The notes under the pieces were generated by a model. The model had not been told where the DNA came from and did no database searches. It worked only from the letters and a program-made list of their open reading frames with translations. This document shows, in pieces, positions 1-64,000 of a stretch of 64,000 nucleotides of DNA (its first letter is position 1; each line of letters opens with the position of its first letter). The stretch is from Burkholderiales bacterium (GTDB lineage: Bacteria; Pseudomonadota; Gammaproteobacteria; Burkholderiales; Burkholderiaceae_F), in contig JBBIST010000006.1 in the NCBI GenBank assembly GCA_037441125.1, positions 692 to 64,691 of the forward strand. Direction: 5' to 3'. Position numbers and translations under genes: made by a program.

Positions 1-270
1 GCTGAGCAGCAGCTTGATGTCGGTGCCAAGCGCGCGCGCCAGGCGCGACAGCGTGTCCAGCGGCGGCGTCTTCTTGCCGTTCTCGATGCGCGACAGATAG
101 CTCTTCGAGACCCCGGCGCGCGCCGCGAGCGAGTCGAGCGTAAAGCGCAGGCTCTTGCGCCGCGTTCGAATGCGCGGCCCGAGCCCCTCGAACTGCGGCG
201 CGGTCTCGGTCGCCGCCCAGCCACCCTGCGCCGGCGCGCCCTCGTCGCGTGCGTCTGCTTCGAATCCCAT
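1..270 (-). CDS. XRE-family helix-turn-helix transcriptional regulator (N-terminal part; C-terminus lies outside the window)
   Basis: Own minus-strand translation from ATG 270-268: MGFEADARDEGAP...GPRIRTRRKSLRFTLDSLAARAGVSKSYLSRIENGKKTPPLDTLSRLARALGTDIKLLLS. This is a classic Cro/C1-type HTH pattern. It is absent from the ORF track because it runs off the window edge. Confidence 0.7.
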   Translation of the reverse strand, partial: MGFEADARDEGAPAQGGWAATETAPQFEGLGPRIRTRRKSLRFTLDSLAARAGVSKSYLSRIENGKKTPPLDTLSRLARALGTDIKLLLS

Positions 271-508
271 CGCCGATCTCCCCCGCCGTCCTGTGTTCGC
301 CTTGAGTTCGCAGCGAATCTCCACGGCTGTAACAGGGTAGGGCAACAGGCGAGCAACGCGACGTGAAAATCGGACGCGCGGCGGCGGCGCAACGTGCGCA
401 ACTGCGGGACTGTCGCCGCGCCCGCAGCGCCGCGCGCGGACGGCGGCGGCGCCGGGGGGACAATCGCCGGCCGGCCGCACGTGCGGCGCGCCCGCCCCGT
501 CGACGCCC

Positions 509-1408
509 GTGAACCGTCTCGGTCCCTACCTGCTGCTCGCCACCTCGATGGCCCTGGTGGGCAGCTACGTCGCGCTGTCGAAACCGCTGCTCGAGGCCTT
601 CCCAGTACTCGTGCTGGCGCTGTTGCGCTTTGCCATCGCCGCGGTGGTGATGCTGCCCTTCATCGCACCGGCGCGCGATGAGGCGCCGCTCGCCCGGCGC
701 GAGCAGTGGCAGCTTTTCTGCATGTCGTTCTTCGGCAATTTTCTCTTCTCGCTGGCAATGCTCAACGGCATCGCCCTGTCGTCGGCCACCGCGGCCGGGG
801 TGATCCTGGCGACGCTGCCGGCGATGGTGGCGCTGCTGTCGTGGCTGCTGCTGCGCGAGCGCATCGGCGCGCGCGTTCTGGCGGCGGTGGCGCTGGCGGT
901 GCTCGGCATCGCCGTGCTCCAGGTCGCGCGCCACGGCGAAGCGGCGCTGCCGCTGTCGCTGCTCGGCACCGCACTGCTGCTGGGCGCGGTGCTGTGCGAA
1001 GCGGTGTACGTGATCCTGGCGCGCCGGCTGGCCGCCACGCGCAGCGCGCTGCGTGTGGCGGCGCTGATCAATCTCTGGGGACTGGCGCTGATCGCGCCCT
1101 TCGGACTGGCACAGTGGCACGCGGCCGACTTCGCCGCGGTCGGCGCCGGCGAGTGGGCGCTGCTCGCCTTTTACTCGATCAGCGCCAGCCTGGTCGCGGT
1201 CTGGCTGTGGGTGAGCGGGATCAAGTACGTGCCCGCGGCGCAGGCCGGCGTGTTCACCGTTGCGCTGCCGATCAGCGCCACCGCGGTCGGCGTGGCCCTG
1301 CTCGGCGAGCCGTTCTCGGCGCTGCACGCGCTGGCGCTGCTGCTGGCGGTCGCCGGCGTGCTGCTAGCGGCGAGCGCCGCGGCGCCGGCCGCTCCCGGAG
1401 CGCGCTGA
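509..1408 (+). CDS. DMT/EamA-family inner-membrane permease
   Basis: 299 aa with about 10 hydrophobic helices in two repeated halves, typical EamA composition. GTG start; divergent from the XRE regulator. Confidence 0.8.
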   Translation: MNRLGPYLLLATSMALVGSYVALSKPLLEAFPVLVLALLRFAIAAVVMLPFIAPARDEAPLARREQWQLFCMSFFGNFLFSLAMLNGIALSSATAAGVILATLPAMVALLSWLLLRERIGARVLAAVALAVLGIAVLQVARHGEAALPLSLLGTALLLGAVLCEAVYVILARRLAATRSALRVAALINLWGLALIAPFGLAQWHAADFAAVGAGEWALLAFYSISASLVAVWLWVSGIKYVPAAQAGVFTVALPISATAVGVALLGEPFSALHALALLLAVAGVLLAASAAAPAAPGAR

Positions 1409-1409
1409 C

Positions 1410-2378
1410 TCAGACCAAACGCGACAGCACTGCGCCGGCGGCCAGCAGTGCGGCGAACTTCAGCTCCATCACGAAGGTGCGAAACAGGATCGCGTTGTAG
1501 GGCAGACCGGGCGCGCAGGCGGCGAAGTCGCGCGCCAGCCGCCAGACGGCCGGCGCAAGCAGCGCCGGCAGCAGCAGCCAGGGCGAGCCGAGCAGCAGCG
1601 CCAGCAGCGGCACCAGCGCCACCGGCCCGAGCACGAGCACCGCGTACAGGCGCTCGATCGCGCGCCGGCCCGCGACCACCGCCAGCGTGCGCCGGCCGAC
1701 CTCGCGATCATGGTCGCGGTCGCGCGCGTTGTTGACGGCGATCGCCGCGGTGGCGATCGCGCCAAGCGCAACGCCGGCGATCCACAGCGCCGGGTCGGCA
1801 TGGCTGCCGGTGAGCGCGAAGTCGGTGCCGACCACCGCCACCAGGCCGAAGAACACGAGCACCGTCGGCTCGCCCAACGGCGTGTAGGCGATCGGCTTCG
1901 GCCCGCCCATGTAGGCCAACGCTGCCAGGATCGAGGCCACACCGATCGCCAGCGCCGGCTCGCCGCGCAACTGCACGATCGGCGCGCCCAGCAGCAGGGT
2001 GACGATCACCGCCGCGACGATCGCCGCGCGCACCTGCGCCGGCGTCAGCAGCCCGAGTGCGGTGGCGCGCGGCAGGCCGATGCGGTCGCGACGCTCGGCC
2101 CCGCGCACCGTGTAGCCGACGTCGTTTTGCAGGTTGGTGATCACCTGCATCATGACCGCCACCGCCAGCACCAGCAGCACCAGCAGCGGCTCGAGCGCAT
2201 CGCCGCGCGCCCAGATCAGCGCCACCGCCGCCAGCACCGGACTGACCGCCACTACCAGGCTGCGCGGCCGCAGCGCCATCAGCCACGCCGCCACCGATCC
2301 CGGCGCCGCCGACGACGACGCCACCGGCGGTGCGCCCGCCGGCGTCGCAAGCAGGCCACCGCCCGCAGATTGCGCCAT
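1410..2378 (-). CDS. UbiA-family prenyltransferase, MenA-like (1,4-dihydroxy-2-naphthoate polyprenyltransferase-like)
   Basis: Polytopic membrane protein with NLQNDVGYTVRGAE (compare MenA N-D-x-x-D-x-x-R-G) and a second Asp-rich NNARDRDHD motif. The track ORF (to 2579) has an Arg-rich, non-protein-like N-terminus, so I trimmed to MAQSAGG at 2378. Confidence 0.65.
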   Translation of the reverse strand: MAQSAGGGLLATPAGAPPVASSSAAPGSVAAWLMALRPRSLVVAVSPVLAAVALIWARGDALEPLLVLLVLAVAVMMQVITNLQNDVGYTVRGAERRDRIGLPRATALGLLTPAQVRAAIVAAVIVTLLLGAPIVQLRGEPALAIGVASILAALAYMGGPKPIAYTPLGEPTVLVFFGLVAVVGTDFALTGSHADPALWIAGVALGAIATAAIAVNNARDRDHDREVGRRTLAVVAGRRAIERLYAVLVLGPVALVPLLALLLGSPWLLLPALLAPAVWRLARDFAACAPGLPYNAILFRTFVMELKFAALLAAGAVLSRLV

Positions 2379-2590
2379 CTCCCTGCCTTCGTCCGAGGAA
2401 GCGCGCCGCACCGCCGCGCGCAAAGCCGAATGCTGCCGCGAGCTTCGGCCGCGCTCAACCCCGCCGCCGGCCGCGATCGCGCTGGCACGCGATGCGCGCT
2501 TGATCCTGCGCAAGATCCGGCCGGACCGCGGCCGCGACCGGGCCGCGCGCTTGCCGCCCGCCGCGCGCATCTGCTCCAATCTCAGGCCCC

Positions 2591-3499
2591 ATGTCCGCGC
2601 CCGCCCGCCCCCGCCCCTCCGGCCGTCTGCCCGCCTCCCTCAAGGGTTGCGCGGTGGCGGTCACGGTGGCGCTGAGCACGACCGTGCTGTTCGCGCTGAT
2701 GCTGCCGCTGGCGCTGGCCAAGCTGGCGCTGCCGCTGGCGGCGGTGCGGCGCGCGCTGGATCCGCTGATCAACGGCCTGGCGACGACCTGGATCACGATC
2801 AACAACGGCTGGATCGCGCTCGTCGGCCGCACGCAGTGGGAGGTGCGCGGCGCCGACGGCCTCGATGCGCGCGGCTGGTACCTGGTGGCGAGCAACCACC
2901 AGAGCTGGGTCGACATCCTGGTGCTGCAGAAGGTGTTCACGCGCCGCATCCCGCTGCTCAAGTTCTTCCTCAAGCGCGAGCTGATCTGGGTGCCGGTGAT
3001 CGGCCTGGCGTGGTGGGCGCTCGACTTCCCGTTCCTGCACCGCAAGGGCGGCGCCGCCGGCCGCGACGATCTAGAGCGCACGCGGCGCGCGTGCGAGAAG
3101 TTCCGCCATGTGCCGACGTCGGTGATCAACTTCGTCGAGGGCACGCGCTTCACGCGCGCGCGCCACGACGCGCAGCGCTCGCCGTTTCGCCACCTGCTCA
3201 AGCCCAAGGCCGGCGGCCTGGCGATCGCGCTCGCCACTCTCGGCGACCGCTTCGAGGCGCTGCTCGACGTCTCGATCGTCTACCCGGACGGCGCGCCGAC
3301 CTTCTGGCAGTTGATGACCGGTCGCTTGGCGCGCGTCATCGTCGATGTGCGCCGGCACCCGATCCCGCCGCAGTTCGCGCGCGCCGACGCCCCGACCGAT
3401 GCGCAGGCGCGCGCCTCGATTCAGGACTGGCTCAACGAGCTGTGGCGGCAGAAGGACGCGCTGATCGACAGCCTGCAGCCGCAGCCTGTCGGCGCCTGA
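2591..3499 (+). CDS. PlsC/YihG-type acyltransferase (lysophospholipid acyltransferase family)
   Basis: NHQSWVDILV (H-x4-D catalytic motif) after N-terminal TM helices, and a downstream FVEGTRF block. Confidence 0.8.
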   Translation: MSAPARPRPSGRLPASLKGCAVAVTVALSTTVLFALMLPLALAKLALPLAAVRRALDPLINGLATTWITINNGWIALVGRTQWEVRGADGLDARGWYLVASNHQSWVDILVLQKVFTRRIPLLKFFLKRELIWVPVIGLAWWALDFPFLHRKGGAAGRDDLERTRRACEKFRHVPTSVINFVEGTRFTRARHDAQRSPFRHLLKPKAGGLAIALATLGDRFEALLDVSIVYPDGAPTFWQLMTGRLARVIVDVRRHPIPPQFARADAPTDAQARASIQDWLNELWRQKDALIDSLQPQPVGA

Positions 3500-3537
3500 G
3501 CGCGGCGCGGCCAGCCCTTGCGCGCCGGCGCCGCGCC

Positions 3538-4764
3538 TCAGCGGCCGAGCGGACAGCCGGCCGGAGCCGCCGCCTTCTTGCGCTCGATGATCGCCGCCGA
3601 GTGCTTGTGCAGGTAGTGGGCGATGGTCTCGACGCGGATCTTGACCGAGCCGGCCGGCTTGGTGGAGTCGAGGTCCTGGAACGAGAAGTACAGGGTGCCG
3701 GTGCTCTCGACGATCCTTTGCACCGGCGAGTAGGTCGGCTGGTCCATGCCGCACTCATAGCTCGACAGGCGCACGACGCAGGCGATCCACGGCAGGCGCG
3801 CAGCGAACTTCGCCCCCCACAGGATCTCGTTCGTGTTGGCGCTGTACGACGACGGCCAGACATCGGCGATGTCGAGCGGCGACTTGATGTAGCCGGCCTC
3901 CTGGTCCGGGCCGTACATCCAGCCGAGCAGGTCATCGTCGAGCGGCAGGTACTGCGCCCACAGCACCGGGTAGCCGTAGGCCTGCAGGTCGACCTCGATC
4001 TCGTGGCCGATGCCCGGGTCCATGTGATACGGCCGCGCCAGCACCAGCAGACAGGGCTTGTTCTCACGCGCGCACCAGTCGAGGATCTCGCGCCCCTTAC
4101 GGCGCAGCGACTGCGCGTGCGCGGCGAGCGCCGCCAGCCCGGCATCGACCGCGCGCCGGGTCTCGGCCGGCGTCAGCCCGGGGATCACGTCCTTCAGTCC
4201 CTCGTAGAGCTGCTTGGCAGCGAGTGGCGCCTCGTCGAGTGTCACGTGCGGCGCGCAGTGCCGGACCTGTTGCGCGGCGAAGGCGTCACCTTCCTTGAGG
4301 AAGCCGGACTTGATGTTCTCGGGCGCCGCCATCACGCGCGGGCAGGTCAGAGACGCCATCACGTGGCCGCCGAGAAACGACGGCAGGGTGCGGATCATCG
4401 GCGCCAGCAGGATGTCGATCGGCCGCTTGCGGTTGGCCAGCAGCTCGCCGTAATGGCCGCTCACGCACTTGACCGGATAGCAGCAGTCGACCGTGCCGCG
4501 CCCCTTGGCGAAACGGCGCGCCTGCTCCTCCGAGGTGTCTGAGGAGAACTCGATGCGGCGCGTCTCGATGCCGAGTGCGTCGAGAAAGCCGATCCAGAAC
4601 TGGTGCGTCGACCACAGGTTGAGCACGCGCGGAATGCCGATGCGCAGCCGCGCGCGCTCCTGCGCGAACGGCACCGCCGGCGCGCCGTCGGCGGTCTCAG
4701 GCGGTGACGCGCGCTTTCTTGAAGGCGCCTTCGCGAACCAGTTCGGCAATGTTGGGAAACGCAC
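3538..4764 (-). CDS. Activase-associated Cys-rich protein (DUF2229 / 2-hydroxyacyl-CoA dehydratase-like subunit)
   Basis: RIGIPRVLNLWSTHQFWIGFLDALG, CCYPVKCVSGH, LTCPRVMAAPE and SSYECGMDQP motifs, as in the C-terminal parts of large fused CoA-enzyme activases. The start is uncertain: the ATG at 4764 overlaps the upstream gene by 68 nt, and an alternative GTG lies at 4674. Confidence 0.7.
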   Translation of the reverse strand: MRFPTLPNWFAKAPSRKRASPPETADGAPAVPFAQERARLRIGIPRVLNLWSTHQFWIGFLDALGIETRRIEFSSDTSEEQARRFAKGRGTVDCCYPVKCVSGHYGELLANRKRPIDILLAPMIRTLPSFLGGHVMASLTCPRVMAAPENIKSGFLKEGDAFAAQQVRHCAPHVTLDEAPLAAKQLYEGLKDVIPGLTPAETRRAVDAGLAALAAHAQSLRRKGREILDWCARENKPCLLVLARPYHMDPGIGHEIEVDLQAYGYPVLWAQYLPLDDDLLGWMYGPDQEAGYIKSPLDIADVWPSSYSANTNEILWGAKFAARLPWIACVVRLSSYECGMDQPTYSPVQRIVESTGTLYFSFQDLDSTKPAGSVKIRVETIAHYLHKHSAAIIERKKAAAPAGCPLGR

Positions 4765-6847
4765 GACGGGCCTCCTCCAGCGTCTGCTTGACCACCTTCA
4801 TCTCGTTGGCGTCCTCGAGCAGCCCCTTCGGGCAGGAGTTGCCGCTGATCACGCGTTCCCAGCCGCTGGCCAGCGGCACCTTGCTCCACGGCCGGCCCTG
4901 GCCGTCGGGCAGGCGCACGTCGATGAAGGTGCGCTTGCAGTTGACCGGGCACCAGTGGCAGGTCGTGTGTTCGTTGGTCGTGCTCGCGTACTCGAGCGAC
5001 TCGATCAGCTCGAAGCCGCGGAAGCGGCTCGCGCCGCCTTCGCGCGCCGCATCGAGCGCGCACAGCGCGGCGCCGATCGCACCGGCCTCGCCCGAGTACG
5101 GGTGGACGACGATCTCGGCCCCCGGCACCTTGTCGCGGATGAAGTCGACCTGCGCCTTGACTACCGCCAGGTTGCGGTGCGTGCCGCCCTGCAGGACGAA
5201 CTTGCGCCCGGCCGCCGCCAGGTTCTGCAACTGGCCGGCGTAGACCCAGACGTTGAGCGGCAGCACCGCGGCGAGCGAGGCCATGATCTCCTCGCGCGAC
5301 CAGCCCTTCCTCTGCTGGTTGACGATGTCCGACTGCAGGAACACGCCGCAGCCCATCGCCAGCGACGGGATCGCCTTGGCCTCGAAGGCGCGCTCGGCGT
5401 ACTGGTCGAGCGGCACGCCGTAGCGCTCGGCCACACCCTGCAGGAAGGCGCCGTTGCCCGAAGAACACTGCGAGTTCAGGCGGAAGTCGGCGACCGTGCC
5501 CTGGCGCAGGATCATGATCTTCACATCGCAGCCGCCAACGTCGCAGATCACGTCGGCGTCCGGGTGGTAGTGCAGCGCGGCGGTGGCGTGGGCGACGGTC
5601 TCGACCACCGCCTGGTCGGCGCCGACGATGTCCTTCAGCAGGTCCTTGCCGTAGCCGGTGACGCCGAGGGCGGCGATGCGCTCGAAGCCGGCGCCGCGGA
5701 TCTCGCGCATCAGCGCCTTGGCGTCCTCGATCGGGTTGCCGTTCGAGGGCACGTAGCAGCTCGCCAGCAGCTCGCGCTCGGCCGACAGTACGACCGCCTT
5801 GGCGGTGGTGCTGCCGAAGTCGCAGCCGACGTAGGCCGCCTCGGCACGCGCCTCGGGCGAGGCGGCAGCGGCCGAGGCGCGCGCCTCGCCGTAGCAGTGG
5901 ATGAAGTGCTCGAACTCGGTGCTGTCGCGCACCAGCCCGCGCGCGCCCTCGCGCGCCTTGTGCTCGTGCTGGCCGACCTCGATCCACCAGCGCAGCTTGT
6001 CGGCGCCGGCGTAGACACCGGCCGCCGGCTCGGCGCGCGCCACCTCGATGCAGCCGAGGCAGGCGTAGTACAGCGCCTCCTGCGGCACGCGGATCAGGTC
6101 TTCGGGCGCGCCGGCGATGCCGCGTTCGGCCCACAGCTTGCCCAGGTGGTGGCGCCAGGCCTGCTGCAGGCCGCGGAAGAACAGGTTCGGTCCGCCCAGC
6201 AGCAGCACCTGCGGCTGCGGCGTGTTGCCCTTGGTCAGTGTCGCCAGGTTCTGGTAGACGACCGCCTCGAACAGGCTGGCGATGATCTCCTCGACCGGCA
6301 CGCCGCTCTTGACCAGCGTGTTGGCGTCGGCCTCGGCGAAGATGCCGCACTTGGAGCTGATCTTGTGCAGGTCCATGCCCTCGTAGGGCATCTGCGCCAG
6401 GCGCTCGGGTTCGACCTGCAGCTTGCGCGCGGTCTTCTCGATGAAGGTGCCGGTGCCGCCGCTGCACGCCGACTGCATGTAGACCTGCTTCGACTTGCCG
6501 GCGCCGCCGTCGGTGAAGAACAGCGTCTTCATGTCCTCGCCGCCGATCTCGGAGACGAAGTTCACCTCCGGGTGCAGCTTCTCGACCGCCGCCGCCACCG
6601 CCACGACTTCCTGCACGAACTTGCCGCCGACCAGCGGCGCGATCAGGCCGGCGCCGGAGCCGGTGAGAAAGATGCGGTCGCGGCCGGGCTCGAGCCCGCA
6701 TTCGGCGCCAATGCGGGTCAGGAACTCCAGCACCATCTCGGCCTGGCGCGTGCCGTGGCGCCGGTAGTCCTGCCAGAGCGCGCGACCATCCTCGTCGACC
6801 AGCGCCTTGATCGTGGTCGAACCGACGTCCAGCCCGACCGTCTTCAC
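4697..6847 (-). CDS. Double-domain BadF/BadG/BcrA/BcrD (HgdC-type) ATPase, 'CoA-substrate-specific enzyme activase'
   Basis: Two ASKHA ATPase repeats: VGLDVGSTTIKALV and VGCDFGSTTAKAVV. C-terminal Cys cluster CHWCPVNC...CPKG. I place the start at GTG 6847-6845, which overlaps the upstream TGA (GTGA). Confidence 0.85.
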   Translation of the reverse strand: MKTVGLDVGSTTIKALVDEDGRALWQDYRRHGTRQAEMVLEFLTRIGAECGLEPGRDRIFLTGSGAGLIAPLVGGKFVQEVVAVAAAVEKLHPEVNFVSEIGGEDMKTLFFTDGGAGKSKQVYMQSACSGGTGTFIEKTARKLQVEPERLAQMPYEGMDLHKISSKCGIFAEADANTLVKSGVPVEEIIASLFEAVVYQNLATLTKGNTPQPQVLLLGGPNLFFRGLQQAWRHHLGKLWAERGIAGAPEDLIRVPQEALYYACLGCIEVARAEPAAGVYAGADKLRWWIEVGQHEHKAREGARGLVRDSTEFEHFIHCYGEARASAAAASPEARAEAAYVGCDFGSTTAKAVVLSAERELLASCYVPSNGNPIEDAKALMREIRGAGFERIAALGVTGYGKDLLKDIVGADQAVVETVAHATAALHYHPDADVICDVGGCDVKIMILRQGTVADFRLNSQCSSGNGAFLQGVAERYGVPLDQYAERAFEAKAIPSLAMGCGVFLQSDIVNQQRKGWSREEIMASLAAVLPLNVWVYAGQLQNLAAAGRKFVLQGGTHRNLAVVKAQVDFIRDKVPGAEIVVHPYSGEAGAIGAALCALDAAREGGASRFRGFELIESLEYASTTNEHTTCHWCPVNCKRTFIDVRLPDGQGRPWSKVPLASGWERVISGNSCPKGLLEDANEMKVVKQTLEEARRAFPNIAELVREGAFKKARVTA

Positions 6848-8475
6848 GCCCGCCTCGCCGCCGCCACGTGCAGCGCGAAGTTGGCCGCCACCCCGGCCAC
6901 ACCGCGGTGCGGCAGGCGCCAGGTGGCGCGCGCCCACTGCGGGTGCTCGGCCTGCGCCTGCTGCAGATCGTCGACGCTCAGGCGCGTGCCTTCGAGCGTC
7001 TGCTCGAACTCGCGCTGCGCGCGCTTGCGCGCCTCGGTCAGGATCATCTGGCAGCGCGACAGCGCGTGCACCTCGGCATCGCCCTTGATCTCGATCGGCG
7101 CGTACAGCAGGTCAGGGTGCTTGCCGAGCACCGCCGCCATGGCGCCGATGCTCATCGTGTTCGGCATGCAGGCGTAGGGCGACAGTTCGCAGGTCATGTG
7201 CGCCTTCTTGCCCAGATGCGCCCACAGCGCCTTGCCGACCAGCATGTCGCCCTCGCCGCCGGACAGGCGGCTGTAGTAGTAGGGCGCAGCCAGACGGCGC
7301 AGCTCGTACTGGTCGGGCAGTTCGTGCGGCACGTCGGCGAGCGCGCCGCGCATGCGGTTGTAGGTCCAGCGCAGCAGCCCGTGGCCGACGTGCACCAGCG
7401 CCTTGCGCAGGCGCGCACCGCGCACGATGCCGATCCGGTCCTCGAAGTTCTGCGCTGCGTGCCGCAGCAGGTAATCGAGCCAGACCGTGACCGCCGCCGG
7501 ATAGACCTCGGCGCCCTCGCCTTCGAGCCAGCGGTGGATGTTGTGGTTGGGCTCGCCCTCGACCGTCTGCAGGTAGAACTCGCCGGTGATCTTGACCACC
7601 GGCTTGACCCGCGTGCGATCGACCTCGACCGCGTCGAACAGCTCGCGCACCTCGCGCATCGCGCGCACGAAGTAGCCGGTGGTCAGGTGCCACAGCGCCG
7701 AGTCCCACTTGCGGCCGCTGTTCGGACGGCGCCGGAACGCCTGGTACAACAGCTCGACCGCGTCGCGCACGGCGCGGTCGGTCGCCCCCGGCACCTTCTC
7801 GAACGGCCGGGTCCGGTACTCGAAGTCCTGCAACACGTCGGTGAGGATGATCGACCAGACGACGCCGAGGTTGAACGGCAGGGTCAGCTCCAGGCCGCCG
7901 CCTTCCTTCGCGCCCTGGTCGAACTTTTGCTGGTCGAGCAGGAACATGCGGAACGACTCGAGCCCGACGTTGCGCAGCGCCAGCTCGTAGCTCTGGTGAT
8001 ACTGGCCGAAGCGGCAGGCGCCGCAGGCGCCGGCGGTGACGTAGACGAAGTCGCGGTTGACCTGCTCCGCGCTCGTGCGCCGCGCCTCGCCGCGCAGGAA
8101 GTTGGCCAGGTTGCCGGTGGTGAAGCTGGTCGGGCAGCACTGGCCGATGTCGGCCACTTCGCGTCCGGTCAGCAGGTCCTCGCGCGAGGCGGTCGGCAGC
8201 ACCTGCACGCGGTAGCCGAGGTTTTCCATCGCCCCCTGGATCGCGCGCTCGGCGCGCCAGTGCAGGCCGCCGAAGAGCACGGTCACACGCTCGCGCTCCT
8301 CGCGCTTGAAAGGTTGCGGCCGGTAGGCGCGGTAGTGCTCGCCGCTGGCCGCAACCTTCTCGGGCGGCAACACGACGCGCTTGGCGGCGGCGGGCTCGTC
8401 GGCCTTGACCACGCGCAGGTTTTGCAGCGACTTGAACGACGACGAGGAGCGCGGCGAGGACGTCAGCGTATCCAT
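6844..8475 (-). CDS. 2-hydroxyacyl-CoA dehydratase/benzoyl-CoA reductase-like Cys-rich subunit (activase partner)
   Basis: 543 aa with GQCCPTSFTTGN, AGACGACRFGQY and CELSPYACMPN motifs. First gene of the three-gene minus-strand cluster. Confidence 0.7.
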   Translation of the reverse strand: MDTLTSSPRSSSSFKSLQNLRVVKADEPAAAKRVVLPPEKVAASGEHYRAYRPQPFKREERERVTVLFGGLHWRAERAIQGAMENLGYRVQVLPTASREDLLTGREVADIGQCCPTSFTTGNLANFLRGEARRTSAEQVNRDFVYVTAGACGACRFGQYHQSYELALRNVGLESFRMFLLDQQKFDQGAKEGGGLELTLPFNLGVVWSIILTDVLQDFEYRTRPFEKVPGATDRAVRDAVELLYQAFRRRPNSGRKWDSALWHLTTGYFVRAMREVRELFDAVEVDRTRVKPVVKITGEFYLQTVEGEPNHNIHRWLEGEGAEVYPAAVTVWLDYLLRHAAQNFEDRIGIVRGARLRKALVHVGHGLLRWTYNRMRGALADVPHELPDQYELRRLAAPYYYSRLSGGEGDMLVGKALWAHLGKKAHMTCELSPYACMPNTMSIGAMAAVLGKHPDLLYAPIEIKGDAEVHALSRCQMILTEARKRAQREFEQTLEGTRLSVDDLQQAQAEHPQWARATWRLPHRGVAGVAANFALHVAAARRA

Positions 8476-8656
8476 GGCTTCTCCTGCTTCTTGGTTCGCC
8501 GGCGCCGACGGCGCACGGGCTCGGGCCTCGGATTCTCAGTGGCGGGCTTCCCGTGGCCTACCCGGATTGGTACCAAGAAAGCGGGTTACCCGGACGCCAT
8601 CTACGGTCATGCGCTGTCGCGGCGCCGTGCGCGCAAAAGCGCCGCACGCACCGCTT

Positions 8657-9823
8657 TCAGCCGGCGCGCAGCGCCTCGACGATCGGCAATCGCGCGGCCT
8701 TGATCGCCGGCAGGAAGCCGCCGACCAGCCCCATCGCCAGCGCGAAGGCGACACTGGCGACGACGATCGCCGGCGTGAGCGAAAAGGTGAACGCCAGCTC
8801 CGAGAACGAGGTGAAATTGGTGGTCGAGATCGTGATCGCCTGCAGGAAGCTTGCCGCCGCCAGGCCGGCGGCGCCGCCGGCCAGCGCCAGCAGCAGCGAC
8901 TCGAGCAGGAACGCCGCCAGGATCGCGCGACGGCGAAAGCCGAGAGCGCGCAGGGTGCCGATCTCGGCCGTGCGCGTGGCCACCGCCGCGTACATCGTGA
9001 TCGAGGCGCCGATGATCGCGCCGGCCGAGAAGATCACCGACAGGAACACGCCGAGGAAGGTGATGAAGGTGGCGAGCGAGCGCGACTGGTCCTCGTAGAA
9101 GCGGCGCTCGCCGCGCACCTCGGCGGTGAAGCGCGGGTCGGCGGCCACCGCCCGCTCGAGGTCGCCGAAGCGCTGCGCGTCGGCCAGTTGCGCCAGCACC
9201 GACGAGAAGTTCAGGCGCCGGAACGCCTGCATCATCTGCTCGTGGTCGCCCCAGATCTCCGAGTCGAAGGCGGTGCCGCCGGCCTCGAACACACCCACCA
9301 CCAGCCACTGGCGCTGGGCAAAGCTCAGCGTGCGGCCGATCTCCACCGCGGCGAACTGGCGCGCGACGCTGGCGCCGACGACGATCTCGGTCGACCCGGG
9401 ACGAAAAGCGCGACCGGCGACGATGCGCACCTGCGGCCGCAGTGCCCAGCCCGGCGCCGAGAGGCCGCGCACCGGCACGTTGCTGCGGCTGCCGGTGGCG
9501 CGCTTGATGAGCGAATTGAGCACCAGCACCTCGCGCGAGACGCGCGCGCGGCCGTCGCCGTCGCGGGCGATCTGCGGCAGGCTCTCGATTAGCGCCGCCT
9601 GCTCGCGCGAGACCGCGCTCTGCACCTCGGACTGCGCCCCCTTGGCGATGAAGATCGCGTTGTCCGCCGACCCCGAGGCGACCAGTGTGGCGCGCAGCCC
9701 GGCGGCGAGCATCAGCACGGCGGCGAACACGAACACCACCAGCGCCATGCCGCCGGCGGTGAGCACCGTGGTCAGTCGCCGCACCCACAGGTTGCGCGCG
9801 ACGTAGCGCAGCGGCAGCCTCAT
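8657..9823 (-). CDS. ABC transporter permease, FtsX/MacB family
   Basis: MRLPLRYVARNLWVRRLTTVLT..., a periplasmic MacB-like core, then three C-terminal TMs ending PAIKAARLPIVEALRAG. I trimmed the 806-aa track ORF to the ATG at 9823. Confidence 0.85.
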   Translation of the reverse strand: MRLPLRYVARNLWVRRLTTVLTAGGMALVVFVFAAVLMLAAGLRATLVASGSADNAIFIAKGAQSEVQSAVSREQAALIESLPQIARDGDGRARVSREVLVLNSLIKRATGSRSNVPVRGLSAPGWALRPQVRIVAGRAFRPGSTEIVVGASVARQFAAVEIGRTLSFAQRQWLVVGVFEAGGTAFDSEIWGDHEQMMQAFRRLNFSSVLAQLADAQRFGDLERAVAADPRFTAEVRGERRFYEDQSRSLATFITFLGVFLSVIFSAGAIIGASITMYAAVATRTAEIGTLRALGFRRRAILAAFLLESLLLALAGGAAGLAAASFLQAITISTTNFTSFSELAFTFSLTPAIVVASVAFALAMGLVGGFLPAIKAARLPIVEALRAG

Positions 9824-9885
9824 CACCGGCCAGTCCCAATCGGTGTCGCCGGCCGCGCCGACGGAGCCGCAGGCGCCGTCATCGC

Positions 9886-11055
9886 CTAACCCACATGGCG
9901 CAGGCCGTCGACGATTCTCACGCGCGCCGCGCGCACCATCGGCACCAGCGCCGCGACCACGCCGACCGCGAGCGCGAACGCCATCTGCCACAGGTAGGTC
10001 AGCGGATCGACCGCGAACACCGGAAAGGCGTTGATGCCGGCGCTCGCCAGCGCCTGCTGGAAAGCGGCCGCCACCGCCGGCATCAGCGCCACCGACAGGG
10101 CGCCGCCGATCAGCGCCAGCACCAGGCTCTCGGCCAGGATCAGACGCGCGACGTAGCCGGGGCCGAAGCCGACCGCCTTGAGCGTCGCGTACTCGGCCAG
10201 GCGCTCGCGCGCGGTCATCGCCATTGTGTTCGCCGCCACCGCCAGGATGATCAGCACGACGATGTAGGACACCGACTGGATCACCTGCACGATCGTCTGC
10301 AGCATCGCCACGAAGGAAAGCTGGAACGCCTTCTCGGTCTCGGTCAGCGTCTCGGCGAGCGAGTTGGCGAAGGTGGCGTCGATCTTGCGCGCCACTTCGG
10401 CCACGCGCGCCGGATCGTCGACGTCGACCACGAACACGCCGGTCTGGTGGGCGCGGCGCGGGAAGCGCTGCTTGACGAACTCGTTCAGGTAGTCGTAGTG
10501 GAAGTACATCTGGCGCGTGATCACGGTGTCGTCGGCACCGTCGAAGATCGCGCGCACGTGGAACTCCCAGTTGCCCGGGTAGATCGTGCCGCGGATCGGC
10601 AGGCGGTCGCCGACGCGAAAGCCGTACAGGTCGGCGAGCTGGCGGCCGATCGCCGCGCCCTGGCGGTCGCGCAGGAAGGCCTGGTACTCGTCGGCGTCGA
10701 AGCGGAACTCCGGGAACATCGGGAAGAAGGCGGGCGCGTCGACCGCGAACTGGGCGAAGAAGCTGCGCTCGTCGCGCCAGATGCCACCGAACCAGTTCGA
10801 CACGGCCACCCCGCGCACGCCCTCGATTAGGCGGATCTGCTCGCGGTAGTACAGCGGCACGGTGAACACGAGCGAGATCGCGTTGCGCGTGATCAGCCGG
10901 GTGCTCGAGGCCGCGTCCACGCCCGCGTACCAGGCCTTGACCACGGTCTGCAGCAGGCCGAAGGCGGTGAGCGCGATCACCAGGCCGAGGATCGTCAGCC
11001 AGGCACGCAGCCGGGCGCGGAAGGCGTTGCGAACGACCAGCTTGAGGAAAAACAT
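9886..11055 (-). CDS. ABC transporter permease, FtsX/MacB family (paralogue)
   Basis: MFFLKLVVRNAFRARLRAWLTILG..., same architecture as the neighbouring permease, C-terminal RAARVRIVDGLRHVG. Confidence 0.85.
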   Translation of the reverse strand: MFFLKLVVRNAFRARLRAWLTILGLVIALTAFGLLQTVVKAWYAGVDAASSTRLITRNAISLVFTVPLYYREQIRLIEGVRGVAVSNWFGGIWRDERSFFAQFAVDAPAFFPMFPEFRFDADEYQAFLRDRQGAAIGRQLADLYGFRVGDRLPIRGTIYPGNWEFHVRAIFDGADDTVITRQMYFHYDYLNEFVKQRFPRRAHQTGVFVVDVDDPARVAEVARKIDATFANSLAETLTETEKAFQLSFVAMLQTIVQVIQSVSYIVVLIILAVAANTMAMTARERLAEYATLKAVGFGPGYVARLILAESLVLALIGGALSVALMPAVAAAFQQALASAGINAFPVFAVDPLTYLWQMAFALAVGVVAALVPMVRAARVRIVDGLRHVG

Positions 11056-11097
11056 GATGCTCGGCTACGCCTCGCAATGATGCGCGCTGCGCGCGTT

Positions 11098-11190
11098 GAT
11101 GACGGCGCCTGCGGCGCCTATGAGCTGCGGCGCGAAGCGCCGCTCATAGGCTGCGCAGCAGCCGTCATAGCCGCCGCAGGCGGCGTCATC
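11098..11190. repeat. Nested imperfect palindrome (REP-like) between the ABC ATPase and permease genes
   Basis: gatgacggcgcctgcggcg (11098-11116) is the 18/19 inverted complement of cgccgcaggcggcgtcatc (11172-11190). An inner pair is cctatgagc (11117-11125) / gctcatagg (11142-11150). Confidence 0.6.
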
Positions 11191-11192
11191 CA

Positions 11193-11933
11193 TCATTTCT
11201 CCCCTTGCACCGCCAGCGGCGACGTGTCCGACAACTGCCCCTTGTCGAGGTAGATCAGGTGGCGCGCGGCCTCGGCGGCGCGCGGGTCGTGCGTGACCAT
11301 CACGATCGTCTTGCCGAGCTCTTCGTTGAGCCGGCGCAGCAGCGCCAGCACGTCGGCAGCCGAGGTGCGATCGAGGTCGCCGGTCGGTTCGTCGGCGATC
11401 AGCAGCAGCGGATCGCTGACGATCGCGCGCGCGATCGCCACCCGCTGCTGCTGTCCGCCTGACAGCTCGTTCGGCCGATGGTCCATGCGGTCGGCCAGGC
11501 CCACCAGCGCCAGCGTCATCTGCACGCGCTCGCGCCGCTCGGCGCGCGACAGCCCGGTCAGCAGCAGCGGCAGCTCGACGTTCTCGAACGCGTCGAGCAC
11601 CGGCATCAGGTTGTAGAACTGGAACACGAAACCGACGCTCGCCGCGCGCCAGCCGGCGAGCTCGCCTTCGCCCAGGCGCGTGATGTCCTCGCCGTCGATG
11701 CGGATCGCGCCCGCATCCGGCTTGTCGATCCCGGCCACGAGGTTGAGCAGCGTGCTCTTGCCCGAGCCCGACGGCCCCATCAACGCCACGAACTCGCCGC
11801 GGCCGACGTCGAGGTCGATGCCGGTGAGCACCGGCACCACCTGCGCGCCGCGCAGGTAGCTCTTGCTCACGCCGCGCAGTTCGATCAGCGCCGGCCCGCT
11901 GCCGGCGCTGCGCACCGCCGCCGCCTCGCTCAC
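11193..11933 (-). CDS. ABC transporter ATP-binding protein (MacB/LolD-type)
   Basis: Walker [10 protein letters not shown], signature [14 protein letters not shown], Walker [10 protein letters not shown] place the start at GTG 11933-11931, overlapping the adaptor stop (GTGA). The rest of the 712-aa track ORF is out-of-frame read-through of the adaptor gene. Confidence 0.9.
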
Positions 11934-13237
11934 TGCCTGGCCTGCACCGGGCGGTCGGCGTCGAGATCGGCCGGCGGCGCGATCACCACGCGCGCGCCCG
12001 GTGCGACGCCGTCGATGTGCACCAGGTCGCCGACCTTGCCCAGCACGCGCACCGGCGTCGGCACGGTGCGGCCACGGACGACCTCCGCTGCCTTGGCGCG
12101 AGCCTCGGCCGGCCGCGTCGCCGCGCCCTTGCCGGCCTCGCCGCCTGCCTCGCCGTCGGCACGCACGACGATCACCAGGTCGCGGCCGTCGCGCTGCACG
12201 ACCGCTTCGGGCCGCACCGCCGGCACCGGCGTGCGTTCGCCGGCAGCGAGCGGGCGCGACAGGAAGGCGATGCGCGCGCTCATGTCGGGCAGCACGCGCT
12301 CGTCGGTCTCCTCGAACCTGACCTTGACCAGCAAGGTGGCCTTGCTGCGGTCCACCGTCGGCACGATGCGCGACACCGACCCCAGCAAGCGCAGGTCGGG
12401 AAAGGCATCGAGCTGGATCTCGGCCGGCTGGCCGACGCGAATGCCGGCGATCGCGTTCTCGGAAACGTCGGCCTCGACCTCGAGCGTGCTCATGTCGGCC
12501 ATCGTCACCACTGCGCCGGTGGTGCCGGCCGCGGCCGAAAACGGCGTGACGATGTCGCCGACGTTCGCACTCTTGGTCAGGACGACGCCGGTGAACGGCG
12601 CGCGGATCAGCGTCTGGTCGAAGGCGACACCGGCCACGCGCAGATTGGCCTGCGCCACCGCGATCTGCGCCTGCAGCGTACGCATCGCCGCACTGGCCTT
12701 GCGCTGGCGCGCCTCGGCGGCATCGACCGCCGAAGCGGAGACGAAGTTTTGTGCCGCCAGTTCGCGCGCGCGCCGCAGCGCCACCTCGGCATCGGCGAGT
12801 TCGGCCTCGCCCTGCGCCAGGTTCGCCTCGGCCGCCTTGACGCTCGCCGCCACCTGCTCGCGCTGCGCCGCCACGTCGCGGTTTTCCAGGCGCGCGATGA
12901 CTTCGCCCTCGCGCACGCGCTGGCCCTCCTGCACGCCGAGCCATTCGAGCCGGCCGGTGCCCTTGCTCGACACCGACGCGCGCCGCGCCGCCACCACGCG
13001 GCCGGTGGCGTTGAGCACGGCGATCGACTGCGACGGCCAGGCCGCGGCCACCACTCCAATCTCCACCTGCGTCGGCCGCCCGCGCTGCGACGCCAACGCG
13101 GCCACGGCCGCGACCAGCACCAGCGCCAGCAGCCACGGCCAGCCGCGCTGCCACAGCGGCCGGCGGCGCAGCAGGCCGGCGCGGCTCGCGCCGCGATCGA
13201 TCGCCAGGCGCGACAGCGAATCGTCGGAGGGATTCAT
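11930..13237 (-). CDS. HlyD/MFP-family periplasmic adaptor subunit
   Basis: N-terminal TM, a biotinyl/lipoyl-like GxxVxxGxxIARLE motif, long coiled-coil heptads (AAQREQVAASVKAAEANLAQGEAELADAEVAL), and beta-barrel/MP domains. Confidence 0.85.
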   Translation of the reverse strand: MNPSDDSLSRLAIDRGASRAGLLRRRPLWQRGWPWLLALVLVAAVAALASQRGRPTQVEIGVVAAAWPSQSIAVLNATGRVVAARRASVSSKGTGRLEWLGVQEGQRVREGEVIARLENRDVAAQREQVAASVKAAEANLAQGEAELADAEVALRRARELAAQNFVSASAVDAAEARQRKASAAMRTLQAQIAVAQANLRVAGVAFDQTLIRAPFTGVVLTKSANVGDIVTPFSAAAGTTGAVVTMADMSTLEVEADVSENAIAGIRVGQPAEIQLDAFPDLRLLGSVSRIVPTVDRSKATLLVKVRFEETDERVLPDMSARIAFLSRPLAAGERTPVPAVRPEAVVQRDGRDLVIVVRADGEAGGEAGKGAATRPAEARAKAAEVVRGRTVPTPVRVLGKVGDLVHIDGVAPGARVVIAPPADLDADRPVQARQ

Positions 13238-13374
13238 CGTGACAAGCTAACGCGCATCGGCGGCCGAGGCCGGAGGCAGCGATCGTAGCCGAGCCCGGCA
13301 CTGTCCCCGCGCGAGGCGCCGCACGGTGCACGGGCCGGCACGCGGCCGGCCCGCCCGAAAACGGCGAGGCGACC

Positions 13375-15474
13375 TCAGTTCGGGATGCGCAGGGTCGTGC
13401 CGTCGAAGCTGATCCGATCGGCCGCCGGCGGACTGATTTCGATCGGCGGCACGTGCGCGGCGGTCAGCGGCGGCGCGCCGGCGCCGCGCGGCGTCGTGCG
13501 CACCACCTGCGACGGCGGCAGCGGTTTGCGCTCGGTCAGGTGTGCCCACAGCGCGTCGAGGGCGCGGTTGAAGTAGACGTGCAGCGGCACGAAGCGCTCG
13601 TTGTAGCCGGGAAAGCCGAGGAAGGCGTCGAAGTGTTGCGCGTTCGTGACCTCGATGTAGGACAGCCGGCTCGCGCCGCGTTCGCGCCGCTTGTTCTCGG
13701 CGTAGTACGGGCGCGAGGAGAAGTTGACCGGCACCAGCGTGTCGGCACGGCCGTGGACGATGATCGCCGGCTTGCGGTTCAGGTCGGCCGTGCTCTGCAC
13801 TTCGGCGATGCCGCGCTTGACGCGCCGGGCGTTGGGCGAACTGCCGGTCATCAGTTCGCGCTGGCACATGGCCACATCGAAGGCGAAGTCCGGCAGATTG
13901 GTCGACGGCGAGATCGCAAAGAGGTCGCGCCGGGCGCCGCCGACCGAGTCGTCGTAGACGAGGTTGATGCCGATCGTCGGCGGCACACCGTTGCCCAGCC
14001 CGAAGGAAAACGGCAGCAGCGGCGGGGTCGTCGCCAGCACGTTGCCGGCGGCGTCTGTGGCGGCGAAGCTCAGTCCGCACAGGCGCTCGGCGACCGAGAA
14101 GCGGCCGTAGGTGTTCGAGTAGGTCATCGTGATCGAGGGCGTGGCCAGGTTCCAGTGCGACGAGTGCAGCAGGATCGTCTCCGGTTCCCAGCCGTAGGCG
14201 AGCAGCCGGTCCATCGCCTCCTCGTACTGCGAAGCCAAATCGGTGCTGCTCAGCAAACCGTTGGCCGCCAGCGCCCGGCAGCGGTTGTCGATGACGGCGT
14301 TGAAGGCCGAACTGATCGCCAGCGGCGAGCCGGCGGCGCGCGTCGACCGTGCCGCGCACGGCTGATAGAGGTTGGCGAAGCTGAAGTAGTCGTAGAGCGG
14401 CTTGCTGCCGCCGGTGTAGACGAGGTCGCCGCGCCGGATCACCGGGTCGTGGCGCGCGTCCACCTGCACCTGCGGCTCGCTCACCGCCACGCCGTCGATC
14501 AGTCCCTCGTGGTCCTGCTCGGCGGCGGCGAGCGCCGCGCCGGCGCCGTTCGAGACGCTCGAGGCAATGACGATCGTGTTCTGCTTGGTGATGGTCCTGA
14601 GCTTGCGGCCCTCGTTGCCTTTGCCGGGCATCGGCCTGCCGTACTGCTCGTTCAGGACATAAAAGGCGAACTCGATCGCGCGCAGCGTGTCGCGGCCCCA
14701 GTCTTTCTCCGGGTTGCGCTGCGAGTGCGCGTGCTTGACCGCGAAGCGGTTCGGCGTGTCGGCGTTGAACTGCTGGCGCTGCAGGTCTGAGAGCCGGGCG
14801 GTGAAGTTGGACCTGTCGCCGGCGACAGCGGCATCGGCGCGCACGCCGTTTGGCAGGTTCACGGTGTTGGCCTGCAGGTCGTGGATGCCGTTGCCGGTGC
14901 CCTTGTCGGTGTAGGCGACCGCGCAGCCGCGCTTCAGCCCCCACTCGCCCGACGAGCCGATCGCGCCATAGACGCCGCGCGATCCGCTGCTGGTGCCGGT
15001 GACGATGCACGGCCGCCGCGGATCGAAGCTCGCCGGCACCTGCACCATCATCGTCACGTTCGGCCCGCCGTCGCGGTCGTCGGCATAGGCCAGGTACTCG
15101 CTGCCGGCGATCTTGCCTTCGCCGCTCGTCACCGTGCCGTCGGCGCCGACGTTGGGGCCGAAGAGCACGCCGTAGCCGCCGCCGGGCGCGGTGTCGACGA
15201 TCGCGCGGTAGTTGGTGTGGATCGCCACCCGGCGCAGCACCGCCGGGTCGGTCGGGTCGAGCCCGACGAGACTCAGCGGCAATGCGAGTCCGGTCTTGCC
15301 GAGCCCGGCGGTCAGCAGGTCGTCGGCAACCCCGTCGTAGGTCTTGCGGCTGACTTCGCCGAGCCAGTGGGGCTTGCCGTTGAACGCCGGCGGCACGCCG
15401 TGAGCGGCGACGCTGCCGGCCGCCAGGGCGAGAAACGCTGCCAGCGGCAGCGCGCGCAAAGCGGGCATTTTCAT
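13375..15474 (-). CDS. D-(-)-3-hydroxybutyrate oligomer hydrolase-like secreted esterase
   Basis: Signal peptide MKMPALRALPLAAFLALAAGSVAA, then KPHWLGEVSRKTYDGVADDLLTAGLGKTGL, which I recall as characteristic of the 3HB-oligomer hydrolase family (about 700 aa). Start set at ATG 15474, preceded by GGAGGAG. Confidence 0.75.
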   Translation of the reverse strand: MKMPALRALPLAAFLALAAGSVAAHGVPPAFNGKPHWLGEVSRKTYDGVADDLLTAGLGKTGLALPLSLVGLDPTDPAVLRRVAIHTNYRAIVDTAPGGGYGVLFGPNVGADGTVTSGEGKIAGSEYLAYADDRDGGPNVTMMVQVPASFDPRRPCIVTGTSSGSRGVYGAIGSSGEWGLKRGCAVAYTDKGTGNGIHDLQANTVNLPNGVRADAAVAGDRSNFTARLSDLQRQQFNADTPNRFAVKHAHSQRNPEKDWGRDTLRAIEFAFYVLNEQYGRPMPGKGNEGRKLRTITKQNTIVIASSVSNGAGAALAAAEQDHEGLIDGVAVSEPQVQVDARHDPVIRRGDLVYTGGSKPLYDYFSFANLYQPCAARSTRAAGSPLAISSAFNAVIDNRCRALAANGLLSSTDLASQYEEAMDRLLAYGWEPETILLHSSHWNLATPSITMTYSNTYGRFSVAERLCGLSFAATDAAGNVLATTPPLLPFSFGLGNGVPPTIGINLVYDDSVGGARRDLFAISPSTNLPDFAFDVAMCQRELMTGSSPNARRVKRGIAEVQSTADLNRKPAIIVHGRADTLVPVNFSSRPYYAENKRRERGASRLSYIEVTNAQHFDAFLGFPGYNERFVPLHVYFNRALDALWAHLTERKPLPPSQVVRTTPRGAGAPPLTAAHVPPIEISPPAADRISFDGTTLRIPN

Positions 15475-15701
15475 GTGCTCCTCCATGAGCCGCGCCGGCG
15501 CTGCCGGTCGGGCCGGTTCGTTATCGGTCTTGGTCTGCCGCGCCGCCCGTAAACCCGACGCGGGCCGCGAGCGTGCCGCAAAAGTGTGACCGCAGCAATG
15601 CAGCCGCGTGAGGCGTCGCGCGCCTTCATCCAGGCCGAGTAGGTCTTGCCTGTCGCCGATGCAACCTTGCATTTCTGGAGCCAAACTCCACAATTGCATC
15701 G

Positions 15702-16880
15702 ATGATTCCACGACGGCTGATCTCCGCGCTCACTTCGGCCCTGAACGAGGCCCCGGCCGTGGCGTTGCTCGGACCGCGCCAGGTCGGCAAAACCACGCTG
15801 GCGCTCGATCTGGTCCAGACCCGCCCGGCGGTCTATCTCGACCTCGAATCCGAGGCCGATCGGGCCAAGCTTGCGGACCCCGAGCTGTACCTGTCGCAGC
15901 ATGAGGACAAGCTCGTCATCCTCGATGAGATCCAGCGCACGCCGCAGATCTTCCAAAGCCTGCGTGGCCTCATCGATGCCGGCCGGCGGCGCGGGCGGGG
16001 CAAGGGGCGCTTCCTGGTGCTGGGCTCGGCGTCGATCGATCTGCTCAAGCAATCGAGCGAGTCGCTCGCCGGGCGCATCCGCTATTTGGAGCTCGCCCCG
16101 TTCAATGCCGGCGAGGTCGGGGGCGGGCAAATCGACAAGCTCTGGCTGCGCGGCGGATTCCCCGAGAGCCTGCTGGCGAGTTCCGATGCCGCGAGCCTGC
16201 GCTGGCGGGTGGACTTCATCCGCACCTACCTCGAGCGAGACATTCCGCAGCTCGGGCCGCGCATTCCCGCCGAAACCCTGCGTCGCCTCTGGACGATGCT
16301 CGCCCATCAGCAGGGTGGCCTGCTCAACGCCGCGGCGCTCGCGCGGGCGCTGGCCGTCGATGGCAAGACGGCCGCCTCGTACCTGGATCTGCTCGTGGAC
16401 CTGCTGCTGGTGCGCCGCCTGGCGCCGTGGCACGGCAACGTCCGCAAGCGCCTGGTGAAGTCGCCCAAGGTCTACATCCGCGACAGCGGCCTGGTACACG
16501 CGCTGCTCGGGATCGGCGACCGCGAGGCGCTGCTCGCGCATCCGGTGGCAGGCGGGAGTTGGGAAGGCCTGGCGATCGAGTCGCTGATCGGCGCCGCGCC
16601 GAACGGTACCGAAGCGTTCTTCTTCCGCACAGCGGCCGGCGCCGAGATCGACTTGCTGCTGAAGCTTCGCGGTCAGCGTGCGCCCTGGGCGATCGAGGTC
16701 AAGCGCGGGCTCGCGCCGAAGATCGAACGCGGCTTCCATCTGGCCTGCGACGACGTGCGCCCCAGGCGACGCCTGGTCGTGTACAGCGGCGCCGAGCGCT
16801 TCCCGCTCGCAGAGAACGTCGAGGCGGTTTCGCTCGTCGACTTGTGCGCGGAGCTCGCCGCGGCAGGTTTCAGCGCTTAA
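15702..16880 (+). CDS. AAA+ ATPase with C-terminal PD-(D/E)xK-like module (DUF4143-type)
   Basis: Walker A LLGPRQVGKTTL, Walker B-like KLVILDEIQ, and C-terminal GAEIDLLLKLRGQRAPWAIEVKRG (E-x-D...E-x-K). Confidence 0.8.
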   Translation: MIPRRLISALTSALNEAPAVALLGPRQVGKTTLALDLVQTRPAVYLDLESEADRAKLADPELYLSQHEDKLVILDEIQRTPQIFQSLRGLIDAGRRRGRGKGRFLVLGSASIDLLKQSSESLAGRIRYLELAPFNAGEVGGGQIDKLWLRGGFPESLLASSDAASLRWRVDFIRTYLERDIPQLGPRIPAETLRRLWTMLAHQQGGLLNAAALARALAVDGKTAASYLDLLVDLLLVRRLAPWHGNVRKRLVKSPKVYIRDSGLVHALLGIGDREALLAHPVAGGSWEGLAIESLIGAAPNGTEAFFFRTAAGAEIDLLLKLRGQRAPWAIEVKRGLAPKIERGFHLACDDVRPRRRLVVYSGAERFPLAENVEAVSLVDLCAELAAAGFSA

Positions 16881-17042
16881 GACTCGAAGACCTCAACACT
16901 GCACGCGCCGAGGTCTCGGTCACGCTAGAGATCGAGGTGCGGCTTCCAGGCGGAGCGAGCGGACCGTGTACTCGTTGGTGAAGTCAGCCTGTCGCACGAG
17001 GTCGGCTTGCGCTCACGCCGGGCTTGTCAATCCGCACCATGA

Positions 17043-18287
17043 ATGAATATCATCCATGTCGTGAAGACACTGCCTCGGCTGGTCGATGACGCGCTCGCCG
17101 CGCGACTGCGCGTGATGCCGGCCGTGGTGCTCACCGGCGCGCGCCAGACCGGCAAGAGCACGTTGGTCGAAAAGCTCGTTCCGGGCGACCGGCGCTACCG
17201 CTCGCTCGACGACTTCGACGTGCGCGATGCGGCGCGCCGCGACCCCGAGGCCCTGCTGGGAGGCGCCGACCCGCTCACGCTCGACGAGGTCCAGCGCGAG
17301 CCAGACCTTCTGACCGAGGTCAAGCGCGCCATCGACCGCGACCGCCGGCCCGGGCGGTACCTCCTCACCGGCTCGGCCAACCTGCTGCTGATGCGGCAGG
17401 TGTCGGAGTCGCTGGCCGGCCGCGCGAGCTACCTCACGCTCTGGCCCATGACCCGCCGCGAGCAGCTCGGGCTCGGCCGCGCGGGGCGCTGGGACGAACT
17501 GCTGGCCACGCCCGAGGCGCAGTGGCGCGACCTCTTGGCGGCTGGGGATGACGCCGAGGAAGACTGGCAGGCGCTCGCGCTGCGCGGCGGCTTTCCCACG
17601 CCGGCGCTGCAGCTCAAGTCGCCGGCCGACCGCGCCATCTGGTTCGACGGCTACGTGCGCACCTATCTCGAACGCGATCTGCAGGACCTCGCCTCGATCA
17701 GCGCGCTGCCGGACTTCCGGCGCCTGATGCAGGCCGCCTGCCTGCGGCTCGGGCAGCTCCTCAACCAGACCGAGCTCGGCCGCGACGTCGGCCTGCCGCA
17801 GCCAACGGTACACCGCTGGCTCAACCTGCTGGAAACTTCGTATCTGCTCGTGCGACTGCCGGCCTACGCGGTGAACCGCAGCAAGCGGCTCGTCAAGTCG
17901 CCCAGGATCTACTGGGGCGACACCGGCGTCGCGCTGCACCTCGGCGCGCAACTCGGCCCATCAGCTCCCGCGGGCGCGCACCTGGAGAACCTGGTCTTGC
18001 ACGATCTCTCCGCCTGGCGCGATGCGCGCGTGGACCGCGTCGAACTCGCCTACTGGCGCACCACGATCGGCGAGGAAGTGGACTTCGTGATCGAGGTCGG
18101 CGGCAAGCTGCTGCCCATCGAGGTGAAGGCCACCTCGAAGCCGCGGCTGGCCGACTGCGCGCACCTGCGCACCTTCCGGCAGGAGTACGGGCGCAAGGCG
18201 CGCGCCGGGCTCCTGCTGCACACCGGTCGCACGGTCGAGTGGCTCACCCCCGACGTGCTGGCCGTGCCATGGTGGCGGGTGCTGTGA
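17043..18287 (+). CDS. AAA+ ATPase with C-terminal PD-(D/E)xK-like module (DUF4143-type), paralogue
   Basis: Walker A LTGARQTGKSTL, DPLTLDEVQ, and C-terminal GEEVDFVIEVGGKLLPIEVKATSKP. Confidence 0.8.
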   Translation: MNIIHVVKTLPRLVDDALAARLRVMPAVVLTGARQTGKSTLVEKLVPGDRRYRSLDDFDVRDAARRDPEALLGGADPLTLDEVQREPDLLTEVKRAIDRDRRPGRYLLTGSANLLLMRQVSESLAGRASYLTLWPMTRREQLGLGRAGRWDELLATPEAQWRDLLAAGDDAEEDWQALALRGGFPTPALQLKSPADRAIWFDGYVRTYLERDLQDLASISALPDFRRLMQAACLRLGQLLNQTELGRDVGLPQPTVHRWLNLLETSYLLVRLPAYAVNRSKRLVKSPRIYWGDTGVALHLGAQLGPSAPAGAHLENLVLHDLSAWRDARVDRVELAYWRTTIGEEVDFVIEVGGKLLPIEVKATSKPRLADCAHLRTFRQEYGRKARAGLLLHTGRTVEWLTPDVLAVPWWRVL

Positions 18288-18371
18288 TACTGGTCTTGCT
18301 GAACGGACCGTGCCCCGCGTAGCGCCCAAGGGACGAGCAGAGAGCACGACAAGGACTGGAAGCCTGCCCTC

Positions 18372-19925
18372 ATGATCACCGGCAACATCAAGAGCCAGAT
18401 CGACCAGATCTGGAACGCCTTCTGGTCCGGCGGCATCTCCAACCCGCTGGAGGTGATCGAGCAGATCACCTACCTGCTGTTCCTGCGCCGGCTGGACGAT
18501 CTGCACACGCTGGAGGAGAACAAGGCCGCCCGTCTCAAGAGGCCGATCGGGCACCGCGTCTACCCCGTGGGCCGGGACCCCAAGGGCCGCCCCTACGACG
18601 ACCTGCGCTGGTCGCGCTTCAAGCACTTCGCGCCCGGCGACATGTACACCGTGATCGGCGAGCACGTGTTCCCGTTCCTGCGCAACGAACTGGCCAGGAA
18701 CCACGGCGGCGACGACTCTACCTACGCGCACCACATGAAGGACGCGCGCTTCACCATCCCCACGCCGGCGCTGCTGGCCAAGGTGGTGGATCTGCTCGAC
18801 GCCGTGCCGATGGAGGACCGCGACACCAAGGGCGACGTCTACGAGTACATGCTCGGCAAGATCGCCACGGCCGGGCAGAACGGCCAGTTCCGCACGCCGC
18901 GCCACATCATCCGGCTGATGGTGGAGCTGACCGCGCCGCAACCCGGTGACGTGATCTGCGACCCGGCCTGCGGCACCGCGGGCTTCCTGGTCGCTGCCGG
19001 CGAGCACCTGCGCGAGCGCCACCCGAACATCCTGCGCGACGCGAAGCTGCGCGAGCACTTCCACCACCGCATGTTCCACGGCTTCGACTTCGACAACACG
19101 ATGCTGCGCATCGGCAGCATGAACATGCTGCTGCACGGCGTGGAGAACCCCGACATCCGCTATCGCGACTCGCTGGCGCAGGACCACGCCGGCGAGGAAG
19201 AGAAGTACACGCTGGTTCTGGCCAATCCGCCCTTCGCCGGCAGCCTCGACTACGAGAACACCGCCAAGGACCTGCTGCAGATCGTCAAGACCAAGAAGAC
19301 CGAGCTGCTGTTCCTCGCGCTCTTCCTGCGATTGCTGAAGCCCGGCGGCCGCGCCGCGGTGATCGTGCCCGACGGCGTGCTGTTCGGCTCCAGCACCGCG
19401 CACAAGCAACTGCGCCGGATGCTGGTCGAAGACCAGAAGCTCGACGCCGTGGTCAAGCTGCCCGGCGGCGTGTTCCGGCCCTACGCCGGCGTGTCCACCG
19501 CGATCCTGCTCTTCACCAAGACCAACTCCGGCGGCACCGACCAGGTCTGGTTCTACGACGTCGAGGCCGACGGCTGGAGCCTCGACGACAAGCGCACGCC
19601 GCTGTTGCCCGAAGACAAGCTCGGCCCGGTGCCGCGCACTGCGCTCGTGGCGGATGAGCACGCGAAGAACAACCTGCCCGACGTGCTGGCGCGCTGGGCC
19701 GGGCGCAACGGCGCCGAGCGCGAACGCCCGCGCACCGCGCAGAGTTTCTGCGTGCCGAAGGCCAACATCGCCGCGCAGGGCTACGACCTCTCGCTCAACC
19801 GCTACAAGGAAGTCGTGCACGAGGCGGTCGAGCACCGCGCGCCGAAGGAGATCCTCGCCGAGCTGGCGAAGCTGGAGGAGGAGATCCAGCGGGGGATGAA
19901 GGAGCTGGAGGGGATGCTGAAGTGA
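18372..19925 (+). CDS. hsdM: Type I restriction-modification system, DNA methyltransferase subunit M
   Basis: N-terminal HsdM_N (IWNAFWSGGISNPLEVIEQITYLLFLRRLD), FRTPRHI, AdoMet motif DPACGTAGFL, catalytic LANPPFAG. Confidence 0.95.
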   Translation: MITGNIKSQIDQIWNAFWSGGISNPLEVIEQITYLLFLRRLDDLHTLEENKAARLKRPIGHRVYPVGRDPKGRPYDDLRWSRFKHFAPGDMYTVIGEHVFPFLRNELARNHGGDDSTYAHHMKDARFTIPTPALLAKVVDLLDAVPMEDRDTKGDVYEYMLGKIATAGQNGQFRTPRHIIRLMVELTAPQPGDVICDPACGTAGFLVAAGEHLRERHPNILRDAKLREHFHHRMFHGFDFDNTMLRIGSMNMLLHGVENPDIRYRDSLAQDHAGEEEKYTLVLANPPFAGSLDYENTAKDLLQIVKTKKTELLFLALFLRLLKPGGRAAVIVPDGVLFGSSTAHKQLRRMLVEDQKLDAVVKLPGGVFRPYAGVSTAILLFTKTNSGGTDQVWFYDVEADGWSLDDKRTPLLPEDKLGPVPRTALVADEHAKNNLPDVLARWAGRNGAERERPRTAQSFCVPKANIAAQGYDLSLNRYKEVVHEAVEHRAPKEILAELAKLEEEIQRGMKELEGMLK

Positions 19926-21118
19926 GCTGCATTGCGCCCTCGGCGAAACTCTCTGACGTAGCTGACTTGAACCCGCCGCTCCCAGCTTCGCTGAGTGATG
20001 GCGACGACGTGTCCTTTATGCCAATGGCGGCGGTGGACGCCGATTCGGTGACCGCGGTTGATCGCGAGACACGCCTCTATTCAGAGGTCAGCAAGGGGTA
20101 CACGCCGTTCCTCGACGGGGATTTGCTGGTCGCGAAGATCACGCCTTGCTTCGAGAACGGAAAGATCGCGCAAGCGCGCCTCTCGCGCCGTTATGGCTTC
20201 GGATCGACCGAGTTTCACGTTGTCAGGCCGCGCGATGATCGCGTCGACGCGCGGTACCTAGTGCACTTCCTGCGTCAAGACTGCATCCGTAGGCAAGGTG
20301 AGTGCCGGATGACCGGGAGCGCCGGGCAACGCCGCGTTCCTGAACACTTCCTCACTGATCTGACCATCCCACTTCCACCCCTCCCCGAGCAGCGGCGGAT
20401 TGCAGAGATCCTGGACAAGGCGGACGCGCTGCGGGCCAAGCGCCGCGCCGCCCTCGCCCAGCTCGACACCCTCACCCAATCCATCTTCCTCGACATGTTC
20501 GGCGACCCCGCCACGAATCCGAAGGGGTGGCCGGTGGTATCGATCGCAAACATCTGCGAGGTGAAGGGCGGCAAGCGCTTGCCAAAGGGAGAGGAATACT
20601 CGTCGGTTCCCACGCCGTTTCGGTACATCCGAGTTGTGGACCTAAAGGCAGGGCGCGTCGACGAATCCGTGCTTGTCTACTTGAAACCCGAGATTCAAGC
20701 CGAGATCGCGCGCTACGTCGTCAACACAGGCGATGTGATCATCTCGATCGCCGGCTCGATCGGCTTGGTTGCGCCCGTTCCGCAATCGTTGGATGGAGTG
20801 AACCTCACTGAGAATGCCGCGAAGCTCGTGCCGCGAAACTCCGGGCACTACGAGGCCGAGTACTTGGCAAAATGTCTTGAGACCCACCACGCGCAGGGAC
20901 AAATCGGATCGCACATCGGACAGGTGACGATCGGAAAGCTGGCCCTATTCCGAATCGAGAAGCTAAAGGTTCCGCTCCCCGCGATCGAGCTTCAGCGCGA
21001 GTTCGTACGCCGCGCCGCGGAGGTCGAAACACACGGCATCGCGCTGAAGGAAGCTGGATCTCGTTTGGAGGAACTGTTTGCTTCCCTTCAGCACCGCGCG
21101 TTCCGGGGGGAGCTGTAG
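19922..21118 (+). CDS. hsdS: Type I restriction-modification system, specificity subunit S
   Basis: Two target-recognition domains separated by the conserved helices LPPLPEQRRIAEILDKADALRAKRRAALAQLDTLTQSIF and LPLPAIELQREFVRRAAEVE...LFASLQHRAFRGEL. GTG start overlaps the hsdM stop. Confidence 0.9.
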   Translation: MSCIAPSAKLSDVADLNPPLPASLSDGDDVSFMPMAAVDADSVTAVDRETRLYSEVSKGYTPFLDGDLLVAKITPCFENGKIAQARLSRRYGFGSTEFHVVRPRDDRVDARYLVHFLRQDCIRRQGECRMTGSAGQRRVPEHFLTDLTIPLPPLPEQRRIAEILDKADALRAKRRAALAQLDTLTQSIFLDMFGDPATNPKGWPVVSIANICEVKGGKRLPKGEEYSSVPTPFRYIRVVDLKAGRVDESVLVYLKPEIQAEIARYVVNTGDVIISIAGSIGLVAPVPQSLDGVNLTENAAKLVPRNSGHYEAEYLAKCLETHHAQGQIGSHIGQVTIGKLALFRIEKLKVPLPAIELQREFVRRAAEVETHGIALKEAGSRLEELFASLQHRAFRGEL

Positions 21119-21120
21119 CC

Positions 21121-21951
21121 ATGCGCGGCGAGTTCATCGGCGTGTGGTCCGAGACCTGGCGCGAGATCTGGCTGCCGCTGGTCGACCATGAGGGCGTCCC
21201 CGAGGACATCTTCTGCGAGCTGTACCGCGCGCTGGCACCGGCGCTGAAGAACAAGCCGTCAGTCGAAGCCCTGGCGGACATCATCGATAACCCCGCGCAG
21301 AGCCGAGAGGCATTCGAGAAGACGGGTGCGAACGACTTCGCCGGTAAGCGCGCTCTCGTGGCGTTTCTCGAGGCGGCGCACTCCGCGCTCGACGAGCTGG
21401 CCGGCGACGAGCTTGCCAATCGCTACTTCAACCTGCTCGCGGGTTTCGTCGACAAGTTCAGCCTGCGCTACGACCTTCGCCGCCCCTGCACCTTGTGTCC
21501 GACGCTGCCCGGCGTGTTCGCGAGCCTGGTGCGCGACCTGCGCGTGCTCGCCAGCCAGGATGCGCACCTCGATGCGCTGATGAAGGACTTCGAGAACGCG
21601 GTGCGCGACCTGCGACACGACTGCTCCGACGGGCGCATCAAGACCTGCATCCAGAAGCAGGTGAACCTGCTGGAGGCTATCGGGCGAACAACGCCCGGCA
21701 TCACCGAGGGCGAGTTGAGCGGTATCTGCAACCAAGTCACCACGTGGCCGCACGGTGCGATCAAGGCGTCGTTGAAGAACCTATACGGATTCGCTTGCGA
21801 CTACCCGGGTATTCGGCACGGTGGGAACCCCGCAGGTGCGCTGCGCGCCGTCGACATGCGCGACATGGTGGCCATGTCGATCTTGCTGGCGGGCTACACG
21901 CCTTACCTCGCTGCGCAGCTAAACGCGGATTCGGTCTACCGGGGCGCATGA
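21121..21951 (+). CDS. Hypothetical protein (276 aa), restriction-linked, no recognisable domain
   Basis: Strong GC3 codon bias across the full length. ATG lies 2 nt after the hsdS stop. I found no motif I can assign; notable strings are CTLCP and DYPGIRHGGNP. Confidence 0.6.
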   Translation: MRGEFIGVWSETWREIWLPLVDHEGVPEDIFCELYRALAPALKNKPSVEALADIIDNPAQSREAFEKTGANDFAGKRALVAFLEAAHSALDELAGDELANRYFNLLAGFVDKFSLRYDLRRPCTLCPTLPGVFASLVRDLRVLASQDAHLDALMKDFENAVRDLRHDCSDGRIKTCIQKQVNLLEAIGRTTPGITEGELSGICNQVTTWPHGAIKASLKNLYGFACDYPGIRHGGNPAGALRAVDMRDMVAMSILLAGYTPYLAAQLNADSVYRGA

Positions 21952-21952
21952 G

Positions 21953-22513
21953 ATGGCAAGCGGACCAACGATCGAGAATGCGGGGCCGTTGGCCATCCAC
22001 GAGGTTCGCTTCAAGGGCGGCATCCTTCGGCGTGGCTTCTGGCTCTATGTCTGGGAGGTAACGCCACCAGACCGGACGCCGCTGTACTACGTCGGCCGCA
22101 CCGGCGACAGTTCGTCGACGAACGCACAGTCGCCGTTCAACCGCATGGGCCAGCATCTGGGCTTCGCCGAGAACAGCAACATGCTGCGCCGGCATCTCAC
22201 GCAGCACGGTGCCGAGCCCGAGACGGGCGCGTTTCGGCTGATCGCGCTCGGCCCGATCGAGCAGGAGGCCAAGGGGGCGCCCGGCCGGCGGGCGCACGAT
22301 CAGCGGCGCGACCTAGTCGCGGCGATGGAAATGGCACTCGCCAACCTGCTTGAGTCGTCGGGGCTCAAGGTGATGAACCACGTGGCGTCGCGCAAGCCGT
22401 TGGACGAAGCACGTTTTGCGCAAGTGCGGGCAGCCTTTGCCAAGGCGTTTCCGCAGCTTGCCGCTGCTGCCACGCCGGTTATCGATGAGCCCGGCAAACC
22501 GAATCGGCGCTGA
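21953..22513 (+). CDS. Hypothetical protein (186 aa), possible GIY-YIG-superfamily nuclease
   Basis: ATG lies 1 nt after the upstream stop. WLYVWEVTPPDRTPLYYVGRTGD...SPFNRMGQHL...AAMEMALANLLESSGLKVMNHV fits the order and spacing of GIY-(x10)-YxG...R...E...N. This is motif reading only. Confidence 0.55.
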   Translation: MASGPTIENAGPLAIHEVRFKGGILRRGFWLYVWEVTPPDRTPLYYVGRTGDSSSTNAQSPFNRMGQHLGFAENSNMLRRHLTQHGAEPETGAFRLIALGPIEQEAKGAPGRRAHDQRRDLVAAMEMALANLLESSGLKVMNHVASRKPLDEARFAQVRAAFAKAFPQLAAAATPVIDEPGKPNRR

Positions 22514-22712
22514 TCGGCGAATTGCAACCTCGACGAGTCGTTGTCGTGGGCGCCGCCATCGGCAAATGGCCAGACCCATGCAACTATCTGATCTGCAAGC
22601 GTCTCTCGACAGCGCGATTGCAACCGACGGGTCGCTGGTTGCAATCCCCGAGCAATTCCGCCCCGAATCGACGACCCCGATCGGACGGCCCACCCTACAA
22701 AAAGCCCGACCA

Positions 22713-22742
22713 TTGATTTACGTTAGATGCATAACCTAAAAT
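22713..22742 (+). promoter_or_regulatory. Putative sigma70-type promoter for fic (and possibly hsdR)
   Basis: TTGATT (22713-22718), 18-nt spacer, TAAAAT (22737-22742), in the only AT-rich stretch of the island, 33 nt upstream of the fic ATG. Confidence 0.4.
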
Positions 22743-22774
22743 TACGTCGGGCCTTGTTATAGGTTCCCCGTCCG

Positions 22775-23941
22775 ATGCACCGACCCGCTCCCGGCCACTA
22801 CGTCACCGTCACGACGGCCGGCGAGCCGTTCCGGGCCTTCGTGCCGCTGCCGCTGCCGCCCGATCCGCCGGTCGTGTGGTCGGCCGCATTGCGGCGGCGC
22901 TTCGACGCGGCGCTGGTCGCGCTGGGGCGGCTGGACGCGGTCTCCGCGCTGCTGCCCAACGCGGCTTTGCTGCTCTACAGCTTCGTGCGCAAGGAGGCCG
23001 TGCTGTCCTCGCAGATCGAGGGCACGCAGTCCTCGCTGGCGGACCTGCTGCTCTACGAAATCGACGAACAGCCGGGCGTGCCGGTGGACGACGCGCGCGA
23101 GGTCAGCCGCTGCGTGGCCGCGCTCGAGCGCGGCCTCACGAAGCTGCGCGGCGGGCTGCCGCTTTGCACGCGCCTGCTGTGCGAGATGCATGAGGTTCTG
23201 ATGAACCACCCCGGCGGCCGGGGCAAGACACCCGGGGAGGTGCGCCGCTCGCAGGTCTGGATCGGCGGCACGCGGCCCGGCAACGCGGCCTTCGTTCCGC
23301 CGCCGGCCGACACAGTGCCGGATGGCCTGGCGTCTCTCGAGCGCTTCCTCAACGACGATCCCGAGCCCGTGCCGCCGCTGATCAAGGCGGCGCTCGCCCA
23401 CGTGCAGTTCGAGACCATCCACCCGTTTCTCGACGGCAACGGGCGCATCGGGCGTCTGCTGATCGTTCTGCAACTGGTGGCCGACGGCGTACTGCGCGAG
23501 CCGATGCTGTATCCGAGTCTGTTCTTCAAGACCCATCGGGCGCTGTACTACGAGCTGCTCAACGAGGTGCGCCTGCGCGGCGACTGGGAGCGCTGGCTCG
23601 ACTTCTTCGCCGAGGGCATCGAGGCGAGCGCGACGCAGGGCGTGTCGACCGCGAATGCGTTGCTCGCGCTGGTCAACGCCGATCGCGACCGCATCGCCGG
23701 CCTGGGCCGCGCGGCGGCTTCGGCGTTGGTGGTGCACCAGGCGCTGCAGCGCCAGCCGATCGCCACCTCGGCCGCGCTGGTCAAGGCCACGCAGCTCACG
23801 CCGGCCACCGTCAACAAGTCGCTCGCGCATCTCGAGCGCATCGGCATCGTCGCTGAAGTCACGAACCGGCAGCGCGGCCGCGTGTTCAGCTATCGCAAGT
23901 ACGTGGAGGAACTGGCTGCCGAACTGGAGGCGCCCGCGTGA
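22775..23941 (+). CDS. Fic-family protein (AMPylase-type), class II with N-terminal inhibitory helix
   Basis: Active-site [12 protein letters not shown] matches HxFx(D/E)GNGRxxR. N-terminal SSQIEGT matches the (S/T)xxxE(G/N) inhibitory motif. C-terminal winged-helix-like tail. Confidence 0.9.
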
Positions 23942-24002
23942 GCCCGAAGGGCCGCCCCGAGAGCGAACAGCCCCGCAGCGCGTCAGCGCGGAGGGTTGTC
24001 CC

Positions 24003-27000
24003 GTGAGCCAGTTCGCCTTTCTGCAGGGTGAGTGGGCGGCAGTGTTCGAGTCCGCTGCGCGGGCCGAGACGGCCGTACACGCCGACCCGCGCACGGCGTG
24101 CTTCTACGCGCGGCGCGCGCTCGAACTGGCGGTGAACTGGGCCTACAAGCACGATGCCTCGCTGAAGCTGCCGTACCAGGACAACCTGTCGGCGCTGATC
24201 CACGAGCCGAGCTTCAAGGCAGCCGCCGGCGAGGCGGTGTTCAGCAAGGCGCGGGTCATCAACACGCTGGGCAACCGTGCCGTGCACGGGCATCGCGCGA
24301 TTCCACCCGACGACGCGCTGGTCGCGGTGCGCGAGCTGTTCCACGTGGCGTACTGGCTTGCCCGCACCTACAGTCGCGCGGCGCGACCGGCGCCGGGCCT
24401 GGTCTTCGACGCGAGTGCGTTGCCGAAGGCGGCACCGGCGCGCGGGCAGACCGCCGAGCAGTTGCAGCAGCTCGAAGCGGGCCTGCGCGAGCGCGACGAG
24501 AAGCTCGCCGCCTTGCTGGCCGACAAGAGCACGCTCGACGAGGAACTCAAGCGTCTGCGCGCCGAGGTGACGGCGGCCAAGCAGGCCGCAGCGGCGCAGC
24601 CAGACACCCACGACTACTCCGAGGCCGAGACCCGCGACTACTTCATCGACCTCTTGCTGAAGGAGGCCGGCTGGCCGCTCGATCAATCGCGGGACCGCGA
24701 GTTCGAGGTCAGCGGCATGCCGAACAAGCAAGGCAAGGGCTTCGTCGACTACGTGCTCTGGGGCGACGACGGCAAGCCGCTCGGGCTCGTGGAAGCCAAG
24801 CGCACCCGGCGCGATGCGCGCGCCGGCCAGCAGCAGGCCAAGCTGTACGCCGACTGCCTCGAGCGCCAGTTCGGCCAACGCCCGCTGATCTTCTACTCGA
24901 ACGGCTACGAGCACTGGCTCTGGGACGACACGCGCTATCCGCCGCGCGCGGTGCAGGGCTTCTACAAGAAGGCCGAGCTGGAGCTTGCGATCCAGCGGCG
25001 CAGTACGCGCAAGCCGCTGGCCGCGGGCGAGATCAATTCGGCAATCGTCGAGCGCTACTACCAGACGCGCGGCATCCGGCGCATCGCCGAGGCCTTCGAA
25101 CGCGACCACGACCGCAAGGCGCTGGTGGTGATGGCCACCGGCGCCGGTAAGACTCGCACGGTGATCGCGCTCGCCGATCTGCTGATGCGCTGCAACTGGG
25201 TCAAGCGCGTGCTGTTCCTCGCCGACCGCTTGGCGCTGGTCAACCAGGCGGTGAACGCCTTCAAGCGTCATCTGCCCGACGCCTCGCCGGTGAACCTGGT
25301 CACCGAGAAGGATGCCGAGGGACGGGTCTTCGTCTCCACCTATCCGACGATGATGGGGCTGATCGACGAGCCGCGAGACGGGCAGCGGCGCTTCGGCGCC
25401 GGCCACTTCGATCTGGTGATCGTCGACGAGGCGCACCGCTCGGTGTTCCAGAAGTACCGCGCCATCTTCGACTACTTCGACGCGCTGCTGGTCGGGCTCA
25501 CGGCCACGCCGAAGGACGAGGTGGACCGCAACACCTACAGCCTGTTCGACCTGGAGAACGGCGTGCCGACCGACGCCTACGGACTCGACGAGGCGGTGCG
25601 CGACGGCTTCCTCGTGCCGCCGAAGGCCGTGTCGGTGCCGCTGAAGTTCCAGCGCGAGGGGATCAAGTACGACGAACTGTCCGAAGACGACAAGGATCAG
25701 TGGGACGCGCTGGAGTGGGACGAAGACGGCAACGTCCCCGATCGCGTGGAGGCCGAGGCGGTCAACCAATGGCTGTTCAACAAGGACACGGTCGACAAGG
25801 TGCTGGAGCATCTGATGACGCGGGGCTTGACGGTGGCCGGCGGCGACCGGCTCGGCAAGACGATCCTGTTCGCCAAGAACCAGCACCACGCCGAGTTCAT
25901 CGCCGAGCGCTTCAACGCCAACTACCCGCACCACAAGGGCGAGTTCGCGCGCGTGATCACGTTCAAGACCGAATACGCGCAGAGCCTGATCGACAACTTC
26001 TCGGCCCGGGACAAGGCACCCCACATCGCCATCTCGGTGGACATGCTCGACACCGGCATCGACATCCCCGAGGTCGTGAACCTGGTGTTCTTCAAGCTGG
26101 TGCGCTCGAAGACCAAGTTCTGGCAGATGCTCGGCCGCGGCACGCGCCTGTGCCCGGACCTGTTCGGGCCGGGAAGGCACAAGGAGTTCTTCTGCGTCTT
26201 CGACTACTGCCAGAACCTGGAGTACTTCAGCCAGAACCTCCCCGCCACCGAGGGCGCGCTGGGTGAATCGCTCGGCAAGCGGCTGTTCGATGCCCGGCTG
26301 GAGCTGATCGGCGAGCTGGACAAGAAGTTGGCCGTAGCCGACCGCCAGACAGCGCGCGAGTCACGGGCGCCGCCGCATGGACACCCGGAATCGGACGACG
26401 AGGTGCGCGCGCAGGTCGCAGCGCTGCTGCAAAGCGAAGTGGCCGGCATGAACCTCGACAACTTCGTCGTGCGGCCGCGGCGGCGCATCGTCGAGCACTA
26501 CGCCAAGCCCGAGGCCTGGACCGTGCTGTCGCCCGAAGCGCGCTCGGAGCTGTCGCAACAGGTCGCGGGTCTGCCGTCGGAACTCGACCCGGAAAGCGAG
26601 GAAGCGAAGCGCTTCGACCTGCTGGTATTGAACCTCCAGCTCGCGATGCTGCGGTCAGAGCCGGGCTTCGCTCGCCTGCGCGATCGAGTCAAGGAGCTTG
26701 CCGGTCTGCTGGAGGAGAAGTCGGCGATTCCGATGGTGCGCGACCAGATGGCGCTGATCCAGGACGTGCAGACCGACGAGTGGTGGCAGGACGTGACCGT
26801 GCCGATGCTCGAGGCGATGCGCCGGCGCCTGCGTGATCTGGTCAAGCTCATCGAGAAGCAGAAGCGCAAGCCCATCTACACCGACTTCGAGGACGAGATG
26901 GGCGGCGAGACCGCTGTCGAGCTGCCGGGCTTTGGCCACGGCACCGACCACGCGAAGTTCCGCGCCAAGGCCCGGGCCTTCCTGCGCTCGCATCAGGACC

Positions 27001-27419
27001 ACATCGCGATTCACAAGTTGAGGATGAACAAGGCGTTGACCGCTGCCGATCTCGCCGAACTTCAACGCATGCTCGCCGAGAGCGGCGTTGGCGGCGCGCA
27101 GGACATCCAGCGCGCCGCCGAGGAGTCCCAAGGGCTGGGGCTCTTCGTGCGCTCACTGGTCGGTCTTGACCGCCAGGCGGCAAAGGAAGCCCTGGCCGGG
27201 TTTCTCAACGGCAAGTCTCTTGGCGCCAACCAGATCGAGTTCGTGAACCTGATCGTGGACCATTTGACCGAGCACGGTGTGATGGACGCGGCGATGCTCT
27301 ACGAGTCCCCATTCACGGACCTGACGCCGCGCGGGCCGGACGGGTTGTTCAGCTCGGCGCAAGTGGATGAGTTGCTGGCCGCGATCGAACAGGTGCGCCA
27401 GACGGCCATTGCGGCGTGA
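24003..27419 (+). CDS. hsdR: Type I restriction endonuclease subunit R with N-terminal DUF4145-like domain
   Basis: GTG 24003, preceded by GGAGGG. N-terminal DUF4145-like region ([12 protein letters not shown]...LGNRAVHG), a coiled coil, PD-(D/E)xK (GFVDYVLWG...LVEAKR), helicase motifs [10 protein letters not shown] and VIVDEAHRS, and a C-terminal EcoEI-R-like tail (LYESPFTDL). Confidence 0.9.
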
Positions 27420-27503
27420 GCGCACGGCCGTTCCGTAGCGCACATCCCGCAGCGCGAAGCGCGGAGAGTTGTCGGACTTCTCGGTGCCGTACTGCAAGTT
27501 GCG

Positions 27504-28931
27504 TCACTTGCCGATGCAAAACCTGCCGAAGATCCGCCCCAGCAGATCGTCGGCCGAGAACTCGCCGGTGATCTCGGCCAGCGCTTCGGCCGCCAGCCGC
27601 AGCTCCTCGGCGAAGAGTTCCAGTTGCGCGTTGCCGTAGCCGTGCTCGAGGTCGGCGCGTGCGGCGGCATCGGCCAGGTGCGACTGCGCGCGGCGCAGCG
27701 CTTCGAGCTGGCGCTCGCGCGCCAGGAACACGGTCTCGCCGCGCGTGTCGGCCTCCCAGCCGGCCACGCGCAGCAGCGCCGCCTGCAGCGCCTCGAGCCC
27801 GGCGCCGGTCAGCGCCGACAGCCGGATCTCGTCGCCCGGTGCGCGATCGTCGGCGGCGCTCGCCGCCTCGCCGGTGAGGTCGATCTTGTTGCGCACGGTG
27901 AGCAGCGGCGCGCCTGCTGCTGCGCGTGCCTGCACCAGCGCCAGCGCGTGCGCGTCGGCGGCCGGGTGGCTGGCATCGACCAGGTGCAGCACGACGTCGG
28001 CGCGCTCGACTTCGGTGAGCGTGCGCGCGATGCCGATGCGCTCGACCTCGTCGGCAGTCTGGCGCAGGCCGGCGGTGTCGATGATGTTCAGTGGAATGCC
28101 GTGCACCTGCACCGCCTGCGCGATGCGGTCGCGCGTGGTGCCGGCCACCGGCGTGACGATCGCCACTTCCTCGCCGGCAAGCGCGTTGAGCAGGCTCGAC
28201 TTGCCGACGTTGGGCGCGCCCACGAGCACGACGTTGAGCCCGGCGCGCAGCAGCGCGCCCTGCTGCGCGCGCTTGAGTAGCGCCGCAAGCTGCGTGCGGA
28301 TCGCAGCCAGCCGGCCACGCGCATCCGCAGCCTGCAGGAAGTCGATCTCCTCCTCGGGGAAGTCGAGTGTCGCCTCGACCAGCGTGCGCAGCTCGATCAC
28401 CGCCTCGGCGAGCGCGTGCACCGCGCGCGAGAACTCGCCGGCGAGCGAGCGGTTGGCCGAGCGCACCGCGGCCGCGGTCGAGGCGTCGATCAGGTCGGCG
28501 ACCGCCTCGGCCTGCGCCAGGTCGAGGCGGTCGTTGAGGAAGGCGCGGCGCGTGAACTCGCCCGGCTGCGCCAGCCGCAGGTCACGCAGCGCCTCGAGGC
28601 CGCGCGCCGCCTCCAGGCAGCGCGCCACCATCATCTGCAGCACCACCGGCCCGCCGTGGCCGTGCAGCTCGAGCACGGTCTCGCCGGTGGCCGAGTGCGG
28701 CGCCGGGAAGAGCAGCACCAGCCCTTGGTCGATCGCGTTGCCGTCGCCGTCGTGAAAGGTCGCGTACAGCGCGCGCCGCGGTTCGATGCGCTGCGCCCGT
28801 GCGCCGAGCAGCGCTGCCGCAAGCGGCGCCAGGTCGGCCTGCGCGCCGCCGCTGACACGCACGATGCCGATGCCGCCGCGGCCGGGCGCGGTGGCGATGG
28901 CGACGATCGGATCGCGGTCGGAGGCAATCAC
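27504..28931 (-). CDS. mnmE: tRNA uridine-5-carboxymethylaminomethyl modification GTPase MnmE
   Basis: [23 protein letters not shown]-domain [14 protein letters not shown] / DTAGLR / NKIDL, and C-terminal FCIGK. Start placed at GTG 28931 ([10 protein letters not shown]); the longer ORF to 29033 is unlikely. Confidence 0.9.
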
Positions 28932-29021
28932 GGCGAACGGCGCGCGTACAGCGCAGGCATCGGCACAACCTAGCACAGCGGCGCGCGTGGCCCGCCGGCA
29001 GCCACACCGTAGACTGGCCGC

Positions 29022-29327
29022 ATGCAGCATCACGAAGACCCGTTGATCCGGTTCATGCGGCCGCTGGCCGGCGTGCTCGCGGCCACCTTGGCCAACGTGC
29101 TGCTGGCGGCGCTGATCGGCGGCGCGCTGCCGTTCGAGTACGCGGGTCGCGCCTGGGCCTACACCGGGCTCGTGCTGTACGTGATCGTCGGCGCCGTGGT
29201 TGTGTTTCGGCTCAGCGCCGAGGGCGAGCGCGAGTTCTCGCCGGCGCGTGTGCTCAAGTGGGCGCTGTCGATCTGGCTCTGGCCGGCGCTGCTCGCCGCC
29301 AGCCGTCTGCGCCGGCCGGGCGGTTGA
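29022..29327 (+). CDS. Hypothetical small membrane protein
   Basis: 101 aa with 2-3 hydrophobic helices, divergent from mnmE. No homology was assessed. Confidence 0.4.
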
Positions 29328-29355
29328 GCCGCTGCGGCCCGCTCGCGCTATCCGC

Positions 29356-31092
29356 TCAGCCGACCGGCTTGGCGGCCTGCACCTGGCGCATCACGTACCA
29401 CTGCTGCGCGATCGAGATCACGTTGTTGACCAGCCAGTAGAGCACGAGTCCGGCCGGGAACAGGAAGAACATGATGCCGAAGATGAACGGCATCGCCGCC
29501 ATCACCTTCGCCTGCACCGGGTCGGGCGGCGTCGGGTTGAGCTTGAACTGCACCCACATGCTGGCCATCATCAGCACCGGCAGGATGAACCAGGGGTCGG
29601 GGGTGGCGAGATCGGAGACCCAGAGCATCCACGGCTGGTTGCGCATCTCGACGCTCGCCAGCAGCACCCAGTACAGGGCGATGAACACCGGGATCTGCAC
29701 CAGGATCGGCAGGCAGCCGCCGAGCGGGTTGATCTTCTCGGTCTTGTACAGCTCCATCATCGCGGTGTTGAGCTTCTGCTTGTCGTCGCCGTACTTCTCG
29801 CGCAACGCCATCAGGCGCGGCGTGACCTCCTTCATCTTCGCCATCGACTTGTAGCTGGCCGCCGACAGCGGATAGAACACCGCCTTGACCAGCACCGTCA
29901 GCAGGACGATCGCCCAGCCCCAGTTGCCGAGCAGGTCGTGGAACAGTTGCAGCAGCCAGAACAGCGGCTTGGAAAGAAAGGTGAGCCAGCCGTAGTCGAC
30001 CACCAGGTCGAGCCCGGGCGCCACCGCCTCGAGCTGCTCCTGGATCTGCGGTCCGACCCACAGCGTGGCGCGGCTGCTGGCGCTCGCCCCGGGCGCGATC
30101 GACTCGATCGGCGTCACCGCCGACACCGAGTACAGGTTCGGCGCGTCCTGCGCCGTACGCACCTCGCGGTAGCGGCCGGGCTCGAGCACCCAGGCGGACA
30201 CGAAGTAGTGCTGGATCATCGCGATCCAGCCGTCCTTGGCCTCGCGCACATGCTCCTGGCGCGCGCGTTCGATGTCGCCGAAGGCAACCTTCTGGAACCG
30301 GTGCGCTTCGCTGTAGACCGCCGGGCCGGTGAAGGTGTAGTAAAGGAAGCTCTCGCCCGCAGGCGCGTTGCCGTCGCGCACCAGTTGCAGGTACAGCGAC
30401 GGCGCGACCGCGGTCTGGCCCAGGTTGCGGATCTCGTGCCGGACCTCGACGTCGTACTGGCCGCGCCGGAAGACGTAGGTCTTGAGCACCTGCAGGCCGC
30501 CGGCGCTGGCCTCGAACTTCACTTCCAGCACGTCCTGGCCCGGCGCCAATTGGCGCGGACCCGGCAACAGCGTGAACGGCGTCAGGTGATTCGGGAAGCG
30601 CACGTCGGCGGCGCCGGTCAGTCCGGTGCGCGCCAGGTAGACGCGCTCCTGGGTCCAGTCGAGCAGGACGACGTTGGCCTGTGGGTCGTGCCGCTTGCCG
30701 GTGATGAGCCCGATCAGTCCGGCCGCGGTCCAGTCGGGCGCGACCCGGTGCTGCAGCAGCTCGACGCGCGCCAGCACAGCGCCGGTCGGATCGAGGTCGG
30801 CGCGCACGACGTCGGTCTCGATGCGGATGCGCTCGACCGCGGCCACCGGCGCCGGCGTGACCTTGGGGTCGGCAACGGCCGGTACCGCCGCCCCAGGCAC
30901 TGCTGCCGGCGCCGGCACTCCGTTGACCACCGCTGCGGGCGGCGGCGCGACCGGGTCGGCAGCGACCGCCTTCTTCTCGGCCGGCGGCGGCGCGAACAGC
31001 GCCGGCTGGCCCTGGTGGCGCATCCAGGCGTCCCACAGGAACACCAGCGACATGCCGAAGATGATCAACAGGATCGTGCGCTGGATGTCCAT
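29356..31092 (-). CDS. yidC: Membrane protein insertase YidC
   Basis: [23 protein letters not shown]..., a large periplasmic domain, and the conserved C-terminal core ([47 protein letters not shown]). Start at ATG 31092. Confidence 0.95.
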
Positions 31093-31130
31093 GACGGGCG
31101 TCGTTGAGCGAAGGCGGCGGTCTATGCGGG

Positions 31131-31430
31131 TCAGTTCAGGGGTCGGCCGTCGGCCGTGCCGGCGGTCGAGCCGGGCGTTGCTTCGGTGCGCGCGTGACAC
31201 CAGCAGCGCCAGCGAAACTGCGCCGGCACCGGGTCGACGCCGCCGCGGCCGTACGGATGGCAGCGCGCCAGTCGTGCGAGCGTCATCCAGGTGCCGCGCG
31301 CCGCACCGTGGGTCTCGATCGCCTCGATCGCGTACATCGAGCAGGTCGGCCAGAAGCGGCAGCTCGTGCCAAGCCACGGCGACAGCAGAAAGCGGTAGGC
31401 GCGCAGCAGCGCCAGCAGCAGCCACTTCAT
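31131..31430 (-). CDS. yidD: Membrane protein insertion efficiency factor YidD
   Basis: [35 protein letters not shown]...[13 protein letters not shown]. Confidence 0.85.
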
Positions 31431-31822
31431 GCGGCCACCCCGCCTGCGCCCTGGCGCAGGGCACCGGCCAGTTGCGCCAGCAGCGCGTCGGCCTCGGCAC
31501 GCAGTTCGCGCTTGAAGCGCGCCCGACTCATCAGATCGGCGGACGGCACCGGCGCCTTGAGCCGCAGCACGAGGTCGACCCTGCGTTCGCCGGCGGCCGC
31601 GTCGAGTGTCGCCAGTGCATGGCGCGCGGCCTCGCGCAACACGCGCTTGACCAGCGAGCGCTCGACCGCCCGCCGCGCCTGACGCTTGCCCGCGGTCACG
31701 CCGACGCGGACCACGCCGATCGGCGGCCGGGATTCGCTTGCTTCCATTGCGACGATGCGAGCCTGAACAGCCAGATGGCCGCGGCCGCCGCGCCAGACCA
31801 CCGCCGACCGGGCGGCGGCCAC
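31427..31822 (-). CDS. rnpA: Ribonuclease P protein component
   Basis: [30 protein letters not shown] is the RNR-like motif region. Coordinates use the first canonical start (GTG 31822). The conserved N-terminus appears to extend upstream to about 31879, where no canonical start exists (see findings). Confidence 0.75.
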
Positions 31823-31894
31823 CGCAGCGAACTGCGCGGCCGCGCGCAGCCGGCGCGTCGGCGGATAGCGGGCGCTCAGGGCCGGCGTCCGGTC

Positions 31895-32035
31895 TCAGGC
31901 GGCCAGACGTTTGCGGCCCTTGGCGCGCCGCGCGGCGATCACGGCGCGGCCGCCGGGCGTGCGCATGCGAACCAGGAAGCCGTGCGTGCGCTTGCGCTTG
32001 ACGACCGACGGCTGATACGTGCGTTTGGTGGCCAT
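31895..32035 (-). CDS. rpmH: 50S ribosomal protein L34
   Basis: [46 protein letters not shown], starting at the internal ATG 32035 of the track ORF. Confidence 0.95.
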
Positions 32036-32386
32036 GTGTCTACACCTCTCCGAATTGACGCCCGGCGCGCCTGCGGTGGGCGCCGAATCACCTAAGACTG
32101 GGGCACGGGCGGTCGGTTGCATGCGCGCGCCCGGCGCGCGCTTCGACGTCTCCGGCCGCGCCGGCGTCGCACCACCTCAAGCCCCCGGTTTCGCCGCACG
32201 CTCGCGCCGACCTCGACGCGAACGCGGCTCGCGAAGCTCCGGGCCCGCCTGCGCCTCCAAGCGCTTCGGCGAGGGCCGCGAAAAAAGCCCGCTATTAGAC
32301 GCGAAGCGCGACGCCAGCGTCAAACGAGAGCGAAGATCGAGCGATCGACCACCGGCCTCGACTCGCCGGCGCGGCTTGTTCAGCCG

Positions 32387-32571
32387 TCATCCACAGGACA
32401 TTCCTACTTGTCCAGCGGTTGTCCACACCGTTATCCGCAGAAAAAATTTGGGCTGCCCACGAACCCGGCCCACCTCGACGTTCGTAAGCGTTCGCTACCC
32501 CCAAAGCGACCGATGGAGGATGCTCTTGGCTTGCCATCGGGAAGCGCATGAGCCGGGCGCGCTGTGGATAA
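32387..32571. promoter_or_regulatory. DnaA-box cluster upstream of dnaA (dnaA autoregulation and/or oriC candidate)
   Basis: tcatccaca 32387-32395, ttgtccagc 32408-32416, ttgtccaca 32419-32427, ttatccgca 32431-32439, followed by an A/T run (gaaaaaattt). A perfect box tgtggataa (the complement of TTATCCACA) lies at 32563-32571. Confidence 0.6.
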
Positions 32572-32796
32572 CCTGAGGCGGCGCCGGTAGACTGCGCAGC
32601 TTGTGTCGACGTTGCGGCATCGACCCCCGGGGCAGCACAGCGGGTCGCGGCCACGGACGCCGACGCGACTCGAGGCAACGAGTCCGCCTCCGCCAGAACA
32701 CAACGAGGATGCGGGGGCCTTGCCCTTGCCCGGCTGCTGCCGACCCGACCGACACTGCGCCCGCTGCGCGCCACCGACACGCGGAAGACGAACGAC

Positions 32797-34179
32797 ATGC
32801 TTCACTTCTGGCAAGACTGCTCGCAACTCCTGGAGAGGGAGATGACGCCGCAGCAGTACTCGGCCTGGATCAAGCCCCTGCGGGCAATCGACTACGACGC
32901 CGCCAGCGGCAAGCTGCGTCTGGGCGCACCGAACCGACTCAAGCTCGATGCGGTGCGGGCGCAGTTCGCCAAGCGCATCGAGGCGGCGGCCGCCAACGTA
33001 CTGCAGCGACCGATCGACCTCGTGCTTGAGGTCGAAGCGGCTGAGTCCGGGCGTGCGCCCGAGGTCGCGGCCGAGCCGGCGCGCGCCGCGCAGGAGCCGG
33101 CCGACGGCGCCGATCGCGGCGCGGCGGCGGCAAGTTTCGCCGCCGCCGACCACGTCGAGCGCGCGCGCCTGAACGCGCTGCTGAGCTTCGATACCTTCGT
33201 CACCGGCAAGGCGAACCAGTTGGCGCGCGCGGCGGCGATGCAGGTAGCGGAAAACCCGGGCGGCTCCTACAACCCGCTGTTTCTGTACGGCGGCGTCGGT
33301 CTGGGCAAGACGCACCTGGTGCACGCGGTCGGCAACGCCATCCTGGCGCGCCGGCCGCAGGCGCGCGTGCGCTACATCCACGCCGAGCAGTACGTGAGCG
33401 ACGTCGTTCGCGCCTACCAGAAAAAGGCCTTCGACGACTTCAAGCGCTACTACCACTCGCTCGACCTGCTGCTGATCGACGACATCCAGTTTTTCGCCGG
33501 CAAGAGCCGCACCCAGGAGGAGTTCTTCTACGCCTTCGAGGCGCTGGTGGCCGGGCGCAAGCAGATCATCATCACCAGCGACCGCTATCCGAAGGAACTC
33601 GACGACATCGAGGACCGGCTGGTGTCGCGCTTCGCCTCGGGACTGACCGTGTCGATCGAGCCGCCCGAGCTCGAGATGCGGGTCGCGATCCTGCTCAAGA
33701 AGGCCGAGCTCGAGGGTTCGCAACTGCCCGAGGACGTCGCTTTCTTCGTCGCCAAGAACCTGCGCAGCAATGTGCGCGAACTGGAAGGCGCGCTGCGCAG
33801 CATCCTCGCCTACGCCTCGTTCCATGCCCGTGCGGTGACCATCGAGCTGGCGCGCGAAGCCCTGCGCGACGTCCTCGGCGCCTCGGCCGGCCAGATCACG
33901 GTCGAGCTGATCCAGAAGACAGTCGCCGACCACTACAAGATCAAGATCACCGACATGTACAGCAAGCGGCGGCCGTCGAACATCGCCCTGCCGCGCCAGG
34001 TGGCGATGTACCTGGCCAAGGAACTGACGCAAAAGAGCCTGCCCGAGATCGGCGAGCAGTTCGGCGGCCGCGACCACACGACCGTGCTGCACGCGGTACG
34101 CAAAATCGGCGGCGAGCGCCTGACCGACACCGAACTGAACCGCACGCTGCACGTGCTCGAGCAGACCCTCAAGGGCTGA
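32797..34179 (+). CDS. dnaA: Chromosomal replication initiator protein DnaA
   Basis: [28 protein letters not shown]+ [10 protein letters not shown] / LLLIDDIQF, and the C-terminal DNA-binding helix [11 protein letters not shown]. Confidence 0.97.
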
Positions 34180-34197
34180 GAGCCCCGCGGCCTGCCC

Positions 34198-34307
34198 TGT
34201 GGACAGCCTGTGGATCGCCTGCGAACAGCCTGTGTGCGAAGCGGGACAAGTGCCGCAAGCGCGGCCGGCGCAGGCGCAGCGGGCGCCACTTGTCCTTTCT
34301 GTCCACA
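34198..34307. promoter_or_regulatory. Second DnaA-box-like cluster in the dnaA-dnaN spacer
   Basis: tgtggacag 34198-34206, tgtggatcg 34209-34217, ctgtccaca 34299-34307. A repeated acagcctgtg unit is also present. Confidence 0.45.
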
Positions 34308-34448
34308 GCCGACGCGCGCGCGCCGTACGCGCTTGCCAACAGCCTCGCCGGCAAGCTGCCGCCTTGTGCGTCAAAGCCCTGCGCCACTTGTCCCCAGGCG
34401 GTACGCTCTCTACTAACTCCTATTCCTAAGCAGAAGGAAGAACAAACC

Positions 34449-35552
34449 ATGCAACTCGTCAAAGCGCCCCGCGATGCGTTGCTCAGACCGTTGCAGGTGG
34501 TGAGCGGCATCGTCGAGCGTCGCCAGACCCTGCCGATCCTCGCCAACATCCTGGTGCGCAAGGACGGCGAGAGCGTCTCCTTCACCGCCACCGACCTGGA
34601 GATCCAGATCCAGACCCGGGCCGAGATCGGCGCCGGCCGCGACAGCGGCGCCACCACCGTGGCTGCGCGCAAGCTGGTCGACATCCTGCGTGCACTGCCC
34701 GAGTCCGATGTCACCCTGTCGCTCGCCGGCCGCAAGCTCAGCGTGCAGTCGGGCAAGAGCCGCTTCAACCTGCAGACGCTGGCCGCCGACGAGTACCCGA
34801 CCGTGGCCCAGGCCGAAGCCTCGGCCGATTTCACGCTGCCGGCGGCGGCGCTCAAGTATCTGCTGGCGATGGCGTACTTCGCGATGGCGGCGCAGGACAT
34901 CCGCTACTACCTGAACGGCATGCTGCTCGTGGTCGAGGCCTCGGTGGTGCGCGCGGTGGCCACCGACGGCCACCGGCTGGCGCTGGCCGAGGTCGGCCGC
35001 GAGGGCGACGCCGCGGCGCGGCTCGAGGCGATCGTCCCGCGCAAGACGATCCTCGAACTAATGCGCCTGCTGCCCGACAGCGAGGAACCGGTGCGTGTGC
35101 AGATGGCCGCCAACCAGGTCAAATTCAGCTTCGGCTCGATCGAGCTGATCTCGAAGCTGGTCGAGGGCAAGTTCCCCGACTACCAGCGCGTGATCCCGGT
35201 CGGCAACAACAAGGAGTTCGTCGTTGGCCGCGACGAACTGATGCACGCGCTGCAGCGTTCGGCGATCCTGACCACCGACAAGTTCAAGGGCGTGCGCATC
35301 GTGCTCGCCCCGGGCAGCCTGAAGATCACCTCGACCAACGCCGACCAGGAAGAGGCGCAGGAGGAGCTCGACATCGACTACGGCGGCGAGCCGCTCGACG
35401 TCGGCTTCAACGTCACCTACCTGCTCGACGTGCTCGCCAACCTGCGCTGCGAGCAGGTCAAGTTCGCGCTCGGCGACGCGCTCGGCAGCGCGCTGATCAC
35501 GATGCCCGACTCGCAGCGCTTCAAGTATGTGGTGATGCCGATGAGGATCTGA
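34449..35552 (+). CDS. dnaN: DNA polymerase III beta sliding clamp
   Basis: MQLVKAPRDALLRPLQVVSGIVERRQTLPILANILV..., ending YVVMPMRI. ATG 34449 is preceded by AAGGAAG. Confidence 0.97.
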   Translation: MQLVKAPRDALLRPLQVVSGIVERRQTLPILANILVRKDGESVSFTATDLEIQIQTRAEIGAGRDSGATTVAARKLVDILRALPESDVTLSLAGRKLSVQSGKSRFNLQTLAADEYPTVAQAEASADFTLPAAALKYLLAMAYFAMAAQDIRYYLNGMLLVVEASVVRAVATDGHRLALAEVGREGDAAARLEAIVPRKTILELMRLLPDSEEPVRVQMAANQVKFSFGSIELISKLVEGKFPDYQRVIPVGNNKEFVVGRDELMHALQRSAILTTDKFKGVRIVLAPGSLKITSTNADQEEAQEELDIDYGGEPLDVGFNVTYLLDVLANLRCEQVKFALGDALGSALITMPDSQRFKYVVMPMRI

Positions 35553-38225
<2,673 letters not shown>

Positions 38226-38527
38226 GCGCGCGCCGCAGGCGACGCGCCGTCCGTGCCCGCAGCGCCACAACCTCGGTGACCGGCCTCACCGTAGAGCGGT
38301 TGCGACTTCGCCGCGAGCGGCCTGCGCTGACGGCCATCAAGCCGCCGCGCCGCGCCTGACCATAATCGACTGTCGCGAGGACCTGCGTGCGTCCGTCGTG
38401 ACCTCGACAGTTTCTTCTTCACCAAAAGCCGTGGATGCGCGAATCCGCGCGGCCCAGTGGCCGCGCGCCGCGCGCAACAAATGCCGCGACGAGAAGGAAC
38501 GGGCGGACGACACATGAAGGAGTATTC

Positions 38528-40243
38528 ATGTCCAGTTCGTTCTTCCGTCGGACGTTGATCGCGGCATCGATCTCGGCCCTGTTCCTGCCGCTGGCGGCGC
38601 ATGCCACCGGCGCCGACGTCGATGCCCGCATCCAGGGCCTGACGCGGCAACTCGACGCGATCAGCAAGGAGCTCGAAGCGCTCAAGGAGAAGTCCGCGGC
38701 CGCGCCGGCCGCGGCGACGCAGCCCGCCGGCGAAGGCTGGCTCACCTGGGGCGGCGACTACCAGTTCCGCGTCGACCGCCTGCGCGGCGAGACCAAGCCG
38801 TTCACCGACGTCAACGCCATGTTCTCGCTGGCGCAAAGTCAGTTGCAGCAGGCGTTCTTCGCCAACCCCGGCCCCGCCACGGGGGCGATGCTCAACGGCT
38901 TCATCGGCTTCGCGCAGGGCATGGCCGCAGTTCGCACGCACACCGAGGCGCAGGCCTTCCTCGGCGCCAACGCGGCGATGATGGCCGGGCTCGCCTCGTT
39001 CGCGCCGCCCGCCTTTGTGCCCGCCTACGAGCCGAAGAACGACAGCATCTACTTCAATCGCTTCGCCCTCGACCTGCGGGCCGCGGTGGCCGAGAACATC
39101 TCGGTCAAGGCGCGGCTGGCGATGTACAAGATCTGGGGCGCGCAGGACGAAGCCGCCCTCGTCAACCGCGGCGCCGCGCCGTTCTTCGCCGACCGCGTCG
39201 GCGTGTTCGACGGCACGCTCGGCCGCGTGCCCTCGAGCAGCGCGCTCGTCGTCGACCGCGCCTTCGCCACCTGGGCCGGCATCGGCGGCGTCGACGCCTG
39301 GTTCTCGGTCGGCCGCCGCCCCTCGACCGACGGCGCGCCCACGCACCTGAAGAACAATGCCGAACTGGTCGGCACCGCGGGCGTGCCGGCGTTGCTCGTC
39401 AACTACGCGTTCGACGGCCTCACGCTCGGCTACATGGCGGACATCGCCGCCCTTCCCGGCGCCTACGCCAAGGTCTGCTACGGCCGCGGCTTCGAGAGCG
39501 GCTTCAGCAGGGCGCGCGGCAACTCGCTCGACGACACCGACATGCTCGGCGTGAGCGTGATCCCCTACGAGACCGACAGGCTGCGCGTGTGGCTGCAGTG
39601 GAACCGCGGCATGAACATCTTCGACGCGCCGGCGATGAAGGGCACCTACTTCGGCGACACGCAGGCCAAGATCAACCTCGGCGACATCGACTGGTACGGC
39701 ATCGGCGTGTTGGGCAGGCTCGCCCGGGTCGGCGCCGGCGATCTCAACTACTTCGCCGATTTCGGCTGGAGCGTGGCGCAACCGAACGAGAACGTGTCGG
39801 CGCAGTTCGGCTTCCAGGGTCTGCTGACCGGCTCCTTCTTCGGCCCGGAGGCGCCGAGCGACAAGACCGGCAACGCGATCTACCTCGGCGTGCGCTACGA
39901 CCTGCCCAGCCGGACCAAGCTCGGCCTCGAGTTCAACCGCGGCTCCAAGAACTGGATCACCTTCGCTCCCGCCGCCGCAGACATGTGGACCTCCAAGCTC
40001 GGCACGCGCGGCGACGTCTACGACGTCTACCTGATCCAGGAAATCGGCGCCACGCCGATCGCCTCGCCCGACGCCAAGGCGTTCTTCCGCCTCGGCTACC
40101 AGTCGTACGACTTCAAGTACACGGGCAGCAACAACTGGGTCGGTGCGCCGGTGAGGATCACCGACATCCAGGGTCAGATGTCGGCGCTTGCGCCGCTGGC
40201 GCAGGCGTACAACCTCTACGCCACGTTCGAAGTGAAGTTCTAG
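38528..40243 (+). CDS. Secreted putative outer-membrane beta-barrel protein (DUF3373-like)
   Basis: Signal peptide MSSSFFRRTLIAASISALFLPLAAHA, a short coiled coil (IQGLTRQLDAISKELEALKEK), alternating beta-strand-like sequence, and a C-terminal YATFEVKF with terminal Phe. ATG 38528 follows GAAGGAG. The family name is from memory. Confidence 0.6.
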   Translation: MSSSFFRRTLIAASISALFLPLAAHATGADVDARIQGLTRQLDAISKELEALKEKSAAAPAAATQPAGEGWLTWGGDYQFRVDRLRGETKPFTDVNAMFSLAQSQLQQAFFANPGPATGAMLNGFIGFAQGMAAVRTHTEAQAFLGANAAMMAGLASFAPPAFVPAYEPKNDSIYFNRFALDLRAAVAENISVKARLAMYKIWGAQDEAALVNRGAAPFFADRVGVFDGTLGRVPSSSALVVDRAFATWAGIGGVDAWFSVGRRPSTDGAPTHLKNNAELVGTAGVPALLVNYAFDGLTLGYMADIAALPGAYAKVCYGRGFESGFSRARGNSLDDTDMLGVSVIPYETDRLRVWLQWNRGMNIFDAPAMKGTYFGDTQAKINLGDIDWYGIGVLGRLARVGAGDLNYFADFGWSVAQPNENVSAQFGFQGLLTGSFFGPEAPSDKTGNAIYLGVRYDLPSRTKLGLEFNRGSKNWITFAPAAADMWTSKLGTRGDVYDVYLIQEIGATPIASPDAKAFFRLGYQSYDFKYTGSNNWVGAPVRITDIQGQMSALAPLAQAYNLYATFEVKF

Positions 40244-40252
40244 CCGTGCATC

Positions 40253-40275
40253 GGCGCGCTCGGGTCGAGCGCGCC
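40253..40275. terminator. GC-rich hairpin between convergent genes (possible bidirectional terminator)
   Basis: ggcgcgctcg-ggt-cgagcgcgcc, a perfect 10-bp stem and 3-nt loop in the 31-nt gap between convergent stops. There is no T-tract. Confidence 0.4.
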
Positions 40276-40796
40276 TAGTAGCCCATGCGCGTCGAGGTGT
40301 CGTCCTCGTCTTCGAGGTCCAGCCTGGCCGAGGGCGGCAGCTTGGCGATGATTGCCTCGACCATGCGCACGTGCTCGGCTTCCTCGTCGCGCAGCTCCTC
40401 GAACAGCGCCCGGACCTCGGGATGGGTCACGTGGCGCAGCGCGCGGTCGTAGAACTCGTGCGCCTTCTTCTCCGCGCGCAGGGCCACCTGGCAGGCCCTG
40501 AGCTCGGACATGTTGCGGTAGGTCGAGCCGACATCGGGGGCCTCGACGTCGAAGAGGTCGCCGAGCTTGACCCGCGGTGCCGTCTGGCCGAACAGCGTGC
40601 CGCGGCGTTCGGCCAGTTCGTCGGCGTGCTTTTTCTCGTTGACGACCATCGACTGGAAGAACGCCCCGGCATCGGTCGAGCTGCCGATCTGCTCGACGAA
40701 CAACTCGTAGCGCTTGACCGCCTCGACCTCGATCAGTGTCGCCAGGTCGAGCGTGTCCATCAGACTGAGTGCGGCGAAGTCGACTTTCGCTGGCAT
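40275..40796 (-). CDS. Ferritin-like/rubrerythrin-family di-iron protein
   Basis: Two E-x-x-H helices (VNEKKHADEL; DEEAEHVRMV) in a four-helix-bundle-like sequence. ATG at 40796. Confidence 0.7.
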   Translation of the reverse strand: MPAKVDFAALSLMDTLDLATLIEVEAVKRYELFVEQIGSSTDAGAFFQSMVVNEKKHADELAERRGTLFGQTAPRVKLGDLFDVEAPDVGSTYRNMSELRACQVALRAEKKAHEFYDRALRHVTHPEVRALFEELRDEEAEHVRMVEAIIAKLPPSARLDLEDEDDTSTRMGY

Positions 40797-41026
40797 GGGT
40801 CCCCTCTCTCGCTGGATCGGCCGGGTGCGCGCAGCGCGCGCGAGGCTGTCGCGCCTCTTGTCGCCGGCCACGGTAGCACCGGCTCGCCCGCCGGCGCACG
40901 GTCGGGCGCGCGGCCTTTGACCGCCGACAAGGCTTCGGCCGGCGCGGCAACGCGCCGGCCGCGCCGAAGGCGATCGGCGGCGAGCCGCTATGCTGGCCGC
41001 ACCCGCCCATCGATGCGCGATCCGCC

Positions 41027-41665
41027 ATGCTCGGCTCCGAAACCATCGTCGTCACGCCGTTCCAGCAGAACTGCTCGCTCGTCTGGTGCGAGCGCACGCG
41101 CGAGGCGGCGGTAATCGATCCGGGCGGTGAGGTCGAGCGCATCGTCGCCGCGGCGCGCCGGCGCGGCGTGCGCATCACGCAGATCCTGCTCACGCACGCG
41201 CACATCGACCACGCCGGCGGCGCCGGCACGCTGGCGCGGCTGCTCGCCGTGCCGATCGTCGGCCCGCATCCGGGCGACGGCTACTGGATCGACGGCCTGG
41301 CGCAGCAGGCGCGGATGTTCGGCTTCGCCGCGGCCGAGCCCTTCGCGCCTTCGCGCTGGCTCGCCGACGGCGACTCGGTGCAGGTGGGCGCGACGACGCT
41401 GGCGGTGCGCCACACGCCCGGGCACACGCCGGGGCACGTCGTCTTCCACGACGCCGAAGGCGCTCGCGCCTACGTCGGCGACGTGCTCTTTGCCGGCAGC
41501 ATCGGCCGCACCGACTTTCCCGGCGGCGACTACGACACCCTGATCGCCAGCATCACCGAGCGGCTGTGGCCGATGGGCGACGAGACGGTGTTCGTTCCCG
41601 GTCACGGCCCGGAGAGCACCTTCGGGCGCGAGCGGCGCGACAACCCGTTCGTGCGCGGCACCTGA
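41027..41665 (+). CDS. MBL-fold metallo-hydrolase (glyoxalase II/YcbL-like)
   Basis: LLTHAHIDHAGG (HxHxDH), TPGHTPGH, and GDVLFAGSIGRTDFPGGD. Confidence 0.85.
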   Translation: MLGSETIVVTPFQQNCSLVWCERTREAAVIDPGGEVERIVAAARRRGVRITQILLTHAHIDHAGGAGTLARLLAVPIVGPHPGDGYWIDGLAQQARMFGFAAAEPFAPSRWLADGDSVQVGATTLAVRHTPGHTPGHVVFHDAEGARAYVGDVLFAGSIGRTDFPGGDYDTLIASITERLWPMGDETVFVPGHGPESTFGRERRDNPFVRGT

Positions 41666-41760
41666 GCGGCAGGCGACGCCGTCCGGGCCGACGGCGCACA
41701 GGTCACGGCCATCGCGCCGGCGCTGTGCGCTGACCGAGCGGCGCGATCGCCGCCTGCGCG

Positions 41761-43143
41761 TTATGGCAGCGGCCAGAGCTCGGCCATCGCCGCCTCGAAG
41801 CGGCGCGCGATCGGCTCGGCGCCGGCGTGCACGCCGCCGCGCCGCAGCCAGCGGCCGGCGACCATCACTTCCGCCCACGGTGCTGCCGGCGACGAGAACA
41901 CGAGCGCATCGAGCCAGTGCTCGGGCGGCACGCCGAGCATGGCGTCGGCGCGCGGCGCGGCCACGAGCGCATCGGCGCGCGCACCGGGCGCTAGCCCCCA
42001 GAGCGGCTCGCCGCAGGCGCGCGCGCCTGCGGCGACGACGCCCGCGACCAGCCGCTGCGCGGTCGACGCCTGCCCCGACTGCGGATCGGCGGCGACGTTG
42101 CGCCGGCGCAGCGCCAGCCGCTGGCCGTAGTCGAGCCAGCGCAGCTCCTCGCGCCAGTCGCGCGTGACCTGGCTGTCGGAGCCGATCGCGAGCGCCACGC
42201 CGGCGTCGAGCCAGCCCGGCAGGTCCGCAAGGCCGTCGCCGAGGTTGGCCTCGGTGCTCGGGCACAGGACGACGCCGGCGCCGCTCGCCGCCACGGCGCC
42301 GATCTCCGCGCGCGTGGCGTGTGTGGCGTGCACGAGCTGCCAGCGCGCATCGAGCAGGCGCTCGCGCGCCAGCCATTCGATCGGCCGCGTGCCGGTGGCG
42401 GCCGCGCAGTCGTCGACCTCGGCGGTCTGCTCGGCGACGTGGATGTGGATCGGGCCGTCAAAGTCGGCTGCGAGCGCGCGCAGCGCGTGCAGCGACGCCG
42501 GCGCTGCCGCGCGCAGCGAGTGGATCGCCAGGCCGGCACGCAGCAGCGGCCGGCCGCTCGCGGCGATGCGGCTGTGCGCCTGCCACACCTGCGGCGCCGT
42601 CAGGCGGAAGCGGCGCTGGTCGTGGCGCAGCTCGGGCTGCGCGAAGCCGGCGCGCTCGTACAGCACCGGCAGCAGCGTCAGGCCGATGCCGGCTTCGGCC
42701 GCCGCCTCGGCGAGCGCCCACGACAGCGCCAGCGGGTCGGCGTAGGCGCGGCCGTCGCGGTCGTGCTGCAGGTAGTGGAACTCGCACACCTGCGTGTAGC
42801 CGCCGGCGAGCAGTTCGACGTAGAGCTGGGCGGCGATCGCGCGCAGTTGCTCGGGCGTGATGCGCAGCGCCACCTGGTACATGCGGTCGCGCCACGACCA
42901 GAAGTCGTCGGCCGCGGCCTCTCGCCGCTCGGCCAGCCCGGCAAACGCGCGCTGGAAAGCGTGGCTGTGCGCGCTCACGACCGCGGGCAAAAGCGGCCCG
43001 GCGACGACCGTCGCGCCGGCCGGCGCCGGCCGCACGCCGGGTGCCACCGTGCGCCAGCGGCCGCCTTGCGCCTCCAGCAGCACGTCGGTCTGCCAGCCTG
43101 CGGGCAGGAAGGCGCGCTCGGCCCACAGGCGAACGTCCGTCAT
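41761..43143 (-). CDS. hutF: Formimidoylglutamate deiminase
   Basis: Amidohydrolase fold with SAHSHAFQRAFAG near the N-terminus. It is the last gene of the hutC-I-G-F string. ATG 43143 overlaps the hutG stop (ATGA). Confidence 0.8.
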   Translation of the reverse strand: MTDVRLWAERAFLPAGWQTDVLLEAQGGRWRTVAPGVRPAPAGATVVAGPLLPAVVSAHSHAFQRAFAGLAERREAAADDFWSWRDRMYQVALRITPEQLRAIAAQLYVELLAGGYTQVCEFHYLQHDRDGRAYADPLALSWALAEAAAEAGIGLTLLPVLYERAGFAQPELRHDQRRFRLTAPQVWQAHSRIAASGRPLLRAGLAIHSLRAAAPASLHALRALAADFDGPIHIHVAEQTAEVDDCAAATGTRPIEWLARERLLDARWQLVHATHATRAEIGAVAASGAGVVLCPSTEANLGDGLADLPGWLDAGVALAIGSDSQVTRDWREELRWLDYGQRLALRRRNVAADPQSGQASTAQRLVAGVVAAGARACGEPLWGLAPGARADALVAAPRADAMLGVPPEHWLDALVFSSPAAPWAEVMVAGRWLRRGGVHAGAEPIARRFEAAMAELWPLP

Positions 43144-43940
43144 TCGGGCCTCCAGTCGAGTGCCGCCTGCAGCAGCGCGCGCAGCAGCGGCTGCAGGCGC
43201 GCCGCGCGCGTGGGGTCGAGTTCGAACGGCAGCGCCTCGCTGCGTAGATAGCAGGCCCACGACAGTTCGAGCTGGACTGCGTGCACCTGCTCGTGCGGCC
43301 GGCCGTAGTGGCGCGTGATGTAGCCACCCTTGAAGCGGCCGTCGGTCACGTGCGTGTAGCGCGACTGGCTGTCGAGCACCCGCTGCAGCGCCGCGCGCAG
43401 CGACGGCGCGCAGCTTGCGCCATCGGCGGTGCCGAGGTTCAGATCCGGCAGCCGGCCGGCGAACAGCCACGGCAGCTCGGACTTGATGCTGTGGCCCTCC
43501 CACAGCAGCGCGTGACCGTGGCGCGCCTTCAGGCGCGCGAGTTCGGCCGCAAGCGCGTCGTGGTACGGCTGCCAGAACCTGGCGCGGCGGCGCGCGACTT
43601 CAGCGGCGTCGGGTTCCTGGCCGTCGCGGTACAGCGGCTCGCCGGTGAACGCGCGCGTTGGGCACAGTCCGGTGCTGTTGCCGCTCGCGTACAGCGGCGT
43701 GTCCTGCGGCGGCCGGTTCAGGTCGATCAGGTAGCGCGAGTGCCTCGCGACGATCAGGCTGGCGCCAAGCTCGCGCGCGAACGCGTACAGCGCGTCGACG
43801 TGCCAGTCGGTGTCCTCGAGCGCGAGTGCGCGCGCGGTGAAGCGCGGCTTCAGTTCGTCCGGAATTGCCGTGCCGGCGTGCGGCACGCTGACCAGCAGCG
43901 GCGCCGTTCCCCGGTGCAGCGTGAGGTCGTGCGCGCTCAC
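43140..43940 (-). CDS. hutG: N-formylglutamate amidohydrolase (deformylase)
   Basis: [16 protein letters not shown]..., DWHVDALY, and RYLIDLNRP are FGase-family motifs. GTG 43940 overlaps the hutI stop (GTGA). The remainder of the 704-aa track ORF is shadow. Confidence 0.85.
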
Positions 43941-45199
43941 GTCCCGTGCTCTTGCCCGCCGGCGATCACGCGTACGCCGGGGCGCTGGCCGAATGGATAG
44001 ACGAGTTCGCGCGGATGCTCGAGCTCCCAAACGGCGAAGTCGGCGCGCCGGCCGGCGGCGAGCGTGCCGCGGTCGGCGAGGCCGAGCGCACGCGCGCCGT
44101 GGACGGTGATGCCGCGCAGCGCCTCCTCGGGCGTCAGGCGGAACAGCGTGCAGGCCATGTTCAGCATCAGCAGCGGCGACAGCGTCGGCGACGAGCCGGG
44201 ATTGTGGTCGGTCGCAAGCGCGATCGGCACGCCGGCGGCGCGCAGTCTTTGCACCGGCGGAAGCTTCGTCTCGCGCAGGAAGTAAAACGCGCCCGGCAGC
44301 AGCACCGCGACCGTGCCGGCGCGCGCCATCGCCTGCACGCCGGCCTCGCTCAAGTGCTCGAGGTGGTCGCACGACAGCGCGCCGAACTCGGCCGCGAGCT
44401 CGGCGCCGCCCTGGTCGCTGAACTGCTCGGCGTGCAGCTTGACCGGCAGGCCGAGCGCGCGTGCGGCTGCGAACACGCGCCGCGTCTGCGCCGGCGTAAA
44501 GCCGATGCGGTCGCAGAAGGCATCGACCGCATCGACCAGCCCTTCGGCGTGCAGCGCCGGCATCCAGGCGCAGACGGCGTCGATGTAGTCGTCGGCGCGG
44601 CGGTCGAACTCGGGCGGCAGCGCGTGCGCGGCCAGGCAGGTCGTTCGCACCGCCAGCGGCAACTCGCGACCGAGGCGCCGCGCCACGCGCAGGCAGCGCG
44701 CCTCGTGCTCGGCCGCGAGGCCGTAGCCGGACTTGATCTCGACCGTGGTCACGCCTTCGGCCCGCAGCGCCAGCGCGCGCGCGCGAGCGGCGGCGTAGAG
44801 CGCCTCGTCGCCGGCGGCGCGCGTGGCGGCCACGGTCGCGCGGATGCCGCCGCCGGCGCGCGCGATCTCCTCGTAACTGGCACCCTGCGCACGCAGCTCG
44901 AACTCGCGCGCGCGATCGCCGCCGTAGACGAGGTGCGTGTGGCAGTCGACCAGGCTGGGCGTGACCAGACGGCCGCCGAGATCGTGCTCGGCGGCGAACG
45001 CAAGCGACGGAATCTGCCGCTCTTCGCCGGCCCAGCGCAGCGTCTCGCCCTCGACCACCAGCGCGCCGCGGTCGATCCAGCCCCAGGGCGCAGCGCCGGC
45101 CAGCGTTGCGAGCTGCGCGTTGCGCCACAGCGAGAGGCCCGCGCGCGCGCCGCCGCCGGCAGGCGCGCCGCCTGGATCCGCAGCGCCCGGCGGGCTCAT
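43937..45199 (-). CDS. hutI: Imidazolonepropionase
   Basis: [23 protein letters not shown], a Zn/Fe amidohydrolase, plus its hut context. Confidence 0.9.
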
Positions 45200-45936
45200 G
45201 GACTGAACCGCCCTGCGAGCTGGTAACGCGAGCCGGGGTGCACGAGACGCGCAATCGTGATCGGCAGACCGCGGCTTGCGCTGCGGCGGACGATCACCAG
45301 GCAGGGCTCGCCGCGCGCGATGGCGAGCAGCTTCGCGTCCTGTTCGGTCGGTGCGGCGGCTTCGAGCGTGTACTGCGCCTCCCAGTCGGGGATTCGCTCC
45401 AGGAGGTAGCGGGTCGGCGTCGTGCGCGCGAAGTCGACCTGCAGGAACCCGGGTGCTGCGGCCGGGTTGACGTAGCGGTCCTCCAGTTGCAGCGGCACGC
45501 CGTCCTCGTGGTGGACGATCAGCGTGTGAAACACCGGCGCCCCCGGCGCCAGGCCGAGCTGCCGCGCCAGCGCCGCGGGCGCCTTCTCCCGGCGCTTGAC
45601 GTGCACGATCGCATGGTGGCGGTGACCGCGCGCTTCGATCTCCTCCTGCAAATCGCGGATGGTCAGCGTCGACAGCACTCTTTGCACGCGCGCGGCGAAG
45701 GTGCCCACGCCCTGCACGCGTTCGACCAGCCCTTCTGATTGCAGCTCGCGCAGCGCCCGGTTGACGGTCATGCGGCTGAGGCCGAACTGGCCGACCAGCT
45801 CGGCCTCCGACGGCATCAGCGCGCCCGGCGGCCAGCGGCCGCGCAGCAGCCCCGAGCGGATGAACTGCTTGACGCGGGCGTAGGGCGAGGCCGCAGCGCG
45901 CCGCGCGGCGGCAGTCGGAAGCGGCGCGGCAGGCAT
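45196..45936 (-). CDS. hutC: Histidine utilisation repressor, GntR/HutC family
   Basis: N-terminal wHTH ([40 protein letters not shown]) plus a UTRA effector domain. Its stop overlaps the hutI start (ATGA). Confidence 0.9.
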
Positions 45937-45960
45937 GCGAGGATCGTACTTGCGGCCCCC

Positions 45961-45970
45961 TGTCTAGACA
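45961..45970. promoter_or_regulatory. Putative HutC operator 1
   Basis: Palindrome TGTCTAGACA 25 nt upstream of the hutC ATG, in the divergent hutC/tautomerase spacer. Confidence 0.55.
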
Positions 45971-46078
45971 AGCGACCGCGGTGCGGCGAGCGAGCCGATG
46001 CCGCCTGAGGTCGTGTCGATCCTGGCCACACCTTCAAGCGCTACAGTGCGGCTGTGACTCAGCAGGCTCGGAGACTCC

Positions 46079-46474
46079 ATGCCGCTTACCAAGGTCTATG
46101 CGCCCAAGCACCTCGACGCGAGCAGAGTCAGGGCACTGGCAGACGCGGCTCAGGACGGGTTGGTCCAGACCTGCAACGTGCCGCCGAAGGATCTGTTTCA
46201 GCTCATCTCGCGCATGGATAGCGAGGAGATGATTCTGGACCCCGAGTTTGGCGGCGTGAACCGTACTCGCGACGCCTGCATCGTCGAGATCACGTTCCTG
46301 CAAGGTCGAACGGACGATCAAAAGCGCAGCCTGTACCGGCACATCGCAGCGCGCGCCATGACCGCCGGCTTTAGGGCCGATGACGTAATGGTCGCGCTGA
46401 CCGAGAACTCGCACATGGATTGGTCGCTCGGCCGGGGGATCGCGTATGCCGACCATGTGCATGCGACAGCCTGA
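46079..46474 (+). CDS. Tautomerase-superfamily protein (4-OT/PptA-like)
   Basis: Begins MP (Pro1 after Met removal), 131 aa, with beta-alpha-beta repeat-like composition (MPLTKVYAP...CIVEITFLQGRTDDQK). Confidence 0.7.
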   Translation: MPLTKVYAPKHLDASRVRALADAAQDGLVQTCNVPPKDLFQLISRMDSEEMILDPEFGGVNRTRDACIVEITFLQGRTDDQKRSLYRHIAARAMTAGFRADDVMVALTENSHMDWSLGRGIAYADHVHATA

Positions 46475-46534
46475 AGCCGGTGCCGGGGCGCCAGCCCGGA
46501 CGCGACGGCACGGCACGAGGAGACTTCGACCAAC

Positions 46535-47527
46535 ATGCAACTGAACACCAGACTCACGGAGAAGCTGCGGATCCGGCATCCAGTCCTCCTGGCACCCATG
46601 GGCATCATGGCTGGCGGAAGGCTGGCGGCAGCGGTATCGAACGCGGGCGGACTGGGCATCATCGGCGGCGGCTACGGAGACGCTGAGTGGCTGGAGCGGC
46701 AGTTCGCGGCGGCTGGGGCTGCCCGGGTCGGCTGCGGGTTCATCACCTGGTCGATGGCGAAAGATCCGAGCCTTCTCGACCGGGTCTTGGCCAAGCGACC
46801 GGCGGCGCTGATGTTGTCGTTTGGCGAAGTCGAGCCGCACGCGCCGCGCATCAAGGCACAGGGCGTGCCGGTGATCTGTCAGGTGCAGGGCATGAAGTAC
46901 CTGCGCGAGGCCGTCGCGGCGGGCGCCGACATCGTCGTCGCCGAAGGTTGCGAGGCCGGCGGGCACAGCGGCCAGCGAGGACTGTTCACGCTCTTGCCCG
47001 AGGCCGCCGACTACCTCGCAACGCATTCACCCGACACCGTTCTGGTCGCGGCCGGAGGCGTGGGCGACGGTCGCGGACTCGCTGCGGCGCTCATGCTCGG
47101 CGCGGACGGCGTTCTGGTCGGAACGCGGTTCATCGCCAGCGAGGAGTCGGAGGCGCCGGAGGGCTTTCGCCGTGCCATCGTCCGTGCCGACGGCGACTGC
47201 ACGATGAAGTCGAACTCGGTCGATGTGGTCCGGAAGCGGTACTGGCCCAACCCGGAGTTCGTCGTTCGCGTCCTGAAGAACGGCTTCGTCGCCAGGTGGC
47301 ATGGACGCGAGCGCGAGATGGAGCAGGCCATCGACGTCGAGTACGAGCGCTTCCGCTGCGCTTTCGAGGCGGGGGACGCCGACAACTCCGGCGTCCTCAT
47401 GGGAGAAGTCTGCGGAATCATTCACGACTCGCCGCCGGCGGCGCAGATCGTCGAGAGCATGGTCGCGCAGGCCTGCCTGCTCCTGGGACCGCACTCGCGT
47501 CACGTGGTCGATCCGAAGGCCGCTTGA
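46535..47527 (+). CDS. Nitronate monooxygenase / NAD(P)H-dependent flavin oxidoreductase (NMO family)
   Basis: IRHPVLLAPMGIMAGGRLAAAVSNAGGLGIIGGG, VVAEGCEAGGH, and AAGGVGDGRGLAAALMLGADGVLVGTRF. Confidence 0.85.
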   Translation: MQLNTRLTEKLRIRHPVLLAPMGIMAGGRLAAAVSNAGGLGIIGGGYGDAEWLERQFAAAGAARVGCGFITWSMAKDPSLLDRVLAKRPAALMLSFGEVEPHAPRIKAQGVPVICQVQGMKYLREAVAAGADIVVAEGCEAGGHSGQRGLFTLLPEAADYLATHSPDTVLVAAGGVGDGRGLAAALMLGADGVLVGTRFIASEESEAPEGFRRAIVRADGDCTMKSNSVDVVRKRYWPNPEFVVRVLKNGFVARWHGREREMEQAIDVEYERFRCAFEAGDADNSGVLMGEVCGIIHDSPPAAQIVESMVAQACLLLGPHSRHVVDPKAA

Positions 47528-47532
47528 CCCTT

Positions 47533-47546
47533 GTTGTCTAGACAAC
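47533..47546. promoter_or_regulatory. Putative HutC operator 2
   Basis: Perfect 14-bp palindrome GTTGTCTAGACAAC immediately upstream of hutU. It has the same TGTCTAGACA core as operator 1. Confidence 0.6.
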
Positions 47547-47607
47547 TAGAGTGACGGCGCCCTCCCGCGTCGGAGCAACCGACTCGAACGTTCGCCGCGA
47601 GGACCCG

Positions 47608-49320
47608 ATGCACGATCCGTCGCCACCGCAGCGCGCCGGCAGCGGCCTTGCTCCGCATCCGGTGCGCGCGCCGCGCGGCAGCCAGCTCGCCTGCAAGAAC
47701 TGGCTGATCGAGGCCGCCTACCGGATGATCCAGAACAACCTCGATCCTGAGGTGGCCGAGAACCCCGAGGCGCTGGTGGTCTACGGCGGCATCGGCAAGG
47801 CGGCGCGCAACTGGGACTGCTACGAGGCGATCCTGCGCGCGCTGCGCGAACTGAACGAAGACGAGTCGCTGCTCATTCAATCCGGCAAGCCGGTCGGTGT
47901 GCTGCGCACGCACGTGGACGCGCCGCGGGTGCTGATCGCCAACTCGAACCTCGTGCCCAAGTGGGCGACCTGGGAGCACTTCCACGAGCTCGACCGCAAG
48001 GGCCTGATGATGTTCGGCCAGATGACCGCGGGCAGTTGGATCTACATCGGCAGCCAGGGCATCGTTCAGGGCACCTACGAGACCTTCGCCGAGGCCGGCC
48101 GCCAGCACTACGCGGGCAGCCTCGGCGGCCGCTGGATCCTGACCGCGGGGCTGGGCGGCATGGGCGGCGCGCAGCCGCTGGCGGCGAGCTTCGCCGGCGC
48201 CTGTTCGCTCACCATCGAATGCCAGCAAAGCCGCATCGACTTTCGCCTGCGCAGCCGTTACCTCGATGAGCAGGCGGGCAGCCTGGACGACGCGCTGGCG
48301 CGCATCCGCCGCTACACGGGCGAAGGCAAGGCGGTGTCGATCGGCCTGCTCGGCAACGCGGCCGAAGTCCTGCCCGAGCTGGTGCGGCGCGCGCGCGCCG
48401 GCGGCGTGAGGCCCGACCTCGTGACCGACCAGACCTCGGCGCACGACCTTATCAACGGCTACCTGCCGGCCGGCTGGACCGTCGACGAGTGGCGCGCGGC
48501 GCAGGCCGACGACAGCCGGCACGCGCGACTGGGCGATGCCGCCGCGGCGAGCTGCGCCGTGCACGTGCAGGCGATGCTGGAGTTCCACGCGATGGGCGTG
48601 CCCACCGTCGACTACGGCAACAACATCCGCCAGGTGGCCTTCGACCGCGGCGTTCGCAACGCCTTCGACTTCCCCGGCTTCGTGCCGGCGTACCTCCGGC
48701 CGCTGTTCTGCCGCGGCAAGGGGCCGTTCCGCTGGGTGGCGCTGTCGGGCGATCCGCAAGACATCCGCAGGACCGACGCGCGGATCAAGGCGCTCTTCCC
48801 CGAGGATGCGCACCTGCACCATTGGCTCGACATGGCGCAGTCGAGGATCGCCTTCCAGGGCCTGCCGGCGCGCATCTGCTGGATCGGCCTGGGCGAGCGC
48901 CAGCGCGCCGGGCTCGCCTTCAACGAGATGGTGAGGAGCGGCGAACTGAAGGCGCCGATCGTGATCGGCCGCGACCATCTGGATTCGGGCTCGGTGGCGA
49001 GCCCCAACCGCGAGACCGAGGCGATGCGCGACGGCTCGGACGCGGTGTCCGACTGGCCGCTGCTCAACGCGCTGCTCAACACCGCCAGCGGCGCCACCTG
49101 GGTCAGCCTGCACCACGGCGGCGGCGTCGGCATGGGCTACTCGCAGCACGCCGGCGTGGTGATCGTCTGCGACGGCACCGATGCCGCCGCCAAGCGCCTC
49201 GAGCGCGTGCTCTGGAACGATCCGGCCAGTGGCGTGATGCGCCATGCCGATGCCGGCTACGAGCTCGCCATCCAGTGCGCGCGCGAGCAGGGCCTGAAGC
49301 TGCCGATGATCGGCGCGTAA
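47608..49320 (+). CDS. hutU: Urocanate hydratase
   Basis: [51 protein letters not shown]... ATG 47608 chosen; the GTG at 47551 would overlap the operator. Confidence 0.95.
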
Positions 49321-49333
49321 CCGGCCTGCCGCG

Positions 49334-50908
49334 ATGGCTGCACTGACGCTCAGGCCGGGTGCGCTGACGCTCGACGAATTGCGCACGATCCACGCCGGCG
49401 GACTGGAGCTTGCGATCGACCCGGCGGCGCAGGCCGCGATCACCGCCAGTGCCGCCGTCGTGCGGCGCGCGGCCGCCGGCGCGGCCGCCGTCTACGGCGT
49501 CAACACCGGCTTCGGCAAGCTCGCCTCGACGCGCATCGGCGCCGCCGACCTGGACTCGCTCCAGCGCAACTTGATCCGCTCGCACAGCGCTGGCGTCGGC
49601 GCGCCGCTCGCGCCCGCGGTCGTGCGGCTGATGCTGGCGCTGAAGGCGGCGAGCCTGGCGCGCGGCCACTCGGGCGTGCGGCCGCTCGTGATCGAGCGAC
49701 TGCTCGCCGTGCACAACGCCGGGCTGGTGCCGTACGTGCCGGGCCAGGGCTCGGTCGGCGCCTCGGGCGACCTGGCGCCGCTGGCGCACATGACGCTGGC
49801 GCTGATGGGCGAGGGCGACTTCCTGGTCGAGGGCGGGCGCGCGCCGGCGGCGCCGCTGCTGCGCCAGGCCGGCATCGCGCCGCTGGTGCTCGAAGCGAAG
49901 GAAGGCCTGGCGCTGATCAACGGCACGCAGACCTCGACCGCGCTGGCGCTGCACGCGCTGCTCGCCTTCGAGCCGGTGCTCGAGGCGGCGCTGGTGGTCG
50001 GCGCGCTCTCAGTCGATGCCGCGCGCGGCAGCGACGGCCCCTTCGATCCGCGCATCCACGAACTGCGCGGCCAGCCCGGCCAGATCGACGTCGCGCGCTG
50101 TTACCGCACGCTGCTCGAGGGCTCGGCGATCCGCGCCTCGCACCGGGAAGGCGACGACCGCGTCCAGGACCCGTACAGCCTGCGCTGCCAGCCGCAGGTG
50201 GTCGGCGCCTGCCTCGACCAGTTGCGCCACGCGGCGCGGGTGCTGGTGCGCGAAGCCAACGCGGTCACCGACAACCCGCTGGTGTTCGCCGGCGCGCAGG
50301 CGAGCGAGGTCGCGGAGCCCGGCGGCACGATCCTCTCGGGCGGCAACTTCCACGCCGAGCCGGTGGCGCTCGCCTGCGATGCGACGGCGCTGGCGATCGC
50401 CGAAGTCGGCGCGATCGCCGAGCGGCGCGTCGCGATGCTGATCGACGCCGGTGTTTCGCGCCTGCCGCCGTTTCTCGCCGCCGATGCCGGACTGAACAGC
50501 GGCTTCATGATCGCGCACGTGACCGCGGCCGCGCTCGCGAGCGAGAACAAGTCGCTCGCGCATCCGGCCAGCGTCGACAGCCTGCCGACCAGCGCCAACC
50601 AGGAGGACCACGTCAGCATGGCCACCTTCGCCGCGCGCCGCCTGCAGCCGATGATCGCCAACAGCGCGCACATCGTCGCCATCGAGTGGCTGGCGGCGGC
50701 TCAGGGCATCGAGTTCCTGCGCCCGCTCGCCAGTTCGCCGCCGCTGGAGGCCGCGCACGCGCTGCTGCGCCGGCACTGCCCGTCGCTCGCTGCCGACCGC
50801 AGCCTCGCGGCCGACATCGAGCGCGCCGCCGCGCTCGTCAGCGACGGCTCAGTCGCGCGCATCCTGCGCGGCTCGCCCGGGCTGCCAGCGCTGTTGACGG
50901 CGGGCTGA
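49334..50908 (+). CDS. hutH: Histidine ammonia-lyase
   Basis: MIO-forming GSVGASGDLAPLAH, with full-length similarity to HAL/PAL family features. Confidence 0.95.
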   Translation: MAALTLRPGALTLDELRTIHAGGLELAIDPAAQAAITASAAVVRRAAAGAAAVYGVNTGFGKLASTRIGAADLDSLQRNLIRSHSAGVGAPLAPAVVRLMLALKAASLARGHSGVRPLVIERLLAVHNAGLVPYVPGQGSVGASGDLAPLAHMTLALMGEGDFLVEGGRAPAAPLLRQAGIAPLVLEAKEGLALINGTQTSTALALHALLAFEPVLEAALVVGALSVDAARGSDGPFDPRIHELRGQPGQIDVARCYRTLLEGSAIRASHREGDDRVQDPYSLRCQPQVVGACLDQLRHAARVLVREANAVTDNPLVFAGAQASEVAEPGGTILSGGNFHAEPVALACDATALAIAEVGAIAERRVAMLIDAGVSRLPPFLAADAGLNSGFMIAHVTAAALASENKSLAHPASVDSLPTSANQEDHVSMATFAARRLQPMIANSAHIVAIEWLAAAQGIEFLRPLASSPPLEAAHALLRRHCPSLAADRSLAADIERAAALVSDGSVARILRGSPGLPALLTAG

Positions 50909-51049
50909 GGGTCCGCGGCGCACCGGTCGTGATGCGCGCAAACCCCGACCCCGCCGCACGCACGGTCGACGGCGGCGCCTGCGTCTGCTTCGGCGATACT
51001 CGCGCCGGCCCGGGCGGCGGTCGCTCGGGCGTGACCGATCGGACCCACC

Positions 51050-51628
51050 ATGACCCTGCTCGTTCTCGGCCTCGTGCTCTTTCTCGGCGCCCACTCGCTG
51101 CGCATCGTCGCTGAGCCGTGGCGCGTGCAGCGCATCGCCGCCCTCGGGCCGAACGCCTGGAAGGCCGCGGTCGGTGCGGTGTCGGTGGCGGGCTTCGTGC
51201 TGATCGTCTACGGCTACGGTGCCGCGCGCCAGGAGCCGGTGTTCCTGTTCGCGCCGCCGGTGTGGACGCGCCATTTGGCCTCGCTGCTGACGATCCCGGC
51301 CTTCATCCTGCTTGCGGCCGCCTTCGTTCCCGGCACGCGCATCAAGCAGGCGGTCGGCCACCCGATGGTGCTCGGGGTCAAGTTCTGGGCGCTGTCGCAC
51401 CTGATCGCCAACGGCATGTTGGCCGATCTCGTGCTTTTCGGCGCCTTCCTCGTCTGGGCGGTGGTCGATTACACGGCCGCGCGCCGGCGCGACCGTGCTG
51501 CCGGCACCGTCTACCCGGCCGGACCGCTGACGCGCGACCTGCTCGCGGTCGGCGCCGGCCTGGTGGCGTGGGTGCTGTTCGCGTTCTGGCTGCACCGGGT
51601 GCTGATCGGCATGGCGCCGTTCGGCTGA
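51050..51628 (+). CDS. NnrU-family membrane protein
   Basis: MTLLVLGLVLFLGAHSLRIV..., five to six TMs, about 190 aa. Family call is from memory of the N-terminal pattern. Confidence 0.7.
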   Translation: MTLLVLGLVLFLGAHSLRIVAEPWRVQRIAALGPNAWKAAVGAVSVAGFVLIVYGYGAARQEPVFLFAPPVWTRHLASLLTIPAFILLAAAFVPGTRIKQAVGHPMVLGVKFWALSHLIANGMLADLVLFGAFLVWAVVDYTAARRRDRAAGTVYPAGPLTRDLLAVGAGLVAWVLFAFWLHRVLIGMAPFG

Positions 51629-51797
51629 GCGGCGCGCGGCGCGAGGCTCGGCACCCCGAGAGTCGCGCCAGCCGCGGGCCTTGCCGGCGGTCAAGCCCGT
51701 CGCGCGAGGTGCCGGCGTATCCTGCGCTGCAGGCGCCCGCGAGCGGGCGCAGCTCGAGCGCGCCGCCGCGCCCGAGCCGCACAGCGGAGGTCGACCC

Positions 51798-52085
51798 GTG
51801 AGCCACAAGCACGCACACTTGCTGCGCACACTGTTCAAGGACCCGGTCAGCGGCAACATTCACTGGCGCGAAGTCGAGTCGCTGCTCAATCACGTCGGCG
51901 CCGAGATCGAGTCGCTGTCGGGCGCACGCCTGCGCGTGAAGCTCAACCGCATGGAAGGCGTGCTGCACCGGCCGCACCACGGCAGCACGCTCGACCGCAG
52001 CTCGGTCATGCACCTGCGCGAATTCCTCGGTCGCGCCGGCGTCACGCCCTCGGCCTACGAGGCACGCAAGAACGCCTCGGCCTGA
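51798..52085 (+). CDS. Hypothetical small protein (95 aa) upstream of earP
   Basis: GTG 51798, 7 nt after GCGGAGG. VSHKHAHLLRTLFKDPVSGNIHWREVESLLNHVGA...HRPHHGSTL...LREFLGRAGV. The longer track ORF (51681) has an unlikely N-terminus. Confidence 0.5.
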   Translation: MSHKHAHLLRTLFKDPVSGNIHWREVESLLNHVGAEIESLSGARLRVKLNRMEGVLHRPHHGSTLDRSSVMHLREFLGRAGVTPSAYEARKNASA

Positions 52086-52155
52086 GACGCCGGCGGCGGC
52101 GCGCGCCACGCGCGGCCGCTCGCTCGCCGGTGCGCTTCGCTCGCCGCGAGCGCCA

Positions 52156-53235
52156 ATGAACGCTGCGTTGCGCTGGGACCTGTTCTGCCAGGTCGTCGAC
52201 AACTACGGCGACCTCGGCGTGTGCTGGCGGCTGGCGGCCGATCTGGCGGCGCGCGGCGACAGCGTGCGCCTGTGGGTCGACGATGCGCGCGCGCTCGCCT
52301 GGATGGCGCCGCGCGGCGCCGCCGGCGTCTGCGTCGATCGCTGGCCGGCGGCCGACGACGCCGGCATCGCGCCGGCCGATGCGGTGATCGAAGCCTTCGG
52401 TTGCAGCCTGCCGCCCGGCTTCGTGCAGGCGATGGCGGCGCGCCGGCCGCCGCCGGCGTGGATCAATCTTGAGTACCTGAGCGCCGAGGACTACGTCGAG
52501 CGCAACCACCTGCTGCCGTCGCCGCAATTGGCCGGGGCCGGGCGCGGCCTGGTCAAGCACTTCTACTATCCGGGCTTCAGCGAGCGCACCGGCGGCCTGA
52601 TGCGCGAGACCGACCTGGCGGCGCGCCAGCGCGCCTTCGATGCCGCCGCCTGGCGGCGCGCGCAGGGCATCGCTCCGGCGGCCGGCGAGCGCAGCGTGAG
52701 CCTGTTTTGCTATGCCAACGCGGCGCTGCCGGCGCTGGTCGATGCGCTTGCGGCCGAGCCGACCCTGCTGCTGGTCACACTCGGGCCGGCGGCGCAGCAG
52801 GTGCAGGCCTTGCTCGGCCGCGAGGCGCGGCGCGGTGCGCTGCGCGCGCAGTTCCTGCCGGCGCTGGCGCAGACCGACTACGACCACCTGCTGTGGTCGT
52901 GCGACCTGAACCTGGTGCGCGGCGAAGACTCCTTCGTTCGCGCCCAGTGGGCGGGCCGGCCCTTCCTGTGGCAACTCTATCCGCAGTCCGACGGCGCGCA
53001 TGCGCGCAAGCTCGAAGCCTTCAACGATCGCTTCCTGCACGGCGCGCCGGCGGCGCTGGCGGTGCGACTGCGCGCGGCGTCGCGCACCTGGAACGGGATC
53101 GGTGCGGCCGCGCAGCGCATCGAGCTGCCGCAGCTAGCCGCCTGGGGCGAGCACTGCCGTGCCTGGCGCGAGCGGCTGCGGCGCCTGCCCGACCTGACCG
53201 CCGGCCTGCGCGCCCTGGCGCGCTCAGGCCGGTAA
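52156..53235 (+). CDS. earP: EF-P arginine-32 rhamnosyltransferase EarP
   Basis: WDLFCQVVDNYGDLGVCWRLAADLA N-terminus is typical of EarP (DUF2331), and the gene sits immediately upstream of an Arg32-type efp. Confidence 0.85.
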   Translation: MNAALRWDLFCQVVDNYGDLGVCWRLAADLAARGDSVRLWVDDARALAWMAPRGAAGVCVDRWPAADDAGIAPADAVIEAFGCSLPPGFVQAMAARRPPPAWINLEYLSAEDYVERNHLLPSPQLAGAGRGLVKHFYYPGFSERTGGLMRETDLAARQRAFDAAAWRRAQGIAPAAGERSVSLFCYANAALPALVDALAAEPTLLLVTLGPAAQQVQALLGREARRGALRAQFLPALAQTDYDHLLWSCDLNLVRGEDSFVRAQWAGRPFLWQLYPQSDGAHARKLEAFNDRFLHGAPAALAVRLRAASRTWNGIGAAAQRIELPQLAAWGEHCRAWRERLRRLPDLTAGLRALARSGR

Positions 53236-53376
53236 AATCGCCGGTCGAGCGCGGCGAGACGAGCCACCGGCCGCCGCACGCCGGGCGCGCCCGGTCGTAC
53301 CGATTCTTCGCCCCATGCGCGAGCGCTGCGCCGTCGCGCCGCGGGCGCCGCCCGATCACCCCGCAGGAATCACGCC

Positions 53377-53931
53377 ATGAAACTCGCTCAGGAAATCCGT
53401 CCCGGCAACGTCATCATGCACGGCAAGGATCCGATGATCGTGCTCAAGTCCGAGTACAACCGCGGCGGCCGCAACGCCGCCACGGTGCGCATGAAGCTCA
53501 AGTCGCTGCTCAGCGAATCGGGCACCGAAGTCGTGTTCAAGGCCGACGACAAGATGGAGCAGATCATCCTCGACAAGAAGGACTGCACCTACTCGTACTT
53601 CGCCGACCCGATGTACGTGTTCATGGACGCCGACTTCAACTCGCACGAGGTCGAGGCGGAGAACATGGGTGATGCGCTCAGCTACCTCGAGGACAACATG
53701 CCGGTGTCGGTGGTTTTCTACGAGGGCCGCGCGATCTCGGTCGAGCTGCCGACCACGGTCGTGCGCGAGATCACGCACACCGAGCCGGCGGTCAAGGGCG
53801 ACACCTCGGGCAAGGTGCTCAAGGGCGCAAGGATCGCCACCGGCTTCGAGATCCAGGTGCCGCTGTTCGTCAACATCGGCGACAAGATCGAGATCGACAC
53901 CCGCGAGCACGTCTACCGCAGGCGGGTCTGA
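53377..53931 (+). CDS. efp: Translation elongation factor P (Arg32 type)
   Basis: [42 protein letters not shown], with Arg at position 32 by my count. Confidence 0.95.
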
Positions 53932-53949
53932 GGTGTCTGTCGCGCGGCG

Positions 53950-54609
53950 CTACGACAGTCCGATCGCGGCCAGATAGTCGCGCGCCGCCGACTCGCCGCG
54001 GAAGGTGCGGATGCGCCGGCACGCGTGCCGGATCTGTTCGCGCAGCGCTTCCTGTGTCCGGCATTCGTTGATGCGCGCCGCCGGCTCTTCGCCGTAGGGG
54101 CCGAGCCGGTCGTACAGCGCGCGCACCGCCGCTCGCTTGGCTTCCTCGAGCGCGGCATCGGCCTCCTCGCGCGCCGGCGGCGGCGCGCTGCGCGTCGGAC
54201 GGATGACGATTGTCGCCGCCGGCGACGGCGGCGGCGGCGCGGCGGTGGCGCGGCGATCGGCCTCGGCGATCGCCCGCCGCAGCGTCGGCGGCTCCTGCGC
54301 CCGGTCGGCGGGTGGCCCCAAGTCGAGCGCCAGGCCGCCCGGCGCGAGCGGCACCGTCGGCGGGTCGTCGTCGAGCCCACGGCCGGGCCGGTCGGTCAGC
54401 GCGCACTCCTCGATCAGGCCCTGGGCGCGCAGGGTGACGAGTGCGCTCTCGAGTTCGCCCTCGCGCACCACCAGGCGCAGTTCGTCCTCGCTGCGCCGGC
54501 CGTCTATCACGATCAGCACGCGACGGGCGGCCGCACTCAGTCCGGCGCGGCGCACGCGAACCTCCTCGACGCCGCGCGCGGTCTTGTTGTAGATCAGTGA
54601 GTAGGTCAT
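53950..54609 (-). CDS. Hypothetical protein (Pro/Ala-rich linker)
   Basis: Start at MTYSLIYNKTARGVEEVRV (ATG 54609). Structured N- and C-terminal parts are joined by a low-complexity linker. No family assigned. Confidence 0.45.
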   Translation of the reverse strand: MTYSLIYNKTARGVEEVRVRRAGLSAAARRVLIVIDGRRSEDELRLVVREGELESALVTLRAQGLIEECALTDRPGRGLDDDPPTVPLAPGGLALDLGPPADRAQEPPTLRRAIAEADRRATAAPPPPSPAATIVIRPTRSAPPPAREEADAALEEAKRAAVRALYDRLGPYGEEPAARINECRTQEALREQIRHACRRIRTFRGESAARDYLAAIGLS

Positions 54610-55012
54610 CGGCGGTGGGCGATTGCGGCCAGCGGCTGGCGAGAACGGTGGCACATCGGACTCGACGCCCCGCACGGTGGCGGGGCGATCGACTCGCGGC
54701 CCGTGCCTGCCGACGCTCGGCCCCGCAAACCGCAGCATCGCCCAGCGCGACCGATCGGATGGGCGGCTGACGCGCCGCCGCGACCGGTCTTTTCACCGCT
54801 TACGCCGTCATGCGGGGACTCAAGAGGCCGCCCCGGGGTGCCGATAGCGCTGGGTTGTCCCCGCCGCCTCGCCATGGGCTGCCGCTGATTTGCTGGCGCG
54901 GGGCGGCGGTTTTCGGGCGTTCTCGATCGGGTCGGTGCCCTAGCCTGTGTCCTCGTGCCGCTGTGGTCGCGGCGCGGCTGCGCGTCGGGCTGCCATGCCC
55001 GGGAGGGGTGCG

Positions 55013-55564
55013 ATGGACGGATCGAGACATGCGCCGGGCGAACCGGGCGGCAACGCGACCCGGATCGCCCTGACCGTCGACCGCGAAGCGGTCGGACTGA
55101 TGCGGCACGCGTCGCAGACCGGTCACTTGATCGAGTGGTGGCTGCAAGGGGCGGCGACCATGTCGCCGCTGGAGGCGCTGCGCATGGGCCGCAAGCTGGA
55201 GCGCTTTCGCCTGGCGGCCCGGCTCGCCGAAGGCAAGGCATCGCGCCAGGTGCAGTCCACACTCGATGCGCTGCGCGAGGAACTGTTGCAGCACCAGCCG
55301 CCGCGCGAGATCCTGGCTGAACTCGACTGCGCCGCCCGCGAAAGCTCGCGCCTGGCGACGATCAGCCGGCCACCGCCGACCCTGTATCGCGAGGCGTTCC
55401 AGACCGAGCCGCAGCCCGCGCCGGCGCAGGCGCAGACGCGAGCGCGGCCGGCGCGCAAGCTCACCTGGTTCTTGCTGCTGCTGCTCGCCTCGGTCGCCGG
55501 CGCCGCCGCCTACCTTGGACCGCAAGGCTTCGGCGACCTGATCGCCCGCCTGCCGTCGCTCTGA
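55013..55564 (+). CDS. Hypothetical protein with C-terminal TM anchor
   Basis: ATG 55013 follows GGGAGGGG. GC3 is high in this frame. C-terminal KLTWFLLLLLASVAGAAAYL. It competes with an antisense ORF (54800-55525), which I consider a shadow. Confidence 0.4.
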   Translation: MDGSRHAPGEPGGNATRIALTVDREAVGLMRHASQTGHLIEWWLQGAATMSPLEALRMGRKLERFRLAARLAEGKASRQVQSTLDALREELLQHQPPREILAELDCAARESSRLATISRPPPTLYREAFQTEPQPAPAQAQTRARPARKLTWFLLLLLASVAGAAAYLGPQGFGDLIARLPSL

Positions 55565-55720
55565 CCCGCCCGGCGCCGCGCGCGCCCGAGCGGCCGGTCC
55601 GCGGCCGCCGCGCGCTCGCGATCGTCATCGCGCGAACATCCCAGTAGCCCAGGATGCTGCGGTGCAGTATCTTTGGCGCGGGGCGGTTCGCCCGCGAAGC
55701 CGCCGAAGGGATCCGCGACA

Positions 55721-57121
55721 ATGGCTCGCATGGCCGCCGTCTCCAACGTTCCGTTCGACGAGATCGTTCTCGGTCAGCCGCTTGAGGTCAGCCGCACGTT
55801 GTCGGCGGCCGACATCGAGGGCCTGGCCTTCGCCTCCGGCGATCTGGACGCGTTCCAGGGCGAGGGCGATGGCCTGGCTGCGATCTGCGGCCCGACCGAG
55901 GCGGCCGGCGCCGAGACCTTCATCGCCCACCTGATCAACCGCCGCCTGCCCGGGCCCGGGTCGACCATCCTCGAGCAGCGCTTCACCTTCGGCTGCCCGT
56001 TGAAGGTCGGCGACCGGGTCACGGCGAAGATCGTCGCCGTGGCCAAGTCGGACGCCGACCGGGTGCGCTTCGAGTGCCGGGTCACCAACCAGGACGACGA
56101 GCTGATCCTGTCGGGCGAGGCGCTGGTGCGCGCGCCGACGCGCCGCATCACCCACGGCGACCTGTCGACCACCGAGCTGATCTTCCGCCGCACCGACGAC
56201 TTTGCGCGTCTGCTCAAGCGCTGCGAGGGCCTCGCCGCCGTGCGCACCGCGGTCGTGCACCCCTGCGACCGCGATTCGCTCGCCGGTGCGATCGCCGCCG
56301 CGCGCAAGGGCCTGATCGAGCCGGTGCTCGTTGGCCCCGAGGCGCGCATCCGCAAGGTGGCGGCAGCCGAGGGCATCGATCTGGCGGGCATCGCGATCGT
56401 CGGCGTCGAGCACAGCGTCGCCGCCGCCGAGCGCGCGGTGAAAATGGCGCGCGACGGCGAGGTCGAGGCGCTGATGAAGGGCAGCCTGCACACCGACGAG
56501 CTGATGAGCGCGGTGGTGGCGCGCGACGGCGGCCTGCGCACCGGCCGGCGCGTGAGCCACGTGTTCGTGATGGACGTGCCCGCCTATCCGCGCCCGTTGC
56601 TGGTGACCGACGCGGCGATCAACATCGAGCCCGACCTGCGCACCAAGGCCGACATCGTGCAAAACGCGATCGACCTGGCGCACGTGCTCGGCATCGCCCA
56701 GCCCAAGGTGGCGGTGCTGGCGGCGGTGGAGACGGTCAATCCGGAGATGCAGGCGACGGTCGACGCGGCGATGCTGTGCAAGATGGCCGACCGCGGCCAG
56801 ATCACCGGCGGCCTGATCGACGGGCCGCTCGCCTTTGACAACGCCGTGAGCGAGCAGGCGGCGCGCGCCAAGAAGATCGTCTCGCCGGTGGCCGGCCGCG
56901 CCGACATCCTGCTGGTGCCGGACCTGGAAGCCGGCAACATGGTCGCCAAGCAGCTCCAGTACCTGGCCGGCGCCGACAGCGCCGGCATCGTCCTCGGCGC
57001 GCGCGTGCCGATCGTGCTCACCAGCCGTGCCGACAGCGTGCGCATGCGGCTCGCCTCGGCGGCGGTGATGAAGCTGGTGGCGGCGGCGCGGCGCGCCGCC
57101 GGCGCGCGCCCGGCGCCGTAG
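55721..57121 (+). CDS. Bifunctional MaoC-like (hot-dog) dehydratase / phosphate acetyl(butyryl)transferase
   Basis: N-terminal roughly 150-aa hot-dog-like region (FECRVTNQDDELILSGEALV), then a Pta/Ptb domain (VVHPCDRDSL..., LMKGSLHTDELM, LLVPDLEAGNMVAKQL). ATG 55721 chosen. Confidence 0.85.
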   Translation: MARMAAVSNVPFDEIVLGQPLEVSRTLSAADIEGLAFASGDLDAFQGEGDGLAAICGPTEAAGAETFIAHLINRRLPGPGSTILEQRFTFGCPLKVGDRVTAKIVAVAKSDADRVRFECRVTNQDDELILSGEALVRAPTRRITHGDLSTTELIFRRTDDFARLLKRCEGLAAVRTAVVHPCDRDSLAGAIAAARKGLIEPVLVGPEARIRKVAAAEGIDLAGIAIVGVEHSVAAAERAVKMARDGEVEALMKGSLHTDELMSAVVARDGGLRTGRRVSHVFVMDVPAYPRPLLVTDAAINIEPDLRTKADIVQNAIDLAHVLGIAQPKVAVLAAVETVNPEMQATVDAAMLCKMADRGQITGGLIDGPLAFDNAVSEQAARAKKIVSPVAGRADILLVPDLEAGNMVAKQLQYLAGADSAGIVLGARVPIVLTSRADSVRMRLASAAVMKLVAAARRAAGARPAP

Positions 57122-57134
57122 CGCGCGCGGCGGC

Positions 57135-58319
57135 ATGACGCCGGCGATCGCGGTCCTGAACGCGGGCTCGTCGAGCCTGAAGTTTTCGCTCTACGCCGCC
57201 GACGGCGAGGCGCTGGCCGTAAGCGCCCGCGGCCGCATCGAGGGCCTGTTCGTGGCGCCGACCTTTGTCGCGCGCGGCGCCGACGGCGCCGTGCTCGGCG
57301 AGAAGCGCTGGGAGCACGGCGCGCCGCTCGGCCACGCCGGCGCGCTCGAGCACCTGCTCGCCTTCCTCGACGATCTGGCCGGCGGCGCGCCGCTGGCCGG
57401 CGTCGGCCACCGCGTCGTGCACGGCGGCGCGCGTTACGCGGCGCCGCTGCGCATCGACGAGGCGCACCTGGCCGAGCTCGAAGCGCTGGTGCCGCTGGCG
57501 CCGCTGCACCAGCCGCACAACCTGGCGCCGATCCGCCGCTTGCTGGCGCGCGCGCCGGAGCTGCCGCAGGTGGCCTGTTTCGACACTGCGTTTCACCGCG
57601 GCAACGACGAGCTGGCGCAGATGTTCGGCCTGCCCTACACGCTGCACCAGGCCGGCGTGCGCCGCTACGGCTTCCACGGCCTGTCCTACGAGTTCATCGC
57701 CCGGCGGCTGCCGGAGCTCGCGCCGCGCGCCGCGCGCGGGCGCACGATCGTCCTGCACCTGGGCAATGGCGCCAGCATGTGCGCGCTTGCCGGCGGCCGC
57801 AGCGTGGCCACGACGATGGGCTTCACCGCCGTCGACGGCCTGATGATGGGCACGCGCAGCGGCAGCCTCGACCCGGGCGTGGTGCTGTACCTGATCGACC
57901 GGTGCGGCATGGACGCGCGCGCGGTCGAGCGGCTGCTGTACCACGAGTCAGGCCTGCTCGGTGTCTCCGGTGTTTCCAGCGACATGCGCGCGCTGCTGGC
58001 GAGCGCAGCACCGCGCGCGCGCCTGGCGATCGATCTGTACTGCTACCGGATCCGGCGCGAGCTCGGTTCGCTTGCGGCCGCGCTCGGCGGTGTCGATGCG
58101 CTGGTGTTCACGGGAGGCATCGGCGAGAACGCGGCGCCGATCCGTGCGCGCGTGCTCGACGACGCGCGCTGGCTCGGGGTCGAGTGCGACGCCGGCGCCA
58201 ACGACGCCGGCGGCCCGCTTCTCACCACCGACGCCTCGGCGGTCGAGGCCTGGGCGCTCGCCACCGACGAGGAGCTGATGATTGCGCACCACACCTGGGG
58301 CGCGATCCGCCGCGGCTGA
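57135..58319 (+). CDS. ackA: Acetate/propionate kinase
   Basis: ILVLNAGSSSLKFSLY-type N-terminus (AVLNAGSSSLKFSLY), HRVVHGG, GFHGLSYEF, and FTGGIGENA. Confidence 0.9.
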   Translation: MTPAIAVLNAGSSSLKFSLYAADGEALAVSARGRIEGLFVAPTFVARGADGAVLGEKRWEHGAPLGHAGALEHLLAFLDDLAGGAPLAGVGHRVVHGGARYAAPLRIDEAHLAELEALVPLAPLHQPHNLAPIRRLLARAPELPQVACFDTAFHRGNDELAQMFGLPYTLHQAGVRRYGFHGLSYEFIARRLPELAPRAARGRTIVLHLGNGASMCALAGGRSVATTMGFTAVDGLMMGTRSGSLDPGVVLYLIDRCGMDARAVERLLYHESGLLGVSGVSSDMRALLASAAPRARLAIDLYCYRIRRELGSLAAALGGVDALVFTGGIGENAAPIRARVLDDARWLGVECDAGANDAGGPLLTTDASAVEAWALATDEELMIAHHTWGAIRRG

Positions 58320-58339
58320 CCGGCGGCGGCGCGCGCGCC

Positions 58340-58981
58340 TCAGCGCCGCGGCGCCGGCCCGATCAGGGTCGCCGCTTCCATCGCGCCGGCGATCACAGCG
58401 GCGAAGGCCCGCGTCTCGGCCGGAATGTCGGCCGGCGCCGCGGTGCGCGTGCGCGCGGTCCACTCGATGCGGTCGGCGGCAACATCGGTGAGCGAGGTCT
58501 GGACGATGTAGGCGAGATAGGCGCGCACCTCGTGGCGCGGCGGAAACGCCATGCCCCAGTGCCAGCCGTACCAGCCGCGAAAGCCGTGCAGTCCGCCATA
58601 CATGAACGGGTCCGGCCGCACCACGACCTCGCGGTCCTTGTCGATCACCGCGGTCGACAGCAGGTGCGTGGCACGCGCCTTCACCGCCGCCTGCTGCAGC
58701 AGCCGGTCGCTGTCCTGGTCGAGCGTCGCCACCGCCTCGTAGCTGCGCAGCGCCTGGACCCCGCGCGCGGCGAGTTGATCGACCATCGCGTCCTCGAACA
58801 GGCGACGCACGGTCTCGTCGCGCGCCACGCCCACCACCATGACCGGGCCGACCAGGCGCGTGCCCGCGAACTCGGCCCGCACCCAGGTGCCTTCAAGGCG
58901 CGTCGCGGCGCAGCCGGAAAGCACGATCGTTGCCAGCGCCAGCAGCGCCGCGCCCATTGCCACGCGTATCGCAGACATCAT
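58340..58981 (-). CDS. Putative lipoprotein
   Basis: Signal peptide with lipobox: ALLALATIVLSGC|AATR. Confidence 0.65.
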   Translation of the reverse strand: MMSAIRVAMGAALLALATIVLSGCAATRLEGTWVRAEFAGTRLVGPVMVVGVARDETVRRLFEDAMVDQLAARGVQALRSYEAVATLDQDSDRLLQQAAVKARATHLLSTAVIDKDREVVVRPDPFMYGGLHGFRGWYGWHWGMAFPPRHEVRAYLAYIVQTSLTDVAADRIEWTARTRTAAPADIPAETRAFAAVIAGAMEAATLIGPAPRR

Positions 58982-59171
58982 TGATCTCCGTCAGTTCGTG
59001 CACTCGAGCGCCGGCCCGGGGGCGGCATCGGCTGCGCGCCGGGACGGCACGCGCTCCTCGCTGCTGCTGCCGGCGCATCTTCGACCGCGCGGCGTCGCCA
59101 TCGATCCGGCGCCGCTAGCGGGTTCGCGCCTGCGCGTGTCTACGTGGCCGGCGCGGCGCGCGCCGTCCGGG

Positions 59172-59801
59172 TCAGTACCGATACGACAGGCCGATTTGCG
59201 CCGCGCCCTGGACGAGGCCGTCGCCGTGAACGACGACCAGGCAGCCGTTGGCGCAGAACAGACCGCCACGGCTGTCGACGAGCGTGAAATAGCCGCGCAG
59301 CTCGGCGCGCAGCGCCAGGCGCGCGCCAAGTGCGAACTGCTGGCCGATGCCGAGGTTCAGCGACGGCCGCAGCGCATCGCCGGTGCCCGCCAGTCCGGGG
59401 CGGTACAGCGTCGCGCCGAGGCCGCCGACGACGTAGGGTCCGGCGCCGATCGGCCCGTCGAAGAAGTAGGTGCCGCCGAGGTGGAGGTGCGTGACGGTGA
59501 GCGGCAGCGGCCGCTGCGGCGCGGCCGTCGCCAGCGCCGCCGCGGTGAGCGCCAGCTCGGTGCGCTGGTGCGACAGGTAAAGCTGCAATTGCCGCTGGCC
59601 GTCGAGTCCGCGGTCGATGCTGATCGCCCAGGACGGCGCGCCCGCCAACCGCAGGCGCTCGCCGACGGCATCGCTGAAGCGACCACCGTCGCGCCAGCCG
59701 CCGTAGACCGTGACCGCGCCGTCGAGCGCGCTCGCCGCCGCCGGCACGGCGGCCAGCGCGCAGACAAGTGCGGCGAGCGCGCCGCGTGCCGGTGCCGTCA
59801 T
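59172..59801 (-). CDS. Small outer-membrane beta-barrel protein
   Basis: Signal peptide MTAPARGALAALVCALAAVPAAASA, alternating Gly/aromatic strands, C-terminal GLSYRY. ATG 59801 overlaps the upstream stop (ATGA). Confidence 0.6.
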   Translation of the reverse strand: MTAPARGALAALVCALAAVPAAASALDGAVTVYGGWRDGGRFSDAVGERLRLAGAPSWAISIDRGLDGQRQLQLYLSHQRTELALTAAALATAAPQRPLPLTVTHLHLGGTYFFDGPIGAGPYVVGGLGATLYRPGLAGTGDALRPSLNLGIGQQFALGARLALRAELRGYFTLVDSRGGLFCANGCLVVVHGDGLVQGAAQIGLSYRY

Positions 59802-60415
59802 CGGCCGGCGCCCGCTTGCAGTGCGTCCAAGCAGCCGGCCAGGCGCTGGCGCGCGGCGCCGTCCATCGCCAGTCGGCCGCGATAGACCGGATGCACGGCC
59901 TGGCCGGTGCGCACGACGCTCGCCTCGATCGGCTCGCCGGCAAGCGCGGCGTTGACCACCGCCAGCAAGGCGCGCGCGTCTGCTAGATAGCGAAGCGCGC
60001 TCGGGTCGTCGCCGTCGGCGGGCGCGGGCAGCGGCAGCGGCTCGGTGCGCACGCCGCCGGCGCGCAGCCAGCCTTCGGTCACCGCCAGCGGCCGCATCGG
60101 CTGGCGGCCGGCAAGCGCAGCCACAGTCGCCTCCATCGATCCCGCTTTGACTAGGCCGATGTCGCGCGCGACCGTCTCGGCGCCGAACAGGATCGAGATG
60201 TCGACCGTGCGCAGCCGCTCGCTCGGCGCCGGCAGCTCCTCGATGCCGAACACGCGCAGGCCGCAGGCGCTGACGCGGCCGCCGGCGTCGACGAACACCG
60301 ACGGCGTGCCGTCGAGCCGGATCTCGAGGACCGGGCCGGCCGCCGCCGGCGCGCTCGCCGCAGCCGCAGGCAGCAGCGCCGCGAGCAACACGAGCTTGGG
60401 CAAGGCAGCGGGCAT
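59798..60415 (-). CDS. Secreted hypothetical protein
   Basis: Signal peptide MPAALPKLVLLAALLPAAAASAPAAA. Translationally coupled to the beta-barrel gene. No family assigned. Confidence 0.5.
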   Translation of the reverse strand: MPAALPKLVLLAALLPAAAASAPAAAGPVLEIRLDGTPSVFVDAGGRVSACGLRVFGIEELPAPSERLRTVDISILFGAETVARDIGLVKAGSMEATVAALAGRQPMRPLAVTEGWLRAGGVRTEPLPLPAPADGDDPSALRYLADARALLAVVNAALAGEPIEASVVRTGQAVHPVYRGRLAMDGAARQRLAGCLDALQAGAGR

Positions 60416-60644
60416 CGGACGGGCTCCTTTCGATCGGCGCCGCAACCGGCGCCGGGTCCTGCCGCCGTCGCTGCAACGGGGCAGCGCCGTGTGCGAAGGG
60501 CGAGCGCCTCGCCGGTGCGGTCGAGGCCGGCGCCAGGCACGCAGCGTAACTTGCGCCGCTAGGCGTGCGTGCGCCCAGCCGATACCATGCGCGCGGCGCG
60601 CCGACGGCCGAACCGAACCGGCGAACGGCCCGGGCCCGGAGGCG

Positions 60645-61628
60645 ATGAAAGACCGCAAACACTCAGCCGGCGCGCACGTCCGACCCGAGCGCTCGGGAGC
60701 GGGCGGCGGCGCGCCGGCGCTGCCGATCGCGCTGATCGGTGCGCCCACCGACGTCGGCGCCGGTACGCGCGGCGCCAGCATGGGGCCGGAGGCGCTGCGC
60801 GTGGCCGGGCTGAGCCAGGCGCTCGAAGCGCACGGCTTCAGCGTGTACGACGCCGGCAACCTCGCCGGTCCGCCGAATCCCTGGCAGCCGGCGGCAGGCG
60901 GCTACCGCCATCTGGACGAAGTCACGGCCTGGAGCCGCGCCGTGCACGAGGCGGTGCACGCGCAACTGGCGGCGGGCCGGTTGCCGATCCTGCTCGGCGG
61001 CGATCACTCGCTGGCGATCGGCTCGATCAGCGCCGTGGCGCGCCATTGCCGCGAGCGCGGACGGCGGCTGCGCGTGCTGTGGCTCGATGCGCACGCCGAT
61101 TTCAACACCAGCGAACTGACGCCCAGCGGCAACCTGCACGGCATGCCGATGGCCTGTCTGTGCGGCTTCGGCCCGCCGCCGCTGGTCGAGATTGGCGGCA
61201 GCGTGCCTGCGATCGATGCGCGCTGCGTGCGCCAGATCGGCGTGCGCAGCGTCGACCCGGGCGAGAAGCGCTTCGTGCACGAGCAGCGAATCGAGGTGTT
61301 CGACATGCGCTACGTCGACGAACTCGGCATGCGCCACGCGATGGAAGTGGCGCTGGCGACGATCGACGCCGACACCCACCTGCACGTGAGCTTCGACGTC
61401 GACTTCCTCGACCCGGAGATCGCCCCCGGTGTCGCCACCACGGTGCCGGGCGGGCCGACCTACCGCGAGGCGCAGCTATGCATGGAGATGATCGCCGACA
61501 GCGGCCGTCTCGGCTCGCTCGACGTGGTCGAGCTCAATCCTGCGCTCGACGTGCGCAACCGCACCGCGGTGCTGGCGGTCGACCTGATCGAGTCGCTGTT
61601 CGGCAAGAGCACGTTGATGCGCGCGTAG
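60645..61628 (+). CDS. rocF: Arginase (ureohydrolase family)
   Basis: GAPTDVGAGTRGASMGPEALR, GGDHSLAIGS, WLDAHADFNT, SFDVDFLDP, and VELNPALD. ATG 60645 follows GGAGG. Confidence 0.85.
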   Translation: MKDRKHSAGAHVRPERSGAGGGAPALPIALIGAPTDVGAGTRGASMGPEALRVAGLSQALEAHGFSVYDAGNLAGPPNPWQPAAGGYRHLDEVTAWSRAVHEAVHAQLAAGRLPILLGGDHSLAIGSISAVARHCRERGRRLRVLWLDAHADFNTSELTPSGNLHGMPMACLCGFGPPPLVEIGGSVPAIDARCVRQIGVRSVDPGEKRFVHEQRIEVFDMRYVDELGMRHAMEVALATIDADTHLHVSFDVDFLDPEIAPGVATTVPGGPTYREAQLCMEMIADSGRLGSLDVVELNPALDVRNRTAVLAVDLIESLFGKSTLMRA

Positions 61629-61632
61629 TCCA

Positions 61633-62184
61633 GTGGAAGCGCTCTTGCTGAGCACCGGCGTGGTCGCGCTGGCGGAAATGGGCGACAAGACCCAACTTCT
61701 GGCGCTCCTGCTCGCCGCTAGGCTGAAGAAGCCGGCGCCGATCGTTTCCGGCATCGCCGTTGCCACCCTGGTCAACCACGCGCTGGCGGCGGCGCTCGGC
61801 GCCTGGCTGGCGACACTGGCTGCGCCGCAGACCCTGCAATGGATCGTTGCCGCTGCGTTCTTCGCGTTCGCCGTGTGGGCGCTCGTTCCCGACCGCCTGC
61901 ACGCTGCGCAGCCATTGCGCGGCGGCAGCGTGTTCCTGGTGGCGCTGGTCGCCTTCTTCCTGGTCGAGATGGGCGACAAGACGCAGTTGGCGACGGTGGC
62001 GCTGGCGGTGCGCTACGAGGCGCTGGTTGCGGTCGTGGCCGGCAGCACGCTCGGCATGCTGGTCGCCAACGCGCCGGTGGTCTGGTTCGGCGAACGGCTG
62101 GCGCGGCGCCTGCCGATGCGCGCCCTGCGCTGGGCGGCGGCGGCGCTGTTCGTCGCACTCGGCGTTCTGACTCTTCTTGCCTGA
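61633..62184 (+). CDS. UPF0016/GDT1 (TMEM165)-family cation transporter
   Basis: Two copies of the E-x-G-D-K-T signature (LAEMGDKTQLLA; LVEMGDKTQLAT) in a six-TM protein. GTG start. Confidence 0.85.
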   Translation: MEALLLSTGVVALAEMGDKTQLLALLLAARLKKPAPIVSGIAVATLVNHALAAALGAWLATLAAPQTLQWIVAAAFFAFAVWALVPDRLHAAQPLRGGSVFLVALVAFFLVEMGDKTQLATVALAVRYEALVAVVAGSTLGMLVANAPVVWFGERLARRLPMRALRWAAAALFVALGVLTLLA

Positions 62185-63043
62185 GCGCGACGTGCCGTCA
62201 GCCACCGTTTCGCTGCTTGGCGCGGTCACGGGTGCGCCGCTGGTGCTCGACTCGCCGCACTCGGGCCGCGAACTGCCGGCCGACTTCGAGCCGATCGTCG
62301 GCGAAGGCGACCTGCGCCAGGGCGAGGACAGCTTCGTCGACGAGCTGTACGCACCGGCGGCCGAACTGCTCGGCGTGCCGTTGCTGGCGGCGCGCGTGGC
62401 GCGTACCTATCTGGACGCCAACCGGCACCGGGCCGACATTGATCTCGATCTGATCGAAGGCGGCCGCTGGCCGGGCGAGCACGTGCCCAGCGGCAAGGCG
62501 CGCATCGGCAAGGCGCTCGTCTGGCGCACGCTCGACGACGGCCGCGCGATCTATGGCCGCAAGCTCTCAGTGGCCGAGGTGCGGACGCGCATCGAGCGCT
62601 GCCACGCGCCCTACCACCGGGCGCTGGCGCAACTGCTCGGCGAGGCGCACGCGCGCCGCGGCTGCGTCTATCACCTCAACTGCCACTCGATGCCGGCCGC
62701 GGCCGCAGGCGCGAGCCACGGTGCCGCGGGCGGCGCGCGCGCCGACTTCGTGCTCGGCGACCGCGCCGGCACGACCTGCGACCCGGCCTTCACGCGCTTC
62801 GTCGCCGGGCGGCTGCGATCGCTCGGCTACCGGGTCGCGGTCAACGATCCCTATCCGGGGGCGGAACTGGTGCGCGCCTACTCGGACCCGGCGCGCGGCC
62901 GTCACAGCCTGCAGGTGGAGATCGACCGGCGCCTGTACATGGACGAGGCCACGCGCACGCGGCACGCCGGGTTTGCCGCCCTGCAGTCCGATCTGGTCGA
63001 GCTGGCGCGCGCGGTGCTCGACTACGCGTCGGCGCGGCGTTGA
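62177..63043 (+). CDS. N-formylglutamate amidohydrolase-family protein (hutG paralogue)
   Basis: LVLDSPHSGRELPADFE, DSFVDELY, and YLDANRHRADID are FGase-family motifs. The start is uncertain: TTG 62177 overlaps the upstream gene, and an alternative GTG lies at 62192. Confidence 0.8.
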   Translation: MPERDVPSATVSLLGAVTGAPLVLDSPHSGRELPADFEPIVGEGDLRQGEDSFVDELYAPAAELLGVPLLAARVARTYLDANRHRADIDLDLIEGGRWPGEHVPSGKARIGKALVWRTLDDGRAIYGRKLSVAEVRTRIERCHAPYHRALAQLLGEAHARRGCVYHLNCHSMPAAAAGASHGAAGGARADFVLGDRAGTTCDPAFTRFVAGRLRSLGYRVAVNDPYPGAELVRAYSDPARGRHSLQVEIDRRLYMDEATRTRHAGFAALQSDLVELARAVLDYASARR

Positions 63044-63186
63044 GCCTGCGGCGGCGCGCCCGATCCGAGCGCCGCGCCGACTCCCTTGGAAGCGGCCGGC
63101 GGTTGCGCCGCCGGCCCGGAATGTAACTACATCCGTTACGAACCGGTGCCGACTCTGTGCGTTCGGTCGCTTCCGGTGACTGCCGG

Positions 63187-63200
63187 TTGACGCCCATCAA
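63187..63200. promoter_or_regulatory. FNR/CRP-family box upstream of the hydrogenase operon
   Basis: TTGACgcccATCAA matches TTGAT-N4-ATCAA at 9/10 positions. It is embedded in an 8-bp inverted repeat, ccggttga/tcaaccgg (63183-63204), about 108 nt upstream of the ATG. Confidence 0.5.
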
Positions 63201-63301
63201 CCGGCGCCGGGCGACAGCGGTTCAGGATCACGCCAGTTCGCTGCGCTGACAAGACAACGGCCCTGGCGCGGCACTCCGACCCAACTCCGGGGAGCACAGG
63301 T

Positions 63302-64000
63302 ATGAACGAAACCTTTTATGACGTAGTGCGCCGGCAGGGCATCTCGCGTCGCAACTTCGTCAAGTTCTGCAGCCTGACCGCGGCCTCGCTCGGCTTCGGG
63401 CCGGCCTACGCGCAGAAGATGGCGGCAGCGCTGGAAACCAAGCCGCGGCTGCCGGTGATCTGGCTCGAAGGGCTCGAGTGCACCTGCTGCACCGAGTCGT
63501 TCATCCGCAGCGCCCATCCGCTCGCCAGCGACGTCGTGCTGTCGACGGTCTCGCTCGACTACCACATGACGCTGTCGGCGGCCGCCGGCGAACAGTTGCG
63601 CGCCGCCGCCAAGGACACGATCGAGAAGTTTAAGGGCCAGTACATCCTTGCCGTCGAAGGCAACCCGCCGCTCGGCGAGGACGGCATGTACTGCATCTAC
63701 TACGGCCGGCCGTTCGTCGAGACGCTCAAGGAGTACGCCAAGCACGCCAAGGCGGTGATCGCCTGGGGTTCGTGTGCGTCGTGGGGTTGCGTGCAGGCGG
63801 CCAAGCCGAACCCGACGCGCGCCACCCCGATCGACAAGGTGATCCTCGACAAGCCGATCATCAAGATCCCGGGCTGCCCGCCGATCGCCGAAGTGATGAC
63901 CGGGGTGGTGACCTTCGTCACCGCCTTCGACCGCCTGCCCGAGCTCGACCGCCAGGGCCGGCCAAAGATGTTCTACAGCCAGCGCGTGCACGACAAGTGC
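63302..64000 (+). CDS. [NiFe]-hydrogenase small subunit (uptake type, Tat-exported), 5' part
   Basis: Own translation: [31 protein letters not shown] (twin-arginine motif), then [17 protein letters not shown] and [17 protein letters not shown]...PGCPP. The ORF runs off the window, so it is absent from the track. Confidence 0.9.

Follow-up and report, generated by a model that had tools for sequence, protein, structure and literature searches.

Two small genes that are tightly chained to the hsdM and hsdS genes of a type I restriction-modification (R-M) locus raise the question of whether they form one defence system with their host operon or have come together from different sources. The locus lies in a stretch of 64,000 nucleotides from a Burkholderiales bacterium, which we call the window, and the genes are named A276 and B186 after the 276 and 186 amino acids of their open reading frames. 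In textbooks, type I R-M enzymes are machines of three subunits, and PrrC is, to our knowledge, so far the only well-understood passenger that depends on one of them. A second example, unrelated in structure to PrrC, would show whether guarding a restriction enzyme is a general strategy.

Our best reading is that A276 and B186 are two independent accessory defence genes, with the putative mechanisms set out below. Drawing on gene anatomy, family distributions, genomic linkage, residue conservation and predicted folds, we consider the chances about even that the locus as a whole is a mobile, type IB-like R-M operon in which three accessory genes that arose separately, A276, B186 and fic, are nested, with A276 as an R-M-dependent guard and B186 as an independent nuclease effector.

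The host operon and its gene junctions

The genes follow each other on the forward strand in the order hsdM, hsdS, A276, B186, a promoter-like gap, a SoFic-like fic gene and hsdR. The hsdM gene (18372..19925) encodes the methyltransferase subunit (Pfam N6_Mtase, 1.2e-61, and HsdM_N; PADLOC MTase_I, 4.5e-193), and hsdS (19922..21118, with a GTG start) encodes the specificity subunit (Pfam Methylase_S, 1.3e-25, in two stretches; PADLOC Specificity_I, 1.8e-73). The restriction/translocase subunit is encoded by hsdR (24003..27419), for which a GTG start at about 24003 was inferred from the point where homology begins. Its product shows a type IB-like domain set in Pfam (an N-terminal DUF4145, HSDR_N, ResIII/helicase and EcoEI_R_C, the latter with 8e-27) and shares 55–94% identity with HsdR in all related loci. 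With N6_Mtase and HsdM_N in HsdM, two Methylase_S domains in HsdS and a helicase/ResIII motor in HsdR, the Pfam and PADLOC matches show the host to be a true, type IB-like type I R-M system, as the preliminary description of the sequence had assumed.

Two DUF4143/AAA_14 ATPase genes, both matching the PADLOC candidate PDC-S01, are located upstream on the same strand. The first (15702..16880; Pfam DUF4143, 1.3e-44, and AAA_14, 4e-27; PDC-S01, 9e-91) is part of the island flank, outside the hsd operon proper, and the second (17043..18287; Pfam DUF4143, 1.8e-36; PDC-S01, 2.9e-113) lies directly 5´ of hsdM. Homologues of these ATPase genes are found as cargo in two related loci (L019 and L034). 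A scan around the locus for island boundaries revealed neither tRNA genes nor meaningful flanking repeats.

The tight junctions reported for the hsdM-hsdS-A276-B186 chain could be reproduced from the sequence at every coordinate, and consist, in this order, of an overlap of 4 nt and gaps of 2 nt and 1 nt. The hsdM stop and the hsdS start overlap as GTGA (19922-19925). The TAG of hsdS ends at 21118 and the ATG of A276 (21121..21951, forward strand) follows at 21121, with a Shine-Dalgarno-like run, GGGGGGAG, just 5´ of it. The TGA of A276 (21949-21951) is separated by a single nucleotide from the ATG of B186 (21953..22513, forward strand). These junctions suggest that both proteins may be expressed stoichiometrically with the methylase and specificity subunits.

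GC-rich DNA contains many long spurious frames on both strands, and A276 and B186 might thus be chance open frames or decaying remnants. We see practically no chance of this: at E ≤ 1e-3 and clustered at 90% identity, A276 has 2159 and B186 1669 homologous clusters that are conserved across phyla, showing that both are real genes. The thousands of full-length homologues are 25–96% identical and keep invariant residues as well as a constant length and position. Neither gene has a match in Pfam, NCBIfam or PHROGs, and the earlier statement that both are uncharacterised thus stands.

The gap, fic and the cargo slot

B186 is followed by a non-coding gap of 261 nt on the forward strand (22514..22774), defined by reading the sequence and by a promoter scan. 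The only sigma-70-like site found between 18000 and 24300, TTGATT-18-TAAAAT (22713-22742), lies in this gap, which bears out the proposal that fic sits behind its own promoter-like region. The fic product (22775..23941, forward strand) is a Fic/DOC protein with a C-terminal winged-helix domain (Pfam Fic_N, 5.6e-23, and Fic, 9.9e-21; PADLOC SoFic, 2.1e-110); its NCBIfam SoFic score of 149 bits is below the 550-bit cut-off. Judged from these features, fic is a cargo cassette with its own predicted promoter.

When the window was aligned with the related loci L001 and L048, the promoter-like region of fic was common to all three, and the approximately 200 nt 5´ of it were present only where B186 is present. 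This B186-linked segment contains an inverted repeat, ATTGCAACC-N11-GGTTGCAAT (22617-22645), and a third copy of ATTGCAACC at 22521-22529. Between A276 and hsdR lies a slot that is a hotspot for cargo and that, in relatives, is occupied by Schlafen/AlbA_2, GmrSD, Fic, DUF4143, PLD or AbiE genes. B186 may be one of many cargo genes that have landed there.

A276 is linked to type I R-M operons

All A276 loci examined lie in type I R-M operons. They comprise 48 genome loci, drawn from ten or more bacterial phyla and from two genera of methanogens, together with one plasmid, one viral contig and nine distant relatives with 24–39% identity. Since these loci were found by searching with A276 itself, the statement that A276 implies type I R-M is well sampled, but the sample covers about 60 loci out of thousands. 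Directly 5´ of A276 we found hsdS in 44 of the 45 A276-seeded genome loci with enough upstream sequence, and hsdR was present in all 40 with enough downstream sequence. The tblastn matches of hsdS and A276 lie 4–5 nt apart, stop codon included, in nearly all 48 genome loci, and in 10 loci those of A276 and hsdR are separated by 4 nt. Among the distant relatives (X), the gene order is M-S-X-R in L142, L145 and L153, M-X-S-R in L154, X-M in L141, S-FRG-X in L139 and R-M-S-X in L156, the last with a different HsdR family; the megaplasmid of Ruegeria TM1040 has the order M-S-X-GmrSD-R. Through four gene orders A276 almost always adjoins hsdS or hsdM, and as a rule the stop and start codons overlap or nearly touch. 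In the loci examined, members of the A276 family are obligate passengers of type I R-M operons.

The gene is nevertheless accessory rather than core, because the same R-M family also exists without it: in Cryobacterium pA26BH1 and Nitrosococcus pNHAL01 the order is M-S-R directly. Its evolution points in the same direction, since A276 diverges faster than HsdM and HsdR in the identity comparison across loci, has lineage-specific insertions and tails, and is partly uncoupled from both subunits (Spearman rho of 0.57 with HsdM and 0.52 with HsdR, compared with 0.88 for HsdM versus HsdR). The protein also stands alone, without fusions to Hsd subunits among the best 150 representatives.

A276 and B186 do not form a conserved pair

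The preliminary description had seen a sensor/effector layout in the two adjacent genes. As a conserved pair this does not hold: of 46 genome loci seeded with A276, only 4 have a full B186, and of 80 metagenome loci seeded with B186, only 11 contain A276. There is no co-variation between the two families, and each occurs alone after hsdS in many operons, B186 in at least 20 loci; B186 is also found next to PLD, GmrSD, MmeI and Schlafen-helicase genes where A276 is missing. In the loci examined, A276 is always inside type I R-M operons and B186 in defence neighbourhoods, but they rarely occur together. A single two-gene system coupled to the R-M complex, with A276 as sensor and B186 as GIY-YIG effector, is largely refuted by this distribution and appears very unlikely to us, even though B186 looks like a nuclease and directly follows A276 wherever both occur. 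The 1-nt junction is kept in the closest relatives (L001, L053, L054, L056 and L076), and a lineage-specific functional partnership may exist for this reason. To read adjacent, coupled genes as a system is tempting but wrong here, which matters for the automated annotation of defence systems.

B186 resembles a small GIY-YIG nuclease

In the B186 family, Y32, Y46, G48, R49, R64, H68 and N142 are invariant in all 63 members, and E126 is conserved in 62 of them. These residues follow the GIY-YIG order Tyr, Tyr-x-Gly, Arg, His, Glu, Asn, and the AF2 model, which is confident (pLDDT 87, pTM 0.82), has the order beta-beta-alpha-alpha-beta-alpha. The top BFVD matches are GIY-YIG Seg-like phage homing endonucleases (probability 0.94–0.96, E 7e-3), although these matches are weak (TM about 0.3). 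The Pfam models GIY-YIG, T5orf172 and MUG113 did not match any of the 63 members at E ≤ 10, searches of NCBIfam, PADLOC and PHROGs gave no match, the PDB profile sequence search returned nothing, and Foldseek against PDB gave no GIY-YIG match. The earlier guess that B186 is a small GIY-YIG nuclease is thus moderately supported, with residues, fold order and BFVD matches speaking for it and the Pfam and PDB fold comparisons against it. We describe B186 as a predicted stand-alone GIY-YIG-like nuclease domain encoded by an independently distributed cargo gene. With all catalytic-type residues retained, it would cut nucleic acid as an independent effector. With B186, the inventory of defence islands gains a small GIY-YIG-like family that is widespread and uncatalogued.

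It might also be that B186 is not a defence effector at all and instead a selfish, free-standing homing endonuclease of the GIY-YIG type that copies itself into the junctions of defence operons. Its best structural matches are indeed free-standing phage enzymes of the Seg type, it is distributed patchily at exact junctions of otherwise syntenic operons (L064 versus L013 and L015, and likewise the window and L001 versus L048), and about 200 nt of its own 3´ sequence travel along with it. We regard this explanation as unlikely, since the AF2 model shows no recognisable DNA-binding module beyond a helical tail of about 45 residues, the neighbours are diverse defence genes and not one target site, and cargo other than endonucleases is inserted equally neatly in the same slot. 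In addition, both genes are nearly absent from viral collections (one locus for A276; four for B186, in 2.9 million contigs), and such rarity of B186 in viral contigs does not favour homing.

Sequence and predicted fold of A276

Conserved motifs of A276 are FSLRYDLRRPCTLCPTLPG (residues 113-131), WPH (209-211) and DYPGIRHGGN-x5-LR-x5-D (227-248). Conserved arginines occupy columns 116, 232 and 242 and conserved histidines columns 211 and 233. In the C-terminal half E185, H211, D227, R232, H233, R242 and D248 are conserved, and they are a candidate active or contact site; the cluster E185/H211/D227/H233/R242/D248 offers direct targets for mutation. The AF2 model is all-alpha and of only moderate quality (pLDDT 77.5, pTM 0.51); in it, the two most conserved motifs form loops of low confidence. 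Many homologues carry a flexible linker and an amphipathic, basic C-terminal helix, while the window copy has no such C-terminal tail.

Database searches with A276 gave no match in Pfam, NCBIfam or PHROGs, including scans of 53 diverse members, beyond single weak matches to HepT-like (0.059) and SWT1 (0.077), each in one of the 53 members. The PDB profile sequence search returned only designed helical repeats, which are compositional matches, and Foldseek against PDB gave no match at E < 0.4 for the A276 or the B186 model. Several candidate identities were considered and rejected. A HEPN reading of the C-terminal domain lacks the required R/H pair spaced 4–6 residues apart, with no conserved Rx4-6H, and hhalign against the DUF4145 domain of HsdR gave a probability of 0.3%. 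Fic-like (HxFxxGNGR), HD-domain and CCHH-zinc readings of the conserved His and Cys residues were assessed by eye and abandoned: their spacings do not match, and distant members do not conserve C123, C126 and C176. An origin as a domain split off from an Hsd subunit was dismissed as well, as no long Hsd fusions were found among the best 150 representatives, in which the protein stands alone.

A proposed role for A276

Based on the operon structure, A276 would be made together with the methyltransferase core HsdM2-HsdS, bind to this core and act as an R-M-dependent accessory. Its most likely role would be that of a guard or back-up: inactive as long as the R-M complex is intact, it would switch on once the complex is disabled by a phage, as PrrC does with EcoprrI. 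A276 thus probably works through the methylase core and would share the logic of PrrC, not its ancestry. With roughly two thousand clusters in bacteria and archaea, and found only with R-M in the loci examined, A276 is a strong candidate partner of the enzyme that has so far escaped recognition.

The obligate linkage of A276 is equally compatible with a guard and with a regulatory or assembly role. A276 might be a subunit of the R-M enzyme that, for example, delays or limits the loading of HsdR on entry to a new host, as a form of restriction alleviation or establishment control, or positions the complex in the cell, without being a defence effector. The coupling to hsdS and hsdM is obligate and tight, and in the simplest loci it extends to hsdR through a 4-nt gap or an overlap, so that translation of HsdR would follow that of A276. 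The operon moves among very distant hosts, including archaea, in which proteolytic control of HsdR by the host could presumably not be assumed; moreover, A276 has no nameable catalytic motif, and the C-terminal helix of many homologues looks like a membrane-targeting tail. On the other hand, sister R-M operons work without A276 or have B186 in its place, and it evolves fast, partly uncoupled from HsdM and HsdR and with varying insertions and tails, a pattern seen more typically in proteins of an arms race than in assembly factors. Furthermore, A276 is not located 5´ of hsdR in the R-M-S-X and X-M orders, and the tail is missing from the window copy. Taking both sides into account, we consider a regulatory or assembly subunit possible though rather improbable. 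A bolder version of the guard proposal, which we judge doubtful, is that A276 is an obligate fourth component of type I R-M with a new fold, which docks on HsdM2-HsdS, senses its integrity, threatened for example by DNA-mimic or peptide anti-restriction proteins, and triggers a second response when restriction is lost, with B186 recruited as the output in this lineage. If true, a guard that acts like PrrC but shares none of its parts would be spread across Bacteria and Archaea.

Comparison with known systems

The secondary-structure order predicted for B186, beta-beta-alpha-alpha-beta-alpha, fits that of the GIY-YIG superfamily (I-TevI/Seg, the UvrC N-domain, T4 endonuclease II and Eco29kI), and its residues can be written as Tyr32, Tyr46-x-Gly48, Arg64-x3-His68, Glu126 and Asn142. 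The R-x3-H and E-x15/16-N spacings resemble what we take to be the equivalent pairs of I-TevI, R27/H31 and E75/N90. In contrast to the superfamily, the loop that links the second strand to the Arg helix is longer in B186, no further domain, DNA-binding or otherwise, is attached, and the gene has a defence-operon context instead of an intron, phage or repair context.

Accessory immunity genes nested between hsd genes have been described for DarTG2 in the EPEC RRDM island, GmrSD-like genes in Vibrio VPI-2 and the Campylobacter rlo genes (PMC12255303; 10.1101/2024.04.04.588119). Their nested architecture is shared by the A276 locus; however, these cargo genes are also widespread outside R-M, whereas A276 was not seen outside R-M in the loci examined. 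RptR (PMC12255303), a small upstream repressor, was also considered and is unrelated.

The claim that the locus is no named system needs qualification, as A276 matches PDC-S32, a PADLOC phage defence candidate defined by guilt-by-embedding in BREX, DISARM or type I R-M (Payne et al.; 10.1101/2024.01.29.577857). PDC-S32 is likewise a single-gene family of about 280–285 residues embedded in defence systems, and all examined A276 loci lie in type I R-M. The match of the window copy is weak and partial (E 6.4e-6, residues 174-241 only), while the PDC-S32 HMM is matched by 52 of 53 diverse A276 relatives (best E 3.1e-15) over the C-terminal WPH...DYPGIRH region. Homology in the C-terminal half is credible from these alignments; because the matches are weak and partial, A276 is best placed as a sister branch or distant relative of PDC-S32 and not as a clear member. 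The claim is only partly true, and PDC-S32 itself is an untested candidate.

The closest parallel in position is PrrC, which is almost exclusively embedded in type I R-M loci (10.1101/2024.01.29.577857) and is held latent by EcoprrI, a type IC enzyme, until triggered by a phage anti-restriction factor (PMC1484252, PMC2610378). PrrC and RloC combine an N-terminal ABC-type NTPase domain with a C-terminal ribonuclease domain (PMC3025547). Like PrrC in the prr locus and RloC, A276 is a single accessory gene nested between hsdS and hsdR. Unlike them, it has no P-loop (Walker A GxxxxGK[ST] in none of 101 close and 53 distant homologues, 0/154, and no AAA or ABC Pfam match), no conserved Rx4-6H and no Pfam match, and it is about 120 residues shorter, all-alpha and without a fold match. 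The view that both genes are defence-embedded in the tradition of PrrC and rlo is borne out, A276 being inside type I hsd loci and B186 in defence neighbourhoods; A276 is a positional analogue of PrrC and not a homologue.

Organization of the locus

Pfam and PADLOC identified hsdM (18372-19925), hsdS (19922-21118) and hsdR unambiguously. The first two genes overlap in the sequence GTGA, and hsdS ends with TAG. A276, an ORF of 276 amino acids (21121-21951), starts 2 nt past this TAG and ends with TGA, and B186, an ORF of 186 amino acids (21953-22513), starts 1 nt past that TGA. On reading the sequence of the window, the coordinates and junctions of the preliminary description proved exact. Homologues of A276 fall into 2159 clusters at 90% identity and those of B186 into 1669, and both are real genes. 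B186 is followed by a gap of 261 nt with a sigma-70-like site at 22713-22742, the only one that a promoter scan found in 18000-24300, then by a SoFic-like fic gene (22775-23941) and by hsdR (about 24003-27419). The HsdR domain set (DUF4145, ResIII/helicase and EcoEI_R_C) is of type IB-like architecture. The locus is an R-M island bearing cargo.

Directly upstream of hsdM are two tandem DUF4143/AAA_14 ATPase genes (15702-18287), the PADLOC candidate PDC-S01. In two loci from other sources (L004, L033) a DUF4143 gene has the same placement 5´ of hsdM, whereas in two others (L019, L034) a close homologue lies inside the operon instead, in the A276-hsdR interval. Directly beyond hsdR, the minus strand (27504-31500) carries two ORFs, one GTPase-like, 509 aa long and with the C-terminal end ...FCIGK, the other large and membrane-insertase-like. 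By eye we take them to be mnmE and yidC; if this is correct, the island adjoins the conserved mnmE-yidC chromosomal region.

A276 is tied to the methyltransferase part of type I R-M operons

We scanned one genome of each species for A276 and obtained 48 loci. Their hosts are Alpha-, Beta- and Gammaproteobacteria, members of Myxococcota, Acidobacteriota, Nitrospira, Binatia, Gemmatimonadales, Rhodothermales, Chloroflexia, Actinomycetes, Verrucomicrobiae and Entotheonella, and two archaeal genera, Methanoregula and Methanospirillum. The gene directly 5´ of A276 was hsdS in 44 of the 45 loci with enough upstream sequence, and an hsdR of the same family lay 3´ in all 40 with enough downstream sequence. 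The spacing between hsdS and A276 was, nearly without exception, 4-5 nt (between tblastn matches in the 48 loci, stop codon counted), and the distance from A276 to hsdR was 4 nt in ten loci. An example is the megaplasmid of Ruegeria sp. TM1040, which encodes a methyltransferase, a subunit S, the 'hypothetical protein' WP_011537151.1, a DUF262/DUF1524 protein and a helicase-family HsdR.

Each of nine distant relatives (24-39% identity), inspected one by one, is likewise located within a type I operon. Writing M, S and R for the hsd genes and X for the A276 family gene, the orders include M-S-X-R (L142, L145, L153), M-X-S-R (L154), X-M (L141), S-FRG-X (L139) and R-M-S-X (L156), the last with an HsdR of a different, shorter family; stop and start codons overlap in L143, L145, L154 and L156. 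These varied orders show that the constant partner of A276 is the hsdM/hsdS (methyltransferase) part and not hsdR. A276 is an obligate passenger of these operons, tied to hsdS/hsdM.

The methanogen loci (L024, Methanoregula; L038, Methanospirillum) contain a complete hsdM-hsdS-A276-hsdR operon. Their HsdM (83%) and HsdR (76-77%) identities to the window proteins indicate a recent inter-domain transfer. In L042 (10549-11761) the A276 homologue is interrupted by an insertion of about 1.2 kb, and the hsd genes of L009, L025 and L044 have many broken frames, being either pseudogenes or long-read assembly errors.

The A276 protein diverges faster than its neighbours, with identities of 33-85% where HsdM has 64-95%. 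The divergence of HsdM correlates with that of HsdR (Spearman rho 0.88) more closely than A276 does with HsdM (0.57) or HsdR (0.52). Some loci pair near-identical Hsd proteins with a very different A276 allele; L039 has 95% identity in HsdM and 93% in HsdR, yet 58% in A276. Related operons on Cryobacterium and Nitrosococcus plasmids (HsdR 51-55% identical) read M-S-R with no intervening gene, and in many operons of the same R-M family B186 stands in place of A276. A276 is accessory rather than a core R-M component.

Sequence and predicted fold of A276

Neither A276 nor any of 53 diverse members scanned singly matched Pfam, NCBIfam or PHROGs. When 1.84 billion representative proteins were searched exhaustively, 401 related clusters at 50% identity emerged; the 150 matches listed do not exceed about 380 residues, which leaves no fusion to an Hsd subunit among them. 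In members down to 24% identity E185, F224, H233, R242 and D248 are invariant and W17, Y117, P210, H211, Y222, D227, P229, G230, R232, G235 and Y262 nearly so; neither a P-loop nor an HEPN-type Rx4-6H motif is present in the family. The AlphaFold2 model (101-sequence alignment; mean pLDDT 77.5, pTM 0.51) is all-alpha, with the two best-conserved motifs, FSLRYDLRRPCTLCPTLPG (residues 113-131) and DYPGIRHGG (227-235), in low-confidence loops. Neither Foldseek on the model nor a sequence-profile search found a meaningful match in the PDB, and a comparison with the DUF4145 domain of the adjacent HsdR found no kinship.

The only tie to earlier work is the PADLOC candidate PDC-S32, which A276 matches weakly (E 6e-6, residues 174-241 only) and which 52 of the 53 diverse relatives also match (best 3e-15). 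PDC families are candidates nominated for their embedding in BREX, DISARM or type I R-M (bioRxiv 10.1101/2024.01.29.577857). By these weak matches A276 is a sister branch of a candidate family that had been flagged before.

Variants of 368-381 aa (L028, L029, L030, L035, L037, L038) carry an insertion of about 90 residues after about residue 45, in the N-terminal domain, which differs in sequence between members. Many homologues of 316-331 aa (representatives P0241-P0315; L024, L031, L034, L036, L039) end in an Ala/Pro/Ser-rich linker and a conserved amphipathic basic helix, e.g. GLLERLAFWRRKR and SIWKRLGSWAGKFVTRG, which resembles a membrane-targeting tail. The window A276 has neither the insertion nor the tail.

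B186 is nuclease-like and mobile in its own right

Among 63 B186 homologues (58-88% identity), invariant or near-invariant residues are Y32 (LYVWE), Y46 and G48-R49 (YYVGRTGD), R64 and H68 (FNRMGQH) and N142 (VMN), and E126 (AAMEKALA) is kept in 62. In the AF2 model, a confident one (pLDDT 87, pTM 0.82), the secondary-structure elements run beta-beta-alpha-alpha-beta-alpha, as in the GIY-YIG fold. Foldseek found no match to this model in the PDB; among predicted viral structures the top matches were Seg-type GIY-YIG homing endonucleases (probability 0.94-0.96, E 7e-3, TM about 0.3), with many more GIY-YIG entries ranking below. GIY-YIG sequence models matched none of the B186 members. With moderate confidence we predict a divergent stand-alone GIY-YIG-type nuclease domain.

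A pairing of A276 with B186 as sensor and effector had been proposed from the window alone. This model is not supported, as the two distributions are independent: a full B186 is present in only 4 of 46 A276-seeded loci (a decayed remnant in 3 more), and A276 in 11 of 80 B186-seeded metagenome loci. The other B186-seeded loci are 20 type I operons with B186 alone after hsdS, 36 other contexts and 13 too short. A Thioclava plasmid (M, S, B186 1 nt past hsdS, R) is an annotated example of the B186-alone operon, and two viral contigs have R-M-S-B186 in another type I family. A PLD/DrmC-like nuclease adjoins B186 in 8 loci; other neighbours are GmrSD, an MmeI-type enzyme (Agrobacterium plasmid), a Schlafen-type helicase, DUF2779 and an RNase T-like exonuclease. 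A276 and B186 are no conserved pair, and B186 moves separately.

A same-strand PLD-family nuclease of about 385-420 aa is repeatedly found beside B186 (L006, 3018-4705; L066, L069, L074, L075, L084, L089, L095, L120), the one in L006 being DrmC-like in PADLOC (E 6.5e-147). The two may form a two-gene module, unlike the arrangement in the window. In L041 (10946-11829), L043 and L045 a stretch of about 0.9 kb 3´ of the A276 homologue has no intact ORF and is similar to B186 residues 114-166; it is probably a decayed B186 copy. The gene beyond it is GmrSD in L041 and L045 and hsdR in L043.

The cargo slot and the fic cassette

In relatives of the window operon the A276-hsdR interval is a slot for cargo, all on the operon strand: a Schlafen/AlbA_2 plus HATPase_c_4 protein (7 loci), GmrSD-type proteins (5), Fic (3 plus the window), DUF4143 ATPase (2), a PLD/DrmC-like nuclease, AbiEi/AbiEii and a T5orf172/MUG113 protein. 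In Tateyamaria (L040, 10894-11763) the slot contains a protein of 289 aa with a T5orf172/MUG113 domain at its C-terminus; T5orf172 and MUG113 are presumably Pfam families of the GIY-YIG clan, in which case this would be a second, unrelated cargo of GIY-YIG type at this place.

The conserved promoter-like region of the fic cassette (22700-22775; TTGATTTA...CTAAAAT...CTTGTTATAGGTTCCCC) is common to the window, L001 and L048, a locus without B186. Since it occurs with and without B186, transcription of fic is probably separate from that of hsdMS. A 3´ segment of about 200 nt travels with B186, being present in L001 and absent from L048. This segment contains a perfect 9-bp inverted repeat, ATTGCAACC-N11-GGTTGCAAT (22617-22645), and 90 nt 5´ of it a third ATTGCAACC copy (22521-22529); the repeat may serve as operator or RNA hairpin, or may mark the end of a cassette.

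Possible roles and comparison with known systems

We propose that A276 would be made together with the methyltransferase core, bind to it and function as an R-M-dependent accessory. The main alternative is that A276 could regulate or assemble the R-M enzyme itself, by establishment control or localisation. The linkage data agree with such a role equally well; however, A276 evolves faster than HsdM and HsdR and is partly uncoupled from them, and sister operons without A276 exist, both of which argue against it. B186, for its part, could be a selfish homing endonuclease.

For A276 as an R-M-dependent accessory, the nearest functional precedent is PrrC, which is found in the same slot of type I R-M operons. 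PrrC genes lie almost only inside type I R-M systems (10.1101/2024.01.29.577857); EcoprrI keeps PrrC latent, and an anti-restriction peptide of the phage triggers it (PMC1484252, PMC2610378). A276 shows none of the structural features by which PrrC proteins are recognised, so the likeness would be an analogy of logic only.

Type I R-M operons are already established as hosts of embedded defence genes, and a sister family of A276 had been catalogued as a candidate before; the A276/B186 locus is thus not a new category. New are the strictness and phylogenetic breadth of the linkage to hsdS/hsdM, its preservation across differing gene orders, a family without detectable structural relative in the PDB, and the recognition of B186 as a predicted, uncatalogued GIY-YIG-like defence-island family.
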